Of a stretch of DNA of 64,000 nucleotides, positions 1 to 64,000 are shown piece after piece. The notes beneath the pieces are model-generated. The model was not told the DNA's origin and did no database searches. It saw nothing but the letters and a program-made list of their open reading frames with translations. The stretch's first letter is position 1. Each line of letters opens with the position of its first letter. The position numbers and the translations under genes were made by a program. The DNA comes from an uncultured Phycisphaerales bacterium. Its GTDB lineage: Bacteria; Planctomycetota; Phycisphaerae; Tepidisphaerales; Tepidisphaeraceae. The stretch is taken from contig CAVWLP010000002.1 in NCBI GenBank assembly GCA_963755915.1, positions 2,144,001 to 2,208,000 on the forward strand, in the 5' to 3' direction.

Positions 1-30
1 GGTGTTTGTTCTAACTATAGGAATAAAACT

Positions 31-2460
31 ATGTCAATCGATCTCTTAGATCCCGACGTCAAAGCCCGCAATGACGGAGCTTCGCCACTTGAAACCAGTG
101 GCGTGCTCTCACCGGAGTTGCTTGGCAAGATGAACGCCTATTGGCGTGCCGCGAATTATCTTTCGGTCGGGCAGATTTATCTATACGACAATCCGCTGCT
201 CAAGGAGCCGCTGAAATTGTCGCACGTAAAGCCGCTGGTAGTTGGCCACTGGGGCACGACGCCGGGCCAGAATTTCATTTACGTGCACTTGAATCGGGTT
301 ATCAAGAAGTATGACCTCGACATGTTCTACATCGCCGGCCCCGGTCACGGGGGTCCGGCAATTGTCGGCAATGTCTATCTCGAAGGCACCTGGAGTGAAG
401 TCTATCCGAATGTGACTCAGGACGAAGCGGGCCTGAAAAAGCTATTCAAGCAATTTTCGTTTCCCGGCGGAATCTCCAGCCATGTAGCGCCGACGACGCC
501 GGGCTCGATTCACGAAGGCGGTGAGCTGGGATATTCGCTGAGCCATGCATTCGGCGCCGCTTTCGACAATCCCGATTTGATTGTCGCCTGCGTCGTCGGC
601 GACGGCGAAGCGGAAACCGGCCCGCTGGCGACCGCCTGGCAATCCAATAAATTTCTCGATCCCATTTCCGACGGGGCCGTGCTGCCGATCCTCCACCTCA
701 ACGGCTTCAAGATCAGCAACCCCACAGTCCTCTCCCGCATCGAGCATGACGAACTGGAACAATTCCTGCGCGGCTGCGGCTGGACGCCTCACTTCGTTGA
801 AGGCGATGAGCCGGAAAAGATGCATCAACTGATGGCCGCCACCTTGGAAGCCGCCATCGAGGAAATCCGGGAAATCCAAAAGAATGCGCGGAGTAAAAAT
901 GACACGACTCGCCCGCGCTGGCCCATGATCGTCTTGCGATCGCCCAAGGGCTGGACCGGACCAAAGATTGTCGACGGCCTTCCATGCGAAGGCACCTTTC
1001 GCGCCCATCAGGTTCCGCTGCTCGTGGATTCCGATCACCCCGAGCACGTTGCACAGCTTGAAAGCTGGATGAAAAGCTACAAGGCCGAGGAGTTGTTCAA
1101 TGAGCACGGCCGATTGAACGCAGAATTGGCCGAGCTTGCGCCGAAGGGCGACCGCCGAATGGGCGCCAATCCCCACGCCAACGGCGGCGTTCTATTGCAC
1201 GATTTGAAAATGCCCGATTTCCGCGATCATGCGGTACACGTTCCTTCGCCCGGCGCCGTTGACGGCCAGGATACGCTGGTGCTCGGCCAATTCCTGCGCG
1301 ATGTCGTTAAGCTGAATGACAAGCCACGCAATTTCCGCGTATTTGGCCCTGACGAGACGCTGTCAAACTTGCTCGGCGCGGTCTTTGAAGTCACCAACCG
1401 CCAATGGGATGCCCGGGAAGTGACGAACGACGAATTCCTCTCACCCGATGGAGCCGTGCTGGATTCGATGCTCAGCGAGCATCAGTGCGAGGGTTGGCTG
1501 GAAGGATATCTGCTCACCGGCCGGCATGGGCTGTTCAACAGCTACGAAGCCTTCATTCGCATCGTCGATTCGATGTTCAGCCAGCACGCCAAGTGGCTGA
1601 AGGTAACATCGGAACTGCCCTGGCGCCGCAAGATCGCATCGCTGAATTATCTGCTCGCCTCTCACGTCTGGCAGCAGGATCACAACGGCTTCACACATCA
1701 GGATCCCGGATTTCTCGACCACGTCATCAACAAAAAGGCTGACATCGTTCGCGTTTATCTGCCCCCGGATGCGAACTGCCTGCTATCCGTTTTCGATCAT
1801 TGCCTGCGCAGCCGGCATTACGTCAACGTGGTGGTTGCCGGTAAACATGCCCTCCCGCAATGGCTGACCATGGAAGCAGCAGTCGTGCACTGCACGGAAG
1901 GAATTGGCATCTGGCAATGGGCCAGCAACGACCAAAACAGCGAGCCGGACGTGGTGATGGCCTGCTGCGGTGACACGCCAACTCTGGAGATTCTCGCCGC
2001 TGTTTCAATTCTTCGCCAGCATTTTCCCGATTTGAAAATTCGGGTGATCAATGTCGTCGATCTGATGAAGCTGCAATCCGCCAGCGAGCATCCACATGGA
2101 CTAAGCGAAGCAGATTACGATTCGCTCTTCACAAAAGACAAGCACATTGTCTTCGGCTTCCATGGATACCCCTGGCTGGTCCATCGGCTGACCTACCGCC
2201 GAACCAATCGCAACCTTCATGTCCGCGGCTACAAGGAAGAGGGCACAATCACAACGGCCTTCGACATGAGGGTGCAAAACGACCTTGATCGCTTTCATCT
2301 AGTGCAGGATGTGGTGGATCGCCTGCCGCAATTGGGCGCCAAAGGAGCATATCTCAAGCAGATGGTCCAGGACAAGCTCATCCAGCACAAGCTTTACATC
2401 GATCAACACGGCCAGGACCTTCCGGAAATCCGCAATTGGAAGTGGAGCGTTCCCACATGA
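31..2460 (+). CDS. xfp: Phosphoketolase (XFP/XPK family, TPP-dependent)
   Basis: 809 aa; [43 protein letters not shown] and [12 protein letters not shown] motifs. Confidence 0.96.
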
Positions 2461-4956
2461 ACGAACAATCGCAACAAAAGTCCAATCCAACGGACGATCT
2501 GAAAACATTGCCGATGGCAGAGGTGGAGAAGAGATTGCACTCTTCGCCGGATGGTCTCAGTCAGGCTGAGGCTGCGAAACGGCTCGCTCAATACGGACCG
2601 AACGAGATCGCGGAGAAGAAGACCAACCTGCTCCTGAAATTTCTTTCGTATTTCTGGGGCCCGATCCCCTGGATGATTGAAGTGGCGGTCATCCTCTCGG
2701 GCGTGGTCCACCATTGGCCCGATTTTTTCATCATCCTCCTTTTGCTGGTTTGCAACGCCGTTGTGGGATTCTGGGAGGAGCGCCAGGCGGGCAACGCCAT
2801 CGCTGCCTTAAAGAAAACACTGGCGATTCAGTCAAAGGCCAAACGTGACGGCAAATGGATCACACCTCCGGCTCGCGAGCTCGTACCGGGCGATGTTATT
2901 CGCTTGCGACTAGGCGACATTATTCCCGCGGATGCGCGCCTGCTGGCGGGCGACGAAGTGGCCGTCGATCAATCCGCACTTACAGGCGAATCATTGCCGG
3001 CAACGCACAAACCTGGCGACGCCGTCTTTTCCGGTTCGATCATGCGCCGCGGTGAAATCGACGCACTGGTGTATGCCACCGGCACGCACACCTACTTCGG
3101 CAAAACAGCCCAATTGGTCGGGGAAGCGCAAACCGCGAGCCATTTCCAACGCGCGGTGTTGAAGATCGGCAATTTCCTCATCATCCTCGCCGTGGCTCTG
3201 GTGGTTGTAATTATTGCCGTCGCGATCTGCCGCGGGGACCGGATCCTCACCACGTTGCAGTTCGCTCTGGTGCTGACGGTTGCCGCAATTCCGGTCGCGA
3301 TGCCGACGGTTTTGTCGGTGACAATGGCCGTCGGCGCGCGCCTCATGGCCAAGAAGAAGGCGATTGTCAGCCGGCTTGTGGCCATCGAGGAACTGGCCGG
3401 TGTTGATATACTCTGCTCGGACAAGACGGGCACTCTCACTCAAAACAAGCTGACGCTGGGCGATCCGTTCACGGTCGATAACATTCCCGCCGACTAGGTC
3501 ATCCTTGCCGCCGCGCTGGCTTCGCGCGGAAGATAAGGACACCATCGACCTCGCCGTCCTCGGTGGTGTGAAGGACGAGAAAACGTTGAAGACCTATCAA
3601 GTCGTTCACTTCAAGCCGTTTGACCCCGTCCAGAAGCGCACCGAAGCCACGATCATAGGCGCGGACGGAAAGCAGTTCGATGTAGCCAAGGGCGCACCGC
3701 AGGTGATTCTGCAGATGTCGACGAATGCTGGTGAGGTAAAGACGGCCGTAGAGAAGGCCGTCAATGATTTTGCCGGACGCGGCTTTCGTTCCTTGGGCGT
3801 TGCCCGCGCAGACGAGAAGGGCAAGTGGCGTTTTCTGGGTGTGTTGCCAATGTCCGATCCTCCGCGAGAAGATGCCAAGGCAACCATCGCCACCGCCCGA
3901 CAAATGGGCGTCAGCATTAAAATGGTTACGGGCGATCAAATCGCCATCGCTCGCGAAATGTCCAGGGAGTTGGGCCTGGGAACCAATATCCTTGACGCCA
4001 GCGGGTTAGGGGATTCCAAAAAGAAGGAATCCCCCGAGGAAACCCAACTCGTTGAAAAGGCGGACGGCTTCGCCCAGGTATTTCCCGAGCACAAGTTTCA
4101 CATCGTCGACATTCTGCAAAAGCGCGGTCATATCGTCGGCATGACCGGCGATGGAGTGAATGATGCACCAGCCTTGAAAAAGGCCGACTGCGGTATCGCC
4201 GTCTCCGGAGCAACCGACGCGGCCCGCGCGGCCGCATCCATCGTCCTGCTGACCTCTGGACTATCGGTAATCATCGACGCGATCAAAGAAAGTCGCCGGA
4301 TCTTTCAGCGGATGAATAGTTATGCCATCTACCGCATCGCCGAAACGCTGCGCGTACTGTTTTTCATGACCCTCGCAATTCTAGTGTTCAATTTTTATCC
4401 GCTGACCGCCGTGATGATTGTGATGCTGGCATTGCTCAACGATGGAGCGATCCTCTCCATCGCGTATGACAACGTTCATTACAAGGACAAACCCGAGGCA
4501 TGGAACATGCGCGTGGTGTTGGGGATTTCCACCGTGCTGGGCGTCATCGGCGTCGTCTCAGCGTTCGGCCTGTTTTACCTCGGCGAACGCGTCTTCCGCC
4601 TCGACCGCTCGCACATCCAGACCTTGATGTATTTGAAATTATCTGTGGCCGGCCATCTGACAATCTTTCTCACCCGCACGCGCGGACCGTTCTGGTCCAT
4701 CAAGCCGGCGAAGATTCTCTGGATCGCCGTTCTCGGCACGCAAGCCATCGCCACATTGATCGCAGTCTACGGAATCTTTATGACGCCCCTCGGTTGGGGT
4801 TGGGCCGCATTTGTCTGGGGTTACGCCCTCGGATGGTTCCTGATTAACGACCGCATCAAGCTGCTCGCGTATCGAATCTTTGATCCGACAAATGCCACGT
4901 CGATTGTGAAAAAACCGATCGCGACGGTCGCAACCGTCGCCGTACCAGCCGTTTGA
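2457..4956 (+). pseudogene. Plasma-membrane H+-efflux P-type (P3A) ATPase, disrupted
   Basis: ATG at 2457 overlaps the xfp stop (ATGA); TGES, DKTGTLT, KGAP and MTGDGVNDAP motifs; in-frame TAG at 3495-3497 plus a frameshift at about 3525 (LASR|AEDKD). Confidence 0.88.
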
Positions 4957-4973
4957 ATAAATGGAGCAATAGA

Positions 4974-5381
4974 ATGAATACCCGTCAACATGATCACGAA
5001 CCATTCGCAACTGGCCATCGAAGCCACCCGGTTACTTTACTCAGTGCGGCCGTCGCCTCCGCTGATAATGCATTCATAGATGCATTGGAACTGCGCGAGG
5101 ACATTCAGCTTTGTGCCTTCCGTAAATGAGAGGCCGCTGGCAAGCCTGCCGGGGATGGTGTTCATTTTTGGTTGCAAGCGGAGAAAGAACTCGCCGAAAC
5201 AGGAATTGAAATGTCGGTCGGTCGGAACGATCGGCGCCTCGATCGTTCGCTTGAGACGCAGGCCGCCGGAGAGAATGCGAAGGCGCTCAATGCGAGCGTG
5301 GACAGCCACTACCGGGACAACAACAGGATGTTCCAACGCCACGGCGATCGCGGGCACAGGCACGGCGTGAAGAACGACTAA
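4974..5381 (+). pseudogene. DUF2934-like protein, copy 1, with an internal TGA
   Basis: Reads IQLCAFRK*EAAGKPAGDGVHFWLQAEKEL; TGA at 5127-5129 falls where copy 2 has W. Confidence 0.72.
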
Positions 5382-5468
5382 CGCCGTTGGAGCCACAATT
5401 CGGTATTGCTACGGTAGCGGTAGCCGAGACCTTTTGAGTTTTTACGATTGAGACCAGAGAACACAACC

Positions 5469-5780
5469 ATGCAGAGACAAAACCAGATTCTTCCAGCGTC
5501 GGGACGGGCCAATCCAACTGCACCCGCGGATAAAGCACCAATCCTCGCCGGATTGGCCAACGAGGTCGATAGCGCCCGCGTCATCTCAGCGGACGCCATC
5601 AGGCTTTACGCCTACCGGAGATGGGAGATAGCGGGAAAGCCCGCCGGAGACGGTATTCCGTTCTGGCTGGAAGCCGAGAAACAATTGGCCGCCGAGAACG
5701 AAGTTACCTCGGGCCGCGGCAACAGTCAGGATGCCGACCGACACCTCGGAGTCCGACATCCCCATTCCTTGAAGAGATAA
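5469..5780 (+). CDS. DUF2934-like protein, copy 2
   Basis: IRLYAYRRWEIAGKPAGDGIPFWLEAEKQL motif. Confidence 0.75.
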   Translation: MQRQNQILPASGRANPTAPADKAPILAGLANEVDSARVISADAIRLYAYRRWEIAGKPAGDGIPFWLEAEKQLAAENEVTSGRGNSQDADRHLGVRHPHSLKR

Positions 5781-5830
5781 CACCGGGATTTCACTGTGGT
5801 ACCACAGATGAACGTCCTCTAGTAATCATC

Positions 5831-5915
5831 ATGAAAATCAAATCGAAGGATTTCCGTGTTGACGCTGAAGACAATGTTAAGCTCCGGAAATGGCCGACAA
5901 CTATCGCGCCCATTT
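5831..5915 (+). pseudogene. N-terminal remnant of a polyphosphate kinase 2 family protein
   Basis: MKIKSKDFRVDAEDNVKLRKWPT resembles PPK2 N-termini; similarity stops after about 28 codons. Confidence 0.55.
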
Positions 5916-6171
5916 TGCCTGTCGGGCAGGCGACTCATATCGTTCCTCCAGCATCTACAGCGTGGCCCAGAGTTTGGGTCGCGACTGCAGCGAACCCGTA
6001 AAAGATACCACGAATATTTCCCGCATAATGTCTGATACCGGACAGACAGCCCATTTATACAGTCGTACAAATGCCGCGCATGATGGGTGCCTCCGGGCAA
6101 AACAGGCGCCCAACGCGTGACGGGCCGAGAATCCGTTTCGCCGGACTGAGTTTTTTTGGGCAGAAAAATCG

Positions 6172-7355
6172 GTGAATCCACTTCTTTTACAACTTACACA
6201 TCCTCCATTCCCCAGGGTGGCCGAAATCATTCGATCCGGGGCGGAGGAGATTACGCAGGAATGGGACGGCGCCGTTCGGCAAGCCATGCCGCAGATGCGC
6301 CATCTGACATTCGACGAGCTGAAAGATTCGACGCCTCAAATATTGCTCGCCATCGCCGACGCTCTTGCGTCGGATAATCCGGAGGTGATTCGGGAACTGG
6401 TAAGGCGGGCCCCGTCCCAGGGGCTTTCCCGTTTCCGGCTGAACTTCGACGTTGTGGAGGTCATGCAAGAGGATCGGCTTCTGCGGGCGATTATTGTCTT
6501 GCACGTGGAGACGGAACTGGGCCGCCGGATGGACGCCCTGGAATCCGCGGCGCTGCACGCGGCGGTCGATGTCATGCTTCAGCGGTCGGTGATCGCCCTT
6601 GTAGAGCAGCAGAAGTGTCAGCTCCGGGCGGCTGCGGAAAGAGAATTGAAGTACCTTTCGTTCCTGTCGCACGACCTGAACAATCACCTTTATGGGGTCA
6701 CCCTGTCGCTCGATGAATTACGCTGCCGTTTGAGCAACACAACCGGTTTCGACGGCGCTGCGGATTCCCTGGCTCGCGCTCAGAACTCGATTCAGACCAC
6801 GGTTGCGGGTATGCGGCGTCTGCTCGATCGGGAAATGCTTCGCAAGTCCGGCGAGAAGACGAAGTTCTTGCCGGTGGATTTGCAGTCTCTGGTCACGAGG
6901 ATCGCGGAACAGTTCTCGCCGGAGGCGGATGCCAAGGGTGTAAGGCTGGCGGTCGAAGTGCGGCCAGGCACGGTGGTCGTCTCGGATGGGGAACTGCTCT
7001 CGCTGGTTCTGCAAAATCTCGTCGGCAACGGCGTGAAATTTAGCAGCGGCGGTACCGTTCGCATAGGTTGCGACGGCGCGGCCGAAGGGGGGCGACCCGT
7101 CATATCGATATCGGACCAGGGCCGGGAATAGCCCCGGAAAAGATAGGCCACATCTTCGAGGCATTCAAAAGAGGCGAGGTATACGGCCAGCGCGGAGTGG
7201 GGCTGGGACTGTCCATTGCATCGCAAGCGGCGAGGCATCTGGGCGCCGAGCTGACGGTGGATTCGGAACTCGACATCGGTACCACATTTCGGTTGAAGCT
7301 GATTGGCGAGCTCAAACGAGAAACCATTCGTCAGGGCAAAATGATGATGACATGA
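6172..7355 (+). CDS. Sensor histidine kinase (helical N-terminus, HisKA, HATPase), frameshifted at about 7120
   Basis: LSHDLNN H-box, NLVGNGVKF N-box, DQG|PGI G1 box split by a 1-nt loss, GVGLGLSI G2 box in the next frame. Confidence 0.85.
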
Positions 7356-7458
7356 CTGGCTTTCCGAATCTTTTCGACTTAGCCGGTCCGGCGGCCTATA
7401 ATTTGCAGCTAGGGAAGCTTCAAATACTCAGGTCCTTAGCCAATCTGTATCGCATCTC

Positions 7459-7570
7459 GGATGACTAAATAAAGGGTAGTCCTGGCAAGGGCCGGAAGAC
7501 CCATTAACAAGTAAGCCGACGCAATCGAGTTCCGAAACTTCGGGATTCGGATGCGTCGGCTTTTTTTGTT
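7459..7570 (+). promoter_or_regulatory. Structured leader ending in a long hairpin plus U-tract (candidate attenuator or cis-regulatory RNA)
   Basis: Hairpins gacta/tagtc and ctggc/gccgg; stem aagccgacgca (7513-7523) / tgcgtcggctt (7552-7562) followed by a T-run. Confidence 0.55.
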
Positions 7571-7695
7571 TATTTGGAATCTCCGGCCGGTTCAGGCTTC
7601 CTGAAAAAAATTGAACGCGGGTATTCGTTTTCTCAGGTCGCGACGCGTGTCGCGCTTGAGGCCCGAATTGGAACCTTTGATTCTGAGGAGATGTT

Positions 7696-7890
7696 ATGAA
7701 GACGATAAATGGTCTGGCGCTGGCGGCGACGCTGGCGGCTTGTTTCTCTTTCTTCGGCTGCGAAACCTCCCATTCGGAGTCCACTACGCCGGGTCTCTTC
7801 GGCGGCACGACGCATGAAGAGACTACCACCACGCATAATCCGATCACGAATACGGACGACAAGACCCAGACCGAGACAAAGACGCCTTGA
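7696..7890 (+). CDS. Small putative lipoprotein
   Basis: GAGGAG RBS; signal peptide ending FFGC; Thr-rich tail. Confidence 0.65.
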   Translation: MKTINGLALAATLAACFSFFGCETSHSESTTPGLFGGTTHEETTTTHNPITNTDDKTQTETKTP

Positions 7891-7990
7891 GGTCTGCCCG
7901 GTGAGCGGGTGCCGTAACCCCGCCGGTGTCGTTCGGGCGGGCAGGACGGGATGAGATTTTGGTCTGTTTAGGAAGGATGCGGAAATCATC

Positions 7991-8332
7991 ATGGGAAAAG
8001 AACAAGTATCTCAAGCTCTGTTTCAATCCCTCGGCCCAGATGGAATCGATTGGTTGTTTATCGTCGGATTTGACGGCGATTGGACGATCAGCCGCAACGG
8101 CAATGAGGTCGGCCGCGGCACGGGCGAGCAGGCATCCATTGGTCCCGGTGTCCGCAAGTTCCTTAAGTTGACACACGTGAGCGTGGGTTCGGATGGCGCG
8201 TGCGATCCGGCCGTGGGCAGATTGCTCGATCGGATTGAACACGAAGCGCCGGCAACGGTGAAGGTTCCGAAATACCAGGGAAGGATCAGGACGCACGCAT
8301 CGAAAGATTGGATGGACTCTTTGATCGCATAA
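7991..8332 (+). CDS. Hypothetical protein
   Basis: 113-aa ATG ORF co-oriented with its neighbours. Confidence 0.5.
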   Translation: MGKEQVSQALFQSLGPDGIDWLFIVGFDGDWTISRNGNEVGRGTGEQASIGPGVRKFLKLTHVSVGSDGACDPAVGRLLDRIEHEAPATVKVPKYQGRIRTHASKDWMDSLIA

Positions 8333-8405
8333 GAAGGGACCATCGAGCCGTGTTGTTCACGGCCATGGCCTTCCCGGTTCTCAAGACTTCCGAAAGGAGC
8401 CTTTT

Positions 8406-8570
8406 ATGGGATTGATACTGTTAATTCTCGTGATTCTGCTGCTCGTGGGCGGCCTTCCCCACTGGGGTTACAGCCGCAATTGGGGATATGGACCAAGCGG
8501 AGGTTTGGGACTTGTTCTGCTGATCCTGATCCTATTGATGATCTTCAACGTGCTCCCGCGCGGCTTCTGA
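8406..8570 (+). CDS. DUF3309-like small membrane protein (not in the ORF track)
   Basis: AAGGAG RBS; MGLILLILVILLLVGGLPHWGYSRNWGYGPSGGLGLVLLILILLMIFNVLPRGF. Confidence 0.85.
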   Translation: MGLILLILVILLLVGGLPHWGYSRNWGYGPSGGLGLVLLILILLMIFNVLPRGF

Positions 8571-8643
8571 TCGACCTTGATGGCCTCGCGCTGACGCGTA
8601 ATTGTTGTTTACTGAAACCATTTTTCATTTACAGGACATCACC

Positions 8644-8769
8644 ATGAATGCACCACTCCTATCAATGGTTACCGCAAAAGCCCCCGATCTCGCCAGTATT
8701 ATTTGGGTTGGCGGTGGCTCAGTCGGCCTTGTTGTTCTGATCGTCATTATTGTCCTAATCCTGCGCTGA
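8644..8769 (+). CDS. 41-aa single-pass membrane peptide (not in the ORF track)
   Basis: AGGA RBS; ends IIWVGGGSVGLVVLIVIIVLILR. Confidence 0.55.
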   Translation: MNAPLLSMVTAKAPDLASIIWVGGGSVGLVVLIVIIVLILR

Positions 8770-8957
8770 GGACAAAGACTCGCGAAAATGCCACTGCCGG
8801 CAAACCCCGCTACGGCATTCCCGCGACGCCCTTTTCGGCTGCCGGTGACAGCAGGAACGCCCCGCGCAACGGTCCTAATTTTTGTTGTCGCGAGGGTGTT
8901 TGGGAAAAGGGAATGCCCTGCAGATAGTGCATATGGCATTACAAGGAGTCTTGGGAA

Positions 8958-9890
8958 ATGGCTCAGCGCCGGGGCTTTGACGGCAAAATCGACCCACGGA
9001 TGGCAACATCCCGCCTGGCATCGATCGGATTGCTTTTTAGGAAGGCCGCGTCGGAATGGCGCCAGGACAACGCCCTGCGGCTCTCGGCGGCGGTTTCCTT
9101 TTATACCGTCTTGTCCTTGGCGCCGCTGTTGGTCATCGTCATCAGAGCCATGGGAATCGCCCACGCCAGGCAATTTGCCCGCGAGCAGATCATCAGGCAG
9201 GCCACAAACCTGATGGGTACACAGGCGGCCGATGCGGTCAAGCCAATCATCGATAGCAGCGCCACCCAGGGCATCGGCTTTCTGGCAACGGCAATCAGCA
9301 CGGTCGTTTTGCTATTCTCCGCCACCAGCGTCTTCATTGAGTTGCAAGATTCAATGAACAGCATCTGGGGAGTGGAACTCAACGCACCCAGGGCAAACCG
9401 CGCCGAAAAAGCCGTGCTTACGTTTATCCGCGCACGCCTCCTGTCGCTGGCGATGGTCTTTGGCCTCGGCTTTCTGCTCATCTTCTTCATATTCGTCAGT
9501 GGAATTCTCACGGCCTTCCAACATCATATTGCCGACTTCGATCGATGGCCGGCCTATCTGACCAGTACGGCAATTTCTTGCGCTGTGGAATTCACGCTGT
9601 TCGGCGCCATATTCAAGTTCCTGCCGAACGTGCGGCTGGGATGGAAAAACGTCTGGCATGGGGCGTTGATCGCCGTCATTCTGTTTGGTGCCGGCAGATT
9701 TGGGCTGGCGATTTATTTCAAATATGCCCGCAACAACAACGTGTATGGCGCGGCCAGTTCCCTGCTGGCGGTATTGACCTGGATCTATTACTCGTCTTTC
9801 AGCCTCTTCTTCGGGGCCGAATTCACAAAGGTCTGGACCCGGCGATACGATCCGACTCATGCATCGCCCAGGCGTCACGCGGCACAATGA
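8958..9890 (+). CDS. YihY/BrkB-family membrane protein
   Basis: DNALRLSAAVSFYTVLSLAPLL, LQDSMNSIW and YGAASSLLAVLTWIYYSS motifs. Confidence 0.9.
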   Translation: MAQRRGFDGKIDPRMATSRLASIGLLFRKAASEWRQDNALRLSAAVSFYTVLSLAPLLVIVIRAMGIAHARQFAREQIIRQATNLMGTQAADAVKPIIDSSATQGIGFLATAISTVVLLFSATSVFIELQDSMNSIWGVELNAPRANRAEKAVLTFIRARLLSLAMVFGLGFLLIFFIFVSGILTAFQHHIADFDRWPAYLTSTAISCAVEFTLFGAIFKFLPNVRLGWKNVWHGALIAVILFGAGRFGLAIYFKYARNNNVYGAASSLLAVLTWIYYSSFSLFFGAEFTKVWTRRYDPTHASPRRHAAQ

Positions 9891-10198
9891 CGCAACGTAG
9901 GCGGAGGCGTCGCCCAACCCCCAAAGGCCAATTCGCTCCGGCTAGGGATGTCGTTGGCACATCGCTCGCGAACGATGCGGACTTCACGCGGGCCGAATCG
10001 AAATGACGCCCTCGCCCGCTGATGCTCCAATTCACGTCTAACACCGACGGTTGAGTGCTCCTCTCCACGGAAGACAGCGGTGCCAGAAAGCCGTTGTCTT
10101 CTGAGGTGGAAAATGCCGGTCGAACTTTTATGGCGCGTGATACGATTTCCGGGGGAAGGTAAGTTGTGCAGGTCGAGGGCAATGTCGAGAATACCAGG

Positions 10199-11152
10199 AT
10201 GAACGCTTCCGGCGGAGAAGATCTTGCACCCGTTCCTCAGCCCGTTCTTGCGCCACTTACGAGCGCGGCGATTTTTCTCGTTGTCTGTATCAAGCCGGAC
10301 AACGAAAGCCAGGCAACGGTCCGTTCATTCTGCGGCGAGCTGCCGGGCGTTTTCCGGGCCGTGGATTTTCGTCGTGTTGAAGGGGGACTCTCTTGTGTTG
10401 TGGGGTTCGGATCGGATGCTTGGGATAAGTTGTTCGGCACACCACGACCAGCCGAGCTTCATCCTTTTCGCGAGATTCGATCGGGGGATCGCCATGCCAT
10501 TTCCACGCCAGCCGACGCGGTGTTTCACATCCGCGCCAAGAGAATGGATCTGTGTTTCGAGCTGGTCACCGAAATCATGCAACGGATAGGTGGAGCGGTG
10601 TGTGCGGTTGATGAAACCCACGGCTTCCGCTATTTCGATGACCGTGATCTGTTGGGCTTTGTCGATGGGACAGAGGATCCGCGTGGTGAGGTCGCTCTGA
10701 ACGCTGCCCTGGTTGCCGAAGAAGACGCTCAGTTTGCAGCCGGAAGCTATGTCATCATTCAAAAATACCTGCATGACATGAGTCGGTGGAATTTGCTTTC
10801 TATTGAGGAGCAGGAGCGCATCATTGGACGCAAAAAGCTTTCGAATATAGAGCTGAGCGATGCGGTGAAACCTAGCAACGCCCACAATGCGCTGACGACA
10901 ATTGTGGAGAACGGAAAAGAGGTCAAGATTCTGCGGGACAACATGCCGTTTGGCAAGCCCGGTAGCGGCGAATTCGGAACGTACTTTATCGGCTACAGCC
11001 GATCGCCGCGGATCACCGAGCAGATGCTGGAAAACATGTTCGTTGGCCGTCCGTCAGGCAACTATGATCGACTTTTGGATTTCAGCCGGGCGGTTACTGG
11101 AAGCCTGTTTTTTGCCCCGTCAGCGACATTCCTCGAGAGCATTGGTCATTGA
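10199..11152 (+). CDS. DyP-type peroxidase
   Basis: RDLLGFVDGTEDP, QKYLHD, ILRDNMPFG and DRLLDFS motifs. Confidence 0.92.
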   Translation: MNASGGEDLAPVPQPVLAPLTSAAIFLVVCIKPDNESQATVRSFCGELPGVFRAVDFRRVEGGLSCVVGFGSDAWDKLFGTPRPAELHPFREIRSGDRHAISTPADAVFHIRAKRMDLCFELVTEIMQRIGGAVCAVDETHGFRYFDDRDLLGFVDGTEDPRGEVALNAALVAEEDAQFAAGSYVIIQKYLHDMSRWNLLSIEEQERIIGRKKLSNIELSDAVKPSNAHNALTTIVENGKEVKILRDNMPFGKPGSGEFGTYFIGYSRSPRITEQMLENMFVGRPSGNYDRLLDFSRAVTGSLFFAPSATFLESIGH

Positions 11153-11208
11153 AAGCCATCTTATTCATTGAACCACCGAAACGACCGGATCACATTTGAA
11201 GGATCGTC

Positions 11209-11290
11209 ATGCTCAATGGATTCAGCCAGTTTTGTACGCGGGAACTTTGTCGATATGGCGGTCGGAGTTTTGGTCGGTGGTGCCTCTTCC
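11209..11290 (+). pseudogene. mscL: MscL N-terminal remnant
   Basis: MLNGFSQF / VRGNFVDMAVGVLVGGA across a frameshift matches the MscL S1-TM1 signature. Confidence 0.65.
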
Positions 11291-11299
11291 TACGCCTCC

Positions 11300-11430
11300 C
11301 CTAGACCAGCGAGAGAAGCTGATGGCCTTCGGTCACCAGCTTGGGGTGACGAGGTTGTGGCGGGATCGCACTATTCCAGCGATGTCGTCGCGGGTCAGAA
11401 GCTCGGGACGGAAATTGCCGGACGATTACG
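11300..11430 (+). pseudogene. C-terminal remnant of a PAP2/class A acid phosphatase
   Basis: DQREKLMAFGHQLG / DEVVAGSHYSSDVVAGQKLG resembles the C3 motif (R-x5-HYxSDV). Confidence 0.5.
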
Positions 11431-12040
11431 AAGTTCCCGAGCTGACGTTTTCACCAACCGGCCCCCATTTGACCGCGGTCGCTCAAATAATTACATTCCC
11501 AAAATCTGGGCTGCCGGGGTGTAGCCCAGGACCACATTTGCCATTCTGCACAGGCCAAGGGAGGAAAAAATGCCACGATCATGCCGACTTTTGATCCAAA
11601 CCGCCCGCCGGAGCTCTTTGCGGCGATTCAGCATTTGCAAAACCGCCCGTGTCGTTCTTCCCGCCTTCGCGTTTCCAGTCGCGGCGCGAGCGGCCTACAC
11701 CTTCAACACCGTTCTCAACATCAATACCAGCCAGTTTAACGTCGGCGTCTTCAATATCACCCTCAACAACACCGGAACCGTGGCATTTTTGGGCGAATCC
11801 GGGCCCGACAACAATCCGGTCTCAGGCTTTTACACCACCCCCGCCAACGGCAATGGACCGATTACAACGATCGTCACCGATAATGGCGCCTATAGCAATA
11901 TTAGGTACTGGTTCAGTTTGAATTATTATTTTGTATTTCTATGTTTTGTTCGCAAAAACACGCCCAAAACTTTCACCTGCTGGACCCAATTATAGTGAGA
12001 CAGTTGTTTTGCAGGATATTGAATTGAGAAATTGGGACCG

Positions 12041-12865
12041 TCAGTCGATCAGTTTCAGCAAGTCCTCAATCTCCCAAACCGATTTTGATAGACCAGCGGC
12101 CATTGCGGGTGTCTCTCGTAAGGTGGTGTGAATCTTGCAGTAGTTGTAGTGCATGAAGTAGAGCGCAATCGCGTGGCCGTGATTTTCAATCTTCTTTGAG
12201 TGGGCGTTCGTGAGGCGGGTAAAACGGCGCATTCCCATTCGCATCGACAAATTTTGCCGCTCAACAAAACTCGTACTGACGAGGCGCGGTTCGGGCGTTC
12301 CGCAGATTTCTTCTTTCCGAGTGCCGATGATGTTGGCCGGACTGTAGCGGGCCTCGCCGGGCCGCTCCGCACCGTAGAGCTTCACCAGCATGGCGTAATC
12401 AATGTCACCGCCGAAGGCATCGTCTACGGCGTCCAGATATGCTTTGTGGCCGTCGGTGGTGAGTTGCACTTTGCGGGCGAGACGCTTCGCAACGTCGTAC
12501 ATGAATTCGTGTGCATAGCCGCCGTCGCGAAGTCCGAGCGTATAGGAAATGATGAGCTTTGAATCGGCGTCCAGTGCAGTCCATGTCCAGCAATCGCCGT
12601 AACCCCACTGGCCGCGTTTTTCTTCTGGGACGTTGGCGGCTTTCGCGTAGCAGAATGACCAGATTTCATCGCACTGCACGCGTTTTGTGAGCAAGTGGCA
12701 AACATGCTCATCGTGATATTTTGCGCACGCTTCGCCAAGCTGGGCCAAGAGCTTTAGAACCGTGTTCTTTGCAGCGCCAGTCACCCGGCAAGTGGCGTTA
12801 ACGCCGACGCCATCGACAAGGCATTGGACTATCTGCACCCGCGTCTTGTCTTCAATCTTGTTCAT
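12041..12865 (-). CDS. IS1-family-like DDE transposase
   Basis: N-terminal HTH; QCDEIWSF, TTDG, VERQNLSMRMGMRRFTRLT and TPAMAAG motifs. Confidence 0.88.
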   Translation of the reverse strand: MNKIEDKTRVQIVQCLVDGVGVNATCRVTGAAKNTVLKLLAQLGEACAKYHDEHVCHLLTKRVQCDEIWSFCYAKAANVPEEKRGQWGYGDCWTWTALDADSKLIISYTLGLRDGGYAHEFMYDVAKRLARKVQLTTDGHKAYLDAVDDAFGGDIDYAMLVKLYGAERPGEARYSPANIIGTRKEEICGTPEPRLVSTSFVERQNLSMRMGMRRFTRLTNAHSKKIENHGHAIALYFMHYNYCKIHTTLRETPAMAAGLSKSVWEIEDLLKLID

Positions 12866-12975
12866 AATGAACATTATGCTTGCTCGTGCATGAAAAGTCA
12901 ATAGGAACTTTGTATATTATTCAAAGTTTTAGTGGTTGACAACCGATGTAGATTGTATATTATGTAAAGCGTGGC

Positions 12976-13440
12976 ATGGAAGTACCAAGCAATGGCGAAG
13001 GAGGAAAAGGAGTATCGACAATGCAGGAAGAACAAGCCTCCGCCGCTCTCTGGAAAAATGCCGGCGTCGGTGATCCCGCAACAGTTTGGCCTGTTAAATA
13101 TTGGCCATGCGTTGTCGCGGAAACAAAATTTCTGACCGCCCAGCAATATTGGCATGTTGCAGGACAGATTGATGAAATTGCCTGTGAGGTTGAACCTTGC
13201 AGGTGTCCTACAGCGGACATCGCAAAGATTAAGGATTTTTGGGAACTAAAAGATAAAGGCGGTCCGCTGGGAAAGATCAACCTGCGTGTCTTCTTTTTTG
13301 TGAACACCGATCGCCACGAAATTGTTGTTTTGGGTGTTCACAAAAAAGAAGACGAAGATCAGCTTAGGAACTCCGTGATCATTCGAATAGCGCGGCGTTT
13401 GCGGCTTTATTTGCAGAGCGTATCGCCCAAGAAACAGTAG
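12976..13440 (+). CDS. Putative RelE/HigB (Gp49-like) toxin, cargo
   Basis: FWELK...NLRVFFF...IVVLGVHKK; lies upstream of an HTH gene. Confidence 0.6.
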   Translation: MEVPSNGEGGKGVSTMQEEQASAALWKNAGVGDPATVWPVKYWPCVVAETKFLTAQQYWHVAGQIDEIACEVEPCRCPTADIAKIKDFWELKDKGGPLGKINLRVFFFVNTDRHEIVVLGVHKKEDEDQLRNSVIIRIARRLRLYLQSVSPKKQ

Positions 13441-13461
13441 ACAGCAGACAGGAGCACTGAC

Positions 13462-14019
13462 ATGATAGCCATCAAAAAATCGCCGGAGGTCGAAAAACAG
13501 GTTCCCCACGTCGAAAAGCTGTCCATTGAACAGCAGTTGCAACTCGCGTCGGCCAATATCAACGGTACTCTTGAATCGTCGCTCACGGCCGCAGCGGTTG
13601 CCACGGTGGTTGCCAGAATGGTGCAACTAGACCCGGCTGACCAGAGCGACCTATTCGAGTGCATGAAGGACTTGTCAACGATCAAGTCCCGCGAAGACGC
13701 CGAAGAGACAATGAAGACGATCCTCGAAATTCTGGAGCCAAGGGGCCACGAGTCGTCTCGGTTGAAGGATTCATTGGTCGAGGAAATTCCTTCGCGTCAG
13801 AACCACGAAAGCTGGCTGATATGGATCAGCCAAAAGCTCAAATCATTGCGCGAAGAACGCAGCCTAACGCAAGCGGAGTTAGCTCGGCGCGCCGGTTTGC
13901 TCCAGAGCCATATCAGCCGTCTAGAAGCTGGAAGGCACAGTCCGTCCATGAAAACCCTACAGAAGCTCGCCGACGCTTTGAAGATTGACGTTAATTCTCT
14001 CAGCTTATTGTCCGCCTAA
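13462..14019 (+). CDS. XRE-family HTH protein (putative antitoxin), cargo
   Basis: C-terminal LREERSLTQAELARRAGLLQSHISRLEAGRHSPS. Confidence 0.8.
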   Translation: MIAIKKSPEVEKQVPHVEKLSIEQQLQLASANINGTLESSLTAAAVATVVARMVQLDPADQSDLFECMKDLSTIKSREDAEETMKTILEILEPRGHESSRLKDSLVEEIPSRQNHESWLIWISQKLKSLREERSLTQAELARRAGLLQSHISRLEAGRHSPSMKTLQKLADALKIDVNSLSLLSA

Positions 14020-14020
14020 C

Positions 14021-14281
14021 TTACGAGGGGCGGCGAGGCCATCTGGCTCTCGCCGCCTTCTTCGCGATTTCGCTTCGAGATTTGGCAGACAGTTTTTTTG
14101 CCCGCGCCTTCCCACCCTTGCTCGCCCCCAGCTTGCTCAATGCAACCGCATGAGGATTACGTGTGTCATTCGGGGGTGGACTCCCCGGTGGCAGGATAGG
14201 TGGACCATTCCCCGTGGCGGCATCGACGACGGCCTTAGCTGTTTGGGTAAAATCTCGGCGATTGCTTGCTCGTGCTGGCAT
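14021..14281 (-). CDS. Small basic accessory protein of the element
   Basis: NPHAVALSKLGASKGGKARAKKLS...IAKKAARARW; next to the IR and co-oriented with the transposase. Confidence 0.75.
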   Translation of the reverse strand: MPARASNRRDFTQTAKAVVDAATGNGPPILPPGSPPPNDTRNPHAVALSKLGASKGGKARAKKLSAKSRSEIAKKAARARWPRRPS

Positions 14282-16386
14282 TCCCCGACTCTGCCACGAA
14301 TTGGGATCGGCGTCAAATTTTCAAAGATTCAAACTGAACCAGTACCCAATATTAACATCTACCCCAGCCTAAACGACAACGGCACGGTCGCCTTCGCGGC
14401 CAATTTCGGCAGTGGCACCGGTGTATTTACCGGAAGCGGCGGCGCCATCACCCCCGTCTACCTGAGCAACCCGGCCGGACCCTTCACCAGCTTCATCACA
14501 AGAGCGCACCCGGCGATCAATCAGAGCGGAGAGCTCGCATTCTTCGCCGACTATGATGAAGGCTACGACAACATCTATGCCACCGACGGCGTCTTCGCCG
14601 GATCAGGCGGGTCTACTTTCAACGACATCGTGGATAACAGCAACGGCACGAATGGGTATTACGGCATCTCGATAAACAATACCGGGGAAGTAGCTGTAGC
14701 CGCCGGCAACGGAGTTTACGAAGGAGTTGGCAGCGATAACCCCACAACGATTGCCAGCATGGGCGGAATTTATCGGGAGTTCGAAAATGTAAGCAACAAT
14801 TCCTCCGGAATGGTCGCGTTTGACGCCTACACCACCACCGGATCGGGAATTTTCCTCTACAACGGCACGGGCGTTACCCAGGTTGCCGCCGGCACTGACG
14901 ATGAAGGCACCGACTTGCAGGAGGTGTTCGATCCCACCATCAATTCCAGCGGCGCGGTCGCGTTCGGCGGCTACACCTGGAACTCCGCCATTGGCGCTGA
15001 CGAATCTGGAATCTACACCGGGAACGATCCCGTCGCCGACAAGGTGATCGCCTACGGAGACCCCCTCTTCGGTTCCACCGTGACTGGCGTCAGCAATCAA
15101 TTCTTCGGCTTCAACAACGCCGGTCAGGTGGCGTTCCAATATTACCTCGCTGATGGCGCTGTAGGGGTCGCCATCGCCACGCCCGTTGGCAATCCACCTA
15201 CGCTGACTTGGGATAACGCCGGGGGAGCCAGCCCCAGCGACGGAAAAACCTGGGATACGACCAGCAACAACTGGAACAACGGCACATCCGCCACCGTCTA
15301 CGCCGACAACAGCAATGTTATTTTCAACGACAGCAATAACGGCCATTACGCTGTCACGCTGAATACCACGGTGCATCCCTTTTCCGTGACGGTCAACAAC
15401 AACTCGGGCAACTACGTGATCAGCGGCACAGGCAGCATCGGCGGCACTTCCGCGATGCTCACCAAAACCGGCACGGACACGCTGACCCTCGCCAACACCG
15501 GAACCAATACCTACGGCGGGGGGACCACCGTCAGCGGCTGGACGTTGTTAATCGCCGCGCCCGGCGCCCTTCCGGCCGGCGGCACCGTGACCGTCACAGC
15601 CGGGACGCTGCGATTGGGCGCAAACACGGGGGCCGAGACTTTAACGAGTCTGACCCTCTCCGGTACCGGCACGTTCGACGTGAACAACAATCACGTCATC
15701 ATCAATTATGGCCCCGACCCTTACCTCGATCCGATCGCGTCCATCGCGGCGTGGCTGGCAACTGGATTCAACGGCGGATATTGGAACGGCGCGGGTGGGA
15801 TCACCTCGACCGCGGCGGCAGCCAATCCCAGTTACGGCCTGGGCTACGCTGACTCGGCCGATCCGGGAAACCCCGCCGGCCTCGGTTCCGGAACCTTGGA
15901 AATAAAGTATACCCTCCTCGGCGACGCGAACCTGGACGGCGTCGTAAATGGAACTGATTTCAGCATCCTCGCCGCCAACTTCGGCACCGGCGCGACAAAC
16001 TGGGACCAGGGAAATTTCCTCTATGGGAGCTCCGTCAACGGCTCCGATTTCAGCGCCCTGGCCGCCAACTTTGGCCAGGGCGACAGTGGCGCTGACGTCG
16101 CTGTCTCCCCAGCCGACATCGCCGCGCTCGATGCCTTCGCTATCGCCAACGGATTGCCGCTGCCTGCGATCGGTGTCGTCCCCGAACCAACTTCTCTGAC
16201 AGCGCTTGCATGCGCGTCTGGCCTGATGATTCGCCGACGGACACGTGTTCCGAAGTTCGTCTGAAAAATGCCGTCAACAAATCAGGCAAGATTTAGCTTG
16301 CCGCGAATTTCCAAAAAAGTGCCAAGCGAATTTTCCCCTATACTGCCGGGCGATTAATATAGACCGCTCATTCGAAGGTGCACCCT

Positions 16387-16522
16387 ATGAAAAAAGTGGC
16401 GGTTACAGGCGGTAACGGAAAGCTCGGACGCTTTGTTGTTGCGGACCTGCTCCAGCACGGCTTTGATGTGACGAATCTGGACATAGACCGCTCCAGCGAT
16501 CTGAAATGCCAAACGCGCCAGC
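16387..16522 (+). pseudogene. NAD-dependent epimerase/dehydratase N-terminus truncated by IS630
   Basis: MKKVAVTGGNGKLGRFVV Rossmann motif; no recognisable continuation beyond the IS. Confidence 0.8.
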
Positions 16523-17569
16523 TAGAGCATTTCCTTTTCCAAACTAGCGCCAGGCATCGACCTGTGCTAACCTCCGAAACAACAAGGAGGTTTTCATGGC
16601 TTCCCAGATCACCCTCACCCGTCGATGGATCATCTCGGCCTATCAAGCCGGCAAGGGCACCAAGGAAATCGCCGCGATCTTCGGCCGGTGCGAATCAGCC
16701 GTTCGCCGCGTGCGGCAGAATCATCGCGAGCGCGGAACCGCGGACCCGCTGCTCCACCTTCGCGGCCGCAAAGGAAAACTCACCGACCAGATCAAAACGC
16801 AGCTCGGGCAATTCGTGGCGGATCATCCCGACGCCACGCTCGCTGAAATCAAGGAGCAATTGCAACTGGACGTGGCGCTCTCCACGGTGGACCGTTGGGT
16901 CGGGAAGCTGGATTTGTCCTTTAAAAAAAGTCCCTCCACGCCGCCGAGCAGGAGCGGCCCGACGTCGCCGAGGCGCGTGCGCAATGGGAACAAAACGTAA
17001 AGCAGGTCGATCCCAATCGCCTGGTTTTTCTGGATGAATCCGGGGCCAAAACCAACTTCACCCGCCTGCGTGGCCGCTGCGCCCGGGGTGAACGATTGGT
17101 GTGCAGGGTCCCGGCCGGACACTGGAGCACGACCACCATGATCGCCGCGGTGCGAGTCGGCGGCGCCATCGCCGGCGCGGTGGTGAAAGGACCGATGGAC
17201 GGCGACGTTTTCGTCGTGTGGGTGCGTGAGGCGCTGCTTCCAGGACTGCGGCCCGGCGACATCGTGGTGATGGACAATCTGCCGGCTCACAAGCGGCCGG
17301 CGGTGCGGGCGATGATCGAAGCGGCGGGCTGTGAATTACGGCTGCTGCCGCCTTATTCTCCGGATTGGAATCCGATCGAGATGATGTGGAGCAAGGTGAA
17401 GCAGTTGATCCGCGGCGCCGAGCCCAGAACATTCGAAGCGTTGGTGGAGGCGGTGTTCAAGGCGATGGATGCAATCACGGCCAGCGACGCCGAGGGATTC
17501 TTTGAGCACTGCGGCTATCACCTTCCGCTAGCTTAATTTGGGAAATGCTCTAATTTGGGAAATGCTCTA
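16523..17569 (+). mobile_element. IS630-family element
   Basis: TA-flanked IRs GAGCATTTCC (16525-16534) and GGAAATGCTC (17558-17567). Confidence 0.9.
16596..17536 (+). CDS. IS630 transposase in two frames, probably joined by programmed frameshift
   Basis: HTH orfA; slippery TTTAAAAAAAG at 16920-16930; FLDESG, VMDNLPAH and LPPYSPDWNPIE motifs. Confidence 0.9.
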
Positions 17570-17734
17570 GATGGCCGGTCGATAGGCTCTCCGTATTTAC
17601 GGACGTCGGCTCGAAATACTGATGCTTTTTGCGTGGGAATGCGGGTTTTTGAATAGGATTGCATATATGCAACAACCCAGTAAAACGCTTGGAAAATCCA
17701 GGGTTTTTCGGGCTTTCCGGCCCGCTCCAAATGC

Positions 17735-17779
17735 GACTGTCGATCCGGTGGTTGCGGGTTCGAGCCCCGTCGCGCTCGC
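17735..17779 (+). other. 3' half of tRNA-Asp(GTC), att-like fragment
   Basis: gactGTCgatccggtggttgcgggttcgagccccgtcgcgctcgc gives anticodon loop, T-arm and acceptor strand; no D-arm or 5' half upstream. Confidence 0.78.
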
Positions 17780-17809
17780 TTTATCAAAATCGAATCGCTC
17801 GATTAAAGA

Positions 17810-17835
17810 ACAAGCCCCGATTTCTCGGGGCTTGT
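17810..17835. terminator. Hairpin, probable terminator
   Basis: acaagccccga-tttc-tcggggcttgt perfect 11-bp stem between the tRNA fragment and a convergent gene. Confidence 0.7.
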
Positions 17836-17864
17836 CTCATTTCTATAACTTGCGGACTCCGCGG

Positions 17865-20800
17865 CTATTGCTTCCGCCGCCGCCGCCGCGCCAGCATTCC
17901 CACCGCGCCCAGCGCCATCAGCCCGACCGACGCCGGCTCCGGCACCGCCGCTAACGACGGCAGCGGCAACCCGTTCGCCACCGCGAATGCATCCAACGCC
18001 GCAATATCCGCCGGCGTCACCGTCGCATCGGCCCCGCTGTCCCCCTGGCCGAAATTCGCGGCCAATGCGCTGAAATCAGAGCCGTTCACCGAAGAACTGT
18101 AAAGGAAGTTCCCCTGGTCCCAGTTCGTCACGCCCAACCCGAAGTTGGCCGCCAGGATCGAGAAGTCAGTGCCGTTAACAGTGCCGTCGAGATTGGCGTC
18201 GCCCAGCAGCGTGTATTTGATCTCAAATTGCCCGCTGGAGAGGCCGGGGACGTTGTGCAGGCCGTCAGAGCCGTCCGCCCAGCCGACTCCGTATTTGAAT
18301 CCGTTCGTGGGCGTCTGGGCAGACGTGGAGAGGATGCTCCCGCCACCGAAGTCAACGCCGTTCCAGGTACCTCCGTTGAAGCCATTCTTCAGCATCTGGT
18401 AGATCGAGCTGTCAATCGTCGACTGGCTCTCGCCCGCCGCTCCGTAATTGATGATCAGGTGGTTATTGGTGATATCCAGCGTCGCATTGGGGTTGATCAC
18501 CAGCGAATTCACCGTGCTTCCGCCGCTGCCTGCCGCCAACTGAAGCACCTGCCGGCTGCCGTTGCCGATTTCTAGGGTTCCCGTACCGGTAACCCCGGCG
18601 ATGCTGACGGTCGGTTCAGCCTCCACGCCGTTGGTCGTCGAACCGCCCGTGATCGCGACGGTCCCGTCGTTGATCAGCGCCGTCGCATCCGCCGCCGGCA
18701 CAATCGTCGTTGTATGCACCGCAAACGGATCCACCGGCCCGCTGATCGACAGCGTTGTATTCGCGTCCACCCCCAGCGCCGATCCCGCGGCCGTAACTGA
18801 TACCACGGTCGAATTGCTTGTCGTAATCGACGAAGCGGATGCATCGACGAGGTTCAACGTCCCGCCGCCCCAGGTCAGCGCGGTCGGTGTCAGCACCACG
18901 GGATTCCCCGCCGCGCTGATCGTCGAGCTCCCGCCCGCCGGCACGGTCGGATTCACCGTCAGCGGCCGGCTTGATGACCAGGACGAGTTCAGCAGTAGCG
19001 TGCCGCCGCCAAACGTCACCCCGCCCGGCGCATTACCCAGCAGCGCGTCCCCCACGGAACCCAACTCCAGGGTCCCGCCATTCAGGATCGTGCCGCCCGA
19101 ATAATTGTTGTTCGTCGTGCTGTTCAGGTTCAGCGTTCCGGTGTAGGTCGAGCCCAGTTTGATCGCCAGCATTCCGCCGCCGCTGGGGGTATCAGAATTG
19201 TCCGTGATATACCCGGCAAAGTTCGTCGACTTGGTTCCGTCGATAATCAGCAGTGCGTTATTCGTCGAGTTATCCGTCACGATCGCCAGCGTGCCTGCGG
19301 CGCCGCTGTCCAGCGATCCAATCGTTTGGGTGACGCCAAACACGTCCAGGTATCCGTTGTTGTTCAGATGGACGTTCGTGGTCGTCGGCAGGGCGTTGTT
19401 CACGTCAAGCTGCACTTCCCCGCCGCTGCTGTTGTCGATGGTCGTTGACGACCCGCCGCCCGGTGTCGGTCCGTCATATGTGCTCTGCCCTTCGAGCATG
19501 ACCAGGCCCGCTCCACCCGTGAAGTCCACGTCGCCGTCGCCGGTTATCGCGCCGCCGATCACCAGCGTATTGCCGCTGTTGGCGCCGATATCCGTCGTGA
19601 ACGAAGTCAGCTCGTTGGAGTTCAGCATGATCGTGTTGTCGATTTCGCTGGTCGGCCCGCCTTCGCCCGTGATGCTCACCGCGGCGCCGTTGATGTACAC
19701 ACTGCCGCCGCCATTGATGTTGCCTCCGTCCAGCCGAATTCCCACCGCGCCGTCGAGGATTAGGTCGCCCGTGAATCCGCCCGGCGTGCTTGGCGCGGTG
19801 AAGCTGAACGCCGAATTGCTGCTCAGGTCCAGCGCGCCGCCCAGCACCGACAAAACTCCAATCGTTCGCGTCGGCTGGAGATTGTTAAACGTCAGCGTCC
19901 CCGTCCCGATCTTCGTCAGGTTTCCGCCGGAGCCCGTCAGGTTGAAGCCCAGCGTGACATTATTCCCGTCGGTGTCGATCGTCGACGTCGTCCCGGGGTT
20001 CAGCGTTATCGACTCGGTCCCCGTCCCGAACGTCACCGGCGACGTAAATTGCATTGTCCCGCCCAGCATATTGATCCCGCCCGAACCGGAATTGATTTCC
20101 CCCGGATCATTGATCGCAAGAACCCCTCCCTCCACGTCCGTCGGACCGGAGTAGGAATTCGAAATGTTCGTCAGCGAAACCGTTGCCGTCGAATTCACTG
20201 CCACGCTGCCGGAGCCGGAAATCAGTCCCGAATAGCTCCCGTTGCTCGCCTGATTGAACACCAGCGATGCCGACGTGTTGTTGATTTGCACGCCACCGCT
20301 CGACGGCAGCGAACCCGTGGACGTCTCCAGCACCCCCGTGTTGATCACCGTTCCGCCCGAATAGGTGTTGGTTCCTCCCAGCACAACCGTTCCGGTGTCG
20401 CCGCCGACGCTCAGCGTATATCCGTTGTTGCCGTCGCTTATTCCGCCCGTTAGCGCCAGGACGTTGTTTGCCGAGGCCTGGAAATTCTGCGACCCGGTCA
20501 GCACGATCGGCGCACTGATCGTCGTCGTCACCGCGCTTGCGTTGGTTTCCGTCGCCGAATCCACGATCCCGCCCGAAAGCGTAATTGTGTTCGTTCCCGC
20601 CACGGTATATCCCTGCGTCACGTTCGAGAAAATCAATCCACCGCCGGCCGTCACCGCGCCCGACACCGTTATCGTACCGCCCGCTCCGCCACTCCCGATG
20701 ATTACGGGATCGTTAGAGCTGTTGTTATACGCCTGCCCGCTGAAGCTTTGGGTGCCGGTAGTTGTGAAGAAATTGGTGGAACCAGCCTGCCACGTCCCAT

Positions 20801-22853
20801 TCCCGTCAACCGCGGGGTTGTCCCCGCCGCCGACCGACCACGTATATTGCGTCTGTGTGCTCGCGATGGTCAGCACCAGCGATCCCGCCGAGCCCGAAGA
20901 ACCCGTCGCGCTGAGCGAATACGTCCGCCCCACGCCGCCGGGAGTGGTGCCCACCACGAAAGAAGTCCCGCTCGTATAATTCAGTAGCGATCCATACGTC
21001 GCCAGCGTATACGTACCCACCGCTAGCTTTGACCCGGTGATGTTCACCGTGTCTGTCCCGCTGGCCAGGTCGAACCCGCCGTTAACGAGCAGTTCGCTTG
21101 CCGTCGCACTCGTTCCGCCTGCGAGGTCAAAGTTAAAATCGGCCCCGTTGTTCGGCGTCGACACCGCGCCGCCGACCGACAGCGTTCCCGCCAGCCCGTC
21201 CCCACCCGGCGCCACGATGCCTCCGCTGTTCACCGTCAGGTTTCCGCTGAGGTACCCGCTGGTGACGATCGGATTGGTGCCGCTCATCGCCGTCTGAAAC
21301 TGCAACTGCCCGCCGCCAGACGACAGCTCGCCCCCGCTGTTGACCGTTACGTTCCCCGATCCCGTTGCGCTTCCCACCGATGACGATACGTTCGCCAGGT
21401 TCAGCGTTCCGCTGTTGATCGTCGTGCCGCCCGAATAAGTATTCGGGCCCGTCAGCGTCAACGTCGCGCCGTGCACGCCGTTATAAATCACGCTGCCGTG
21501 CGCGCTGGTTCCGTCGGTAATCGTCGAAGTCAGGCCGCTTACAGCGCCATACCCAAACGTGTTGTTGCCCGTGGCATTGATCGTCAGCGCCGTCCCGTTG
21601 AGGCTCAGCACCTGCGTGTCCGAACCCGAGCTCAGGCCCACGAAAGAGCTCGCCAGGTTCTGGATGTTCTGTGTCGGATTCAGCAGATCCACCGTTGTCG
21701 TATTCGTGCTGGTCTGTGCAAACGACAGGCTCCCCGACCCCAGCGACGTGGTCGCGGTCGTCTCAACCGTGCCGTTGCCGATCTGGAGACCCCCGCTCCA
21801 ATTGTTGCTCGAATTGTTGAAAATCAGGACACCGCCCCCTTGCTTCTGAAGGCTTGTCGTACCCGAAATCGCTCCCTCCAAGTTGATTGTCCCCGTGGCC
21901 TTCGCCGCCGTGATGACCACAAACCCGGGAGCTGCCGTTCCCGTCGTATTCGTCCCCACCACCAGCGCCGGCAGGAATATGAAGTTTCCCGCGGCGCTGT
22001 TGCGAAGCGCGCCGCTGCTCCCATTCGAGTCTCCCGGCCCAATCCCGCCGCCGTTCAGAAACAACGTCTGCGTCGCCACGCCATAAGTGTTCCCGCCGTC
22101 TAGAAGCAACTGGCTCTGCTCGTTGACCGTGATATTTCCCGTCGTCGGCAGCGCCCCAGCCGTAAATTCGCCGGTTGCCCCCTGAGTGCCGGATGTATTG
22201 CCGATCGTAACGCCACCCGTAAACGAATCGGTGCCCGTGAAGTTGAATACCCCGCCGTATTGGGCGATGTTCCCGCCCCCGAACAAGGTCAACGACGATG
22301 TCCCTGTCCCGTTGCTCACGTTCCCCGACACGTTGAGCTGCTGATTAAAGAATGGCGCCGAGTTGCCGTTCTGATTCCCCTGCGCCGCCACCATCACGTT
22401 GGTCGAATTCTGAAGCGTAATGTTGTCCCCGACGGACAGCGTGTTCTCATTGGCCGTGTTGCTCCCCATCGCCAGCACCACGTTGCTGAACGGCGTTGCC
22501 GTGCCTTCCTGCGAAATGCTCAGCGATTGCCCCACCAGCGTCAGCGCCGAACCGCTGATGCTCAGGGTCCCGTTCGATGAAGTCTCCTCGTCGAGAATCG
22601 CCCCCACGCTTTGCGGACTCGAAACGGTCACCGTGTTGGACGGTGGATTCACATTGAAAAATGCCGTGTCTCCCGAGCCGGGTTGTCCGTTGGGAGTCCA
22701 GTTCGTCGGGGTCGTCCAACTCTGGCTGTTCCCGCTTCCCGTGGTTGACCACGTGTAGGTGGCGCCCATCGCCGGCGACAGAAATGCTCCGCCGAACACA
22801 ACACCGCTCGCCGCCACCCCAAGCATTTTCTTTGTAGACAGTTTCATTGGCAT
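17865..22853 (-). CDS. Large PEP-CTERM protein with autotransporter-associated beta-strand repeats
   Basis: 1662 aa; signal peptide; repeated LTLTGxNTYSGGTTINxGTL; GDANLDG dockerin-like tail; VPEP-TM-RRRRR. Confidence 0.9.
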   Translation of the reverse strand: MPMKLSTKKMLGVAASGVVFGGAFLSPAMGATYTWSTTGSGNSQSWTTPTNWTPNGQPGSGDTAFFNVNPPSNTVTVSSPQSVGAILDEETSSNGTLSISGSALTLVGQSLSISQEGTATPFSNVVLAMGSNTANENTLSVGDNITLQNSTNVMVAAQGNQNGNSAPFFNQQLNVSGNVSNGTGTSSLTLFGGGNIAQYGGVFNFTGTDSFTGGVTIGNTSGTQGATGEFTAGALPTTGNITVNEQSQLLLDGGNTYGVATQTLFLNGGGIGPGDSNGSSGALRNSAAGNFIFLPALVVGTNTTGTAAPGFVVITAAKATGTINLEGAISGTTSLQKQGGGVLIFNNSSNNWSGGLQIGNGTVETTATTSLGSGSLSFAQTSTNTTTVDLLNPTQNIQNLASSFVGLSSGSDTQVLSLNGTALTINATGNNTFGYGAVSGLTSTITDGTSAHGSVIYNGVHGATLTLTGPNTYSGGTTINSGTLNLANVSSSVGSATGSGNVTVNSGGELSSGGGQLQFQTAMSGTNPIVTSGYLSGNLTVNSGGIVAPGGDGLAGTLSVGGAVSTPNNGADFNFDLAGGTSATASELLVNGGFDLASGTDTVNITGSKLAVGTYTLATYGSLLNYTSGTSFVVGTTPGGVGRTYSLSATGSSGSAGSLVLTIASTQTQYTWSVGGGDNPAVDGNGTWQAGSTNFFTTTGTQSFSGQAYNNSSNDPVIIGSGGAGGTITVSGAVTAGGGLIFSNVTQGYTVAGTNTITLSGGIVDSATETNASAVTTTISAPIVLTGSQNFQASANNVLALTGGISDGNNGYTLSVGGDTGTVVLGGTNTYSGGTVINTGVLETSTGSLPSSGGVQINNTSASLVFNQASNGSYSGLISGSGSVAVNSTATVSLTNISNSYSGPTDVEGGVLAINDPGEINSGSGGINMLGGTMQFTSPVTFGTGTESITLNPGTTSTIDTDGNNVTLGFNLTGSGGNLTKIGTGTLTFNNLQPTRTIGVLSVLGGALDLSSNSAFSFTAPSTPGGFTGDLILDGAVGIRLDGGNINGGGSVYINGAAVSITGEGGPTSEIDNTIMLNSNELTSFTTDIGANSGNTLVIGGAITGDGDVDFTGGAGLVMLEGQSTYDGPTPGGGSSTTIDNSSGGEVQLDVNNALPTTTNVHLNNNGYLDVFGVTQTIGSLDSGAAGTLAIVTDNSTNNALLIIDGTKSTNFAGYITDNSDTPSGGGMLAIKLGSTYTGTLNLNSTTNNNYSGGTILNGGTLELGSVGDALLGNAPGGVTFGGGTLLLNSSWSSSRPLTVNPTVPAGGSSTISAAGNPVVLTPTALTWGGGTLNLVDASASSITTSNSTVVSVTAAGSALGVDANTTLSISGPVDPFAVHTTTIVPAADATALINDGTVAITGGSTTNGVEAEPTVSIAGVTGTGTLEIGNGSRQVLQLAAGSGGSTVNSLVINPNATLDITNNHLIINYGAAGESQSTIDSSIYQMLKNGFNGGTWNGVDFGGGSILSTSAQTPTNGFKYGVGWADGSDGLHNVPGLSSGQFEIKYTLLGDANLDGTVNGTDFSILAANFGLGVTNWDQGNFLYSSSVNGSDFSALAANFGQGDSGADATVTPADIAALDAFAVANGLPLPSLAAVPEPASVGLMALGAVGMLARRRRRKQ

Positions 22854-23011
22854 ATTCTCCTGCCCATCCGGGCTAAACTGAAAAGTTACAGATTAAGACC
22901 GATCACCGCCGCCTTTTATGCTGCGGCGTCGATAAGTAACTTACCAACCAACACCGATATTTGAGCTTCGCGCTAATTCATCGTTAGGAACCGTTTGGTC
23001 CCCAAACCCAC

Positions 23012-24061
23012 TTACTGAACGGCGCCGTACGGATTCCAGATCACGTGATTGTCCGGCCGATTCAGGTTTTCAACTGTTCGTGTTAATGGATCCACGATTC
23101 CCTGCACCTGCGTCCACGAAAACCATGCCACGTGCCCATCCGCGAACAGCAGGAATCCTCCGTGACGGTGTCGCGTCGTAAATCGCGTGTTCACCGCCTT
23201 CGGCTGTCCTTCGTTCCCCATGTAGCCCATCGGGCTGATGTTTTGCGGCGAATTGGCTGGACTTGGGTAATAATTGTAAACCTCCGGATACGTGGACCTC
23301 GCATATTCGCCGTAGTCAATGATCTTTTCCGTCATCAGCACCACGTCCGAACCCGGCCTCAATTGCGCCAGCTTCACATGCGTGATGTATTGCCCGCTTA
23401 CGAGCTGCGCAAACAGCTTCGAATTCACCACATAGCACATGTAAAACGGAAACACCGTCTTCGCATAGTGATACGGCGCCGCCGTTCCCCACAGCCCAAA
23501 ATAATTACTCGGGCTTGTCGACGTCGCCGTCGCGCTCGCGTACATCTCCCCCGTCAGCCCCGACTCTCCGTTTGCCGTTCCCGCCAGCGAATCCGGCATA
23601 TTCGCCGCCGGGCAAACCCAGATGCTGTTCACTCCTGACGACGGGAGATTCGTTTTGATCCCGTTCAGATAGTCGCTGATCATGCTGTAATACGATCGAT
23701 TGTTCACCAGCGGCGGAATCGCGTTGTACCACAGGCACGGATCGTCCACCCCCGTCGGGATGTAATTCCCGTTGCTGTCAAACGCCGCCGCATTGGGACT
23801 CGTCCGCCCGATGAAATCCGCCCCGGAGTCATGTCCGTCCGGACCATCCTCCGGCAAAAACCCCTGGTTCGCATCCGCATAAATCTGGAACCCCACCCCA
23901 AATTGCCGCATGTTGCTGGCAGACTGAACTTCCCACGCCGCCTGCCGCGCCTTGTTCAGCGCCGGCAATAGGATGCCCACCAAAATTGCGATAATCCCAA
24001 TGACCACAAGCAGTTCAACGAGCGTGAACCCTGCTTGCCCCCGCTTCGAATTTCGGTTCAT
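23012..24061 (-). CDS. Prepilin-type N-terminal cleavage/methylation protein with H-X9-DG motif
   Basis: GFTLVELLVVIGII...LPALNKAR; RHRHGGFLLFADGHV. Confidence 0.9.
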   Translation of the reverse strand: MNRNSKRGQAGFTLVELLVVIGIIAILVGILLPALNKARQAAWEVQSASNMRQFGVGFQIYADANQGFLPEDGPDGHDSGADFIGRTSPNAAAFDSNGNYIPTGVDDPCLWYNAIPPLVNNRSYYSMISDYLNGIKTNLPSSGVNSIWVCPAANMPDSLAGTANGESGLTGEMYASATATSTSPSNYFGLWGTAAPYHYAKTVFPFYMCYVVNSKLFAQLVSGQYITHVKLAQLRPGSDVVLMTEKIIDYGEYARSTYPEVYNYYPSPANSPQNISPMGYMGNEGQPKAVNTRFTTRHRHGGFLLFADGHVAWFSWTQVQGIVDPLTRTVENLNRPDNHVIWNPYGAVQ

Positions 24062-24179
24062 CGGCTGCCTTCCCGTGCGATTATTCGCCGCTGAGGCTAG
24101 TGGAGGATTGTTTGCAAACGATTAGGGAATTCCTAAGAGAAGATCAGATCGCATCATTTCCGGACCGATTCATTTATGC

Positions 24180-25415
24180 TTAATCTAAGGCCCCTGCAAG
24201 ATCTGCAATCAAATCCCCCAAATCTTCGATACCGACCGACAGCCTCACCAACCCATCGTCAATCCCTATTTCCGCCCGCCGATCCGCTGGAATACTGGCG
24301 TGCGTCATTATTCCGGGATGCTCCACCAGGCTCTCAACACCCCCCAAGCTTTCCGCCAGGGTAAATATCCGGCACCGCTCCAAAAACCGCCGCGCCCTCT
24401 TCAATCCCCCGTCCAAAACCGCGCTCACCATCCCGCCCCCATTTGTCATCTGCCGCTTTGCAAGCTCATGCTGCGGATGGCTCGCCAGCCCCGGATAAAT
24501 CACCCGCTTCACGTCCCCTCTGCCTTCCAGAAATTTCGCGATCTCCAGCGCGCTCCGGCTCGACCGCTCCATCCGCAGCGCCAACGTCTTCACGCCGCAC
24601 AGCGCCAGAAAACAATCGAACGGCCCCAGAATCCCTCCCACCGCGTTCTGCAAAAATCCCAATCGCTCCGCCAGCGGCCCATTATCTCCCACCACTGCCA
24701 ACCCCCCGATCATATCGCTGTGCCCGTTGATGTATTTCGTGATGCTGTGTACCACGATATCAAACCCCAGCCCAAGCGGCCGCTGCACGAAAGGCGTCGC
24801 AAACGTATTGTCCGCCACCGACAAAATCCCATGCTTCTTCGCAATCTTCGCCATCCCCGCCAAATCCGCGATCTTCAGCAGCGGATTGCTCGGCGTCTCC
24901 ACCCACAGCATCTTAGTCTTCGGCCCGATCGCCCGCTCCACCGCCCCCAGATCGCTCGGATCCACATACGAAATCTCCAGCTTCGCGCTCTGCCTCCGCA
25001 CCCGCTCAAACAGCCGAAACGTCCCGCCGTAAAGATCATCCCCCGCTACGATATGCGACCCCGCCTCCAGCAGTTCCAGCACCGTTGCAATCGCCGCCAG
25101 CCCCGATGCAAACGCAAATCCCCACTTCCCATCCTCCAGATCCGCCACGCATCGCTCCAGCGCCCATCGCGTCGGATTGTGGCTCCTCCCATAATCCAAT
25201 CCCTTATGCACCCCCGGCGAATCCTGCTTATACGTGCTGCTCACATAAATCGGCGGCATCACCGCCCCCGTCGCCGGGTCCGGCACCTGCCCCGCATGAA
25301 TCACCCGCGTCCCAAACCCCGCCCGCGGGCCTTCATCCGGCAACACCTCGTTCCGTGGCATTTCACCGCTCGAGGCTGTGTCTCTTGAGGCTGTGCCTCC
25401 TTCGCCTCCACTCAT
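24180..25415 (-). CDS. Cystathionine gamma-lyase/synthase (PLP)
   Basis: YGRSHNPTR, ETPSNP, DNTF, HSITKYINGHSD and ESLGG motifs. Confidence 0.92.
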   Translation of the reverse strand: MSGGEGGTASRDTASSGEMPRNEVLPDEGPRAGFGTRVIHAGQVPDPATGAVMPPIYVSSTYKQDSPGVHKGLDYGRSHNPTRWALERCVADLEDGKWGFAFASGLAAIATVLELLEAGSHIVAGDDLYGGTFRLFERVRRQSAKLEISYVDPSDLGAVERAIGPKTKMLWVETPSNPLLKIADLAGMAKIAKKHGILSVADNTFATPFVQRPLGLGFDIVVHSITKYINGHSDMIGGLAVVGDNGPLAERLGFLQNAVGGILGPFDCFLALCGVKTLALRMERSSRSALEIAKFLEGRGDVKRVIYPGLASHPQHELAKRQMTNGGGMVSAVLDGGLKRARRFLERCRIFTLAESLGGVESLVEHPGIMTHASIPADRRAEIGIDDGLVRLSVGIEDLGDLIADLAGALD

Positions 25416-26785
25416 TTCCGCATCTGCTCCTTCCTCAGAAAATTCAGCACGTCGATCCGCGTAATCATCCCGTGAAACCCCTCCTCATCGCTCACCACCG
25501 CCACCAGCCCCGTATCCAGAATCGCCATCAGCTCCCCCAACCCCGCCCGATGATCGATCGTCCGCACATTCGCCGTCATCACCTCGTGCACCGGCCGCTC
25601 AAACGCCTCCCCTCCCGCCCTCACCGCCAGCAGCAAATCCCCTTCATCCACGATCCCCACCAGCTTCTCCTCCACCATCACCGCAAGCTGCGAAATATCA
25701 TAAAGCCGCATCCGCGCATACGTCACCGCCAACGGATCGTCCGGCCCAACCGCCACCACCGCACCCTCCCGAAACGGCCGGCTGATCATGTCCCGCAAAT
25801 CCCCATGCGCCTGCCTCCCCGACAGCCCCTGGTCCGCCAGCCAGAAATCGTTAAACGCCTTCGATAGATATTTGCTCCCCGTATCACACACAAACGTCAC
25901 CACCGTCTTCCCTTTTTTCTGCTCGCGGCAATACCGCAGCGCCGCCGCCATCAGCGTCCCCGTGCTCGAACCCGCAAAAATCGCCTCCCGCTTCAGCAGC
26001 GTTCGAATCACCTCAAACGCCTCCGCATCCGGAATGCTGTATGCTGTCTTCACCCGGCTCAGATCCGCGATCCCCGGAATAAAATCCTCCCCGATCCCCT
26101 CCACCAGCCATGACCCCGCCGTCCCGATCTTCTTCGTCCGAACATATTCCGCCAGCACCGAACCTACCGGATCCGCCAGCACTATCTCCACATTCGGCGC
26201 CGTTGCCGCAAAAAATCGGCTCAGCCCCGTGATCGTCCCTCCCGATCCCACCCCGCACACCACCGCATCCACCTTCCCCTCCGTCTGCCGCCAGATTTCC
26301 GGACCCGTCGTCATCTCATGCGCCCGCGGATTCGCCGGATTATTAAACTGATTCACATAAAACGCCCCCGGCGTCACCCTGGCAATCCGCTCCGCCAAAT
26401 CCTGGTAATACTGCGGATGACCCTTCCCCACATCCGATCGCGTCATCACGATCGTCACCCCCAGCGCCCGAAGGTGCAGCAGCTTCTCCTGGCTCATCTT
26501 GTCCGGAATCACCAGCGTCAGCCGATACCCCTTGCTCGCCGCCACCAGCGCCAGCCCCAGCCCCGTATTCCCCGCCGTCGCTTCCACCAGCGTCGACCCC
26601 GGCCCGATTTTCCCCTCCTTCTCCGCCGCCTCGATCATCGATCGCCCGATCCGGTCCTTGATCGACCCCCCGGGATTCTGGCTCTCCAGCTTCAGCAGCA
26701 GTGTGCATGCACCCGTATCAAACGCCCGCACCCGCACCATCGGCGTGTTGCCGATCAACTCCAGAACGTCTTCACAAATCGCCAT
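25412..26785 (-). CDS. Cystathionine beta-synthase with C-terminal CBS domains
   Basis: NPGGSIKDR, TAGNTG and GSGGT motifs; CBS pair; paired with the lyase. Confidence 0.92.
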   Translation of the reverse strand: MAICEDVLELIGNTPMVRVRAFDTGACTLLLKLESQNPGGSIKDRIGRSMIEAAEKEGKIGPGSTLVEATAGNTGLGLALVAASKGYRLTLVIPDKMSQEKLLHLRALGVTIVMTRSDVGKGHPQYYQDLAERIARVTPGAFYVNQFNNPANPRAHEMTTGPEIWRQTEGKVDAVVCGVGSGGTITGLSRFFAATAPNVEIVLADPVGSVLAEYVRTKKIGTAGSWLVEGIGEDFIPGIADLSRVKTAYSIPDAEAFEVIRTLLKREAIFAGSSTGTLMAAALRYCREQKKGKTVVTFVCDTGSKYLSKAFNDFWLADQGLSGRQAHGDLRDMISRPFREGAVVAVGPDDPLAVTYARMRLYDISQLAVMVEEKLVGIVDEGDLLLAVRAGGEAFERPVHEVMTANVRTIDHRAGLGELMAILDTGLVAVVSDEEGFHGMITRIDVLNFLRKEQMRK

Positions 26786-26983
26786 AGGCTTCCCTGCCAT
26801 TCCAATCCAATACCACCGACCAATAATAATGGCTTTCCGCCGCAACGTAACCCCCGCGGCCTCAATATTCCCACCCTTTTTCCTTGTCCCGATAGCCCCA
26901 ATTCAGGTATAACAATTCCCCAACTCGAACTGTCAAAATTGACTGTTGCTTTCATCAACGGATTCTCTCCTGGAGGGATTGAG

Positions 26984-28816
26984 ATGTCTCGCGATCTATC
27001 CACCGCTCGAAATCGTCGCCGAATCGCCCTGAACCTTGCCGCCAGCGTCGGCTGCTTCACTCCACGCGGCTGGGGCCAAACCCAGAATTCCCTCTACACC
27101 GGCGCCACCGGCAATTGGAACACTGCCGGCAACTGGACCCCAAATGGTATCCCCAACAACGGCACCAACGGCTTCACCGACTACAACGTCACCGTCGCCT
27201 CCAATACTTCAGTCGACGCCACCCTCAACAGCCCCGTCACCATCGACACCCTCACCGTCAACACCGCCGACACCCTCACCCTCGCAAGCGGCATCACCAT
27301 GACCCTCGAGGGTCCCACCCTGATGAACAGCGGAACCATCGTGATCGACACCCAGGACTCCGACGCCAACCTTGATTTCGCTGGCGACACCACCATCTCC
27401 GGCACCGGCACCATCATGCTCAACGACTTCGCCCCCGACGCCATGATCACCGCCACTAACGGCGCTACCGTCACGCTCACCACCGGCACCATCGACGGCG
27501 TCGGTGATATCGACGCGCCCCTCATCAGCAGCGGTACGATCGACGCCAACTACGGCACTCAACACATCTACATCAATTCGCCTACCCTGACCAACACCGG
27601 CACCATGGAAGCCACCGCCAGCGGCATCCTCGAATTCGAGGACTCCACCTCCGTGACCAATACCAGCGGCCTTATCGCCGCCACCGCCGGAAATGTCATC
27701 CTCACTGGCACTGCCTCCATCACCGGCGGCACCCTCTCCTCCACCGGCTCACACCTCTTCAGCGTTACCGGAACTTCCTCTTTATCCAATGTCACCATCA
27801 CTCCCGGCACACAAGTCACTATTCAATCCAGCGAGTTGCTGAATTATGGCGGCCCAAACCTCATCAACAACGGCACCATTACCATCGACACCCTCCACGG
27901 CGACGCCGATCTCAATTTCACCAGCAACACCACCATCGCCGGCACCGGCACGATGACGCTTAACGACTTCGGCCCCAACGCAAAAATCACCGGAAACGCC
28001 GGCGTCTCCATCATCCAAAACCCCGGCAGCATCATCAATGGCACCGGTGAAATCGACCTCCCCGTCACCAACAACGGCGTCATCGACGCCTCCTACCCCG
28101 CCGCTTACATCAACATCAATGCCCCCGTCACCGGCAACGGCACCCTCGAAGTCGCCGCCGGCTCTGTCCTGAACTTCGGAACCAGCGCCGGCGCCTTCAC
28201 CCAGGGCGCACTCTCCATCGCCTCCACCGGCCAGCTCAACATCGCCAACAACCACCTCTTCATCGACTACGGCAGCGCATCCGATCCCATCTCCACCATC
28301 CTCACTGACCTCAAATCCGGCTACAACAACGGCGCCTGGAATGGCTATGGAATTATCTCCTCATCCGCGCGCACACCTACCAACGGCCTCACCTACAGCG
28401 TCGGCTGGGCCGACGGCAACGACGGCACCGGCAACGTCGCCGGACTCTCCAGCGGCGAAATCGAGCTCAAATACACCCTCCTCGGCGATGCCAACCTCGA
28501 CGGCAACGTCAACGGCTCCGACTTCTCCATCCTTGCCGCCAACTTCGGCCTCGGTGTCACCAACTGGGACCAGGGCAACTTCTTCTTCGGCTCCTCCGTC
28601 AACGGCTCCGACTTCTCCGCCCTCGCCACCAACTTCGGCCAGGGCGACAGCAACGCCTCCGTCACCCCCGCCGACGTCGCCGCCCTCGACGCCTTCGCCG
28701 CCGCCAACGGCCTCCCCGCACCCACGATCGCCGCCGTCCCCGAACCCGCAACACTCGGCCTGCTCGCCCTCGGCAGCGCCGCGACATCGCTGCGCCGCAG
28801 ACGCCCGCCCCGTTAG
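26984..28816 (+). CDS. PEP-CTERM surface protein
   Basis: GGAGG RBS; two internal repeats; dockerin-like tail; VPEP...RRRR. Confidence 0.88.
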   Translation: MSRDLSTARNRRRIALNLAASVGCFTPRGWGQTQNSLYTGATGNWNTAGNWTPNGIPNNGTNGFTDYNVTVASNTSVDATLNSPVTIDTLTVNTADTLTLASGITMTLEGPTLMNSGTIVIDTQDSDANLDFAGDTTISGTGTIMLNDFAPDAMITATNGATVTLTTGTIDGVGDIDAPLISSGTIDANYGTQHIYINSPTLTNTGTMEATASGILEFEDSTSVTNTSGLIAATAGNVILTGTASITGGTLSSTGSHLFSVTGTSSLSNVTITPGTQVTIQSSELLNYGGPNLINNGTITIDTLHGDADLNFTSNTTIAGTGTMTLNDFGPNAKITGNAGVSIIQNPGSIINGTGEIDLPVTNNGVIDASYPAAYININAPVTGNGTLEVAAGSVLNFGTSAGAFTQGALSIASTGQLNIANNHLFIDYGSASDPISTILTDLKSGYNNGAWNGYGIISSSARTPTNGLTYSVGWADGNDGTGNVAGLSSGEIELKYTLLGDANLDGNVNGSDFSILAANFGLGVTNWDQGNFFFGSSVNGSDFSALATNFGQGDSNASVTPADVAALDAFAAANGLPAPTIAAVPEPATLGLLALGSAATSLRRRRPPR

Positions 28817-28935
28817 ATTGTCTCGCGCGCCCGTCAATTTGTCGGAAGCGGCGCCCATAAACTCCGCAAATCCCGCCCCATTTTCAGCAGGCACATCATT
28901 TGTATTCACTCACTCCACTTAACAAGGAGTCATCC

Positions 28936-29115
28936 ATGGGTCGTGAAGACATCGCTGCTGGAAAAATCAAACAGGCGCGCGGAAAAGCCAACGACATCAT
29001 TGGCGCCGCCACCGGAAACACCGCTCGCCAGATCAAGGGCAAAATCCAGAACGCTGCCGGAAAAGTACAGGAGAAGATCGGCAAAGCTTCCCGCGACAGC
29101 TCTCGCTCAAAATGA
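28936..29115 (+). CDS. CsbD-family stress protein
   Basis: AAGGAG RBS; GKIKQARGKANDIIG...KGKIQNAAGKVQEKIG. Confidence 0.88.
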   Translation: MGREDIAAGKIKQARGKANDIIGAATGNTARQIKGKIQNAAGKVQEKIGKASRDSSRSK

Positions 29116-29136
29116 AACCCTTCTAAGGCATCGCCT

Positions 29137-30918
29137 ATGTCAAAACCACTGGATCCGCACATCGTCCTCGTCGCTGATCGGGCGCGCGATCTTTCCCCGC
29201 AATCCCCTGATTCCATGCGCGAAACCATCGAATTCACCCTCTTCGCCCCCTACAACGAAGCCGTCTCACTCATCTCCAGTTGGAACAACTGGCAGCGCCA
29301 GCCCATGACCCGCGGCGACGACGGCTGGTGGCGAATCTCCGCCGATCTCCCCGACGGCGACCACTTCTACAAGTTCGTCGTCAAATCCCGAAGCTATTTC
29401 GCCAAGGACCAGTGGCTCGAAGTCTTCGATCCCTACGGCATGTGGATCACCGACGACGACAAAGAACAAAACCACATCTGGATCAAGGACGGCAAACGCC
29501 AGTGGACCGGCTACCAGTGGCGTCACGACGACAAGCCCCTCCCCACCAACGAACAGCTCGTTATCTACGAGCTGCACGTCGGCGACTTCAGCGGCGGTGG
29601 GGGGGACATCGCCTCCCCGCACGTCCGCGGAAAATTCTCCGGCGTCGTCGAAAAACTCGACTACCTCGCCGACCTCGGCATCAACGCCGTCGAAATCATG
29701 CCCATCAAGGAATTTCCCGGAAAATCCTGGGGCTACAACCTCCGTAGCCTCTTCGCCATCGACAGCAGCTACGGCTCCCCCGCAGATTTCTGCCGACTCG
29801 TCGACGAATGCCACGCCCGCGGAATGCGCGTCATTATCGACGGCGTGTACAACCATGCCGACGCCGACGCGCCTCTCGCCAAGATCGATTACGAATACTG
29901 GTTCTACCGCAACAACCCCGATCCTCCCGAAATGCAGTGGGGCCCCAAGTACAACTACAGCTTTTTCGACGAAAAGCTTAAGGTTTTCCCCGCCCGGAAA
30001 TATGTCATCGATTCCATCCTCTTCTCCCTCGAGCACTACCACTACGACGGCATCCGCTTCGACGCCACCCGCGCCATCAAAGATTTCGACGTCATGCACG
30101 AGTTCACGAAGCAGGCGTTCGACAAGATCGGCGGCCGCAAGCCTTTCTTCACCGTCGCTGAGCACGTCCCTGAAGACCCCGCCATCGTCGGATATCCCAA
30201 AGGCCCCATGGTCGCCGCCTGGCGCGACTCATTCGCCAAAAAGCTCCAGGCGATCGCCACCCAGCACGAGTGCGATGGCGCCGATCCATGGAACCTCGAC
30301 GAGCTGGAGCACCACATGAACCCCGCCGCCAACGGCTACGGCTCCGGCAACCATACCGTCAATTACATTACCATCCACGACCACGAGCGGATCATGAATC
30401 AGCTCGGCACAATCGCCAACACCTTCGGCGAAGCCGCCTTCCGCCGGGTCAAGCTCGCCATGGCGCTGCTGATGACGACGCCCGGCCTGCCGATGATCTG
30501 GATGGGCCAGGAATTCGGCGCCGCCAATCCCAAGACCTGGGACAAGTCCCAGCCCATCTCCTGGGGCCTCCTCGCCAATCAGGACAACAAAGACCTCCAC
30601 GATTACACGGCCAATCTCATTCACCTTCGCCGGGATCAGCCCGCCCTTTGCTCGGACCATTTCGAAGCGATTCTCAAGGACAAGGATCGCGAAATCTTCG
30701 CTTTTAAACGCTGGAACGACGTCGGCGGCATGGTTGTGGTCATCGCCAACCTCAAGGATTCACCCGCCGGCGATGTCACGATCGGCGAAGCCGGCCTCCC
30801 CGACGGCAAATGGCACGATCACAAGGCCAATGCCGATCTGACGGTTGAAAACGGAACGATCAAAACCCAGATCGGTTCCAGCGAAGTGAAAATCTTCATC
30901 AAGCAGCCAGACGCTTAG
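29137..30918 (+). CDS. GH13 alpha-amylase-family enzyme with CBM48 (glycogen/trehalose metabolism)
   Basis: IYELHVGDF, EIMP, WGY, DGVYNH, DGIRFDA, AEH and HD catalytic regions. Confidence 0.88.
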   Translation: MSKPLDPHIVLVADRARDLSPQSPDSMRETIEFTLFAPYNEAVSLISSWNNWQRQPMTRGDDGWWRISADLPDGDHFYKFVVKSRSYFAKDQWLEVFDPYGMWITDDDKEQNHIWIKDGKRQWTGYQWRHDDKPLPTNEQLVIYELHVGDFSGGGGDIASPHVRGKFSGVVEKLDYLADLGINAVEIMPIKEFPGKSWGYNLRSLFAIDSSYGSPADFCRLVDECHARGMRVIIDGVYNHADADAPLAKIDYEYWFYRNNPDPPEMQWGPKYNYSFFDEKLKVFPARKYVIDSILFSLEHYHYDGIRFDATRAIKDFDVMHEFTKQAFDKIGGRKPFFTVAEHVPEDPAIVGYPKGPMVAAWRDSFAKKLQAIATQHECDGADPWNLDELEHHMNPAANGYGSGNHTVNYITIHDHERIMNQLGTIANTFGEAAFRRVKLAMALLMTTPGLPMIWMGQEFGAANPKTWDKSQPISWGLLANQDNKDLHDYTANLIHLRRDQPALCSDHFEAILKDKDREIFAFKRWNDVGGMVVVIANLKDSPAGDVTIGEAGLPDGKWHDHKANADLTVENGTIKTQIGSSEVKIFIKQPDA

Positions 30919-30922
30919 TGAA

Positions 30923-30996
30923 TACCCGCGTCAGGATTCGAACCTGAGACCTCCGGTTTAGGAAACCAGCGCTCTATCCAACTGAGCTACGCGGGC
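30923..30996 (-). tRNA. tRNA-Arg(CCT)
   Basis: Reverse complement gcccgcgtagctcagttggatagagcgctggtttCCTaaaccggaggtctcaggttcgaatcctgacgcgggta folds as a cloverleaf. Confidence 0.95.
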
Positions 30997-31101
30997 CCGT
31001 TCGTTCAGAACCCTATCGTCGTGCGCTGGGGCTATCAAGAAGGACCTGTTTCGGCAGATTGCGCGCCACCGAGCTCTCAAAAAATTTCTGGGGCCTGAGC
31101 A

Positions 31102-31629
31102 TCAATACAAAACTGGACACTCCGCAACAATATGGGAATAATGGGTGGTTTGGGTAAGGGAATAGGCGACGAAAATGCACGATTGCGAAGGAGAAATTTG
31201 AATTTGCGACCGGCGTTTCGCGGCTACAATTGGGAGCGGCGATTTGGGGGGGCGGCCTGGGCAGCTCTTAGGAAACCGGCGTTCTACGCAACCGAGCTGC
31301 GCGGCGCTAAGGGGCGGCAAAACGCGATCGATTCGTTCGATCGTCTCGATTCGCGGCAGATGCTTCGCCGATTCAAGGCGGCTGATCGTCTCGGGACGCA
31401 CACCAACCCGTTTGGCGAGTTCCTGTTGGGTCATTCCGGCTGCGATTCGCCGACGAATCACCTCGCGGGCGATGTCTGCCGCCGCAAATTGGAGGGCGGG
31501 AACCGAACCGTCCTTGGCCGGTTTTGGCAAACGCGGCATGACACCGGTTTTTTCCATCAGCGAGTCGAAGTCTGATCGGCTCATGATGACCAACTCCTTG
31601 CCGTCGATCTTGATCATACGGACTGCCAT
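31102..31629 (-). CDS. XRE HTH protein (orphan antitoxin-like); the C-terminal tail may be read-through
   Basis: RRIAAGMTQQELAKRVGVRPETISRLESAKH. Confidence 0.75.
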   Translation of the reverse strand: MAVRMIKIDGKELVIMSRSDFDSLMEKTGVMPRLPKPAKDGSVPALQFAAADIAREVIRRRIAAGMTQQELAKRVGVRPETISRLESAKHLPRIETIERIDRVLPPLSAAQLGCVERRFPKSCPGRPPKSPLPIVAAKRRSQIQISPSQSCIFVAYSLTQTTHYSHIVAECPVLY

Positions 31630-32336
31630 TGTTCAATCTCCGTAAAAGCTGTCGGATTGTTTTCCGCCGGCAAGAGCTGATCGTTTTTGGGCCATTTTAC
31701 CCCTACTTTTTGGGTCGTGATCTACCAATACCCTGTCGCTATTCGGCCAACTTTGCAACGGTTTTTAGGCCGTTGACGACCTGAAATTGACCATTGTCGG
31801 ACAGAAACTGTCCGTCGCGATCAAGATAAATCAATGAGTTAAGCGGTTCCTCTTTCTTATACTTAAAAGGTCTATCGGAACTCCGCCGCCGAGCGCGCTT
31901 TAAACGCTGGCGACGGCGGCGGAGGAATCTGTCGTCGATAAGCAGCGAACAAATGTAGATAAGTTTTCTGACACACGCCATACCGAGCCAGCCGAGATTC
32001 CCAGGTGGCATTCAAACACCATAGCTCTCCTCGCACCCTGGGCGGGATAAACGATGGGGCTGTTGAAATATCAAGATCATGGTGCGAAGATTCCTCGCAT
32101 GTCGAGATTGAAAACATTTTCCGCTGGACGTCTCCGGTGCACGCTTCCACTGGCCGAATGGAAATTTTTGCGTAACAATTTCGTGCGACGGAATCGCCTC
32201 GGTATCCGTCAACTGCGAAGACATTTAGCGCTCAGCCCACTGCCACATTGGCGTGTGATGGCTATCTAAGGGAACGCATGACCAAGCGAGGCGGCGAGCT
32301 AACGACCGCAACATCGCTCGACACGAAATTCAAAGC

Positions 32337-32630
32337 ATGGCTTGGGCGCGCGTGAAAGGGGCGACGGAGAACGCGTTGATGCAGGTGTTCAAACGTGCGT
32401 TTATGTTTCGGCCGGGGTTTTTGAAGGCGACGCCCGGACAGAGGAATCTGCCGACGTCGTACCGCCTTTTTCAGTGGGTCTATCCTATCGGGCGGCTGGC
32501 ATATCCGGCGGGGTTTTGCACGTTGCACGAATTGGGGCGGGCGATGATCAATGTGGCGATGAAGGGGTATGCGAAGCCGATTCTGGAAGTGAAGGATATT
32601 GTTCGAGCGGGCTCCGATATGAGTCACTGA
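32337..32630 (+). pseudogene. C-terminal fragment of an NAD(P)-binding epimerase-like protein
   Basis: WARVKGATENAL...FRPG...LGRAMI...ILEVKDI; Rossmann N-terminus absent. Confidence 0.65.
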
Positions 32631-32831
32631 TGGTAACCGCGGATGAACCCTGATAACGGCTGATGGTGCCGGGTTAATGCTCCATGACATCCGGCGGTGA
32701 AACGCCGTCCTTCGGCCGATGCACCCTGCCGGTGGTGACCATTATTTAAGTCGAGAGGTTCATCGATATTTCAATGTCATGCGGTGATTTGTGAGGTTAT
32801 AATGCACTAGAGCCGATAAGGATTGAAGCTT

Positions 32832-33124
32832 ATGTACCAGGTCCAACTAAGCGAAAAGCTATACCGTGAGGCCGAGCGCCAGCGCGCGAGGCGGGTTTCA
32901 CGACTGTCGACGAATACGTGGCCGAAATTGTCAGTCAGGACCTGGTGGACGATTTTGTCGTGGAGACTCCCAACCTGGATCATCTGTTTACGCCCGACCG
33001 GCTCGCGGAGATCGACGAAGCGCAGGAGCAAATCAAAGCCGGGAACTTTTACACCGCCCAGCAGGTGCGCGAACATTTCAAGCGGAAGCGGGCAGAATGG
33101 AAAAAGAGGAATCCTTCGGCCTGA
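32832..33124 (+). CDS. Putative antitoxin, frameshifted at about 32883
   Basis: MYQVQLSEKLYREAERQ then AREAGFTTVDEYVAEIV in the next frame; overlaps the toxin start. Confidence 0.65.
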
Positions 33125-33444
33125 CCGTCATCTACGCGGCCAACGCTCTCGCGGAATTGGATGAAATCTGGGATTGGAACGAGGAATTCTACAGCGCCAA
33201 CCACGCGGACCAGTACGTGGCGTTTTTGCAGCGGCACATCGATAAGCTGGGGGAAGATCATCAGCGGGGACAATCGCTCAGTTTTCGCTCGGAATTGAGA
33301 TATATTTTTATTCGTCGCAGGTCCAAAGGATACGGCCACGTTGCCGTCTACCGCGTTGATCAAGAGCGAGTGAATGTTCTTCATGTCTTTCATTCGGCTC
33401 AGGACTGGCGGACGAAATTAAAGGAAGAGCTGGATGAGGAATGA
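33097..33444 (+). CDS. ParE/RelE-family toxin
   Basis: VIYAANALAELDEIWDW...GHVAVYRVDQERVNVLHVFHSAQDW. Confidence 0.82.
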   Translation: MEKEESFGLTVIYAANALAELDEIWDWNEEFYSANHADQYVAFLQRHIDKLGEDHQRGQSLSFRSELRYIFIRRRSKGYGHVAVYRVDQERVNVLHVFHSAQDWRTKLKEELDEE

Positions 33445-33543
33445 ATCGCGGAGCGATTCGGGTTGCAGCTATTGGGCCGGTTTGTGGGGGGAAAGGATCA
33501 TTGGAAGGCTCGTTTATGAGAACTTCAGGCAGTGTTCAGTTTA

Positions 33544-33586
33544 GGCCCTCACCCCGACCCTCTCCCGGCGTACCGGGAGAGGGGGA
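33544..33586. repeat. REP-like palindrome, copy 1
   Basis: ccctcaccccgaccctctcccggcgtaccgggagagggg. Confidence 0.85.
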
Positions 33587-33644
33587 AGAGACGCAAAAGC
33601 GGTTGCCCGGGTAAATCTCTGGGGATTCACTTGCGTGCTTGGCG

Positions 33645-33876
33645 GAGGTATTGACGCACGCGGAATACAGCGAAGATCATTGGAAGGCTCGTTTACCCGC
33701 TTGAGATTTTGCGGTTCCTGATGGAGCAAAACGATATGAATGTTTCCGACCTCGGCAAAGTCCTCGGCAACAAAACTGCCGCCTCGCTCGTCCTCAGCGG
33801 CAAAAGAGAATTGAGCAAAGCCCACATCCGCAAACTTGCGGCCCGGTTCAAAGTCGATCCCGGCCTGTTTCTGTAA
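33645..33876 (+). pseudogene. Fused higB 3' end and higA C-terminal HTH remnant
   Basis: EVLTHAEYSEDHWKARL (33645-33695), then PLEILRFLMEQ...GKRELSKAHIRKLAARFKVDPGLFL* (33697-33876). Confidence 0.72.
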
Positions 33877-33964
33877 GCGAAACGCTACCCGCACCGTCTC
33901 GTAATTGGAGCGGAAGCAATACAGCCATTATGCTGTGTTGAGGTCCTTGTTGATCGGTATTCCG

Positions 33965-34005
33965 GCCCCCACCCTCACCCTCCCCCGGAGTACCAGGAGA
34001 GGGGA
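33965..34005. repeat. REP-like palindrome, copy 2
   Basis: cccccaccctcaccctcccccggagtaccaggagagggga. Confidence 0.82.
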
Positions 34006-34053
34006 TAAGAGCGCGGATTGCCGAAGGTTATCAACAGAGCAGCGCGTTCAGGC

Positions 34054-35052
34054 ATGGGCAGCGAATCTCCATCCCACTCTCGACCCAACTACGGCATCGA
34101 TGCCCCCGATGTCGTCCGCAACCTTTTCGTTATCGGAGCCGTCGGCATCATCCTCGCCACTCTGCTCGCCCTCGCTGAATCCCATGGCTTTCTCATCTTC
34201 ATCCGGTTTCTCCTCACCCCCCTCTGGTTCATCGGCATCACCTTCGTTCTGCAGGGCTTCGTCATGCTCTGGGGCAGCAAGGTCGGAAAACTCCGCCTTC
34301 GCGACAAGCTGATCGCCTCGATGCCCTGGCGTGGCGACGAAACCGTCCTCGACGTCGGCTGCGGCCGCGGGCTTCTCCTCATCGCCGCCGCCCGGCAGCT
34401 CCGCTCCGGCAAAGCCATTGGCGTTGATATCTGGCAAACCGAAGATCAAACCGGCAATTCCCCCGACGCCACCTGGCAGAACATCCGCCTCGAAAACGTC
34501 GTCGACCGCATCGAACTGCAAGACGCCGATGCTCGCAAACTGCCCTTCCCCGACAACACCTTTGACGTCGTCCTCTCAAGCTGGGCGATTCACAACATCT
34601 ACAGCACCGCCGGCCGCGAGACGGCGCTGGGCGAAATGATCCGCGTCCTGAAGCCCGGCGGCCGCCTCGCCATCGTCGACATTCGCCACGTGCCGCAGTA
34701 CGCCGAATTCCTCAGCCGGCACAATTTGCTCGATATCCAGCAATCGCGCCCCAGCTATCTGTTCGTCATCCCCACGCTCACGCTCACCGCCCGGAAACCG
34801 CAAAGCTCTGTTCCGGCAGCCTCTCTTCCCGATGCGTCGGCAGCGACTCCAGAAACTCCTCCCCCGCCCCCGCAAACCACGCCAGCCCATGATGCACCCG
34901 CCGGGGCCGCAGGATCGGGCGAAACGTCGCCGCCGCTGCCAGCAAAATCATCGGCAGCACGATTGCCAGAATCTCCAGGAGAGGGCGGATTTTCGCCGCA
35001 TAGCGGCAGTCCACCCAGCAGAATAGATTCGCCAGCCCCAGAAATCCGATGA
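34054..35052 (+). CDS. Class I SAM-dependent methyltransferase with N-terminal TM helices
   Basis: VLDVGCGRG, DARKLPFPDNTFDVV and RVLKPGG motifs; Pro-rich tail overlaps the convergent gene. Confidence 0.88.
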   Translation: MGSESPSHSRPNYGIDAPDVVRNLFVIGAVGIILATLLALAESHGFLIFIRFLLTPLWFIGITFVLQGFVMLWGSKVGKLRLRDKLIASMPWRGDETVLDVGCGRGLLLIAAARQLRSGKAIGVDIWQTEDQTGNSPDATWQNIRLENVVDRIELQDADARKLPFPDNTFDVVLSSWAIHNIYSTAGRETALGEMIRVLKPGGRLAIVDIRHVPQYAEFLSRHNLLDIQQSRPSYLFVIPTLTLTARKPQSSVPAASLPDASAATPETPPPPPQTTPAHDAPAGAAGSGETSPPLPAKSSAARLPESPGEGGFSPHSGSPPSRIDSPAPEIR

Positions 35053-35383
35053 TCGCCGCGCGCCCGAGTACCTGCATCCGATGCCGCAGGCACATGCTGT
35101 ACGCGACGTCGATCGGCCGGTCGTCTGCGCAGTGCGCATTCCATCCCGCAGAACTGAAAAGCGGATACCACGGGCTCAGCGTCGAAATCCGCCGGACCAT
35201 GCGCAGCCCCCCGCACTCGGCGTTGCACTTCACGCAGCGCGTCGGAAGCACGCACGCGGGCGAGATCACAAACAGCATCCCGTCGCGCTGCGGAGTTAGA
35301 ACGGCCTCAGATGTTTCCAGTTCGATCAAGTACGTTCGCGCGGCTTGCGCCGTGCGCCTCAGTTCCTCTATCGCAATATCCAA
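34784..35383 (-). CDS. Hypothetical membrane protein with CxxC
   Basis: LPTRCVKCN...CLRH; two hydrophobic helices; GAGEEFLESLP end; follows adk on the same strand. Confidence 0.65.
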   Translation of the reverse strand: MDIAIEELRRTAQAARTYLIELETSEAVLTPQRDGMLFVISPACVLPTRCVKCNAECGGLRMVRRISTLSPWYPLFSSAGWNAHCADDRPIDVAYSMCLRHRMQVLGRAAIIGFLGLANLFCWVDCRYAAKIRPLLEILAIVLPMILLAAAATFRPILRPRRVHHGLAWFAGAGEEFLESLPTHREERLPEQSFAVSGR

Positions 35384-35408
35384 TAGAACCCCCGGCCCCG
35401 CAAAACCC

Positions 35409-36002
35409 TCACCAAACCCGGTTCACGGCTTCCACAACCGCCAGAATATCGGCCGTCACTTCTTGCACCGGCCTCGTCGCGTTGATGTTATAAACCTTAT
35501 TCCTCCCGTAAAACTCCAGCAGCGGCTGCGTCTGCTCTTCATACACATCGATGCGGTGGCGGATCACTTCGATATTCGTGTCATCCGCGCGGTTTTCAAT
35601 CGCCGCCCGCTTGCTGAGCCGGGCGACGATCTGCTCCACGTCATTGCAGTAAAGGTTCAGCACGGCGCGCACGTCCAGGTCCTCGGCCATGAGGCGTGCC
35701 TGATCGAGCGTCCGCGGAATCCCATCCAGCAAAAGAAACTGATCCACCGGCTTATATTTTCCGGACGCCACCCGCTCCTGAATCGCGCCGCGCCACAATC
35801 GGACCGTGAGCTCATCCGGCACCAGCGCCCCACTCTTCGAATACTTCGCAAACTCCTTGCCGATGTCGCTATTCGGATCCAGCGCCCGAAAGACGTCGCC
35901 GCACGCGCAATGATAATAGGGCGGCATGGCGCCAAGAACCTTCCCCTGTGTTCCCTTCCCGCTGCCGGGCGGGCCGAAAAGCAGAATGGTGCGGTATGGC
36001 AT
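35409..36002 (-). CDS. adk: Adenylate kinase family protein
   Basis: GPPGSGKGTQ, GALVPD, LDGIPRT and RADD motifs. Confidence 0.9.
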   Translation of the reverse strand: MPYRTILLFGPPGSGKGTQGKVLGAMPPYYHCACGDVFRALDPNSDIGKEFAKYSKSGALVPDELTVRLWRGAIQERVASGKYKPVDQFLLLDGIPRTLDQARLMAEDLDVRAVLNLYCNDVEQIVARLSKRAAIENRADDTNIEVIRHRIDVYEEQTQPLLEFYGRNKVYNINATRPVQEVTADILAVVEAVNRVW

Positions 36003-36092
36003 AGAGGAGCGATTTCTCGATTGGCCAGGCAAACTGCCCGACGGGCGAAAGTATACCGGACAGAGCCTTTAGGGCATGAGGTTCAAAAACGA

Positions 36093-36620
36093 TCACGAAT
36101 TCAAGCCCAGCCGCCTGCGGTAAATCGCCGCATCGCCCGAGTCAAAGCAGCAAAATATGATTTCTTTCGGACGCGGATTCCGGGCCAACCACTCGACCAC
36201 CGCGGCCACCGCCACGTCACAGGCCTCCGCTTTCGGATACCCGTAAACCCCTGTGGAAATGCACGGAAAAGCAATCGACTCCAACCCCGCCTCAGCGGCA
36301 AGGCGAAGCGACTCGCGATAACACGCCCCCAGCAATTCCGCCTCACGGTATCCACCCCCATCCCAAACCGGCCCCACCGCGTGAATCACATGCCGCGCCT
36401 TTAGCCGATGCCCGCCCGTCATCTTCGCCATCCCCGTCGCGCAACCGCCCAACTTTCCGCACTCCGCCAAAAGCCCCGGCCCGGCTGCCTGATGAATCGC
36501 CCCATCAACTCCGCCACCGCCAAGCAGCGAGTGATTGGCGGCGTTCACGATGGCGTCAACTTCCAACTTCGTGATATCGCCCTCGATAACTCGGATGCGG
36601 TTGTGTAAAGCGAGTGCCAT
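36093..36620 (-). CDS. Macrodomain protein (O-acetyl-ADP-ribose deacetylase, YmdB-like)
   Basis: GDIT, NAAN, GGGGVDGAIH and FPCISTGVYG motifs. Confidence 0.93.
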   Translation of the reverse strand: MALALHNRIRVIEGDITKLEVDAIVNAANHSLLGGGGVDGAIHQAAGPGLLAECGKLGGCATGMAKMTGGHRLKARHVIHAVGPVWDGGGYREAELLGACYRESLRLAAEAGLESIAFPCISTGVYGYPKAEACDVAVAAVVEWLARNPRPKEIIFCCFDSGDAAIYRRRLGLNS

Positions 36621-36723
36621 CCAGGGTTATTTTACTTTTTCAGTATAGGGTCGCCACAGTCAGGTGGTCTGGCCCAACACGTTGCGATCGCGTTGGGGAC
36701 TCGCTTCAGGTTAACGCACAAAT

Positions 36724-37335
36724 TCAATCGGCCCGCGGACTATGTCTAAGCGAATCAAGATATCGCGGAAGTTCCGTAAGCGGCAAAAATCCATGGTCGC
36801 CAGGGGATTCCGGAAGAGCGGTCACCTCAACGGGACCAATCTCGCTCGACGAGCTTCGTTCGCCCAGCGCGGTATCGAGGATGACATACACGGCGTTTAC
36901 CGCTTGCCGCCTCGTCGTTTTTGCCATGTTCCGAATACCAACTCTAAGCCCCAGCCGCTCGGCTTGTGAGCTCTTCCTCAGCGGCAAAAACCACATCGAT
37001 TCAGGATCGAACTCAACCCCTTCATAATTTGTTTTGAAATCAAAACCCATCGGAGGTTTAAGCGCCGTAAATTTCCAACCCGCGATTTTTGGCGCACGAG
37101 CGATTATGGCCTCAACTACCGGAAACGCCTCTCGATCACCCTGTGCTGTAATGACGAAGTCGCGAATGCCACCATCGGGGTTCGAAACCTCGAACCAAAG
37201 GCGTTTATCAATACGCTTCAATTCCGCCAGCGGAATATCCCAGGAAGGGTCACCTCCGTTGGTCAGTGCACTTACCTCGGGCAGGTGAGATTGAAACCAG
37301 GTCCAGAACTCGTGAATTAGGTCACTCATCACCAA
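36724..37335 (-). CDS. Hypothetical protein
   Basis: 203-aa ORF starting 12 nt after the DUF2063-like gene on the same strand; FWTWF...ILDTALGE. Confidence 0.7.
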   Translation of the reverse strand: MVMSDLIHEFWTWFQSHLPEVSALTNGGDPSWDIPLAELKRIDKRLWFEVSNPDGGIRDFVITAQGDREAFPVVEAIIARAPKIAGWKFTALKPPMGFDFKTNYEGVEFDPESMWFLPLRKSSQAERLGLRVGIRNMAKTTRRQAVNAVYVILDTALGERSSSSEIGPVEVTALPESPGDHGFLPLTELPRYLDSLRHSPRAD

Positions 37336-37346
37336 CCTGTGAACCG

Positions 37347-38255
37347 TCAGCCTCGTTTACAAAACCACCCCAGCCCCGTCCAACTCTCAAACCACCGCCG
37401 AATCAATTCCGGATCGGGGCTGTTCGCAAAGGCCGCCTTGATCGCCTTCCCCAGGGTTGCCCCCTTATCGAGTTCCGTCAGCAACTGATACCCGCGCTCC
37501 TCGATCCGCTTGTAATACAACATATTCTCCACCCGATGCACCACCACAAACGTCTCCTTCGCCCGCGGAATCGGCGGCTGTCTCACCACCCGCGCCTTTT
37601 CCGGCGATTGCTCCTCCATCGCATTGCTCGCATCCTTGCGCAGATCCCTTTTTTTAAGCCGGATCAGATACTCATCCAGCGGATACCCCAGCCGCAGCAC
37701 CGTCAGATAAGGCTGAAGCCCCAGCCGGATTTTCGCCGGATCTTTCCCCAGCAGATCGTCCACCGTCACCGCCGGCAGCGCGTTGCCGTCAAACGCCTCC
37801 ACCTGGGCCCACTCGAACCTGGCCATATCCAGCGCCAGCCCAAGCCGCGGCGAAACCAGTTTTGGATTCTTCTCGATAAATTCCGCTAGCGCGTGCCCCA
37901 AATTTCTCATCGTGAAGGAGGTCGACGGATGCGTCTCCAGATATCGGACCGCGAGTTTGTTGAATTTCAATCGCCCCAGTATCGCCCGCAGCCCCGGGAA
38001 ATCGCCGTAAAACGAATCGATGAGCCGAAACCAGTATTGCCGGTTGTAGATTTCGATCCGCTCGAAGCTCGTCAATCGGTCGTTGGGCTTGATGAATTCC
38101 GCCGTCACCTTGCGCATATCGCGCTGGTTTTTCCATTTCGATTGCATCCTCCACTGACGCGACAGCGGCCGCATGATGACCGCCCCGGCGAGCCGCTGAA
38201 GCTCGCGCAGTTCCCCCAGCGTCTGCCTTCTTCGTTTTGGGACGGTCTTTGTCAT
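37347..38255 (-). CDS. MNIO partner protein (DUF2063-like)
   Basis: RIEIYNRQYWFRL...FPGL...F...YL..HPS...DMARFEWA; coupled to the DUF692 gene. Confidence 0.85.
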   Translation of the reverse strand: MTKTVPKRRRQTLGELRELQRLAGAVIMRPLSRQWRMQSKWKNQRDMRKVTAEFIKPNDRLTSFERIEIYNRQYWFRLIDSFYGDFPGLRAILGRLKFNKLAVRYLETHPSTSFTMRNLGHALAEFIEKNPKLVSPRLGLALDMARFEWAQVEAFDGNALPAVTVDDLLGKDPAKIRLGLQPYLTVLRLGYPLDEYLIRLKKRDLRKDASNAMEEQSPEKARVVRQPPIPRAKETFVVVHRVENMLYYKRIEERGYQLLTELDKGATLGKAIKAAFANSPDPELIRRWFESWTGLGWFCKRG

Positions 38256-39139
38256 ACCATCGCCACCGCCGTTTGCGCTGCCAGCTCCCGGTCGTTTTTC
38301 TTATCCTTCACGGCATCCAGAAATTTCTTCGCCTTCATCGCCTCGCGATGAACCTCCTCGAACGACGGAATATTCGCGTCCCACTCCAGCAGCGTCGACG
38401 TCGGCCCGCATTTGCGGATCGCATGTGCATACATCTTCCACACCGGGTCCAGCACCGGATGGTCGTGCGTGTCCAGGATATATTTCTCGTACTTCGTATG
38501 CCCCGCGATGTGCATCTGTCCGACCCGATGGTGGGGAATGTTGTTCAGATATTCATACGGATCGAAACTGTGGTTCTTGCTCGACACATAGATGTTGTTC
38601 ACATCCAGCAAAATCCCGCAGTCCGCCCGTTCCACGACTTCGCTCAGGAATTCCCACTCCGTCATCTCCGAAGCGTGGTATTCCGCGTAGCTGCTCACGT
38701 TCTCCACGCAGACGGGAATCTCCAGAAAATCCCTGACCTCTTTAATCCGCTTGGCCGTATTCTTCGCGCACGCAAACGTGTAAGGCGTCGGCAGCAGGTC
38801 GTGCGTATAGGTTCCATCCACGCTTCCCCAGCACAGATGATCCGACAAGAACGGCGTCTTCGTCCGCTTCACCAGGTTCTTGAGCCGTTTGAGCTGCTCC
38901 CGATCCATCCGGTCGGTCGAGCCGAAATAAAGCGCCACCCCATGCTGAATCACCTGGTACTGCTCAAGAATCTCGTCCAGCACTTCCAGCGGCCGCCCCG
39001 CGTCGCACATATAGTTTTCGGAAATAATCTCAAACCAATCGCAGGTCGGCTTCTTGCTCAGAATATGCCGGTAGTGCGGAATCCTCAGCCCGATCCCAAT
39101 CCCCAGCTCCGTAAACCCGTTAAATCGATTGGCCGGCAT
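38252..39139 (-). CDS. DUF692 multinuclear non-heme iron oxidase (MNIO)
   Basis: GIGLRIPH, EIISENY, SDHLCW, ENVSSY, LLDVNN, HIAGH, DTH and LLEWD motifs. Confidence 0.94.
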   Translation of the reverse strand: MPANRFNGFTELGIGIGLRIPHYRHILSKKPTCDWFEIISENYMCDAGRPLEVLDEILEQYQVIQHGVALYFGSTDRMDREQLKRLKNLVKRTKTPFLSDHLCWGSVDGTYTHDLLPTPYTFACAKNTAKRIKEVRDFLEIPVCVENVSSYAEYHASEMTEWEFLSEVVERADCGILLDVNNIYVSSKNHSFDPYEYLNNIPHHRVGQMHIAGHTKYEKYILDTHDHPVLDPVWKMYAHAIRKCGPTSTLLEWDANIPSFEEVHREAMKAKKFLDAVKDKKNDRELAAQTAVAMV

Positions 39140-39167
39140 AGGTCCTCACGCGCTTCGATATGATCCG

Positions 39168-39200
39168 AAAAAAGGGACCCGGCGCTTGCGCCGGATCCCT
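39168..39200 (-). terminator. Intrinsic terminator between the precursor and MNIO genes
   Basis: Minus strand agggatccggcgc-aa-gcgccgggtccct followed by a T-run. Confidence 0.75.
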
Positions 39201-39225
39201 CATTTTTTCAAGCAACGCTGTCCGA

Positions 39226-39549
39226 TTAGAACGACAGCGAGCCGGAGGTCTTGCAACCGCCGTTGCCTTTGCAGCTATTCTTGCCTTTACACCCGTTGTC
39301 GCCGGTGCTGCACCCGCCCTGGCCCTTGCAGTCGTTCTTGCCTTTGCAATCGTGCTGGGTCGTCGCGCCGTCCATCGCCCGGGCCTTCACGCCCGCGTTG
39401 GCCACGATCGACGCCTTGACCGACGTAGACTGCGAAATTCCCGCCGTCGCCGCCTTCGCATGGCTCGTTGCTCCGCTGAGCAGTCCCGCGAACGCCGCCG
39501 CCGCCAGCAATCCCGTCGACGATCCCAATATTTTCGTGCTGCGCTTCAT
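39226..39549 (-). CDS. Cys-rich secreted RiPP precursor (bufferin BufA2-like)
   Basis: GAAAGGA RBS; signal peptide; two CKGKNxCKGxGGC repeats; directly upstream of DUF692. Confidence 0.85.
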   Translation of the reverse strand: MKRSTKILGSSTGLLAAAAFAGLLSGATSHAKAATAGISQSTSVKASIVANAGVKARAMDGATTQHDCKGKNDCKGQGGCSTGDNGCKGKNSCKGNGGCKTSGSLSF

Positions 39550-39940
39550 AGAATCTTTCCTTTCGAGGTGGAACCTCGGAACCTTGCAAAACGTTTGCAA
39601 TGCCCCGCGATTCATTATTTGTTTTGCGTACCCTGATCGTTAAAAACAACCAGTTATCTCTTTCGCTGCTGCGTCGAAAAGCCTCCTTTCCGATTCCAGA
39701 GCGAATAGCCCTGCGTTGCTCCCTGTTTCGAGGTGTCTCCACACCCATTATACGAATCCGGCATTTCCCACAAAAAACTGCCAGTTTTCCTACACACCCA
39801 CTATACGCAAACCCCAATTGCCCGGATGAGTTAAAAACATGCAAGCGCTATGTTAAGCGCAAAGAGCGGCCATCCCGCCGCCCGCTATTCCCACGACGAA
39901 ATGACGCAAATCCCGACTTCGCGCCGCCTATTTCCACGGC

Positions 39941-41062
39941 TTACTTTTTTTGCGGTTCCGACCCGTGCCCCAGTTTTGCCTTCAGCTCTTCGACCTCTTC
40001 CTTCAACTTTCGGATGGTGACCACCAGGTCCGGCAGCCGTCGCTGCGCCGCGTTTTCCCGCAGGCTCTGCCGATGCGGAAGCGCCGGCATGCCGCTGACG
40101 ATCTCGTTCGCCTCGACGTCGTTCGCCACCGCCGCGCACGCCGCCACCATCGCCCCATCCCCGATCCGGATATGGTCGCGCAGCGCCGCCTGTCCTCCCA
40201 GCGAAACCTGCGTTCCCAGCACCGCGCTTCCCGCCAAACCCGCCTGCCCGGCGATAACGCAGTGCTCCCCGATCACCACGTTATGACCGATCTGCACCAG
40301 ATTATCGATTTTGGTCCCCCGTCCGATCTGCGTCACGCTGAATTTCGCCCGGTCGATGCAGACGCATGAACCGATCTCCACATCATCCCCGATCACCACG
40401 TTCCCGATCTGCGGAATCTTCGCCTGCTTCGTCCCATCCCACCGGTATCCGAATCCATCCGTCCCCAGCACGCTACCGGCATTGATCGACACCCGCGACC
40501 CAATCCGAATCCGCTCGCGGATCGTCACATTCGGGAAAATCTCGCAATCCTCCCCGATCACCACGTCCTTCCCGATGTAGACCAGCGGGTGAATGACCGA
40601 TCCCTTCCCGATCTGCGCTCCCGCCCCGATCACGCAAAACGCCCCGATCGAAACATTGGGTCCGATTTTTGCCGTCGGATCGACCACCGCCCGCGCATCC
40701 GTCCCCGGCGCCGGACGCTCCCGCTCCGGCGCAAATGCCTCCAGCACCTTCGCCATCGCCAGGTCCGCGTCGCTTACCGTCAGAACGATCGCCCGCGGCG
40801 TCTCCGTCAGGTGGATCTTCTTATGCACCAGCACCGCCCCCGCGGCCGTCGCATTGAACTCCTTCAAAAACGCTTCCGAACCCAGAAACGAAATGTCGCT
40901 CGGACCCGCTTCCGTCAGCGCGGCAACGCCCGTGATCCGCAAGTCCCCCGGTGGGGCGCAACCCAGCATCGCCGCGATCTCACGTAAACCGATCCCTCGA
41001 GAACCATTCTTCATCGGCCTCTGATCTGATTCGAGAAGCGATCGCTCATCCATCACGCTCAA
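39941..41062 (-). CDS. lpxD: UDP-3-O-acylglucosamine N-acyltransferase
   Basis: Hexapeptide repeats, DGFGY, KIDNLVQIGHN; follows skp. Confidence 0.94.
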   Translation of the reverse strand: MSVMDERSLLESDQRPMKNGSRGIGLREIAAMLGCAPPGDLRITGVAALTEAGPSDISFLGSEAFLKEFNATAAGAVLVHKKIHLTETPRAIVLTVSDADLAMAKVLEAFAPERERPAPGTDARAVVDPTAKIGPNVSIGAFCVIGAGAQIGKGSVIHPLVYIGKDVVIGEDCEIFPNVTIRERIRIGSRVSINAGSVLGTDGFGYRWDGTKQAKIPQIGNVVIGDDVEIGSCVCIDRAKFSVTQIGRGTKIDNLVQIGHNVVIGEHCVIAGQAGLAGSAVLGTQVSLGGQAALRDHIRIGDGAMVAACAAVANDVEANEIVSGMPALPHRQSLRENAAQRRLPDLVVTIRKLKEEVEELKAKLGHGSEPQKK

Positions 41063-41709
41063 TGGCTGGGTTCCGGCGCTGGTGCGGGCGCCGCCCCACC
41101 CGTGTTGTCCGTGCTGTACTTCTTGTCCATTTCGATCACCACTTTATCCGTGATGTCCAGCGCGGGATCGCTGTACAGGACCGTGTGTTCCAGGATCGTC
41201 TGCAAAAACGCCCCTGCATCCAGCTTATCGAGTTCCGGAAAATCGGGCTGGCCCCCGTTGACCACGACCGTCAGCCCGTCTTCCTTCGCCACGTCCGCAA
41301 CCGCGTCCTGGATCTTCTTGAACAGCGCCTTCTCCTCCTCGCGCTGGATCCGCATCATGTTCACTTGCTTCGCCTGCAGCCACGCCTGCGAATTCGCCTG
41401 GTCTTCCGTGAACTTCTCCACCTTGTCGTCATATTCCTTCGACGTCGGCAGCAGCAGCTTCAGCTCGTCGGCTTCCGTTTGAAGCTCGCCCTTCTTCACG
41501 GTCGCTTCGTTCTGAAGCGTCTCCCCATCCGCTTTCCACTTCGACATGACGTCTTTGCCTTCCTGAATCTTGTTCAGGACGGTCACCGGGTCGCAAACGC
41601 CCAATTTCAGCGGTGGGGCGCTCGTGTCGTCCGCCAACCCAACACCCGCCGACATCATCATTCCCGCCGCGCCCACCAACACCGCCAACAACGCTGATCG
41701 AACTTTCAT
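41059..41709 (-). CDS. skp: OmpH/Skp chaperone
   Basis: Signal peptide, coiled coil, VLY...DITDKVV; lies between bamA and lpxD. Confidence 0.82.
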   Translation of the reverse strand: MKVRSALLAVLVGAAGMMMSAGVGLADDTSAPPLKLGVCDPVTVLNKIQEGKDVMSKWKADGETLQNEATVKKGELQTEADELKLLLPTSKEYDDKVEKFTEDQANSQAWLQAKQVNMMRIQREEEKALFKKIQDAVADVAKEDGLTVVVNGGQPDFPELDKLDAGAFLQTILEHTVLYSDPALDITDKVVIEMDKKYSTDNTGGAAPAPAPEPSH

Positions 41710-41857
41710 ATCAATTCCTCTGGAAAAGAATCCAAGAACACTGGTCAGATAGTAATGGAAACCGCCTTTATGCGAAACTTCAAGCCCCACCCTTTGCCGA
41801 CGCGTCTCCTCCCCGAAATGTCCTCAAAATGCCTTATTTTGCAGTTAACCTGTTATC

Positions 41858-44290
41858 CTATCGGGTAATCCCGAACGAAAAGCTCAATACCTGCTCATTA
41901 TCCTGTGGACTGTGAGTGATGGGGATGCCGAAGTCAAGCGCCAGCGGCTGCTTCCCGAAGATCGGCAGAACCAGCCTGAAGCCAAAGCCCACCGCCGTCC
42001 GGATGTCCCCAAACTTCATCGTCGATTCGAAATCCCCCGCATCGAAGAATACAACGCCGCGTAAAAAGTCCTCGATCATCGGGAATTGATACTCAGCCGT
42101 CCCCGACATGTAAAAATCCGCTCCCACCGCGTCCTCGCTGATCCCACCGCGCGGGCTGATGCCCCAATATTCAAACCCGCGGATGCTTCCGATGCCGCCT
42201 CCGTAAAACCGCTCGTAAAACGGCGCCTTGCGGGGGTCGTCGCCCCCTTCGATATGAAAGTCCAGCACCGATTTGCGGTCCAGCAGGTCGTTGGTGACAA
42301 GCTGGTAAGCCGTCGCCGACCACGTATACCTCAGGTAGTTCACCGTCCCGCCCATCGCCCCCGCGTCCGTCAGCGATATCCATGAGTCCAGCCCCTCATA
42401 GGTGATCGGTCCATGATTCGTCGTATCCCGCTCGAACTTGACCGTCGCCGTCGTCAGCGTGTGATGGCCAAGCCCCTCAATGATCTCCGGCGCTCGCGCA
42501 AACTCCGGGAACTCCAGGTTCTTTATATCAACGTCCGCCGCCCCCAGCTCCACCGACGCCGAATAAATATAGTCAAACCGCCGCCCCACCCCGATCGACG
42601 CGCCCAGCCGATCGTCGTTGTACACCGGCCGGATGTGCGTCTGGTAATACCCCGAGGTCGAAAGGCTGTACGGCTGATCCAGAAAGTAGGGCTCGATGAA
42701 CGTCAACTGTGCATCCGTTCCCTGCGTTCCCGGATCAAACCGCGCGATGAACTGCTGCCCCGCCCCCGTAAACGTCCGGTCGCTGAAAACCTCATCGGCA
42801 GCTCGTCGGCAAGTTGGCGATGTCGAAATTCGATTGCTCGTATCCGAGCTGCCCGCCGAACCCTCCGTTACTGTTGACCCCGATCCCCGCGTTGATCTGC
42901 GCCGTCTTCTGCTCCGTAACCTGCACCAGCAGGTCCCGCACCTCCGGGTCGTCTCCCACCGGTGAAATCGTCACCGACTGAAATTCCGGCAGCCCCTTCA
43001 ACCGGTCTTCCGCGTCCTGCACTTCCGCCGAGTCATAAACCTGCCCCGGATACATGTGCATTTCCCGCAGCATCACCTTGTCCTGCGTCTTCTCGTTCCC
43101 CTTGATCAGGATACGCCCGGTGCGGAACTGCTTCCCCTCGCTTATCTCGTACACCAGCCGGACTTTCCCCACGTCTTTCTCATAATACGTCTCCGGCGTG
43201 ATGTGCAGATATTCCAGGTTCGGCTGGATCCGGCTGCTCCTCGTAAATAAACCCTCCCCGTTTGCTGTAAGTCTTCACCATCTCGCGAACATCGTTGTCG
43301 ATAATGTCCTGGTCATAGGCCACCCCCTCCACGTCCTTGATCGACGACCGCAAATCCCCTTCGCTTACCGACACGTTCCCGTCGAACAATACCTGGTCGA
43401 TCGTATATCGCACCCCCTCGTCGATCACGAAGGTGACCTGCATCTCCTTCATGTCCGTCGATCGTGACAGCTTCCTTCCCACCCGCACGTCGAAAAATCC
43501 CTTGCTTCGATAAAACTTGATCAGCGAATTCACGTCATCATCAACCTGGTCCGGGTCGTATTTCCCCGGGATTGAAAATGAAAATGTATATCCCCGTCTT
43601 CATCTGGTCCTTCAGCTTCCAGGCGCTGAAGCTGTTGTTGCCGATGAAGTCGATCTTCCGCACCCGCAGCCGTGGACCCTCCACGATCGTGAAGACCAGC
43701 ACCCCCGTCTCTTGAAGCTGCTCGTAAGACCACTGCACGTGCACATACGGATAATTCTTGTCCCGGTAAAACTTCTCCAGCGACTGCTGCGCCAGGTTGA
43801 TCCGGAACTGGTCGATCGCCTCCCCCACGTGCAGTTCCGTCTGCTGCCCAAGGTCCTTGTTGTTGATGTGAAAATTGCCGACGTATCTGATCTCTTTGAT
43901 CTGCTGCTGCTCCGTCACCAGGAACGTGACGATCACCCCCGTCTCCGTCGCCTGGACGCGCGCCTCCACATCCGCGAATTTTCTCATCTTGTCGTAGATT
44001 CGCTGGTAATCTCCCACCACCGTCTGCGGATCGAATTTGTCCCCCACCCGCGTTCTCACCAGTTGCAGGATCGCCGACGTGCTTACCTGCGTGTTGCCAG
44101 TCACCCGCACTTCTTCAACGGTTCTCCCCGCATATTCCCCCGCCGCCCCGGCCTCCAATGCCGGCCCCACTGTCGCTCGTTCCGTTGTCGCCTGTCCTGT
44201 TGCCGCCTGACCCCACGCGTGCGAAACCGCGGCGATTACTGCCAGCACCAGCCAACACCAAAAGTGTTTTTCAAACGAATTCGATCGCAC
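41858..44290 (-). CDS. bamA: Outer membrane assembly factor BamA, with three apparent frameshifts (about 43564, 43228, 42802)
   Basis: POTRA repeats, GGIGSIRGF motif, C-terminal FSFG; bamA-skp-lpxD synteny. Confidence 0.9.
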
Positions 44291-44543
44291 GCGCTGCCCG
44301 ATTCCCTTTGGCCTTGCTGCCCGTCAACTTTCCTTTCCCGGCAGTTCAGCGGTCGTCTGAAAACCCCTGTGGCCGCCGCACTTGCAGGGTGCGACCTTAA
44401 TGATTCTTTGGTTTCAAAACAGCCACGCCGCGCAGTGTAGCCGCACCCCAGTCGTTTTCAAAATGAAGCGCCTATGATAACGCGCATTGTCGCGCCAATT
44501 CTCTTGCCCGCCGCGTTTCATCGCCGATATCATGATCGAGCTC

Positions 44544-45224
44544 ATGCGCCTTCTCGTTGTTGAAGACTTCCAACCTCTCCGCGAGTCGCTCGTCCAGGGA
44601 CTGCGCGAAGCCGGCTTCGCCGTCGACGAGGCCGCCGACGGACAGACCGCCCTCTGGCACGCCCGCACCGGTGAGCACGACGTCATCATCCTCGACATCA
44701 TGCTCCCCAAGCTGGACGGCCGCGCCGTCCTTCAGCAGCTCCGCGAGCAGAAGAGCCCATCCATGGTCCTTTTCCTCACCGCCAAAGACACCGCGCAGGA
44801 CCGCGTCGATGGCCTCGAACTCGGCGCCGACGACTACCTCGTCAAACCCTTCGTTTTCGCCGAGCTCCTCGCCCGCGTCAGGGCCATGATCCGCAGAAAA
44901 TACGACACCAAATCCACCGTCGTCCGCATCGCCGATCTCGAAGTCGACACCACCCATCGCATCGTCCGCCGCGCCGGAAAGCCCATCGACCTCAGCGGCC
45001 GCGAATACGCACTGCTCGAATACCTCGTCCACAACGCCGGTCGAATCGTCTCCCGCGCCGACATCTGGCAGCACGTCTACGACTTCAACGCCTCCCCCGA
45101 AAGCAACGTCGTCGACGTCTACATCGGTCTGCTCCGCAAGAAAATCGAACGACCCGATTCCCCTCGCCTTATTCACACCCGACGCGGTCAAGGGTATCTT
45201 CTTGCGGAACTGGAACCGGTATGA
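44544..45224 (+). CDS. OmpR-family response regulator
   Basis: LLVVED, ILDIMLP, GADDYLVKPF and IHTRRGQGY motifs. Confidence 0.94.
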   Translation: MRLLVVEDFQPLRESLVQGLREAGFAVDEAADGQTALWHARTGEHDVIILDIMLPKLDGRAVLQQLREQKSPSMVLFLTAKDTAQDRVDGLELGADDYLVKPFVFAELLARVRAMIRRKYDTKSTVVRIADLEVDTTHRIVRRAGKPIDLSGREYALLEYLVHNAGRIVSRADIWQHVYDFNASPESNVVDVYIGLLRKKIERPDSPRLIHTRRGQGYLLAELEPV

Positions 45225-46740
45225 TCCGCTCGCTCCGCGCCCGCCTGCTCGTTCAGACTTCCATCGCCGCCACCCTCGTCCTCGGACTGCTTGGCGTCGC
45301 CCTCTATTTCGGCATCCGCTATTCCGTCCGCAACGAATACGACCACGCCCTCCAGTCCGAAGCCGGCGCCCTCGCCTCCACCGCCGAGCAGCACGGCAAC
45401 GACATCGTCTTCGACTTCGCCCCCGACGAGCTCCCCCAGTTCTTCACCAAGCAACACCCCGATTACTACGAAGCCTGGATCGATCCCAACACCATCCTCC
45501 GCTCTCCCTCCCTCGGCGCCGGCGAGCTTCCCCGCCCCTCCACCGGCAGCGCCTATAGCTATCGCAACATCACCCTTCCCGACGGACGCCCCGGACGAAT
45601 GATCGGCATGTCCTTCACCACCACCATCGAGGCAGATGCCGCCCACGATTCCGCCGTCTCCGACCGGCCACACACCGTCCTCCTTGCCCTGGCCCACGGA
45701 ACTCAGGCCATTGACGAATCGACGGGAAACTTCGCCTGGGTCCTCGTCGGCTGGTGCGGACTCGCCGTCGCGCTTTCCGGGATCCTCCTCTACTGGATCG
45801 TCGGCCGCGCCGTCCGACCCGTCGAACGCATCGCCCGCGAAATCGACCAGCTCCGCGAGCAAGACCTCTCCGTTCGCCTCCAGGCCCCCGATGCCCCCAC
45901 CGAGCTCCAGCCGGTCGTCGATAAGCTCAACGGCCTGCTTTCCCGCCTCGACGCCGCCTTCTCCCGCGAGCGCGCCTTCACGTCCGACGTCGCCCACGAG
46001 CTGCGCACGCCCCTCGCGGCCCTGCTCACCACCTTCGAGGTCTGCCGCTCGCGCCGCGCGAAGAGGCCGACTATGTCTCCGCCATCGACAAATGCAGACA
46101 GGTCGCCCGCCGAATGCAGGAGATGGTCGAAACCCTCCTCGTCCTCACCCGCGCCGATGCCGGCCAGCTTTCCCTCAAGACTCAAAAAATCGACGCCGCC
46201 GATCTCCTCGACGACTCCTGGGCCTTCTTCACTCCCCGCGCCGAGCAGCGCAATCTCAATGTCCAATGGCAGGTCGCCGGCCCCATCTTCATCGAATCCG
46301 ACCCCGAAAAACTCCTCATCATTTTCCAGAATATCTTCGACAACGCCGTCTCCTACGCCAACGACTCCGGCTCCCTCCGCGTCTCCGCCAACGTCAACCC
46401 ACAGCGCCTTCTCATTGAGGTCGCCAACACCGGCAGCCGCATAACCCCCGACGAAAAACAAGACCTCTTCCGCCGATTCTGGCGCGGCGACCAGGCCCGC
46501 ACCGACACCGGCCTCCACTGCGGCCTCGGCCTCTCCCTTTGCCAGCGCCTCGCCCGCTTCCTGCACGGCCAGATCGATATTCAGCTTCAGGACCCCGACT
46601 GGTTCGTCGTCCGACTTACCCTGCCGGCAATCGCCCAAGCTCCGGCAATTCCTATTTCCCCGCCTACTTCCTCGCCGCCGACCCCACCGGCATCGCCTCC
46701 CCAGCCTCCAGCCCCGCAGACCCAGTCCTCGGTAGCGTAG
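45221..46740 (+). CDS. HAMP sensor histidine kinase, frameshifted at about 46053
   Basis: Two TM helices, AHELRTPL; NIFDNAVSY and GLGLSL boxes in the second frame. Confidence 0.88.
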
Positions 46741-48718
46741 CCATCCCCAAAACTTCGCTCGCATACGCCCGCAGCAGTTCCGCCGCGCCCAGCGCCGAGG
46801 CCGGCGCCCCGCGACCATCCTTCGGCGAGCTTCCGTCAAATATCTCGCAAATCTGCCCCATCCCGTCCCCCGCCATGTAATTCAGACACGGCTGAATCCA
46901 TCCCGAAACCGTCCCAATCGTCTCCTCGCCGCGCCCATGCACTTTCAGATACGCGCTCGCCAGAGGCGCCAGCAGCCACGGATAAACCGACCCCTGATGC
47001 ATCGCCTTGTCCCTGGACACAACATTCCCCTCGTATTTCCCCGTAAACGCCGCATCGCTCCGCGCCAAACTCCGCACCCCCATCGGCGTGAGCAGCTCCT
47101 CCACCACTTTCCGAATCACCGCCTTATGTCTCTCCGGCGCCAAAACCGCGTGCGATAAACTCACCGCGAAAATCTGGTTCGGACGAATCGACCCATCCGC
47201 GTTTTTCCCATCCAGCACGTCAAAGCAGCATTCCGCCTGCGCGTTCCAGAACCGCTCGTTGAACGATCCAAACACCCGCTTCGCCATCTCCTCCCACTTG
47301 AGGCTCAGCGCCGTTTTCCCCAATTTCGCCGCCAGCCGTGCGCCGGTAAACAGCGCGTTGTACCAAAGCGCGTTCAATTCCACCGTCTGCCCCGCCCGCG
47401 GCGTCATCACCCAATCCCCCACCTGCGCGTCCATCCACGACTTCGCCTCGCCCGCTTTCTTCGTCCCAATCAATCCGCTGCCGTCGCAATAAACGTCTCC
47501 GTCCGCCTGCTGATACGTCCCGATGATTTTCTCCACCGCCGCGAACAGCGCCGCCGCCGTCTTCTCGTCCCCGCTCCTCCGGCAATATTCCCCAACCGCA
47601 TCGACAAACCAAAGCGACGTATCCGCCCCGCTAAACGTCGGCTCACCTGTCTCCGCCAATTCCGTCGGCACCATCCCCCCGCGCATCTGCGCCGCCAGCC
47701 CAAACAGCAGCGCCTTTCCCTCCGCCATCCTGCCCGGAACCATGAACATCCCGCGAAATCCGATCAGCGACGCCCGACCGCTGCACGACGACCACGGATA
47801 CTGCTTGATCACGTGTACGGCTCTCTCCCCCTCGCTCTGCCCCGGCAGCGTCACCACGAACGATCCCGCCGCGCGCGACAGCATCTCCAGCGTATCGTTC
47901 GGCTCCGACGCCAGAATCGCCGTCATCCGGTCAAACTCATCCCGCGCCCGCTCCAGCTCGCCGCAAACCCGCTTCAAGTCCGCCGGCTCAGTCGAGAAAA
48001 CCAAATGCACCGTCTTCCCGGGCGAAAGCGTCCATCGGAAAGTCCCCGGCTTCCACAAATCCTCCAGCCCGCTGTAGCCACGCTCGTTCTCACGCCGGTA
48101 AATCGCGTTCAAATGCCAGTGCGGCTCCGTCCGGAACTCCCCATCATGCACGAAGAAAACCTCCGGCGTCCGCGTCGTCGCCGCGATCCTCACCGTGCCA
48201 TTCTTCACCTCGGTCGCCCACCGGCTGTTCCACTGGTACATCAATTCATGAATCCCCCGCAGCGCCAGCAGGGGCCTGATCTCCAGCGACACCTCCTTCT
48301 CCCCCGTCAAAAGCGAGTAAGACAGGCACGCCGTATTCTCCCCGCGCAAAAGCCGCAATGACTTCTCGATCGTAAATCCATCCCCCTGGTACGCCCACCG
48401 CGGAAACGGCTCGACGTTAAACGCCCGCAGGTGGTTGAACCCGTGCGGATAGATCGTCCCCGGATACTCATTGTTGCCAAGAAAAAATTCCCCCGCCGAG
48501 GTCCGGACCGTCTCTTCAACGTGCGAAAGCAAAACCATCCGCCGCGCCGGCGGCGACATCGCCGCCACCAGCAGCCCGTGATACTTCCGCGTGTTCAATC
48601 CGCAAAGCGTCGAGCTGGCATATCCCCCCAGCCCATTGGCGGCAATCCATTCACGCCCGATCAACGCTTCAAAATCCATCTCCGAAATGTTCACCGGCCG
48701 CATGACACGGTCCTCCAT
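46664..48718 (-). CDS. Glycogen debranching enzyme (amylo-alpha-1,6-glucosidase)
   Basis: REWIAANGLGGYAS, TRKYHGLL, WMDA, VELNALWYNAL and IRPNQ motifs. Confidence 0.9.
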   Translation of the reverse strand: MEDRVMRPVNISEMDFEALIGREWIAANGLGGYASSTLCGLNTRKYHGLLVAAMSPPARRMVLLSHVEETVRTSAGEFFLGNNEYPGTIYPHGFNHLRAFNVEPFPRWAYQGDGFTIEKSLRLLRGENTACLSYSLLTGEKEVSLEIRPLLALRGIHELMYQWNSRWATEVKNGTVRIAATTRTPEVFFVHDGEFRTEPHWHLNAIYRRENERGYSGLEDLWKPGTFRWTLSPGKTVHLVFSTEPADLKRVCGELERARDEFDRMTAILASEPNDTLEMLSRAAGSFVVTLPGQSEGERAVHVIKQYPWSSCSGRASLIGFRGMFMVPGRMAEGKALLFGLAAQMRGGMVPTELAETGEPTFSGADTSLWFVDAVGEYCRRSGDEKTAAALFAAVEKIIGTYQQADGDVYCDGSGLIGTKKAGEAKSWMDAQVGDWVMTPRAGQTVELNALWYNALFTGARLAAKLGKTALSLKWEEMAKRVFGSFNERFWNAQAECCFDVLDGKNADGSIRPNQIFAVSLSHAVLAPERHKAVIRKVVEELLTPMGVRSLARSDAAFTGKYEGNVVSRDKAMHQGSVYPWLLAPLASAYLKVHGRGEETIGTVSGWIQPCLNYMAGDGMGQICEIFDGSSPKDGRGAPASALGAAELLRAYASEVLGMATLPRTGSAGLEAGEAMPVGSAARK

Positions 48719-48789
48719 GATTCCCCGAAACTTGAAAACCCATTATCCCAACGCTCCGTTCCGGTGGCAACAAGCTAATTTCTATGCAT

Positions 48790-49206
48790 CTAAGGATTTC
48801 CGGCCAACCAATTCTCCGTTTGAACTTCCTTCAGCGCCGAAAAGTCCTGATCGGAAGTCACCAGGCTCAGATTCATCTGCCGGCACAATGCGGCCAGAAT
48901 CATGTCTACTTGTGACAGCACGCGTCCTCGCTGCTTCAGGTCGTGATGGATAGCGCCGTAATACTGTGCCGTTACGCGGTCAATTGGCCAGATTCGAACC
49001 TGCCGCAGTAGGCGCTCCAAGTTCAAACGATAGGCCTCGGGGTGGCTAACCTGCTGGATTCCCGCCTCAATCTCACACAGGACTGGAACGCACGTCCCGA
49101 TCTTGTTTCCACTGGGACGGAGCTCCGCGATTCTCTTCCGAACCATCGAACCCGGCGTCACCGCGTGACCCACGTGATTCGTGTCGAGCAGATAGCCCGA
49201 CGTCAC
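48790..49206 (-). CDS. vapC: VapC PIN-domain toxin
   Basis: YLLDTNH, E, DMILAA and LVTSDQDF motifs. Confidence 0.9.
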   Translation of the reverse strand: MTSGYLLDTNHVGHAVTPGSMVRKRIAELRPSGNKIGTCVPVLCEIEAGIQQVSHPEAYRLNLERLLRQVRIWPIDRVTAQYYGAIHHDLKQRGRVLSQVDMILAALCRQMNLSLVTSDQDFSALKEVQTENWLAGNP

Positions 49207-49463
49207 GGCAGCCCCCACTCGCGGCGTACCACGTTCTTGCTCTCGCGTTCGATCTCTTCCAGTGCTTTGCGAAACCGTTCGTGCTCGCCCGCCGGTACTC
49301 GCGCCACGGCCTCGTCCAGTTCCGTCGCCCACTGATCGATCTTCGCGCCGCTGGCGCTGCCATCAGGCTGTTCGATGATCAATTCCTGTCCCTCCCGCCA
49401 TTCGGACGGGAGCGGTTCGATCGGCTCGATGCGACCATTCTGAATAACCGCCTTTATTGTCAT
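49203..49463 (-). CDS. Putative antitoxin
   Basis: MTIKAVIQNGRIEPIEPLP; stop overlaps the vapC start (GTGA). Confidence 0.8.
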   Translation of the reverse strand: MTIKAVIQNGRIEPIEPLPSEWREGQELIIEQPDGSASGAKIDQWATELDEAVARVPAGEHERFRKALEEIERESKNVVRREWGLP

Positions 49464-49562
49464 GCGTTCGCCTCGCCCAAATTATACAATCCGTCCCGGC
49501 AACTACCTATCTTCCTCAACCCGCCCCTACGAAATACCGAATAAAACACTAAGGGAACCCCT

Positions 49563-50342
49563 GTGCTCATCCAGTTCCAGAACACGCAGGAAGACTTCAA
49601 GGAGCTTGGCGACGCCATCACGGCCGCCCGCCGCCCCGTCAATTCGCCCATGCAGATCGTCATCCTCGTCGCCGTTTTCGGGGTTTACTACTTCGTCACA
49701 CGTTATCTATGGATTAAAGCGGGAGACCTGGACGGCCAGAATGCCTGGATCAACATGTGGATCGCCATCGTCGCCTTCGGCTTCACCTGGCTCGGCATCT
49801 CCCTCCCCTCCAGCTTCCGGGCCCGCCGATTCCCATGGCTTACCGGCCGCCAGGTCGTCTCCCTCTCCACCTTCCTGGGCCTCATCGGCGCCCTCCTCTT
49901 CGAGCACTGGCTCAACCACAAGTTCAACCCCAAGGCCCACGCCGACACCCTCACCTGGCAAGTCCTCCTCCCCCACAGCATCTGGCTCACGATCATGTTC
50001 TATGTGGCCTGCATCGGCGCCTACAACCACAGCAAGTCTCTGCCACGCCATTGGCAAAACCGCCCCGACCTCCATCGCCATCAGTCGGTCGATATCTCAG
50101 CCCAAGGCGTAGTCTTCTCTGACACTGAGACCCGGCGGGAATATCACTGGCCCGCCTTTGTAAAGGGAGAGGAGACACGGCACCTGTTTCTGCTCTTTAC
50201 CAGCGAGCACATCGGGCTGATGCTGCCCAAGAGGGCCTTTGACTCCGATGAGCAGATGGAGGCGATGCGGAATTTGATGAAGCTGATTCCCAAATCCGAA
50301 ACCCGCGGGTTCGCGGTCCTCCCGGCGGCCAAAGCCGCCTAA
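49563..50342 (+). CDS. Membrane protein with YcxB-like C-terminal domain
   Basis: Several TM helices; YHW...ET..LFLL...LPKRAF. Confidence 0.75.
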   Translation: MLIQFQNTQEDFKELGDAITAARRPVNSPMQIVILVAVFGVYYFVTRYLWIKAGDLDGQNAWINMWIAIVAFGFTWLGISLPSSFRARRFPWLTGRQVVSLSTFLGLIGALLFEHWLNHKFNPKAHADTLTWQVLLPHSIWLTIMFYVACIGAYNHSKSLPRHWQNRPDLHRHQSVDISAQGVVFSDTETRREYHWPAFVKGEETRHLFLLFTSEHIGLMLPKRAFDSDEQMEAMRNLMKLIPKSETRGFAVLPAAKAA

Positions 50343-50473
50343 GAATTTCGAACCCGCCCAGAACCCCCAGTAACCTTTCCCAACAAGCCTGAGCCGGGCC
50401 GTCCCCGGCCCGATCTTCCGCCTTTCCGCGTCCACACCAAATGCTATCGCTTTCTCTTTCTTCTATGGCAACA

Positions 50474-50531
50474 TTGTCTCTTCTTGCGCTCTTGGCGACT
50501 TAGCGGTTAAAAATCTTTCTAACCGCCAAGA
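50474..50531. repeat. Palindromic repeat split by the IS110 element (remainder at 52017-52040)
   Basis: Left arm ttgtctcttcttgcgctcttggcgacttagcggtt is complementary to the reconstructed aaccgccaagacgccaagagcgccaagaaagacaa. Confidence 0.8.
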
Positions 50532-50642
50532 AACTATGAAGCCGAGCCTTTCTCGGGACGTGAACGGGGTCAAAATGCCCCAAGTATGAACGAGCGTACC
50601 GCGTAGGTCGCTCAAACGTCTTTTTTGAGAAAGGACTCGGCA

Positions 50643-51686
50643 ATGCGAATTCTCGCTTTGGACCTGGGAAAGAACAAGAGCGTTTTTGTGGATTATGTCA
50701 CCGGCGGTGGAGAAAGAACGTTCGGCAAGATCGGCACCAATGCCCACGAGGTGCAAAAACTACTCGAGCGGGTGCGTCCGGATCGACTGGTCATCGAGGC
50801 CGGTCCGGCGGCAGGATGGGTTTGTGATCTGGCGGAGCGGAACAATGTTCCCGTCCAGGTGGCCAATGGCAACGATGAACGCTGGCGCTGGAAGACGGTG
50901 AAGGAGAAGAGTGATCGTAAAGACGCGCTGAAGATGGCGGCGATGTCGGAGATGGATTCGCTGCCGACGGTGCACGTGCCCAAGGCATCGGTTCGGCAGT
51001 GGCGTTCATTGATTGAATACAGACACGGCCTGGTGGATCGCCGCACGGTGCTCAAGAACTCGATCCGATCAATCTACGAGCGGCAGGGTTTGTATTTGCC
51101 CTCGGCGACCAAGGCGTGGACGAAAGCGCGACTGGAGGAAATGAGGAAGGAAGCAGCGGCCGCATCGGCGGAAGATCTGTGGCTGTTTCAGATCGGTTGT
51201 GAGGTGGCGCAACTGGAGCACCTGGAGAAGCAGATCGAAACTGTCGAAAGCAAGCTTCAGGAGTTGGGCCAGGCCAACAAAGCGGTGAAACGATTGCAGG
51301 AGGTGCCCGGCGTTGGTCCGCGGCTGAGCGAGGCGGTGGCGGTGATCATTGATGATCCCAGGCGATTCAAGAATGCACGTCAGGTGGGATGTTACGTGGG
51401 TCTGACGCCGCGGCGCTGGCAGAGCGGCGACAGCGATCGCCAGGGGCGGATCAGCAAGGCAGGCAACGCGCTGCTGCGGGAGTTGCTGGTGGAGGTGGCG
51501 TGGCTGGGGGTTCATCGCAATACGTGGATGAAGGACGTGTACGAGAGGGTTCTACGTGACAGCGAGAAGCGCAAGAAGATCGCGATTGTTGCGGTAGCCA
51601 GGAGATTACTGGTGAAGCTGTGGGCGATGCTGCGGGACGGAACCCGATGGAGAGAACCCCAGCGATCGCTGACGGCGGCCACTTGA
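50643..51686 (+). CDS. IS110-family DEDD recombinase/transposase
   Basis: ALDLGK, IEAG, KSDRKDA, VPGVG, YVGLTP..QSG, GRISKAGN and AIVAVARRL motifs. Confidence 0.95.
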   Translation: MRILALDLGKNKSVFVDYVTGGGERTFGKIGTNAHEVQKLLERVRPDRLVIEAGPAAGWVCDLAERNNVPVQVANGNDERWRWKTVKEKSDRKDALKMAAMSEMDSLPTVHVPKASVRQWRSLIEYRHGLVDRRTVLKNSIRSIYERQGLYLPSATKAWTKARLEEMRKEAAAASAEDLWLFQIGCEVAQLEHLEKQIETVESKLQELGQANKAVKRLQEVPGVGPRLSEAVAVIIDDPRRFKNARQVGCYVGLTPRRWQSGDSDRQGRISKAGNALLRELLVEVAWLGVHRNTWMKDVYERVLRDSEKRKKIAIVAVARRLLVKLWAMLRDGTRWREPQRSLTAAT

Positions 51687-51699
51687 AAATCGAAAAGGC

Positions 51700-51990
51700 G
51701 ATGACTGTCCCGACAAGTCGGTACAGGCGATGGAGTATCTCCCCTCCGGAAGACACCGTGTCAGAAAGCCGTTGTCTTCTGTGCAGGGGATTGAGTAGAG
51801 TTGAAGTGAAGTGGAATTGACGCGTTCGTGCAGGTTGAATGAGCAAGGCCAGACCCCGGTTGGCGTCTTAAGCTTCAAAGCTTGCCGCTAAGAATAGGGC
51901 TGGCCATTTGTACAGTTGAATAGGCCCGCCGCCAGGCGAGAGCACTGAATAGAAGGCTCACCCAATCGACCGCATGAGCGATCAACGCCC
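51700..51990 (+). ncRNA. Predicted bridge/seek RNA of the IS110 element (ends uncertain)
   Basis: Stem 51847-51856/51897-51905 encloses target-matching segments 51860-51869 and 51885-51893 around hairpin 51870-51883. Confidence 0.75.
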
Positions 51991-52139
51991 CTTGACAAGG
52001 CTCGGCTCATAGAAGACGCCAAGAGCGCCAAGAAAGACAAAGAAAACGCCCCGCTTCGGGGCGTGGCTATCAATCGAGCCGACCGGCTGTTTCTGATCCG
52101 GCCCCTCTCGGCAGAAATGCCTGATTCAGTCGGCGGCCA

Positions 52140-52349
52140 TTAATTCGCCCGCACCGCCTCAAATCCATCGCACCCGCTCGCGGGGGTCACCTTGAGATGC
52201 AGCGAGGCGTGCCTGGGATGCGCACAATCATCGACAAACGTCTCCGGCGCCTTACGACTCGTGCGAATCTCGACCAGCTTGGAATCCTTCGAATGCTCTT
52301 CGCCAAAATGAGTGCACAGCCCGCATTGTCCGCTATGAAGTTGCAACAT
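52140..52349 (-). CDS. Small four-Cys protein
   Basis: AAGGAG RBS; QCGLCTHF...DCAH...VTPASGCDGF. Confidence 0.7.
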   Translation of the reverse strand: MLQLHSGQCGLCTHFGEEHSKDSKLVEIRTSRKAPETFVDDCAHPRHASLHLKVTPASGCDGFEAVRAN

Positions 52350-52605
52350 GATTAGCTCCTTGAAAATGCCATCTAGTCCAGTCGAATTATCGAATCCGAA
52401 CCGCCCAAAGTCCACGCGAAAACCGCCGCATTGCAAAGTGAGAATGAGTCGCAATCTGCCTGTAAAGCCGGTATTCACGAGTCGACTGAACTCGTCAAAG
52501 TCCGCCCGCTTCGCTTGAGGACGCGGAGAGCCGTTCGAGAGCGCTCACGGGGAGCAAGCTCGCCGGCTACACGCTGGTGCGCAGATGGGTCAGGATTTTG
52601 TTTTT

Positions 52606-53340
52606 TTAATTCTTCCGGTTCCCCAGAATCCGCAGCAGGAACAGGAACATATTGATGAAATCGAGGTAAAGGACCAGCGCCCCGACGATCGACATTCGTG
52701 CCGCCAGGGCGGAGTTGCCCCCGATGCTCAGGGCCATCTGGCGAAGCCGCTGCGTGTCGTAAGCCGTCAGCCCTGCGAAGATGATCACGCCCGCATAGGA
52801 GACCAGCCAGTAAAGCGCGCTGCTGGCGACGAAGATGTTGATGATGGAGGCCACGATCAGCCCGATCAGGGCCATGAACATAATCTTGCCCAGGCTGGTC
52901 AGATCGGTCTTCGTGACCATCCCATAGACGCTCATCACCGCGAACATCGACGCACAGGCGGCAAATGTGGCGCCGATGCTCGGCAGCGTATAAACCAGGA
53001 AAATGACTGACAGCATCAGCCCGTTGAGGGCTGCGAAGACGAGGAAGAGCAATGTGGCCATCGTGGCGTTGATGGCCCGGATCGCGCTGGAGATCACCAC
53101 GACCAGAACCAACTCGGCGATGAAGATCCCGATGGCCGCGCCGGGGCTCCTGACCGATTGCATCGCCGCCGGGTGCGTGTAGACGAGCCAGCCGACCACC
53201 GCGGTCAGGGCCAGCCCAACGGACATCCACGCGTAGACGGCATTGAAGAATTGGACCATCACGCCTTGGCCGGTGTAGTCCGCTTCGTAGTCCAGGGGCT
53301 GCGATCTGCCGGCCATTGGTTGGGGATTCCACATGCTCAT
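52606..53340 (-). CDS. Bax inhibitor-1/YccA family protein
   Basis: Seven TM helices; AYDTQRL and GALVLYLDFINMF motifs. Confidence 0.92.
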   Translation of the reverse strand: MSMWNPQPMAGRSQPLDYEADYTGQGVMVQFFNAVYAWMSVGLALTAVVGWLVYTHPAAMQSVRSPGAAIGIFIAELVLVVVISSAIRAINATMATLLFLVFAALNGLMLSVIFLVYTLPSIGATFAACASMFAVMSVYGMVTKTDLTSLGKIMFMALIGLIVASIINIFVASSALYWLVSYAGVIIFAGLTAYDTQRLRQMALSIGGNSALAARMSIVGALVLYLDFINMFLFLLRILGNRKN

Positions 53341-53408
53341 AGTTATACGTCTCCTTAATTGGCTTCAGGGGGATTGTATAGCCGGGTTGGCACTGGGGTC
53401 CAGTGAAA

Positions 53409-53482
53409 CGCACCCGGCAGGATTCGAACCTGCGACCGGTGGATTAGAAATCCACTGCTCTATCCATCTGAGCTACGGGTGC
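53409..53482 (-). tRNA. tRNA-Arg(TCT)
   Basis: Reverse complement gcacccgtagctcagatggatagagcagtggattTCTaatccaccggtcgcaggttcgaatcctgccgggtgcg. Confidence 0.95.
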
Positions 53483-53550
53483 TCCGGATGGTTAATTTAC
53501 ATTTGGAGGGCATGAGTTGCGAGTTGCGAGTTGCGAGGGAAGATGGAGGC

Positions 53551-54891
53551 ATGACGATTCTTGGCCTCGACGTCGGCAGCTCTTCGATCAAGGCGGGGAT
53601 CGTGCGCGAGGGTCGGATCATCGGCCGGCTGGCCGTCTCGGGATATTCGACGCGCTTCGACGGAACGAAGGCGGAGGTCGATCCCGAAAAAGTTCTGGCC
53701 GCCATCGCGCGGGCGATTGGGGAATTGGGTGAGCACGCCCGGCGCGTCGATGCCATCGGGCTTTCCGTGATGGGCCCGGCCTGGGTGGCGATGGATTCTT
53801 CGGGCCGGGCGATTACGCCGATCGTCACCCATCAGGATCGGCGGAGCGTGGTCGAGGCGCGGGAGCTTTTAGATCGGGTAGGCGAGAAGACGTTTTTGCA
53901 GATCGCCGGGAATTTGCCGTTTCCGGGGAGCATGACCGTTACGAATTATGCGTGGTACGCGAAGCACGAGCCGGGCGTGATTCGGCGGGCGGATCTGATC
54001 GGGCATCTCAATACCTTTTTGCATCGCCAGTTCACCGGGGCGAGGGTCATCGATCCTTCGAATGCTTCGTTTACCGGGATGTATGAGACAATGAAGTTGG
54101 GCGGATGGAGCAGAGAGATTTGCGACGCGGCGGGGGTGGCGATCTCGAAGTTGCCGGAGATTGTTTCGGCTGATCGGACGCCGGGAAAGGTTACCAAGCG
54201 AGCGGCGGGCCGGTTTGGAATAACGGCGGGAACGCCGGTCTTTACGGGGATGATTGATACCGGGGCGGCACTGATGCTCTGGGGGCCGCGCGAGGGGCAG
54301 CTTATTAATGTGAGCGGGTCGACGGATGTTTTGATGCTTTGCACGACGCGCCCCCGGCCTCATCCGAAACTGCTGACGCGGGCGCTGGGGGTGGGAGATT
54401 TTATGCTGTCGGTTTCTTCAATCGCGGCGGCGGGGTCTTCAATTCATTGGATGAAGGAGGAGTTTTTTCGCGAGATGAGCGAGGGAAAGTTTTATGGGCT
54501 GGTGAGGAAGCTGGCGAGAACAAAGCCGCCCCCTCCCCATCCCTCCCCCGGAGTACCGGGGGCGGGGGAAGGAGCGGTGGTGTTTGAGCCCTATTTGGCG
54601 GGGGATCGGGCGAGCATCGAGCAGAAGCGGGCGGCCTTTCACGGCCTGACGCTCTCCACCACGCGCGAGCAGATGCTCCTGGCGGTGATCGACGCGCTGG
54701 CCAAAGCCAGCGGTGAGCGATTGAAGTTGCTCAAATTCACCGGCGCAAAGATGCGGCGCAAGGTCTTTGTCAGCGGCGGAACGGCGCGGGTGATGGGCGA
54801 GGTGCTGCATCGGGATTGGCCGGGGAAGTGGAAGTTTGAGGCGGAGAGAGAGGCGTCGCTTAGGGGGCTTTCATGCATTGAGCCCGTCTGA
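53551..54891 (+). CDS. FGGY-family carbohydrate kinase
   Basis: ILGLDVGSSSIK, HQDRR, PYLAGDR and SGG motifs. Confidence 0.88.
   Translation: MTILGLDVGSSSIKAGIVREGRIIGRLAVSGYSTRFDGTKAEVDPEKVLAAIARAIGELGEHARRVDAIGLSVMGPAWVAMDSSGRAITPIVTHQDRRSVVEARELLDRVGEKTFLQIAGNLPFPGSMTVTNYAWYAKHEPGVIRRADLIGHLNTFLHRQFTGARVIDPSNASFTGMYETMKLGGWSREICDAAGVAISKLPEIVSADRTPGKVTKRAAGRFGITAGTPVFTGMIDTGAALMLWGPREGQLINVSGSTDVLMLCTTRPRPHPKLLTRALGVGDFMLSVSSIAAAGSSIHWMKEEFFREMSEGKFYGLVRKLARTKPPPPHPSPGVPGAGEGAVVFEPYLAGDRASIEQKRAAFHGLTLSTTREQMLLAVIDALAKASGERLKLLKFTGAKMRRKVFVSGGTARVMGEVLHRDWPGKWKFEAEREASLRGLSCIEPV
54528..54569. repeat. REP-like palindrome, copy 3 (intragenic, in frame)
   Basis: gccccctccccatccctcccccggagtaccgggggcggggga. 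Confidence 0.8.
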
Positions 54892-54923
54892 AGCGAATTT
54901 CGACTTTCGAATTTTCATCCCCC

Positions 54924-55316
54924 CTAGTCTTCCATCATCAACGCCTGGAGCTGGTCCAGCGCCTTGTCGTCCTGGCCCGTTTGTTTGTAGAGATTGAAGA
55001 GGACCAGATGGATTTGCCGCCGTACGGCGGCGTTGTGGGTGTCGTACATGGCCTTGGTGAGCCAGTCGATTTCCACCTGCGGTTCCTTGGTGGCTTTCAG
55101 GAACTCATCCGCCTGGATGACGGCCTGGACGCCGGCCATTTCGGGGTCCTTGGCGATGCCGGCGGCGTGCTCGATGTTCCAGAGGTAGAGGGCCAGCGCC
55201 TGGCCGTGCTCTTCGCCGCCGGGGGGCGGTCCGGGAGTGTAGTCGTCTGCCCTTAGCAGCCCGCTTATTCCCGCGGCGAGGACTGCGGGGGCTAGAATCA
55301 TTGCCAGCTTATTCAT
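54924..55316 (-). CDS. Hypothetical secreted helical protein
   Basis: GGGAGG RBS; signal peptide. Confidence 0.65.
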   Translation of the reverse strand: MNKLAMILAPAVLAAGISGLLRADDYTPGPPPGGEEHGQALALYLWNIEHAAGIAKDPEMAGVQAVIQADEFLKATKEPQVEIDWLTKAMYDTHNAAVRRQIHLVLFNLYKQTGQDDKALDQLQALMMED

Positions 55317-55419
55317 AAGACCTCCCAAAGGTTAGTGAGCGGTTAGACCGATTGTGCATTAGATATCGCGACGATATCCTACCCGGCCCGCAAGGATGTT
55401 CTAGAAAGAAAGACCTACA

Positions 55420-57270
55420 ATGAACCAGGTGCGTAACAATATTCGCAATGTCGCAATCATCGCCCATGTCGATCACGGGAAGACGACGCTGGTGGACGCG
55501 CTGCTGCGCCAGAGCGGCAATTTCAGGGACAGCCAGGTGCAGCAGGATACGCTGCTGGACTCCAATCCGCTGGAGCGGGAGAGGGGAATCACCATTCTGG
55601 CCAAGAACGTGGCGATCAATTACGTCGGGCCGGATGGGCAGACTACGAAGATTAACCTGATTGATACGCCTGGGCACGCCGATTTTGGCGGGGAAGTGGA
55701 GCGGGTTTTGGGGATGGCGGATGGGGTGTTTCTGCTGGTGGACGCGGCCGAGGGGCCGATGCCGCAGACGCGGTTTGTGCTCAAGAAGGCGTTTCAGCAT
55801 GAGCTTCGGCCGATCGTGGTGATCAACAAGATCGACCGGCAGGATGCGCGGGCGCACCAGGTGCTTGATGAAGTGTTTGATCTGTTCGTCGAGCTGGGGG
55901 CGGATGACGAGACGCTCGATTTTCCGGTGCTCTACGCCAGCGGCAGGGCGGGAACGGCTTCGTGGCATCTTGAGCAGCCGGGGAAGGATATCCTGCCGGT
56001 GTTCGAGGCGCTGCTGAAACACGTGCCGGCGCCGCATGGTGATCCGGATAAGTCGCTGCAGATTCAGATCAGCAGCATTCAATATAACGACTATGTCGGC
56101 CGGATCGGCGTGGGGAGAATTTTTAACGGGAAGATCCGCAGCAAGCAGCAGGTGATCGTGGCCCGGCGCGATGGGACGCAGATCAAGACCAAGGCCCAGC
56201 AGGTGCAGGTGTTTGATGGGCTGGGGCGCAAGGATGTCGAGGAGGCGGAGGCGGGGGATATCGTGGCGCTGATCGGGCTGGAATCGGTGGATATCGCGGA
56301 TTCGATTTGCGATCCGATCGATCCGCATCCGCTGGAGGCGACGGAGATCGAGCCGCCGACGCTGACGATGATGTTCAGCGTGAACGATTCGCCGTTTGTG
56401 GGCAAGGAGGGGAAATATGTAACCAGCCGGAATCTGCGCGAGCGTTTGTTCAAGGAGCTGGAGAGCAATGTTGCTCTGAAGGTGGAAGAGACGGCCAATA
56501 AAGACGCGTTCAAGGTTTCCGGCGCGGGCTGCTGCATCTGGGGATATTGATCGAGAACATGCGGCGGGAGGGGTATGAGCTTTCGATCAGCAAGCCGCAC
56601 GTGATTTTGAAGAAGGATGACGCGGGAAACACGCTGGAGCCGATTGAGTATCTGGTCATCGACGTTCCCGAAAAGAGCATGGGCGGCGTGATGGAACTGG
56701 CGGGGAATCGCCGCGGCGAACTGGTGCGAATGGACAACCGCGATGGGCACGTGCACCTGGAATTCACGATTCCCGCGCGGGTTGATCGGATTGCGGACCC
56801 GCATCCTGACGGCCACGCAGGGGCAGGCGATCATGCACCACAATTTCCACGAATATGCGGCCATGCGCGGCGAGGTGCCGGCGCGGAACAATGGGGTGAT
56901 GATTTCCAACGTGGCGGCGAGCGTGAACGCGTATGCGCTCAATACGCTTCAGGAGAGGGGCGTGATGTTTGTCGAGCCGACCGAGCCGGTTTATGAGGGG
57001 CAGGTGGTGGGGGAGCATTGCCGGGAGGACGACATCGTCGTCAATCCGACGAAGGCGAAGAAGCTGTCGAACATGCGGACGACGGGGAGCGATGAGAACA
57101 TTATTCTGAAGCCGGCGCGGAAGATGACGCTGGAGCAGGCGCTGGAATATATCGAGGAGGATGAGCTGGTGGAGGTAACGCCGGGGAGCATTCGGCTAAG
57201 GAAGGACCTGCTGACGGAGAATCTGAGGAAGCGGGCCAATCGGAAGCAGACGGCGACGGTGGAAGCGTAG
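55420..57270 (+). CDS. typA: Translational GTPase TypA/BipA, with two apparent frameshifts (about 56523, 56778)
   Basis: [23 protein letters not shown] and NKID motifs; C-terminal ELVEVTP.SIRLRK. Confidence 0.95.
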
Positions 57271-57344
57271 GATTCGAGGATCCGCCAAGTGAAATCCGAT
57301 GCCGCGCTTCCCCAGCGGCGGGCGACTCGCATATCATCGGGCAC

Positions 57345-58061
57345 ATGCCCCGCCCCCTCATCGGCATCACGATCGACACCCACGACGACGGCGACAAATA
57401 CGAATCGCCGTTTTCGTACGCGAAATCCGTCGAGATCGCCGGCGGATTGCCGCTGCTGATTCCGTATCAGACGGATCTTTCGCTCATTCCACAGATCGTC
57501 GATGCGTTTGACGGGATTCTTTTCAGCGGAGGGAACGATCTGGACCCGGCGGCGTATGGGCAGACGTGGCATCTCATGGCGCAGCGGATCGATCCGGCGC
57601 GGCAGAAATTTGAGATGGCCCTGCTCGCGGAAGTCGAGCGGCGAAGGACGCCGATTCTGGGGATTTGCCTGGGGTCGCAGGTGATGAATGTTTATCGGGG
57701 CGGGAGTCTGCACCAGTTTCTGCCGGATGTCGATCGTGCCGAGGCGCTGGAGCATCGCAAGGTTGGGAAGGATCTGACCCGGCACCAGGTGACGCTCGAT
57801 CCGAATTCAAAAATCGGAAAGGCCATTGGCAAATCGGAGATTTCGGTGAACACGTATCATAAGCAATCGGCCGACCGGCTGGGGCGGGGGCTGCGGGTGA
57901 TCGCGACGGCGCCGGACGGCGTCATCGAGGGATTTGAGGATCCGTCGTTTCCGCTCTTCGCGGCGGTGCAGTGGCATCCGGAGCGGCTGAGCAATGAGCC
58001 GGAGCATCTGGCGCCGTTTAAATTGCTCGTGGAAGCGTCCAGGTCCCCGGGCCAAAAGTAA
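57345..58061 (+). CDS. Peptidase C26 / gamma-glutamyl-GABA hydrolase family
   Basis: SGG.D, LGICLGSQ and AVQWHPE motifs. Confidence 0.9.
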   Translation: MPRPLIGITIDTHDDGDKYESPFSYAKSVEIAGGLPLLIPYQTDLSLIPQIVDAFDGILFSGGNDLDPAAYGQTWHLMAQRIDPARQKFEMALLAEVERRRTPILGICLGSQVMNVYRGGSLHQFLPDVDRAEALEHRKVGKDLTRHQVTLDPNSKIGKAIGKSEISVNTYHKQSADRLGRGLRVIATAPDGVIEGFEDPSFPLFAAVQWHPERLSNEPEHLAPFKLLVEASRSPGQK

Positions 58062-58071
58062 GGGTGAACCC

Positions 58072-59262
58072 ATGAAATCATTTCAATTAGCGGCGGCAGT
58101 GTCGTTTTTTCTGGTGGCCTGCCTGAGCGAAATCGCGTCGGCCGGGCAGGCGGCGCCGCGGCCGGTGGTGACGCTTTCTCCCTCGGCGGACAACTCCGGC
58201 GCGATTCAAGCCGCCTGGCTTGCAGGCAAGGACGTCCTGCTTTCGCCCGGCGTGTATACGATCGAGCACATCATCCGCCGCCCGGCGCACGCGATGCTTC
58301 GTGGCGTAAATCGGCAGGTGGTGATCCTGATGCCGGCGGCGAACCAGGACCTGATCCAGGGAAGCGGTCTGCTGTCCGGCGAGTATCACGACACCGGCTC
58401 GGACAACGACGGAGGGGGGTTCAGCGATTTCACGTTCGATGCCACCGATTTTCCCGGGATCAACCTCTACCACGAGGATGCCGCCGAGCCGGGGCTGGTT
58501 TTCAAAAATCTGCGCATCATCGCGGGTCAGGGAGGGCAATGTAATTCCGTCGGCGCGAAGTGGACGAACATCGAAGTCATTCACGGGTCGCTATATTCCA
58601 ACTCCGACGGCGTGACGTTTTCGGATATTTCCTTTTTCGGGCGGCCCACGGCGCCCACGAACGAGTTTCTGCTGGGCGGCAGCAACGTGACGGTTCAGCA
58701 TGGTTTGTGGAGAAACACGCAGCGCGGGATCGTGATTCGCTGGGCGATGAATAATGCGCTGTTCAAGGACCTGGATTTTGAAGACGTATGCGCCGATCCC
58801 GAGAACGCCAACGAGGTGATTCTTCAAGAGTCGGGCGGCCCACTCACGAATTCGCTGTTCGACACGGTTCAGATCCACGGTTGCCGGGGCCGGCCGCTCG
58901 CGCTGGATGCTGGCGGGGCCACGGGTAACACGTTCATCCGCTTCGACATCGATGGCGGGGAGGGCGTTTCCATCGGTTACAAGAACGACATGGGACAGAA
59001 CGTCACCCGGAACCATTTTACGCAGTTTGAGATGCGCAACGTCGTACACTTCGCCTTCAACGCCGCCTGGGGCAACGTGCTGGATAACTGCGCGATCGTC
59101 AATATCTGCCCGAGCTGGACGAACCAGTTCAATTTCAACCCAAGGTGCTTTCAACGGCAGGCAGCTATCGTCGGCGCCGACCGGAACACGGTTGATTATC
59201 CAAACACAGTGCGCGTCATCGGCCTGCCGGAGGGATGGGTAATCGGCGCGGGCGGACAGTGA
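58072..59262 (+). CDS. Secreted beta-helix (pectin-lyase-like fold) protein
   Basis: Signal peptide; DNSGAIQAA...VLLSPGVY cap; alternating beta repeats. Confidence 0.6.
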   Translation: MKSFQLAAAVSFFLVACLSEIASAGQAAPRPVVTLSPSADNSGAIQAAWLAGKDVLLSPGVYTIEHIIRRPAHAMLRGVNRQVVILMPAANQDLIQGSGLLSGEYHDTGSDNDGGGFSDFTFDATDFPGINLYHEDAAEPGLVFKNLRIIAGQGGQCNSVGAKWTNIEVIHGSLYSNSDGVTFSDISFFGRPTAPTNEFLLGGSNVTVQHGLWRNTQRGIVIRWAMNNALFKDLDFEDVCADPENANEVILQESGGPLTNSLFDTVQIHGCRGRPLALDAGGATGNTFIRFDIDGGEGVSIGYKNDMGQNVTRNHFTQFEMRNVVHFAFNAAWGNVLDNCAIVNICPSWTNQFNFNPRCFQRQAAIVGADRNTVDYPNTVRVIGLPEGWVIGAGGQ

Positions 59263-59280
59263 AACTGACGGGATGAAGGC

Positions 59281-60771
59281 ATGGAGCAATCGGATCTGCG
59301 GGTTCAAGCAACGGGCACGGCATTCGGGATTTTGCCGGTGAGCGGGCGCTCGCCGATCACGGTGATCGGCACGGAGGCGATCCGCGCGGGGTTTGACGCG
59401 AAATGCCTTCAGCAGGCGGTCAATTCCCGGCTGGCGCCGGGGGTGACGGAGCTGGTGCTGAATCCGGATGCGCATGCGGGGTATGGAGCGCCCGTTGGGT
59501 GCGTGATGGTTTCGCCGACGCATATTTATCCGGGGCCGGTGGGCGTGGACATCAAATGTTCGATGAGTTTGCTTCAGACCGATATTCCCGCCGATGCGGT
59601 GGCGGATCGAAAGATTCGCCGGGCGCTGATCGACGCGATTAGCCAGCGGCTTCCCACCGGGGCGGGGCGCGGGCAAAGGTCTGCGCCGAAGAGCCGGAAG
59701 ATCGGGCGCGAGGCGGGGATGAAAATCGTGGCGCAGGGCGCCAGCGAGGAAGTGTGCGAAGCGATCGGCATCCCGGCGGATTGGCCTTCGCGGTGCGAGG
59801 ACAGCCATCACCTGGGCCACGATGGCTCGGGGGATTCGCTGCTGCGCCGTCTGGAGCAGAACCTGCGCGGGCAGCAACTTTCGCTGTTCGATTCGAAGAT
59901 TTCGCAGCTTGGATCGTATGGCGGGGGGAACCATTTCGGAGAATGCGAGATCGTCTCGATTGAGGACGGCGAGGATGCCCGCGCGGTGGCCGAGGTGTTT
60001 GGACTGAAGGACAACTGCGTCGCCTTCCTCTCGCACTGCGGCTCGCGCGGGTTTGGGCATAACCTGGCGATGGGGCAGTTTCGCTCACTTCAAGATCATT
60101 TTTCGAAATGGACGATTCCGCTGCCTGGCAACGACCGCGAGCTGGTTTACGCCCCGCTGGGCACGCCCGAGGCGGATGCCTATCTTGACGACATGGCGCT
60201 GGGGGCGAACTTCGCCACGGTGAATCACATGCTGATCAACGCGCAGGTGCTGGAGGCTTTTCAGGAGGTGTTGCCGGGCACGAAAGGGACGCTGGTTTAT
60301 TTCATCAGCCACAACATCGCGCGGCAGGAGATCGTGGACAATCGTCTTGCATGGGTTCACCGCAAAGGGGCGACGCGCGCTTTTCCGGCACACCACCCCG
60401 GTTTGCGCGGGACGCCGTTCGAATCGACGGGGCATCCGATTCTTCTGCCGGGGAATCCGCGCGAAGGGAGCGTGATTATGGTCGCCGGCGAAGGGGCGGC
60501 GAAGAGCTGCTTTAGCGTCAACCACGGCGCCGGGCGGCGAATGGGCCGGAAAGACGCGATCCGCCGGCTGGATCAGGCGGCGATCGACAGTGAGCTGGAG
60601 GCTCATGATATTTTGAGCAATTGCCGGCAGTATCCGAAGGATGAAGCGCCGGATGCGTATAAGGACTTTTTTGAGGTGGTAAAGTCGGTGGAGCTTGCGG
60701 GGTTGGCGAAGCCGGTGGCACATTTGAAGGCCAGGTTCGTCATAAAGGATGGGGGAGAGGCGGATGATTGA
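59281..60771 (+). CDS. rtcB: RtcB-family RNA ligase
   Basis: PDAH.GYG.PVG, VGVDIKC, GNHF, HCGSRG, HN, HRKGA and HGAGR motifs. Confidence 0.92.
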   Translation: MEQSDLRVQATGTAFGILPVSGRSPITVIGTEAIRAGFDAKCLQQAVNSRLAPGVTELVLNPDAHAGYGAPVGCVMVSPTHIYPGPVGVDIKCSMSLLQTDIPADAVADRKIRRALIDAISQRLPTGAGRGQRSAPKSRKIGREAGMKIVAQGASEEVCEAIGIPADWPSRCEDSHHLGHDGSGDSLLRRLEQNLRGQQLSLFDSKISQLGSYGGGNHFGECEIVSIEDGEDARAVAEVFGLKDNCVAFLSHCGSRGFGHNLAMGQFRSLQDHFSKWTIPLPGNDRELVYAPLGTPEADAYLDDMALGANFATVNHMLINAQVLEAFQEVLPGTKGTLVYFISHNIARQEIVDNRLAWVHRKGATRAFPAHHPGLRGTPFESTGHPILLPGNPREGSVIMVAGEGAAKSCFSVNHGAGRRMGRKDAIRRLDQAAIDSELEAHDILSNCRQYPKDEAPDAYKDFFEVVKSVELAGLAKPVAHLKARFVIKDGGEADD

Positions 60772-60800
60772 AGACGGTGACGGCTGAAAGCGACAGGGCC

Positions 60801-61835
60801 ATGTCCGAGGAGCTGCCGTGCCACGGCTGCGGATATGACCTTCGCGCCCATCCGGAGGAAGGGGTCCGCCCGGAGTGCGGGGCGTCAGTTGCCGAGGCGC
60901 GGCAATGGGCGGCGATTCCGCGTCGCCCGGCCTGGAATGAGAGCGACCCGCGATGGCGGCGGCGGATGCTTGCCGGGGTTTGGGTGCTGGTTCTGATCCC
61001 GCTGATGGATTTGCTCCAGAAGCTCGGATGGGCCTCGCTTGTGCCCGTGCCGACTTTCCTCAATAGCGGCCCCTTCAGCTTGGAGGAAACATTTTTGTGC
61101 AGTATGGGCGTGTATCCACTCATCCTCTTCTGTATTGGGACGGTATTGTTCTTCTCCAAAGAGCGCGGACACCGCCCGAGCCGATTGGATTGGACGCGTC
61201 GCTGGGGAATCATCTGCACTTACGTCGTGGCGCTGCTTAGCACCGCGATAACGCTCTTCATGCCGGCCCTGGTATTGGCGGGCATATCAGCCATCTTCAT
61301 GGCCATGCCGCTGAAATACCAGCCTGGCGTGACGCCATTGTTCGGTGAATTGGGCTGGATATACCTTCGCTACGGACCCCTTCCAAAGGGGATCACATAC
61401 TGCGTGCTGGTTACGTTTTCGTGGATGACGATTCTGCTGGCGTGCGTGCCGCTTTGGGAAGCGCTTTGCAGCAGCGGTTCGAAACGCTTCGCGAAAATTC
61501 TTCTTGCGCCGCTGGCTTTGTTCGCACTGATGAACATCGCCGAGGCCGGCTTGCTCGCAATTGGCTATTTACCATTGTCCCTGGCGGACCCGTTCTTCCG
61601 GCTCGGCCCATATTTCAGACCGGCTGCGCTCGTATGGAACACTGCCGGTTTCCGGTGGGCGCTTGGGTGGATTGTTACACCACAACCCGGACTAAACCTG
61701 ATTGCTGTCGAAGTTATCAAGTGGAGTATCATTTTTGCGATTGCCGTCGGGCTGAGCGTTGCGCAACTGGCGGCCTGGCGGAAAAAACGAACGGCGCGAC
61801 ATGCGAATAATGCCGGCGAAAGCCAAAAATGTTGA
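60801..61835 (+). CDS. Zn-ribbon multi-pass membrane protein, copy 1
   Basis: CHGCGYDLRAHPEEGVRPECG; several TM helices. Confidence 0.75.
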   Translation: MSEELPCHGCGYDLRAHPEEGVRPECGASVAEARQWAAIPRRPAWNESDPRWRRRMLAGVWVLVLIPLMDLLQKLGWASLVPVPTFLNSGPFSLEETFLCSMGVYPLILFCIGTVLFFSKERGHRPSRLDWTRRWGIICTYVVALLSTAITLFMPALVLAGISAIFMAMPLKYQPGVTPLFGELGWIYLRYGPLPKGITYCVLVTFSWMTILLACVPLWEALCSSGSKRFAKILLAPLALFALMNIAEAGLLAIGYLPLSLADPFFRLGPYFRPAALVWNTAGFRWALGWIVTPQPGLNLIAVEVIKWSIIFAIAVGLSVAQLAAWRKKRTARHANNAGESQKC

Positions 61836-61892
61836 AGATCGATCCAAGAACCTTTACCCGGTTTCGCCTTGAAGGCTGACGCTGACAGCGCC

Positions 61893-62909
61893 ATGTCCGA
61901 TGAGCTGCTGTGCCACGGCTGCGGATATGACCTGCGCGCCCATCCAGAGGATGGGGTCTGCCCGGAGTGCGGGGCATCGGTTGCCGAGGCACGGCAATGG
62001 GCGGCGATTCCGCGTCGCCCGGCCTGGAAAGAGAGCGACCCGCGTTGGCGTCGGCGGATGCTTGCCGGCGTTTGGGTGCTGGCTCTGATACCACTGGTCG
62101 ATGTGCTGGAGAAGTTCGGATGGGCCTCGCTGGTGCCCGTGCCGAGTTTCTTTAATGATGGCCCGGCCACCTTGAACGAGACGTTTTTGTGCGCCGTGAA
62201 TGTGTATCCGCCGATCCTCTTCTGTATCGGGACGGTTTTGCTCTTCTCCAAAGAGCGGGGACGGCGTCCGAGCCGATTGGATTGGACCCGTCGCTGGGGG
62301 ATCATCTGCTGTTACGTCGTGGCGCTGCTCACCACCGCGCTGAAGCTCTTTCTGCCGGCGCTGGTAATGGCGGGTATATCAGCCCTCTTCATGGACATGC
62401 CGCCGAAAAACCAGCCGAGGGTGACGCAATTGTTTGTTGAGCTGAGTTGGAGATACCTTCGCTACGGACCGTATCCAAAGACGATCAATTACTGCGTACT
62501 GGATGCGTTCTCGTCGATGACGATTCTGCTGGCGTGCATGCCGCTTTGGGAGGCGCTTTGCAGCAGCGGCCTGAAACGGGTTGCGAGAATCCTGCTTGTG
62601 CCGCTGGTCCTGTTGGCACTGATGAACGTCGCGGAGGCTGGTTTGGTTGCGATTGGGTTTTCACCGTTGTTGGGGGCGGACCCGTTCTACCGGCTTGGGC
62701 CATATTTCAGGCCGGCGATCCTCGTGTGGAACACGACCGGGTATCCGTTGGGAATTATTCCACAACCCGGACTGGGCCTGTTTGTCGTCGAAGTTGCGAA
62801 GTGGAGTATTATTTTTGCGATCGCCGTGTGGCTGAGCGTTGCGCAACTGGTGGCGCGGCGCAACAAGGTCAACTCGGCTATTCTCAAACGGTCGGGTGCT
62901 GCGGCATAG
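61893..62909 (+). CDS. Zn-ribbon multi-pass membrane protein, copy 2
   Basis: CHGCGYDLRAHPEDGVCPECG; collinear with copy 1. Confidence 0.78.
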   Translation: MSDELLCHGCGYDLRAHPEDGVCPECGASVAEARQWAAIPRRPAWKESDPRWRRRMLAGVWVLALIPLVDVLEKFGWASLVPVPSFFNDGPATLNETFLCAVNVYPPILFCIGTVLLFSKERGRRPSRLDWTRRWGIICCYVVALLTTALKLFLPALVMAGISALFMDMPPKNQPRVTQLFVELSWRYLRYGPYPKTINYCVLDAFSSMTILLACMPLWEALCSSGLKRVARILLVPLVLLALMNVAEAGLVAIGFSPLLGADPFYRLGPYFRPAILVWNTTGYPLGIIPQPGLGLFVVEVAKWSIIFAIAVWLSVAQLVARRNKVNSAILKRSGAAA

Positions 62910-63248
62910 AGGCGGACGATCAGGAACAGGCGACTTATCTGGCATCGCCCATGCCCATTGGCGACAACCTACATCCAGCGGTATAACACCAGCGTCCGGA
63001 AGCGGAAACGATAAAGTTGATCCGATTTCCGTCCGAATAAATCCCGGCCGAGTACCCAAGCGGGGTACGGGGAATCTCAAAAAACCTCGGAAAAACGGGG
63101 TGTCCCTGAATCTGCGGACCACCAGTTGGACCACGCCACGGGGAAAGGCAATGAACTGCAAGCGGTGATTGAGTTATGGGACAAGCTCCCGCAAGCCGCA
63201 CGGCAAGCAATTCTGGCAACGATCCGAGCGGCGAAGGGGAAATGAGCC

Positions 63249-63704
63249 GTGGGGTATACCGGACGCGAACGTGGCTCACTGACAGGCCAAGAGCTTGAGG
63301 TTAAAGAGGCCCTGCACTTCTATTACCCGGACATCAACTCCGATTCCCGAATCTGGACTCCACTGACCGTGCTGTATGCCGCATACCTACGGCATTGGCA
63401 AGCCTGCAAGAAACGCGGATGGCGACGTGAGTCGATGAATGGCGTGCTGCTGTCCCCGCCAGTTGATCCGAAGCCGTTACGGTTGAATCAATTTGGCCGG
63501 GTGATCCGCAGAGTGTTCCCGAATGCGAGCAAGGTCCGGCGAGTTGTGCGAGAGGCGGTCCGCACCCTGATTGCTGACGATCCACAACGGGTAACGCTTC
63601 GCACCCGATGGCGTGTCCGATGGGGTTACACACTGGCCGGGCCGATGGCACTCCATTCCCACACACCACGCGGCGGGAAACGGAAGAACACCACGCCCAT
63701 TTGA
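63249..63704 (+). CDS. Hypothetical protein, possibly mobile-element associated
   Basis: 151-aa basic ORF; LYAAYLRHW...NQFGRVIRRVFP loosely resembles a primase-type winged helix. Confidence 0.4.
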   Translation: MGYTGRERGSLTGQELEVKEALHFYYPDINSDSRIWTPLTVLYAAYLRHWQACKKRGWRRESMNGVLLSPPVDPKPLRLNQFGRVIRRVFPNASKVRRVVREAVRTLIADDPQRVTLRTRWRVRWGYTLAGPMALHSHTPRGGKRKNTTPI

Positions 63705-64000
63705 TACGCGGATGAACCGCCCTCTCACGATGCTGTACTGATCCGTTGCGTTGAGTGAATGATTGATGCTGCGATGATGCACACAGTTGAGACGGGGGGT
63801 GATACCTTTTGATCGTCAAATGGGTCCCATCCACTACCTTCTATAGCCATCAGTCGCGTATATAAAATTTAGCCTTGACGATCTTGCGAATTCGATATTC
63901 AGTTTGAATTTGATGGTTGAGCGGCATCGGATGCTGACGGCATATCAGCGAACGGAGATCGAGCGGCATTCGTATTCTTGTGGGCTTGATCGTCAAGATC

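Follow-up and report, generated by a model that had tools for sequence, protein, structure and literature searches.

ISPa11 of Pseudomonas aeruginosa, a member of the IS1111 family, carries an IS1111-type transposase and a downstream non-coding region that gives rise to a seekRNA (PMC11187229). It occupies a fixed position in a chromosomal REP, the match to the top strand comes 5' of the one to the bottom strand (PMC11187229), and in all these respects it resembles the element described below. ISEc11 and ISXne4 offer another parallel. Their transposases are related, at 72% identity within the pair, and they have the stem of the seekRNA in common; the target-matching loops have changed, and each fits the flanks of its own element (PMC11187229). 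REP sequences are also occupied by the IS110-family elements ISPpu9 and ISPpu10 of Pseudomonas putida; for ISPpu9, recombination takes place at an AG dinucleotide, and a module for a small RNA, ssr9, follows tnp and is also present as orphan copies at other places in the genome (PMC12288879). The bridge recombinases of IS621 and ISCro4 share a homologous C-terminal domain with the present transposase, and the internal loop of their guide reads both strands around a dinucleotide core. IS621 of E. coli is likewise an IS110-family element that occupies REP sequences. As a group, IS1111 elements are described with subterminal inverted repeats of 7-17 bp (PMC11208160), a longer non-coding region downstream of tnp, a transposase of 330-350 aa with a GL-P----S(T)G motif and seekRNAs in which the top-strand match precedes the bottom-strand match (PMC11187229), and donor binding in its members is often placed in a multi-loop (PMC11208160).

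The locus considered here lies in a window of 64,000 nucleotides, which is the whole stretch of DNA that was analysed. It very probably represents an IS1111-type element with a DEDD recombinase and a seekRNA or bridge RNA, encoded in the 3' tail, that directs insertion in one orientation into the arm of a dispersed repeat. The features of the element and of its target are as follows.

50474..50508, no strand: upstream arm of the palindrome, intact but degenerate (complementary to the reconstructed right arm)
50509..50520, no strand: loop of the palindrome, aaaaatctttct (window letters)
50521..50531, plus strand: left target half AACCGCCAAGA, with AAGA at 50528-50531 and the probable crossover core AG at 50529-50530 (identical at 9/9 copies)
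50532..52012, plus strand: IS1111-type insertion sequence, 1481 bp (1485 bp with one AAGA counted), from its nine genomic copies
50534..50550, plus strand: left subterminal inverted repeat CTATGAAGCCGAGCCTT (compared with the reverse complement of the right end)
50643..51686, plus strand: transposase gene, 347 aa, with an alternative TTG start at 50625 (Pfam, NCBIfam and PDB matches)
51997..52012, plus strand: right subterminal inverted repeat AAGGCTCGGCTCATAG, paired with the left repeat
52013..52040, plus strand: right half of the target arm AAGACGCCAAGAGCGCCAAGAAAGACAA, with AAGA at 52013-52016 and AG at 52014-52015 (the half predicted to be read by the T loop of the guide)

By its sequence matches, the 347-aa open reading frame is a DEDD transposase of the IS110/IS1111 family. 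It has both domains of the IS110 family, the N-terminal DEDD/RuvC-like PF01548 (9.5e-10; 38.9 bits, cut-off 29) and the C-terminal PF02371 (2e-24), and it matches the NCBIfam equivalog NF033542 (IS110 family RNA-guided transposase) with 215 bits (cut-off 140). The PDB matches to IS621 and ISCro4 (8wt6 and 9t56; 1e-16 and 3e-18) are significant only over residues 188-339, and GLTPRRWQSG in the translation aligns to GLTPRRYESG of ISCro4. The subterminal inverted repeats of 16 and 17 nt, CTATG(A)AGCCGAGCCTT, match in 16/17 columns, the left one beginning 2 nt in from AAGA and the right one running up to AAGA itself, and the non-coding DNA amounts to 111 nt 5' of the transposase gene (50532-50642) as against 326 nt 3' of it (51687-52012). 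Subterminal repeats and a long downstream non-coding region distinguish IS1111-type elements from those of IS110 type (PMC11187229, PMC11208160), and the length of 347 aa, the GL-P----S(T)G motif and the order of the seekRNA matches agree with the same assignment. The stretch from 50532 to 52012 thus appears to belong to the IS1111 branch of the IS110 family, as an insertion sequence that looks active and has so far had no name. The first-pass annotation had named an IS1111-type recombinase, and the domain and equivalog matches, the repeats and the downstream region bear this out; the coordinates and letters that it gave for the element and the AAGA copies were also correct.

Joining the flanks at a single AAGA gives the 35-mer AACCGCCAAGACGCCAAGAGCGCCAAGAAAGACAA, which aligns to the reverse complement of 50474-50508 with 32/36 columns matching, 2 mismatches and 2 single-base gaps; the score of this alignment is 26, and the maximum among 2000 shuffles is 14. 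The same annotation had claimed that deletion at the shared AAGA rebuilds the complement of the upstream arm, and so it does. The outer part of the palindrome alone forms an inverted repeat with arms of 28 nt (50474-50501 and 52013-52040), which are 82% complementary without gaps, and the upstream arm at the window copy is a degenerate form of the repeat-family consensus. Convergent genes surround the element locus: on the left, a YcxB-like gene has its end at 50342 and, beyond the element on the opposite strand, a 112-aa frame without a Pfam match (52140-52478) is followed further on by a Bax-inhibitor-like gene. A terminator-like hairpin is present to the right of the element at 52046-52064.

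A search of the genome of origin (G000; 6.63 Mb in 3 contigs) identified nine copies of the 1481-bp element, 99.2-100% identical over the aligned stretch and with identical tails. All nine are placed at CCGCCAAGA^CGCCAAGAG, with CCGCCAAGA followed by AACTATG at the left junction and CTCATAG followed by AAGACGCCAA at the right one, and the flanks common to all copies measure 11-12 nt to the left of the element and 12-22 nt to its right. The observation on the junction and the palindrome is not due to chance, because the junctions are identical at all nine copies. The reconstructed empty 15-mer CCGCCAAGACGCCAA, which spans both guide loops, has 22 exact occurrences in the genome and none when reversed, and for the uninterrupted 18-mer there are 15 exact occurrences, 29 with at most one mismatch allowed and 36 with at most two. 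Checked in this way, the other copies of the element sit in the same sequence as the window copy, and the empty alleles match the reconstruction.

The repeat arms returned 49 matches by blastn-short (E < 0.01), which make 17 paired loci, and the loops of the empty palindrome members measure 11-16 nt (ataagattttt, for example). An upstream partner arm is recognisable at six of the nine element copies; none was recognised in the 90 nt upstream of the remaining three (C2:2523682, C2:684593 and C3:759409), and no palindrome with two elements was found among the copies in the genome. REP/BIME repeats are marked by imperfect short palindromes in many dispersed, mostly extragenic copies and by association with a REP-associated tyrosine transposase (RAYT). 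The present repeat is palindromic and dispersed, two PF01797 matches are present in the genome, and the copy number, at about 30 loci and not hundreds, makes the family a small one for REPs. Open frames of at least 200 aa, a crude measure of gene content, hold 8/22 empty and 3/9 occupied sites and cover 86.8% of the genome; by this crude measure the repeat is enriched outside long open frames and the sites avoid genes.

The tail downstream of the transposase gene contains the following features.

51847..51905, plus strand: candidate target-binding module of a seekRNA or bridge RNA, with the stem GGCCAG/CTGGCC (own 5-sequence alignment and loop/flank matches)
51860-51869, plus strand: T loop, TTGGCGTCTT, within the target-binding module
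51870-51883, plus strand: inner hairpin of the target-binding module, between the T and B loops
51885-51893, plus strand: B loop, CCGCTAAGA, within the target-binding module
51906..51962, plus strand: second conserved module, tentatively a donor-binding one, made of AGTTGAATAGG, a hairpin and CTGAATAGAAGG
51992..51997, plus strand: TTGACA, a perfect -35 hexamer pointing outwards, 15 nt short of the right end and kept in the 90% and 72% relatives

The T loop TTGGCGTCTT is the reverse complement of the right flank AAGACGCCAA over 10 nt, and a 10-nt match to this loop was met once in 20000 random genomic 16-mers. The B loop, read as CCGCUAAGA, reproduces the left flank CCGCCAAGA but for one U-G wobble, and the two matches overlap on AAGA in the target, the top-strand match preceding the bottom-strand match as in IS1111 seekRNAs. 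The 330-nt tail folds with a z-score of -4.0, and in an RNAalifold analysis of five sequences, two of them (G000 and G001) close kin, six pairs of the outer stem are kept in 5/5 sequences, each with compensatory changes and none broken. No model of Rfam 15 recognises the tail, a scan of 50000-52600 having given only a chance-level C/D-box match (18.7 bits, gathering score 39). The tail is predicted to encode a seekRNA/bridge-RNA-like stem-loop whose two loops match both halves of the target. Within the second module, ATAGAAG (51949-51955) reads as the tip of the right end, ATAGA, followed by AG, and in the relative with a 51% identical transposase (L065) the corresponding AUAGGAG equals that element's own right-end tip ATAGG plus AG; AUAGAAG is tentatively assigned as the left-donor guide. 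The tail has no convincing complement to AG plus AAACTATG that could act as right-donor guide, and only AGUU or AUAG, of 4-6 nt, fit the left end.

Related elements provide natural controls for the loop assignments. The search for related loci returned six, and four relatives with transposases 90, 72, 51 and 45% identical carry different loops, each of which fits its own flanks. The 90% relative (G001) has four copies and a T loop of TTGGCGCTCT in place of TTGGCGTCTT, with B unchanged. All four copies are inserted behind the second AAGA in the same arm, one 8-nt unit further on, with CAAGACGCCAAGA on the left and then GCGCCAAGA, so that a shift of 8 bp accompanies a change of three bases in the T loop; B could stay as it was, since CGCCAAGA is tandemly repeated within the arm. 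The 72% relative (G011; 15 matches, 12 of them fetched) has the T loop GTTGGCTT and the B loop AGGCCAGA and sits in a different repeat, CAGGCC-AG-CCARC, which has no sequence in common with the window repeat. The 51% relative is a single copy without an observed empty site, and 8 nt of its T loop match the right flank; in the 45% relative (L034), also one copy, the match between T loop and right flank comes to 10 nt, and the left flank is cut off by the contig end. In a 5x5 matrix of T loops against right flanks, the matches to the own flank are 10, 10, 8, 8 and 10 nt, and those off the diagonal are at most 7 nt.

The covariation of loops and flanks bears directly on the suggestion that the recombinase recognises the shape of a hairpin or cruciform, as REP-associated or IS200/IS605-type enzymes do, and that the matches in the tail are incidental. 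Six of the nine copies are indeed found in full palindromes, and targets with folding potential, attC sites and REPs among them, are known for some IS1111 members (PMC11187229). Recognition by shape is nevertheless very unlikely, given the three copies with no recognisable partner arm, the loops that follow their flanks in four relatives, one of them at a target unrelated in sequence to the window repeat, and the displacement by 8 bp within the same hairpin that tracks the three altered bases of the T loop. The insertion specificity would instead come from about 15 nt read by the element-encoded RNA and not from the palindrome, since three of the nine copies are without a recognisable partner arm. 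The first-pass description of an insertion into the arm of a palindromic repeat therefore stands as regards the exact site, occupied in 9/9 cases, and needs amendment in that the palindrome is not required.

The repeat is also found well beyond this genome. The 18-mer with at most one mismatch is present in 11/13 genomes of the genus (the reversed control gave 0 in all 13), and a transposase relative (E <= 1e-40) was detected in only four of the 13 (G000, G001, G007 and G011); one genome, G010, has 25 such matches to the 18-mer and no transposase relative at E <= 1e-40. The repeat is a host sequence exploited by the element, because it is present in genomes of the genus in which no transposase relative was detected. 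These data also decide on the proposal that the conserved flanks (aaccgccaaga on the left and aagacgccaagagcgccaagaa on the right) are a part of the mobile unit and travel with the element. The bases that all nine copies have in common on both sides would be expected from it, and target bases of IS110-family elements have at times been taken down as element ends (PMC11187229). It is extremely unlikely all the same, as the uninterrupted sequence occurs 22 times in the genome and also in genus genomes without a detected transposase relative, where excision scars are an improbable source of empty sites, and as the similarity past the common bases stops at distances that vary between copies, following the palindrome family and not the element. 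The first-pass notion of a dispersed repeat used as a multi-copy safe harbour is supported: dispersal, extragenic enrichment and the genomes in which the element was not found fit it. The family has only about 30 loci, and the word "safe" would presume that insertion does the host no harm.

The position of the exchange was narrowed with the help of the relatives. When the empty site of G011 was rebuilt with fixed ends, CAGGCCAGAAGCCAAC, one chance-like match was obtained, and a gapped pattern of this reconstruction (1 match, 4 in the control) was dropped once a real empty member, CAGGCC-AG-CCAGG, had been seen. The AG-core pattern ACAGGCCAGCCARC has 47 matches in G011 (reversed control 0), as compared with 4 in G000 (control 6) and 3 in G001 (control 7). 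If the conserved ends are kept constant, the flanks overlap by 4, 4, 1 and 2 nt in four relatives, and a common AG accounts for all of these values. The AAGA overlap is then A+AG+A, because the target bases beside AG equal the donor bases, and the exchanged core is probably AG within AAGA. On the assumption of an AG core, the predicted circle junction, CTCATAGA-AG-AAACTATG, is identical for G000, G001 and G011. That AAGA is a 4-bp target-site duplication left by the staggered cuts of a cut-and-paste transposase, with no shared core, has next to no chance of being right: AAGA on each side and a single AAGA in empty sites would formally equal such a duplication if there were one element only, but the enzyme is a DEDD/RuvC-type recombinase, the unequal overlaps of the four relatives all fit a common AG, and this AG was needed to locate the real empty sites of G011.

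The junction 18-mer has no match in the assembly, and the contigs of four public runs contain no go-back joint for the circle. One skip joint, 50517 -> 52013 with 19 other letters between, was considered and set aside as another palindrome variant and not the empty allele of the window locus. A contig from an RNA library covers 51646-51850, which does not demonstrate transcription. Across the predicted junction, TTGACA is followed after 17 or 19 nt by -10 candidates that match 3/6 positions at best; a junction promoter would be weak at best, and TTGACA might have a role there. A sigma-70 scan of the integrated element gave no sites, and for ISPpu9 a hybrid promoter is described as not obligatory (PMC12288879).

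The family, the copy number, the exact site specificity, the empty sites, the complementarity of loops and flanks and the covariation among relatives were obtained by computation. In the mechanism proposed for the element, a DEDD (RuvC-like) recombinase would act with a guide RNA made from the 3' non-coding tail, the stem-loop 51847-51905 of which would expose two loops. The 5' loop would pair with the top strand, that is AG and the right flank, and the 3' loop with the bottom strand, the left flank and AG. The complex of recombinase and RNA would then recombine the circle, in one orientation, with CCGCCA-AG-ACGCCAA, a sequence present in each arm of a palindromic repeat of about 70 bp made of three CGCCAAGA units. 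With the repeat at about 30 loci, the number of equivalent landing sites open to the element is large, and most of them lie outside genes. The circular intermediate, the binding of RNA and protein, the strand exchange at AG and the benefit of a harbour would be as in the mechanism published for the family, by analogy with which they are proposed.

A further component of the tail lies between the transposase gene and the guide RNA.

51716..51799, plus strand: host-small-RNA-like block with UCUCCCCUCC and the hairpin GGAAGACACCG/CGUUGUCUUC, apparently accessory and not a guide (model R1, 84.2 bits)

Sequences 84-93% identical to this block of about 85 nt are found at 43 further places in the genome, and the block is missing from the tails of the 72%, 51% and 45% relatives. 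A covariance model, R1, was built from seven variants of the block and found 52 sites in G000, comprising nine in the window-type element, 31 and nine in two IS21-like families and three solitary ones. In the IS21-like families the block is located at the 3' ends, and the IstB frame runs through it. R1 matches 31/36 other genomes of the bacterial family (including the unpublished G014; 30/35 without it) and 0/24 genomes of other families of the class. In an alignment of 24 chromosomal copies from 24 genomes, chosen among the R1 matches, most copies have a promoter-like site, and a GCGCC/GGCGC hairpin is present; CAUUUUCUCCCCUCC is invariant in 24/24. These copies continue with an 11-pair hairpin and then a U run; the hairpin positions are paired in 100% of the cells of the alignment, and five pairs show compensatory changes, a number reached in 0/500 shuffles. 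The blocks in mobile elements keep the seed and the hairpin, without the U tail. An Rfam scan of six small-RNA loci gave no match, and nothing relevant appeared among the listed titles and abstract openings of papers on planctomycete small RNAs. Two other readings of the block were set aside: a C/D box or kink-turn, the box-like letters of which are not kept in the IS1111 copy, and a peptide, which is unlikely with a seed invariant at every position in 24/24 copies between a promoter-like site and a terminator.

To judge from these alignments, the chromosomal form may well be a small RNA not described so far, a candidate promoter-to-terminator unit of about 75 nt that is conserved in the bacterial family and whose seed resembles an anti-Shine-Dalgarno sequence. 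The block, carried by three unrelated element families of the genome (with nine, 31 and nine copies), would be a captured piece of it that keeps the seed UCUCCCCUCC and the terminator hairpin. A speculative and rather unlikely extension is that the elements use it to imitate or sequester a regulatory RNA of the host, or the partner of that RNA, and so control their own expression or disturb a host regulon. If true, this would amount to convergent piracy of a host small RNA by mobile elements.

The present element extends RNA-guided IS1111 elements and repeat targeting to a poorly studied planctomycete lineage and leaves the current picture of the IS110/IS1111 family unaltered. The pair of close relatives constitutes a natural experiment, in which three changed bases of a guide loop go with a move of 8 bp in the same repeat and the second loop stays valid, and guide/target pairs with both empty and occupied sites are test cases for the rules of programming and for the definition of the core, AG here.

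In comparison with ISPa11, the element comes from a different phylum, has a different target and a far smaller repeat family of about 30 loci, and is described by computation alone. Set against ISEc11 and ISXne4, the re-direction within the 90% pair covers only 8 bp of the same arm and comes from a 3-base change in one loop. ISPpu9 differs in belonging to the IS110 group, in having no subterminal repeats and in carrying its guide upstream. Element-like boxes border its ssr9 on both sides, and this module moves on its own, whereas the block of the window element is host-RNA-like and common to unrelated IS21-like elements. Relative to IS621 and ISCro4, the position of the guide and the order of the loops are reversed, as is the case for IS1111 elements, and the putative donor-binding part is not a simple internal loop. 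The guide mechanism is the published RNA-guided one, with nothing new in the mechanism itself; the occupation of REPs and the re-direction by changed loops are already known, and the new aspects are the lineage and the unusually fine re-direction by 8 bp.

A candidate small RNA of about 75 nt appears to be spread family-wide in the bacterial family, and was matched in 31 of the 36 other genomes of the family (a count which takes in the unpublished genome G014) and in none of the 24 genomes from other families of the class; no match to it was found in Rfam. It comprises a promoter-like site, a GCGCC/GGCGC hairpin, CAUUUUCUCCCCUCC, which shows no variation (24/24), and a terminator hairpin in which compensatory changes are present. 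Copies were located as follows, G000 being the genome that holds the window:

G000:C3:786215-786293 (L067 66-144), chromosomal copy
Loci L076-L078 and L080-L099, further copies

The seed and the hairpin of this candidate are also present in the tail of the IS1111-type element (window 51716-51799), and the same 85-nt block was identified at the 3' end of two families of IS21-like elements, for which R1, the covariance model of the block, gives 31 and 9 copies and in which the block is read through by the IstB frame (PF01695), with conserved IstB tails encoded through it (...RRST(A/G)GDEG(C/L)SPPEDT...). A solitary copy of the element-borne type lies about 45 nt upstream of a Dyp-type peroxidase gene (window 10166-11152), with a BrkB-like gene (8958-9890) on its other side.

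L019 700-1590 (G000:C2:3978793 region), IS21-like family carrying the block
L012 649-1620 (G000:C2:3329375 region), IS21-like family carrying the block
Window 10036-10120, solitary block copy, 81.7 bits

The 72% relative in the genome G011 targets a different dispersed repeat, CAGGCC-AG-CCARC (47 sites in G011), and some of its copies have right flanks identical over 31-50 nt and differing left flanks.

G011 loci L033-L060 and L102 1478-1500, copies and target repeat

In G000, the repeat arm is broken after AAGAG by a hairpin-rich insert of about 52 nt (acttcgatgagctctcttcgagcctgagcctcagagccgaaggcagtcgagc), possibly another small repeat of a mobile or mosaic kind; G001, the genome with the 90% relative, has a similar piece next to one of its IS copies.

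G000:C2:2525176-2525227, insert adjoining the IS copy C2:2523682-2525162
Near G000 C3:1305828, insert

G000 also carries six copies of a second, distant IS110-family element (35% identity to the element's transposase over residues 198-327) and two Y1 transposase (PF01797) matches, which could be REP-associated transposases.

G000:C2:149342, 276461, 1386809, 1812714, 3857632 and C3:1157505, second IS110-family element
G000:C3:1125127-1125471 and C3:576500-576694, Y1 transposase matches

At window 51049, the window copy of the element has T where contigs from three metagenome runs show C, which fits the single residue by which the window copy differs from most of the others.

Just upstream of the locus lie two overlapping frames, the smaller with no match in Pfam:

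Window 48790-49332, - strand, PIN-domain frame
Window 49203-49463, - strand, 86-aa frame

Their arrangement resembles a VapBC-type toxin-antitoxin layout.

Follow-up and report, generated by a model that had tools for sequence, protein, structure and literature searches.

A probable seekRNA gene in the right end of an IS1111-type element with a fixed insertion point in a REP-like palindrome

The locus studied here raised the question of whether the non-coding DNA downstream of a transposase gene encodes an RNA that reads both the insertion site and the ends of its own element. It lies in a stretch of 64,000 nucleotides (the window, to which all coordinates refer) from the genome of an uncultured Phycisphaerales bacterium, where the first-pass annotation had proposed an IS110/IS1111 recombinase followed by a readable RNA guide. 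In IS1111 elements, seekRNAs are encoded 3' of the transposase gene (tnp) and co-purify with the transposase; within them, the match to the top strand of the target stands 5' of the match to the bottom strand, and the two overlap in the target (PMC11187229). A bridge RNA architecture was predicted for 93% of the IS1111 elements in ISfinder (PMC11208160). For the element of the window, it is very probable that the 3' non-coding end is a seekRNA or bridge RNA gene of an IS1111-type element, reading the target repeat and the element's own ends.

The recombinase gene (50643-51686, plus strand) encoded 347 amino acids, with a DEDD RuvC-like N-terminal domain and a PF02371 C-terminal domain containing GLTPRRWQSG, a form of the motif GL-P----SG. 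Both Pfam domains scored above their cut-offs (PF02371, 86.2 bits against 21.3; PF01548, 38.9 bits against 29), as did the NCBIfam model NF033542, "IS110 family RNA-guided transposase" (215.2 bits against 140). The C-domain resembled the transposases of ISCro4 (9t56) and IS621 (8wt6; E 1e-16 for IS621), and the matches to these IS110-group proteins in the PDB spanned the C-domain only. Residues D91, D94, G253, L254, P256 and S261 were invariant in seven relatives, while D7 and E52 of the translation are presumably catalytic residues, by analogy. Judged from its sequence, the protein is an IS110-family RNA-guided transposase, and its length falls within the 330-350 amino acids expected of IS1111.

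Comparison of 22 empty and nine occupied sites placed the element at 50531-52015 (1485 bp), with an ambiguity of about 1 nt at the cut point because AAGA is common to the element and the target. The genome (6.6 Mb in three contigs) contained nine copies, 99.2-100% identical, all with open frames and with identical 330-nt right ends, in agreement with the earlier description of the element as intact. All copies shared one insertion point in a REP-like palindrome made of CGCCAAGA units. Empty sites read TAACCGCCAAG directly followed by ACGCCAAGAG, while occupied sites read …CCGCCAAG+AAACTATG… at the left and …CATAGAAG+ACGCC at the right; the difference between the two was the element plus a single copy of the common AAGA/AG, with no target duplication. 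The palindrome family (TTTCTTGGCGCTCTTGGCGTCTTGGCGGTTA-loop-TAACCGCCAAGACGCCAAGAGCGCCAAGAAA, exemplified in the window by 50470-50530 together with 52016-52040) included, in the genome, 22 exact and unoccupied versions of the insertion site, and the same repeat occurred in a related metagenome-assembled genome (MAG). Just beyond the right flank, the minus strand carried a hairpin resembling a terminator (ACGCCCCGAAGCGGGGCGT) with a run of T after it (52046-52064).

The left half of the target (…TAACCGCCA-AG) ended with the left copy of the core, AG (50529-50530). The element began with AAACTATG, a start found also in 24 of 39 related families, and continued into a subterminal inverted repeat (CTATGAAGCCGAGCC; left end 50531-50548, common to all nine copies) that is the inverted repeat of 51999-52012. 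At the other end, the right subterminal repeat GGCTCGGCTCATAG was followed by A and the right core AG (51999-52015, core at 52014-52015), such that the element finished with CATAGA plus AG before the right half of the target (ACGCCAAGAGCGCCAAGAAA, 52016-52035). The repeats paired as CTATGA(A)GCCGAGCC with GGCTCGGCTCATAG, in keeping with the subterminal repeats of about 11-17 bp and short extensions at the termini that characterize IS1111; the exact published scheme of 7/3-bp terminal extensions was not reproduced. The rule that the last two nucleotides of the left flank equal nucleotides 2-3 after CATAG was true in 26 of the 39 families; ten of the 13 exceptions belonged to a subfamily with ATCCATG/CATAGTCG ends and provisional bounds. 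Non-coding DNA amounted to about 112 nt at the left (50531-50642) and 329 nt at the right (51687-52015), a longer non-coding region downstream of tnp being a criterion for IS1111 (PMC11187229, PMC11208160). Based on the subterminal inverted repeats, this split of non-coding DNA and the lack of target duplication, the layout of the element is IS1111-type as far as sequence can tell, and the family assignment of the first-pass annotation was thus upheld by the domain matches and the layout alike.

The right non-coding end harbored a target-binding loop (51847-51905, plus strand), in which an outer stem formed by GGCCAGACCC (51847-51856) and GGGCTGGCC (51897-51905) enclosed two single strands and an inner hairpin. 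The first strand, the right-target guide UUGGCGUCUU (51860-51869; TTGGCGTCTT in DNA), was complementary over 10 nt, without mismatch, to AAGACGCCAA at the right junction (52013-52022) and would pair with the top strand, A-AG-ACGCCAA. It was followed by the inner hairpin AAGCTTCAAAGCTT (51870-51883) and by the left-target guide CCGCUAAGA (51885-51893; CCGCTAAGA in DNA), which has the same sense as CCGCCA-AG-A, would pair with the bottom strand, and equalled CCGCCAAGA of the left junction (50523-50531) at eight of nine positions; at the ninth, a U stands opposite a bottom-strand G and forms a wobble. When the letters were re-extracted, the stem, the guides, the inner hairpin, ATAGAAG and the GCTCA/TGAGC hairpin described earlier were all found where they had been placed. 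The earlier reading of the T variant in the left guide as a match to the other arm of the repeat held over 8 nt (CCGCTAAG) and for the left arm of this copy only, the consensus arm having C.

The 314-nt non-coding end was shuffled 3000 times with its dinucleotides preserved: 11 of the shuffles contained an exact complement to the right junction of at least 10 nt, and none contained that complement together with an 8/9 left match 8-45 nt downstream. The 73-nt loop region folded at -30.8 kcal/mol (z -3.3), a value equalled in one of 200 shuffles. In its minimum-energy fold the two target guides paired with each other, which is unavoidable since the target is palindromic. The RNAalifold consensus of 20 families displayed the outer stem, the inner hairpin and two unpaired 10-nt strands, with 15 pairs, 12 of them with compensatory changes on both sides; L102 and L131 (long inner hairpins) and L090, L094, L096 and L105 (best placements off the loop) were left out of this set. 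A covariance model built from the 20-family alignment (R1) had a single match in the 64-kb window, at 51843-51908 on the plus strand (57 bits), and a scan of 50300-52200 with Rfam covariance models, at E values up to 10, returned chance matches only (CRISPR-DR19, snoRNA models).

Among 401 genomes from the phylum that were searched, seven gave matches, the genome of the window included; the scan of species genomes turned up a 91% relative, in four copies (L053-L056), in an uncultured Phycisphaerales MAG and a 51% relative (L057) in a Pirellulales MAG. A metagenome scan with the seven-protein alignment (A1) reported 517 relatives, from which 80 loci were kept. In all, 97 loci were examined, of which 56 had both junction anchors and 50 had usable flanks, leaving 39 non-redundant families. 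Two more distant families of IS110-family transposases were present in the genome itself (L043-L052; 31% and 22% identity, six and four copies).

The two loop strands tracked the flanks of their own elements. At fixed columns in 20 families, matches to the own flanks averaged 12.7 of 19, against 7.1 +/- 2.5 for the flanks of other families (8.05 against 3.46 at the 13 variable positions), and the observed total was reached in none of 20,000 permutations; columns 2-9 of the left-target strand equalled the own left flank in 15-20 of the 20 families. Because the segments of this test had been cut with the own flanks, it was repeated on independent rows: at columns fixed by R1, nine rows outside the training set and with both flanks gave on average 14.7 of 19 own matches against 8.5 +/- 2.3 (n = 252). 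These rows are partly dependent, L061 being another copy of a training family and one target being common to L096, L099, L100 and L101. The model matched 46 of 82 sources, in every case on the strand of the transposase gene, and missed 36, among which were L059 (at 49% identity) and the majority of the subfamily with ATCCATG ends. Exact matching, with both guides correctly placed and at least 14 nt, succeeded in 18 of 39 families with their own flanks against 82 of 1482 cross pairs, and gave no correctly placed double match in eight of the 39. When guide pairs were sought freely with mismatches allowed, own targets were not told apart from foreign ones (median 12 for own, 11 for cross; scores of 13 or more in 10 of 22 own pairs and in 38 of 462 cross pairs). 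The right-target strand matched poorly in L083, L085 and L144, and its register moved by one base in several families. Covariation between guides and targets, which the first-pass annotation had proposed as a check, was thus found in about 20 relatives with unrelated targets, and since the strands track the own flanks in these elements, they are, on this comparative evidence, guides rather than a captured fragment of the repeat.

Close relatives displayed natural retargeting. The genome contained 22 empty sites of the register used by the element and 19 of the neighbouring register; all nine insertions were in the former (…CCGCCAAG followed by ACGCC…), and no junction words of the latter (…ACGCCAAG followed by AGCGCC…) were found in this genome. 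The 91% relative occupied the neighbouring register in all four copies, its insertion shifted outward by one repeat unit (…ACGCCAAGA on one side, GCGCCAAGA… on the other). Its right end (L053) differed from that of the element in the window at 20 of 329 columns, three of which were adjacent letters of the right-target guide (51866-51868); its guide reads …GCGCUCU and its insertion lies before GCGCCAA. A further relative with 77% protein identity (L076) was inserted in a different repeat (CGCGAAG). It differed at 125 of 353 columns, with only three guide letters among them (51862, 51866 and 51889), and its flanks, CCGCGAAG and GCGCGAA, were exactly as these three letters predict: the right-target guide UUCGCGCCUU accompanied an insertion before GCGCGAA, and the left-target guide CCGCGAAGA a left flank CCGCGAAGA. 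The stem of its inner hairpin was retained through nine substitutions (GGGTT…AACCC). The recombinase had been called potentially reprogrammable in the first-pass annotation; the relatives bear this out as re-direction by nature, the support being natural rather than experimental. The series parallels the natural re-direction described for ISEc11 and ISXne4 (PMC11187229), and three close relatives retargeted by nature, one through a shift of a single repeat unit, amount to a ready-made specificity experiment.

On the donor side, AUAGAAG (51949-51955, plus strand) runs in the sense of ATAG-A-AG at the right end (52009-52015), with whose bottom strand, core included, it would pair. The corresponding word, found in relatives through the conserved context box [CT][CTG][GA][GA]AT[AG]G alone, was identical to the word at the right end of its own element in 35 of 39 families, with 12 different words represented; cross pairs agreed in 282 of 1482 cases. 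Because of this tracking, ATAGAAG, which the first-pass annotation had offered as a possible donor guide, is, by sequence comparison, a left-donor guide directed at the right end and the core. It was followed by the hairpin GCUCA…UGAGC (51956-51979; arms 51956-51960 and 51975-51979), with a hairpin at the same place in L078 and L083 (GUUGAACCAAUC). In L092 and L093 the internal donor word was AAAG, the integrated right end AAAA or AAAT, and the left junction kept AG; the core copies of these elements differ, as if the target core had mismatched the donor core. In the metagenome contig of L088, the right end was followed directly by AAACTATGT…, which is left-end-like and may represent a tandem or circle-like junction.

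The candidate for the second (right-donor) guide was UACAGUU (51911-51917, plus strand), directly 5' of a conserved GAAUAGG (51918-51924). It would pair with the left end's top strand, AACTATG (50532-50538), with one C-A mismatch, one G-U and four contiguous pairs, and its counterpart in L053, UAUAGUU, had no mismatch to the left end. Of 22 rows, 13 had full complementarity between left-end positions 2-5 and the four nucleotides that precede GAAUAGG, five had it at three of the four positions and four at two or fewer, with compensatory changes in L107 (GGGU/ACCC), L118 (GGAU/ATCC) and, by eye, L060. When the sequence upstream of the donor guide was searched freely for complements to the left end, the own mean was 4.03 and the control mean 4.01, with a small excess in the 15 families with unusual left ends only (4.3 against 3.3). 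Since this search was without enrichment, the chance that UACAGUU is the second donor guide is put at about even. The candidate stops short of the core; the corresponding donor pairing of IS621 is likewise discontiguous (PMC11208160).

Between the two donor strands a short hairpin, CGCC GCCA GGCG (51927-51938), was predicted by folding, with longer equivalents in L078, L083 and others, in which the closing triplets covaried (GGG/CCC, GAG/CUC). RNAalifold returned only two pairs for the donor-side alignment of 14 relatives, because this middle hairpin varies in length, and the donor-side structure is accordingly based on single folds and reading of the alignment. In the predicted folds of relatives both donor strands were single-stranded between hairpins, which fits the published remark that many IS1111 RNAs keep their donor-binding letters in a multi-loop (PMC11208160).

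The loop might also resemble its target because the element carries a piece or a mimic of the REP palindrome, for instance a terminator-like hairpin, the likeness being a by-product. Both guides are indeed pieces of palindrome arms, mutually paired in the minimum-energy fold, and a 10-nt complement arose already in the 11 shuffles mentioned above. This explanation is hardly credible in view of L057, L078, L079 and L151, whose targets are non-palindromic and whose strands match their own flanks and not each other; position-fixed tests far exceeded cross-family values, and the three close relatives differ in just the letters that their targets require. As for ATAGAAG, it might be what is left of a duplicated right end, or a box bound by a protein, given that ATAG occurs in two further conserved GAAUAGG boxes (51892-51898 and 51918-51924) and that the commonest word (AAAG after AT) accounts for 13 of the 39 families, making the identity partly inherited. 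The 12 words that track the own right end include the rare ACGG, AATG, ATGA, GACG and AGAA, and the strand lies single-stranded between two hairpins in the folds of relatives, which makes a leftover or a box very unlikely.

A different objection concerns the molecule rather than the matches, which could act at the DNA level, through pairing of a single-stranded end with the target, or be read by protein alone, this copy giving no functional RNA; sequence alone does not separate RNA from DNA in this respect. Against this, column pairs 17/55 and 28/44 were G-U or U-G in 18-19 of 20 families, a pattern that fits an RNA of the plus strand only, and RNA co-purified with the transposase and was needed in trans in four IS1111 members and IS621 (PMC11187229, PMC11208160). 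A role at the level of DNA or protein alone is highly improbable on these grounds.

The reading preferred here, a seekRNA gene in the right end, can be laid out as a mechanism. The anatomy of the element, its bounds, its conserved structure, the covariation of guides with targets and ends, and its choice of site were observed directly. By analogy with the characterized elements, the RNA would be made, bound by the recombinase and used to direct the reaction. The non-coding end of this active-looking element would encode it at about 51800-51985; both target guides would span the AG core, the presumed place of strand exchange, and two more single strands in the multi-branch region would read the joined ends of the element. 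The RNA-bound DEDD/serine recombinase would then insert the circularized element between CCGCCA-AG and ACGCCAA, without duplication.

Circularization could also provide the promoter. No sigma-70-like promoter was found in a scan of the integrated copy, and the only terminator-like site was outside the element on the minus strand. A conserved -35-like box, TTGACA (51992-51997, plus strand; alignment of 14 relatives), lies 17 nt ahead of the element's final base, such that a circle junction would form the promoter TTGACA-17 nt-GAAACT, present in the circle only; a junction promoter of this kind was reported for ISEc11 (PMC11187229). Among the 20 sequencing runs listed, two were RNA libraries, with small shares. 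Metatranscriptome contigs covered 51646-51850 (X9, identical) and 51818-52016 plus nine flank letters (X20, an L053-like variant); such contigs carry neither strand nor RNA ends, and DNA carry-over is possible. Contigs from X9, X20, X5 and X1 displayed no circle junction and no joints, the parts that they leave uncovered being uninformative.

Compared with published systems, the element most resembled ISEc11, ISKpn4, ISPst6 and ISPa11, with which it shares a putative RNA 3' of tnp with the same order of matches and overlap in the target, as well as subterminal inverted repeats and insertion without duplication (PMC11187229). The likeness was closest to ISPa11, which targets REPs (PMC11187229). 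It differed from the published IS1111 seekRNA elements in its host lineage, the nearest relatives being from Phycisphaerales and Pirellulales MAGs, and in its target repeat. Multiple copies at a fixed REP point are also known for ISPpu9 and ISPpu10 of Pseudomonas putida, whose circular intermediates have been described; the downstream small RNA of ISPpu9, Ssr9, was reported dispensable for transposition (PMC12288879).

The architecture shares with the IS621 bridge RNA two guide-bearing regions, for target and donor, half-sites that are each read on one strand, and guides covering a 2-nt core (PMC11208160); the proteins, both DEDD plus serine recombinases, have similar C-domains. Unlike in IS621, the putative RNA lies in the right and not the left end, and the right guide comes first, the reversed order known from IS1111 (PMC11187229). 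The core is AG instead of CT, and the candidate right-donor guide is short of it. Where IS621 has a simple internal loop (PMC11208160), the donor guides appeared to lie between hairpins in a multi-branch region. It is possible, though doubtful, that the donor side works unlike that of IS621 and that a conserved hairpin upstream of the loop (51726-51781) is a portable RNA module. Within that reading, the right-end guide may span end and core, the left-end guide may pair over 4-7 nt and stop short of the core, which may instead face the invariant GAAU box, and both donor guides may sit in the multi-branch junction.

The element is very probably an ordinary further case of the class of RNA-guided recombinases described in 2024, and bridge-editing screens may find a new orthologue in it. 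It is a natural case in which the targeting of an RNA-guided recombinase can be read cleanly, in a lineage that has received little study (planctomycete-like soil bacteria), and comparison fixes its bounds, its core of 2 nt, the two target guides and one of the donor guides. The picture of the mechanism is unchanged, since the class, the right-end location, REP targeting and natural re-direction are already in print.

The upstream hairpin (CCCCUCCGGAAGACACCG…CGUUGUCUUCUG…GGGG; 51726-51781, plus strand, identified by folding) had hardly changed in close relatives, with no differences to L053 and four to L076 (125 of 353 columns overall). It is a 56-58-nt structure (…CCGGAAGACACCG…CGTTGTCTTCTG…) just 3' of the recombinase gene, with no Rfam match. 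About 40 short matches to it in the genome were considered as related IS110 elements and rejected, their open reading frames proving to be of IstA/IstB type. Two IS21-family (IstA/IstB) elements of the same genome, with 31 and nine copies plus one diverged, contained a stretch with 84-86% identity to it near their 3' end (L031, L032, L033). The hairpin also occurred alone twice in the genome, and its loci include about 10058-10103 of the window and C3:786237. The elements that share it are IS21-family, as identified from translations alone, and being IS21 rather than IS110 they are useless for guide covariation. The hairpin could serve processing, stability or termination and have been picked up by different transposons.

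A relative with 36% identity (L061, L062, L065-L074) was inserted in a near-perfect palindrome, TAGAGCA-GTT-TGCTCTA. Most copies of this relative were followed by a repeat of about 110 nt with an ending like that of their own right end (…GATGCTCTAG), perhaps representing a solo end or else a miniature derivative.
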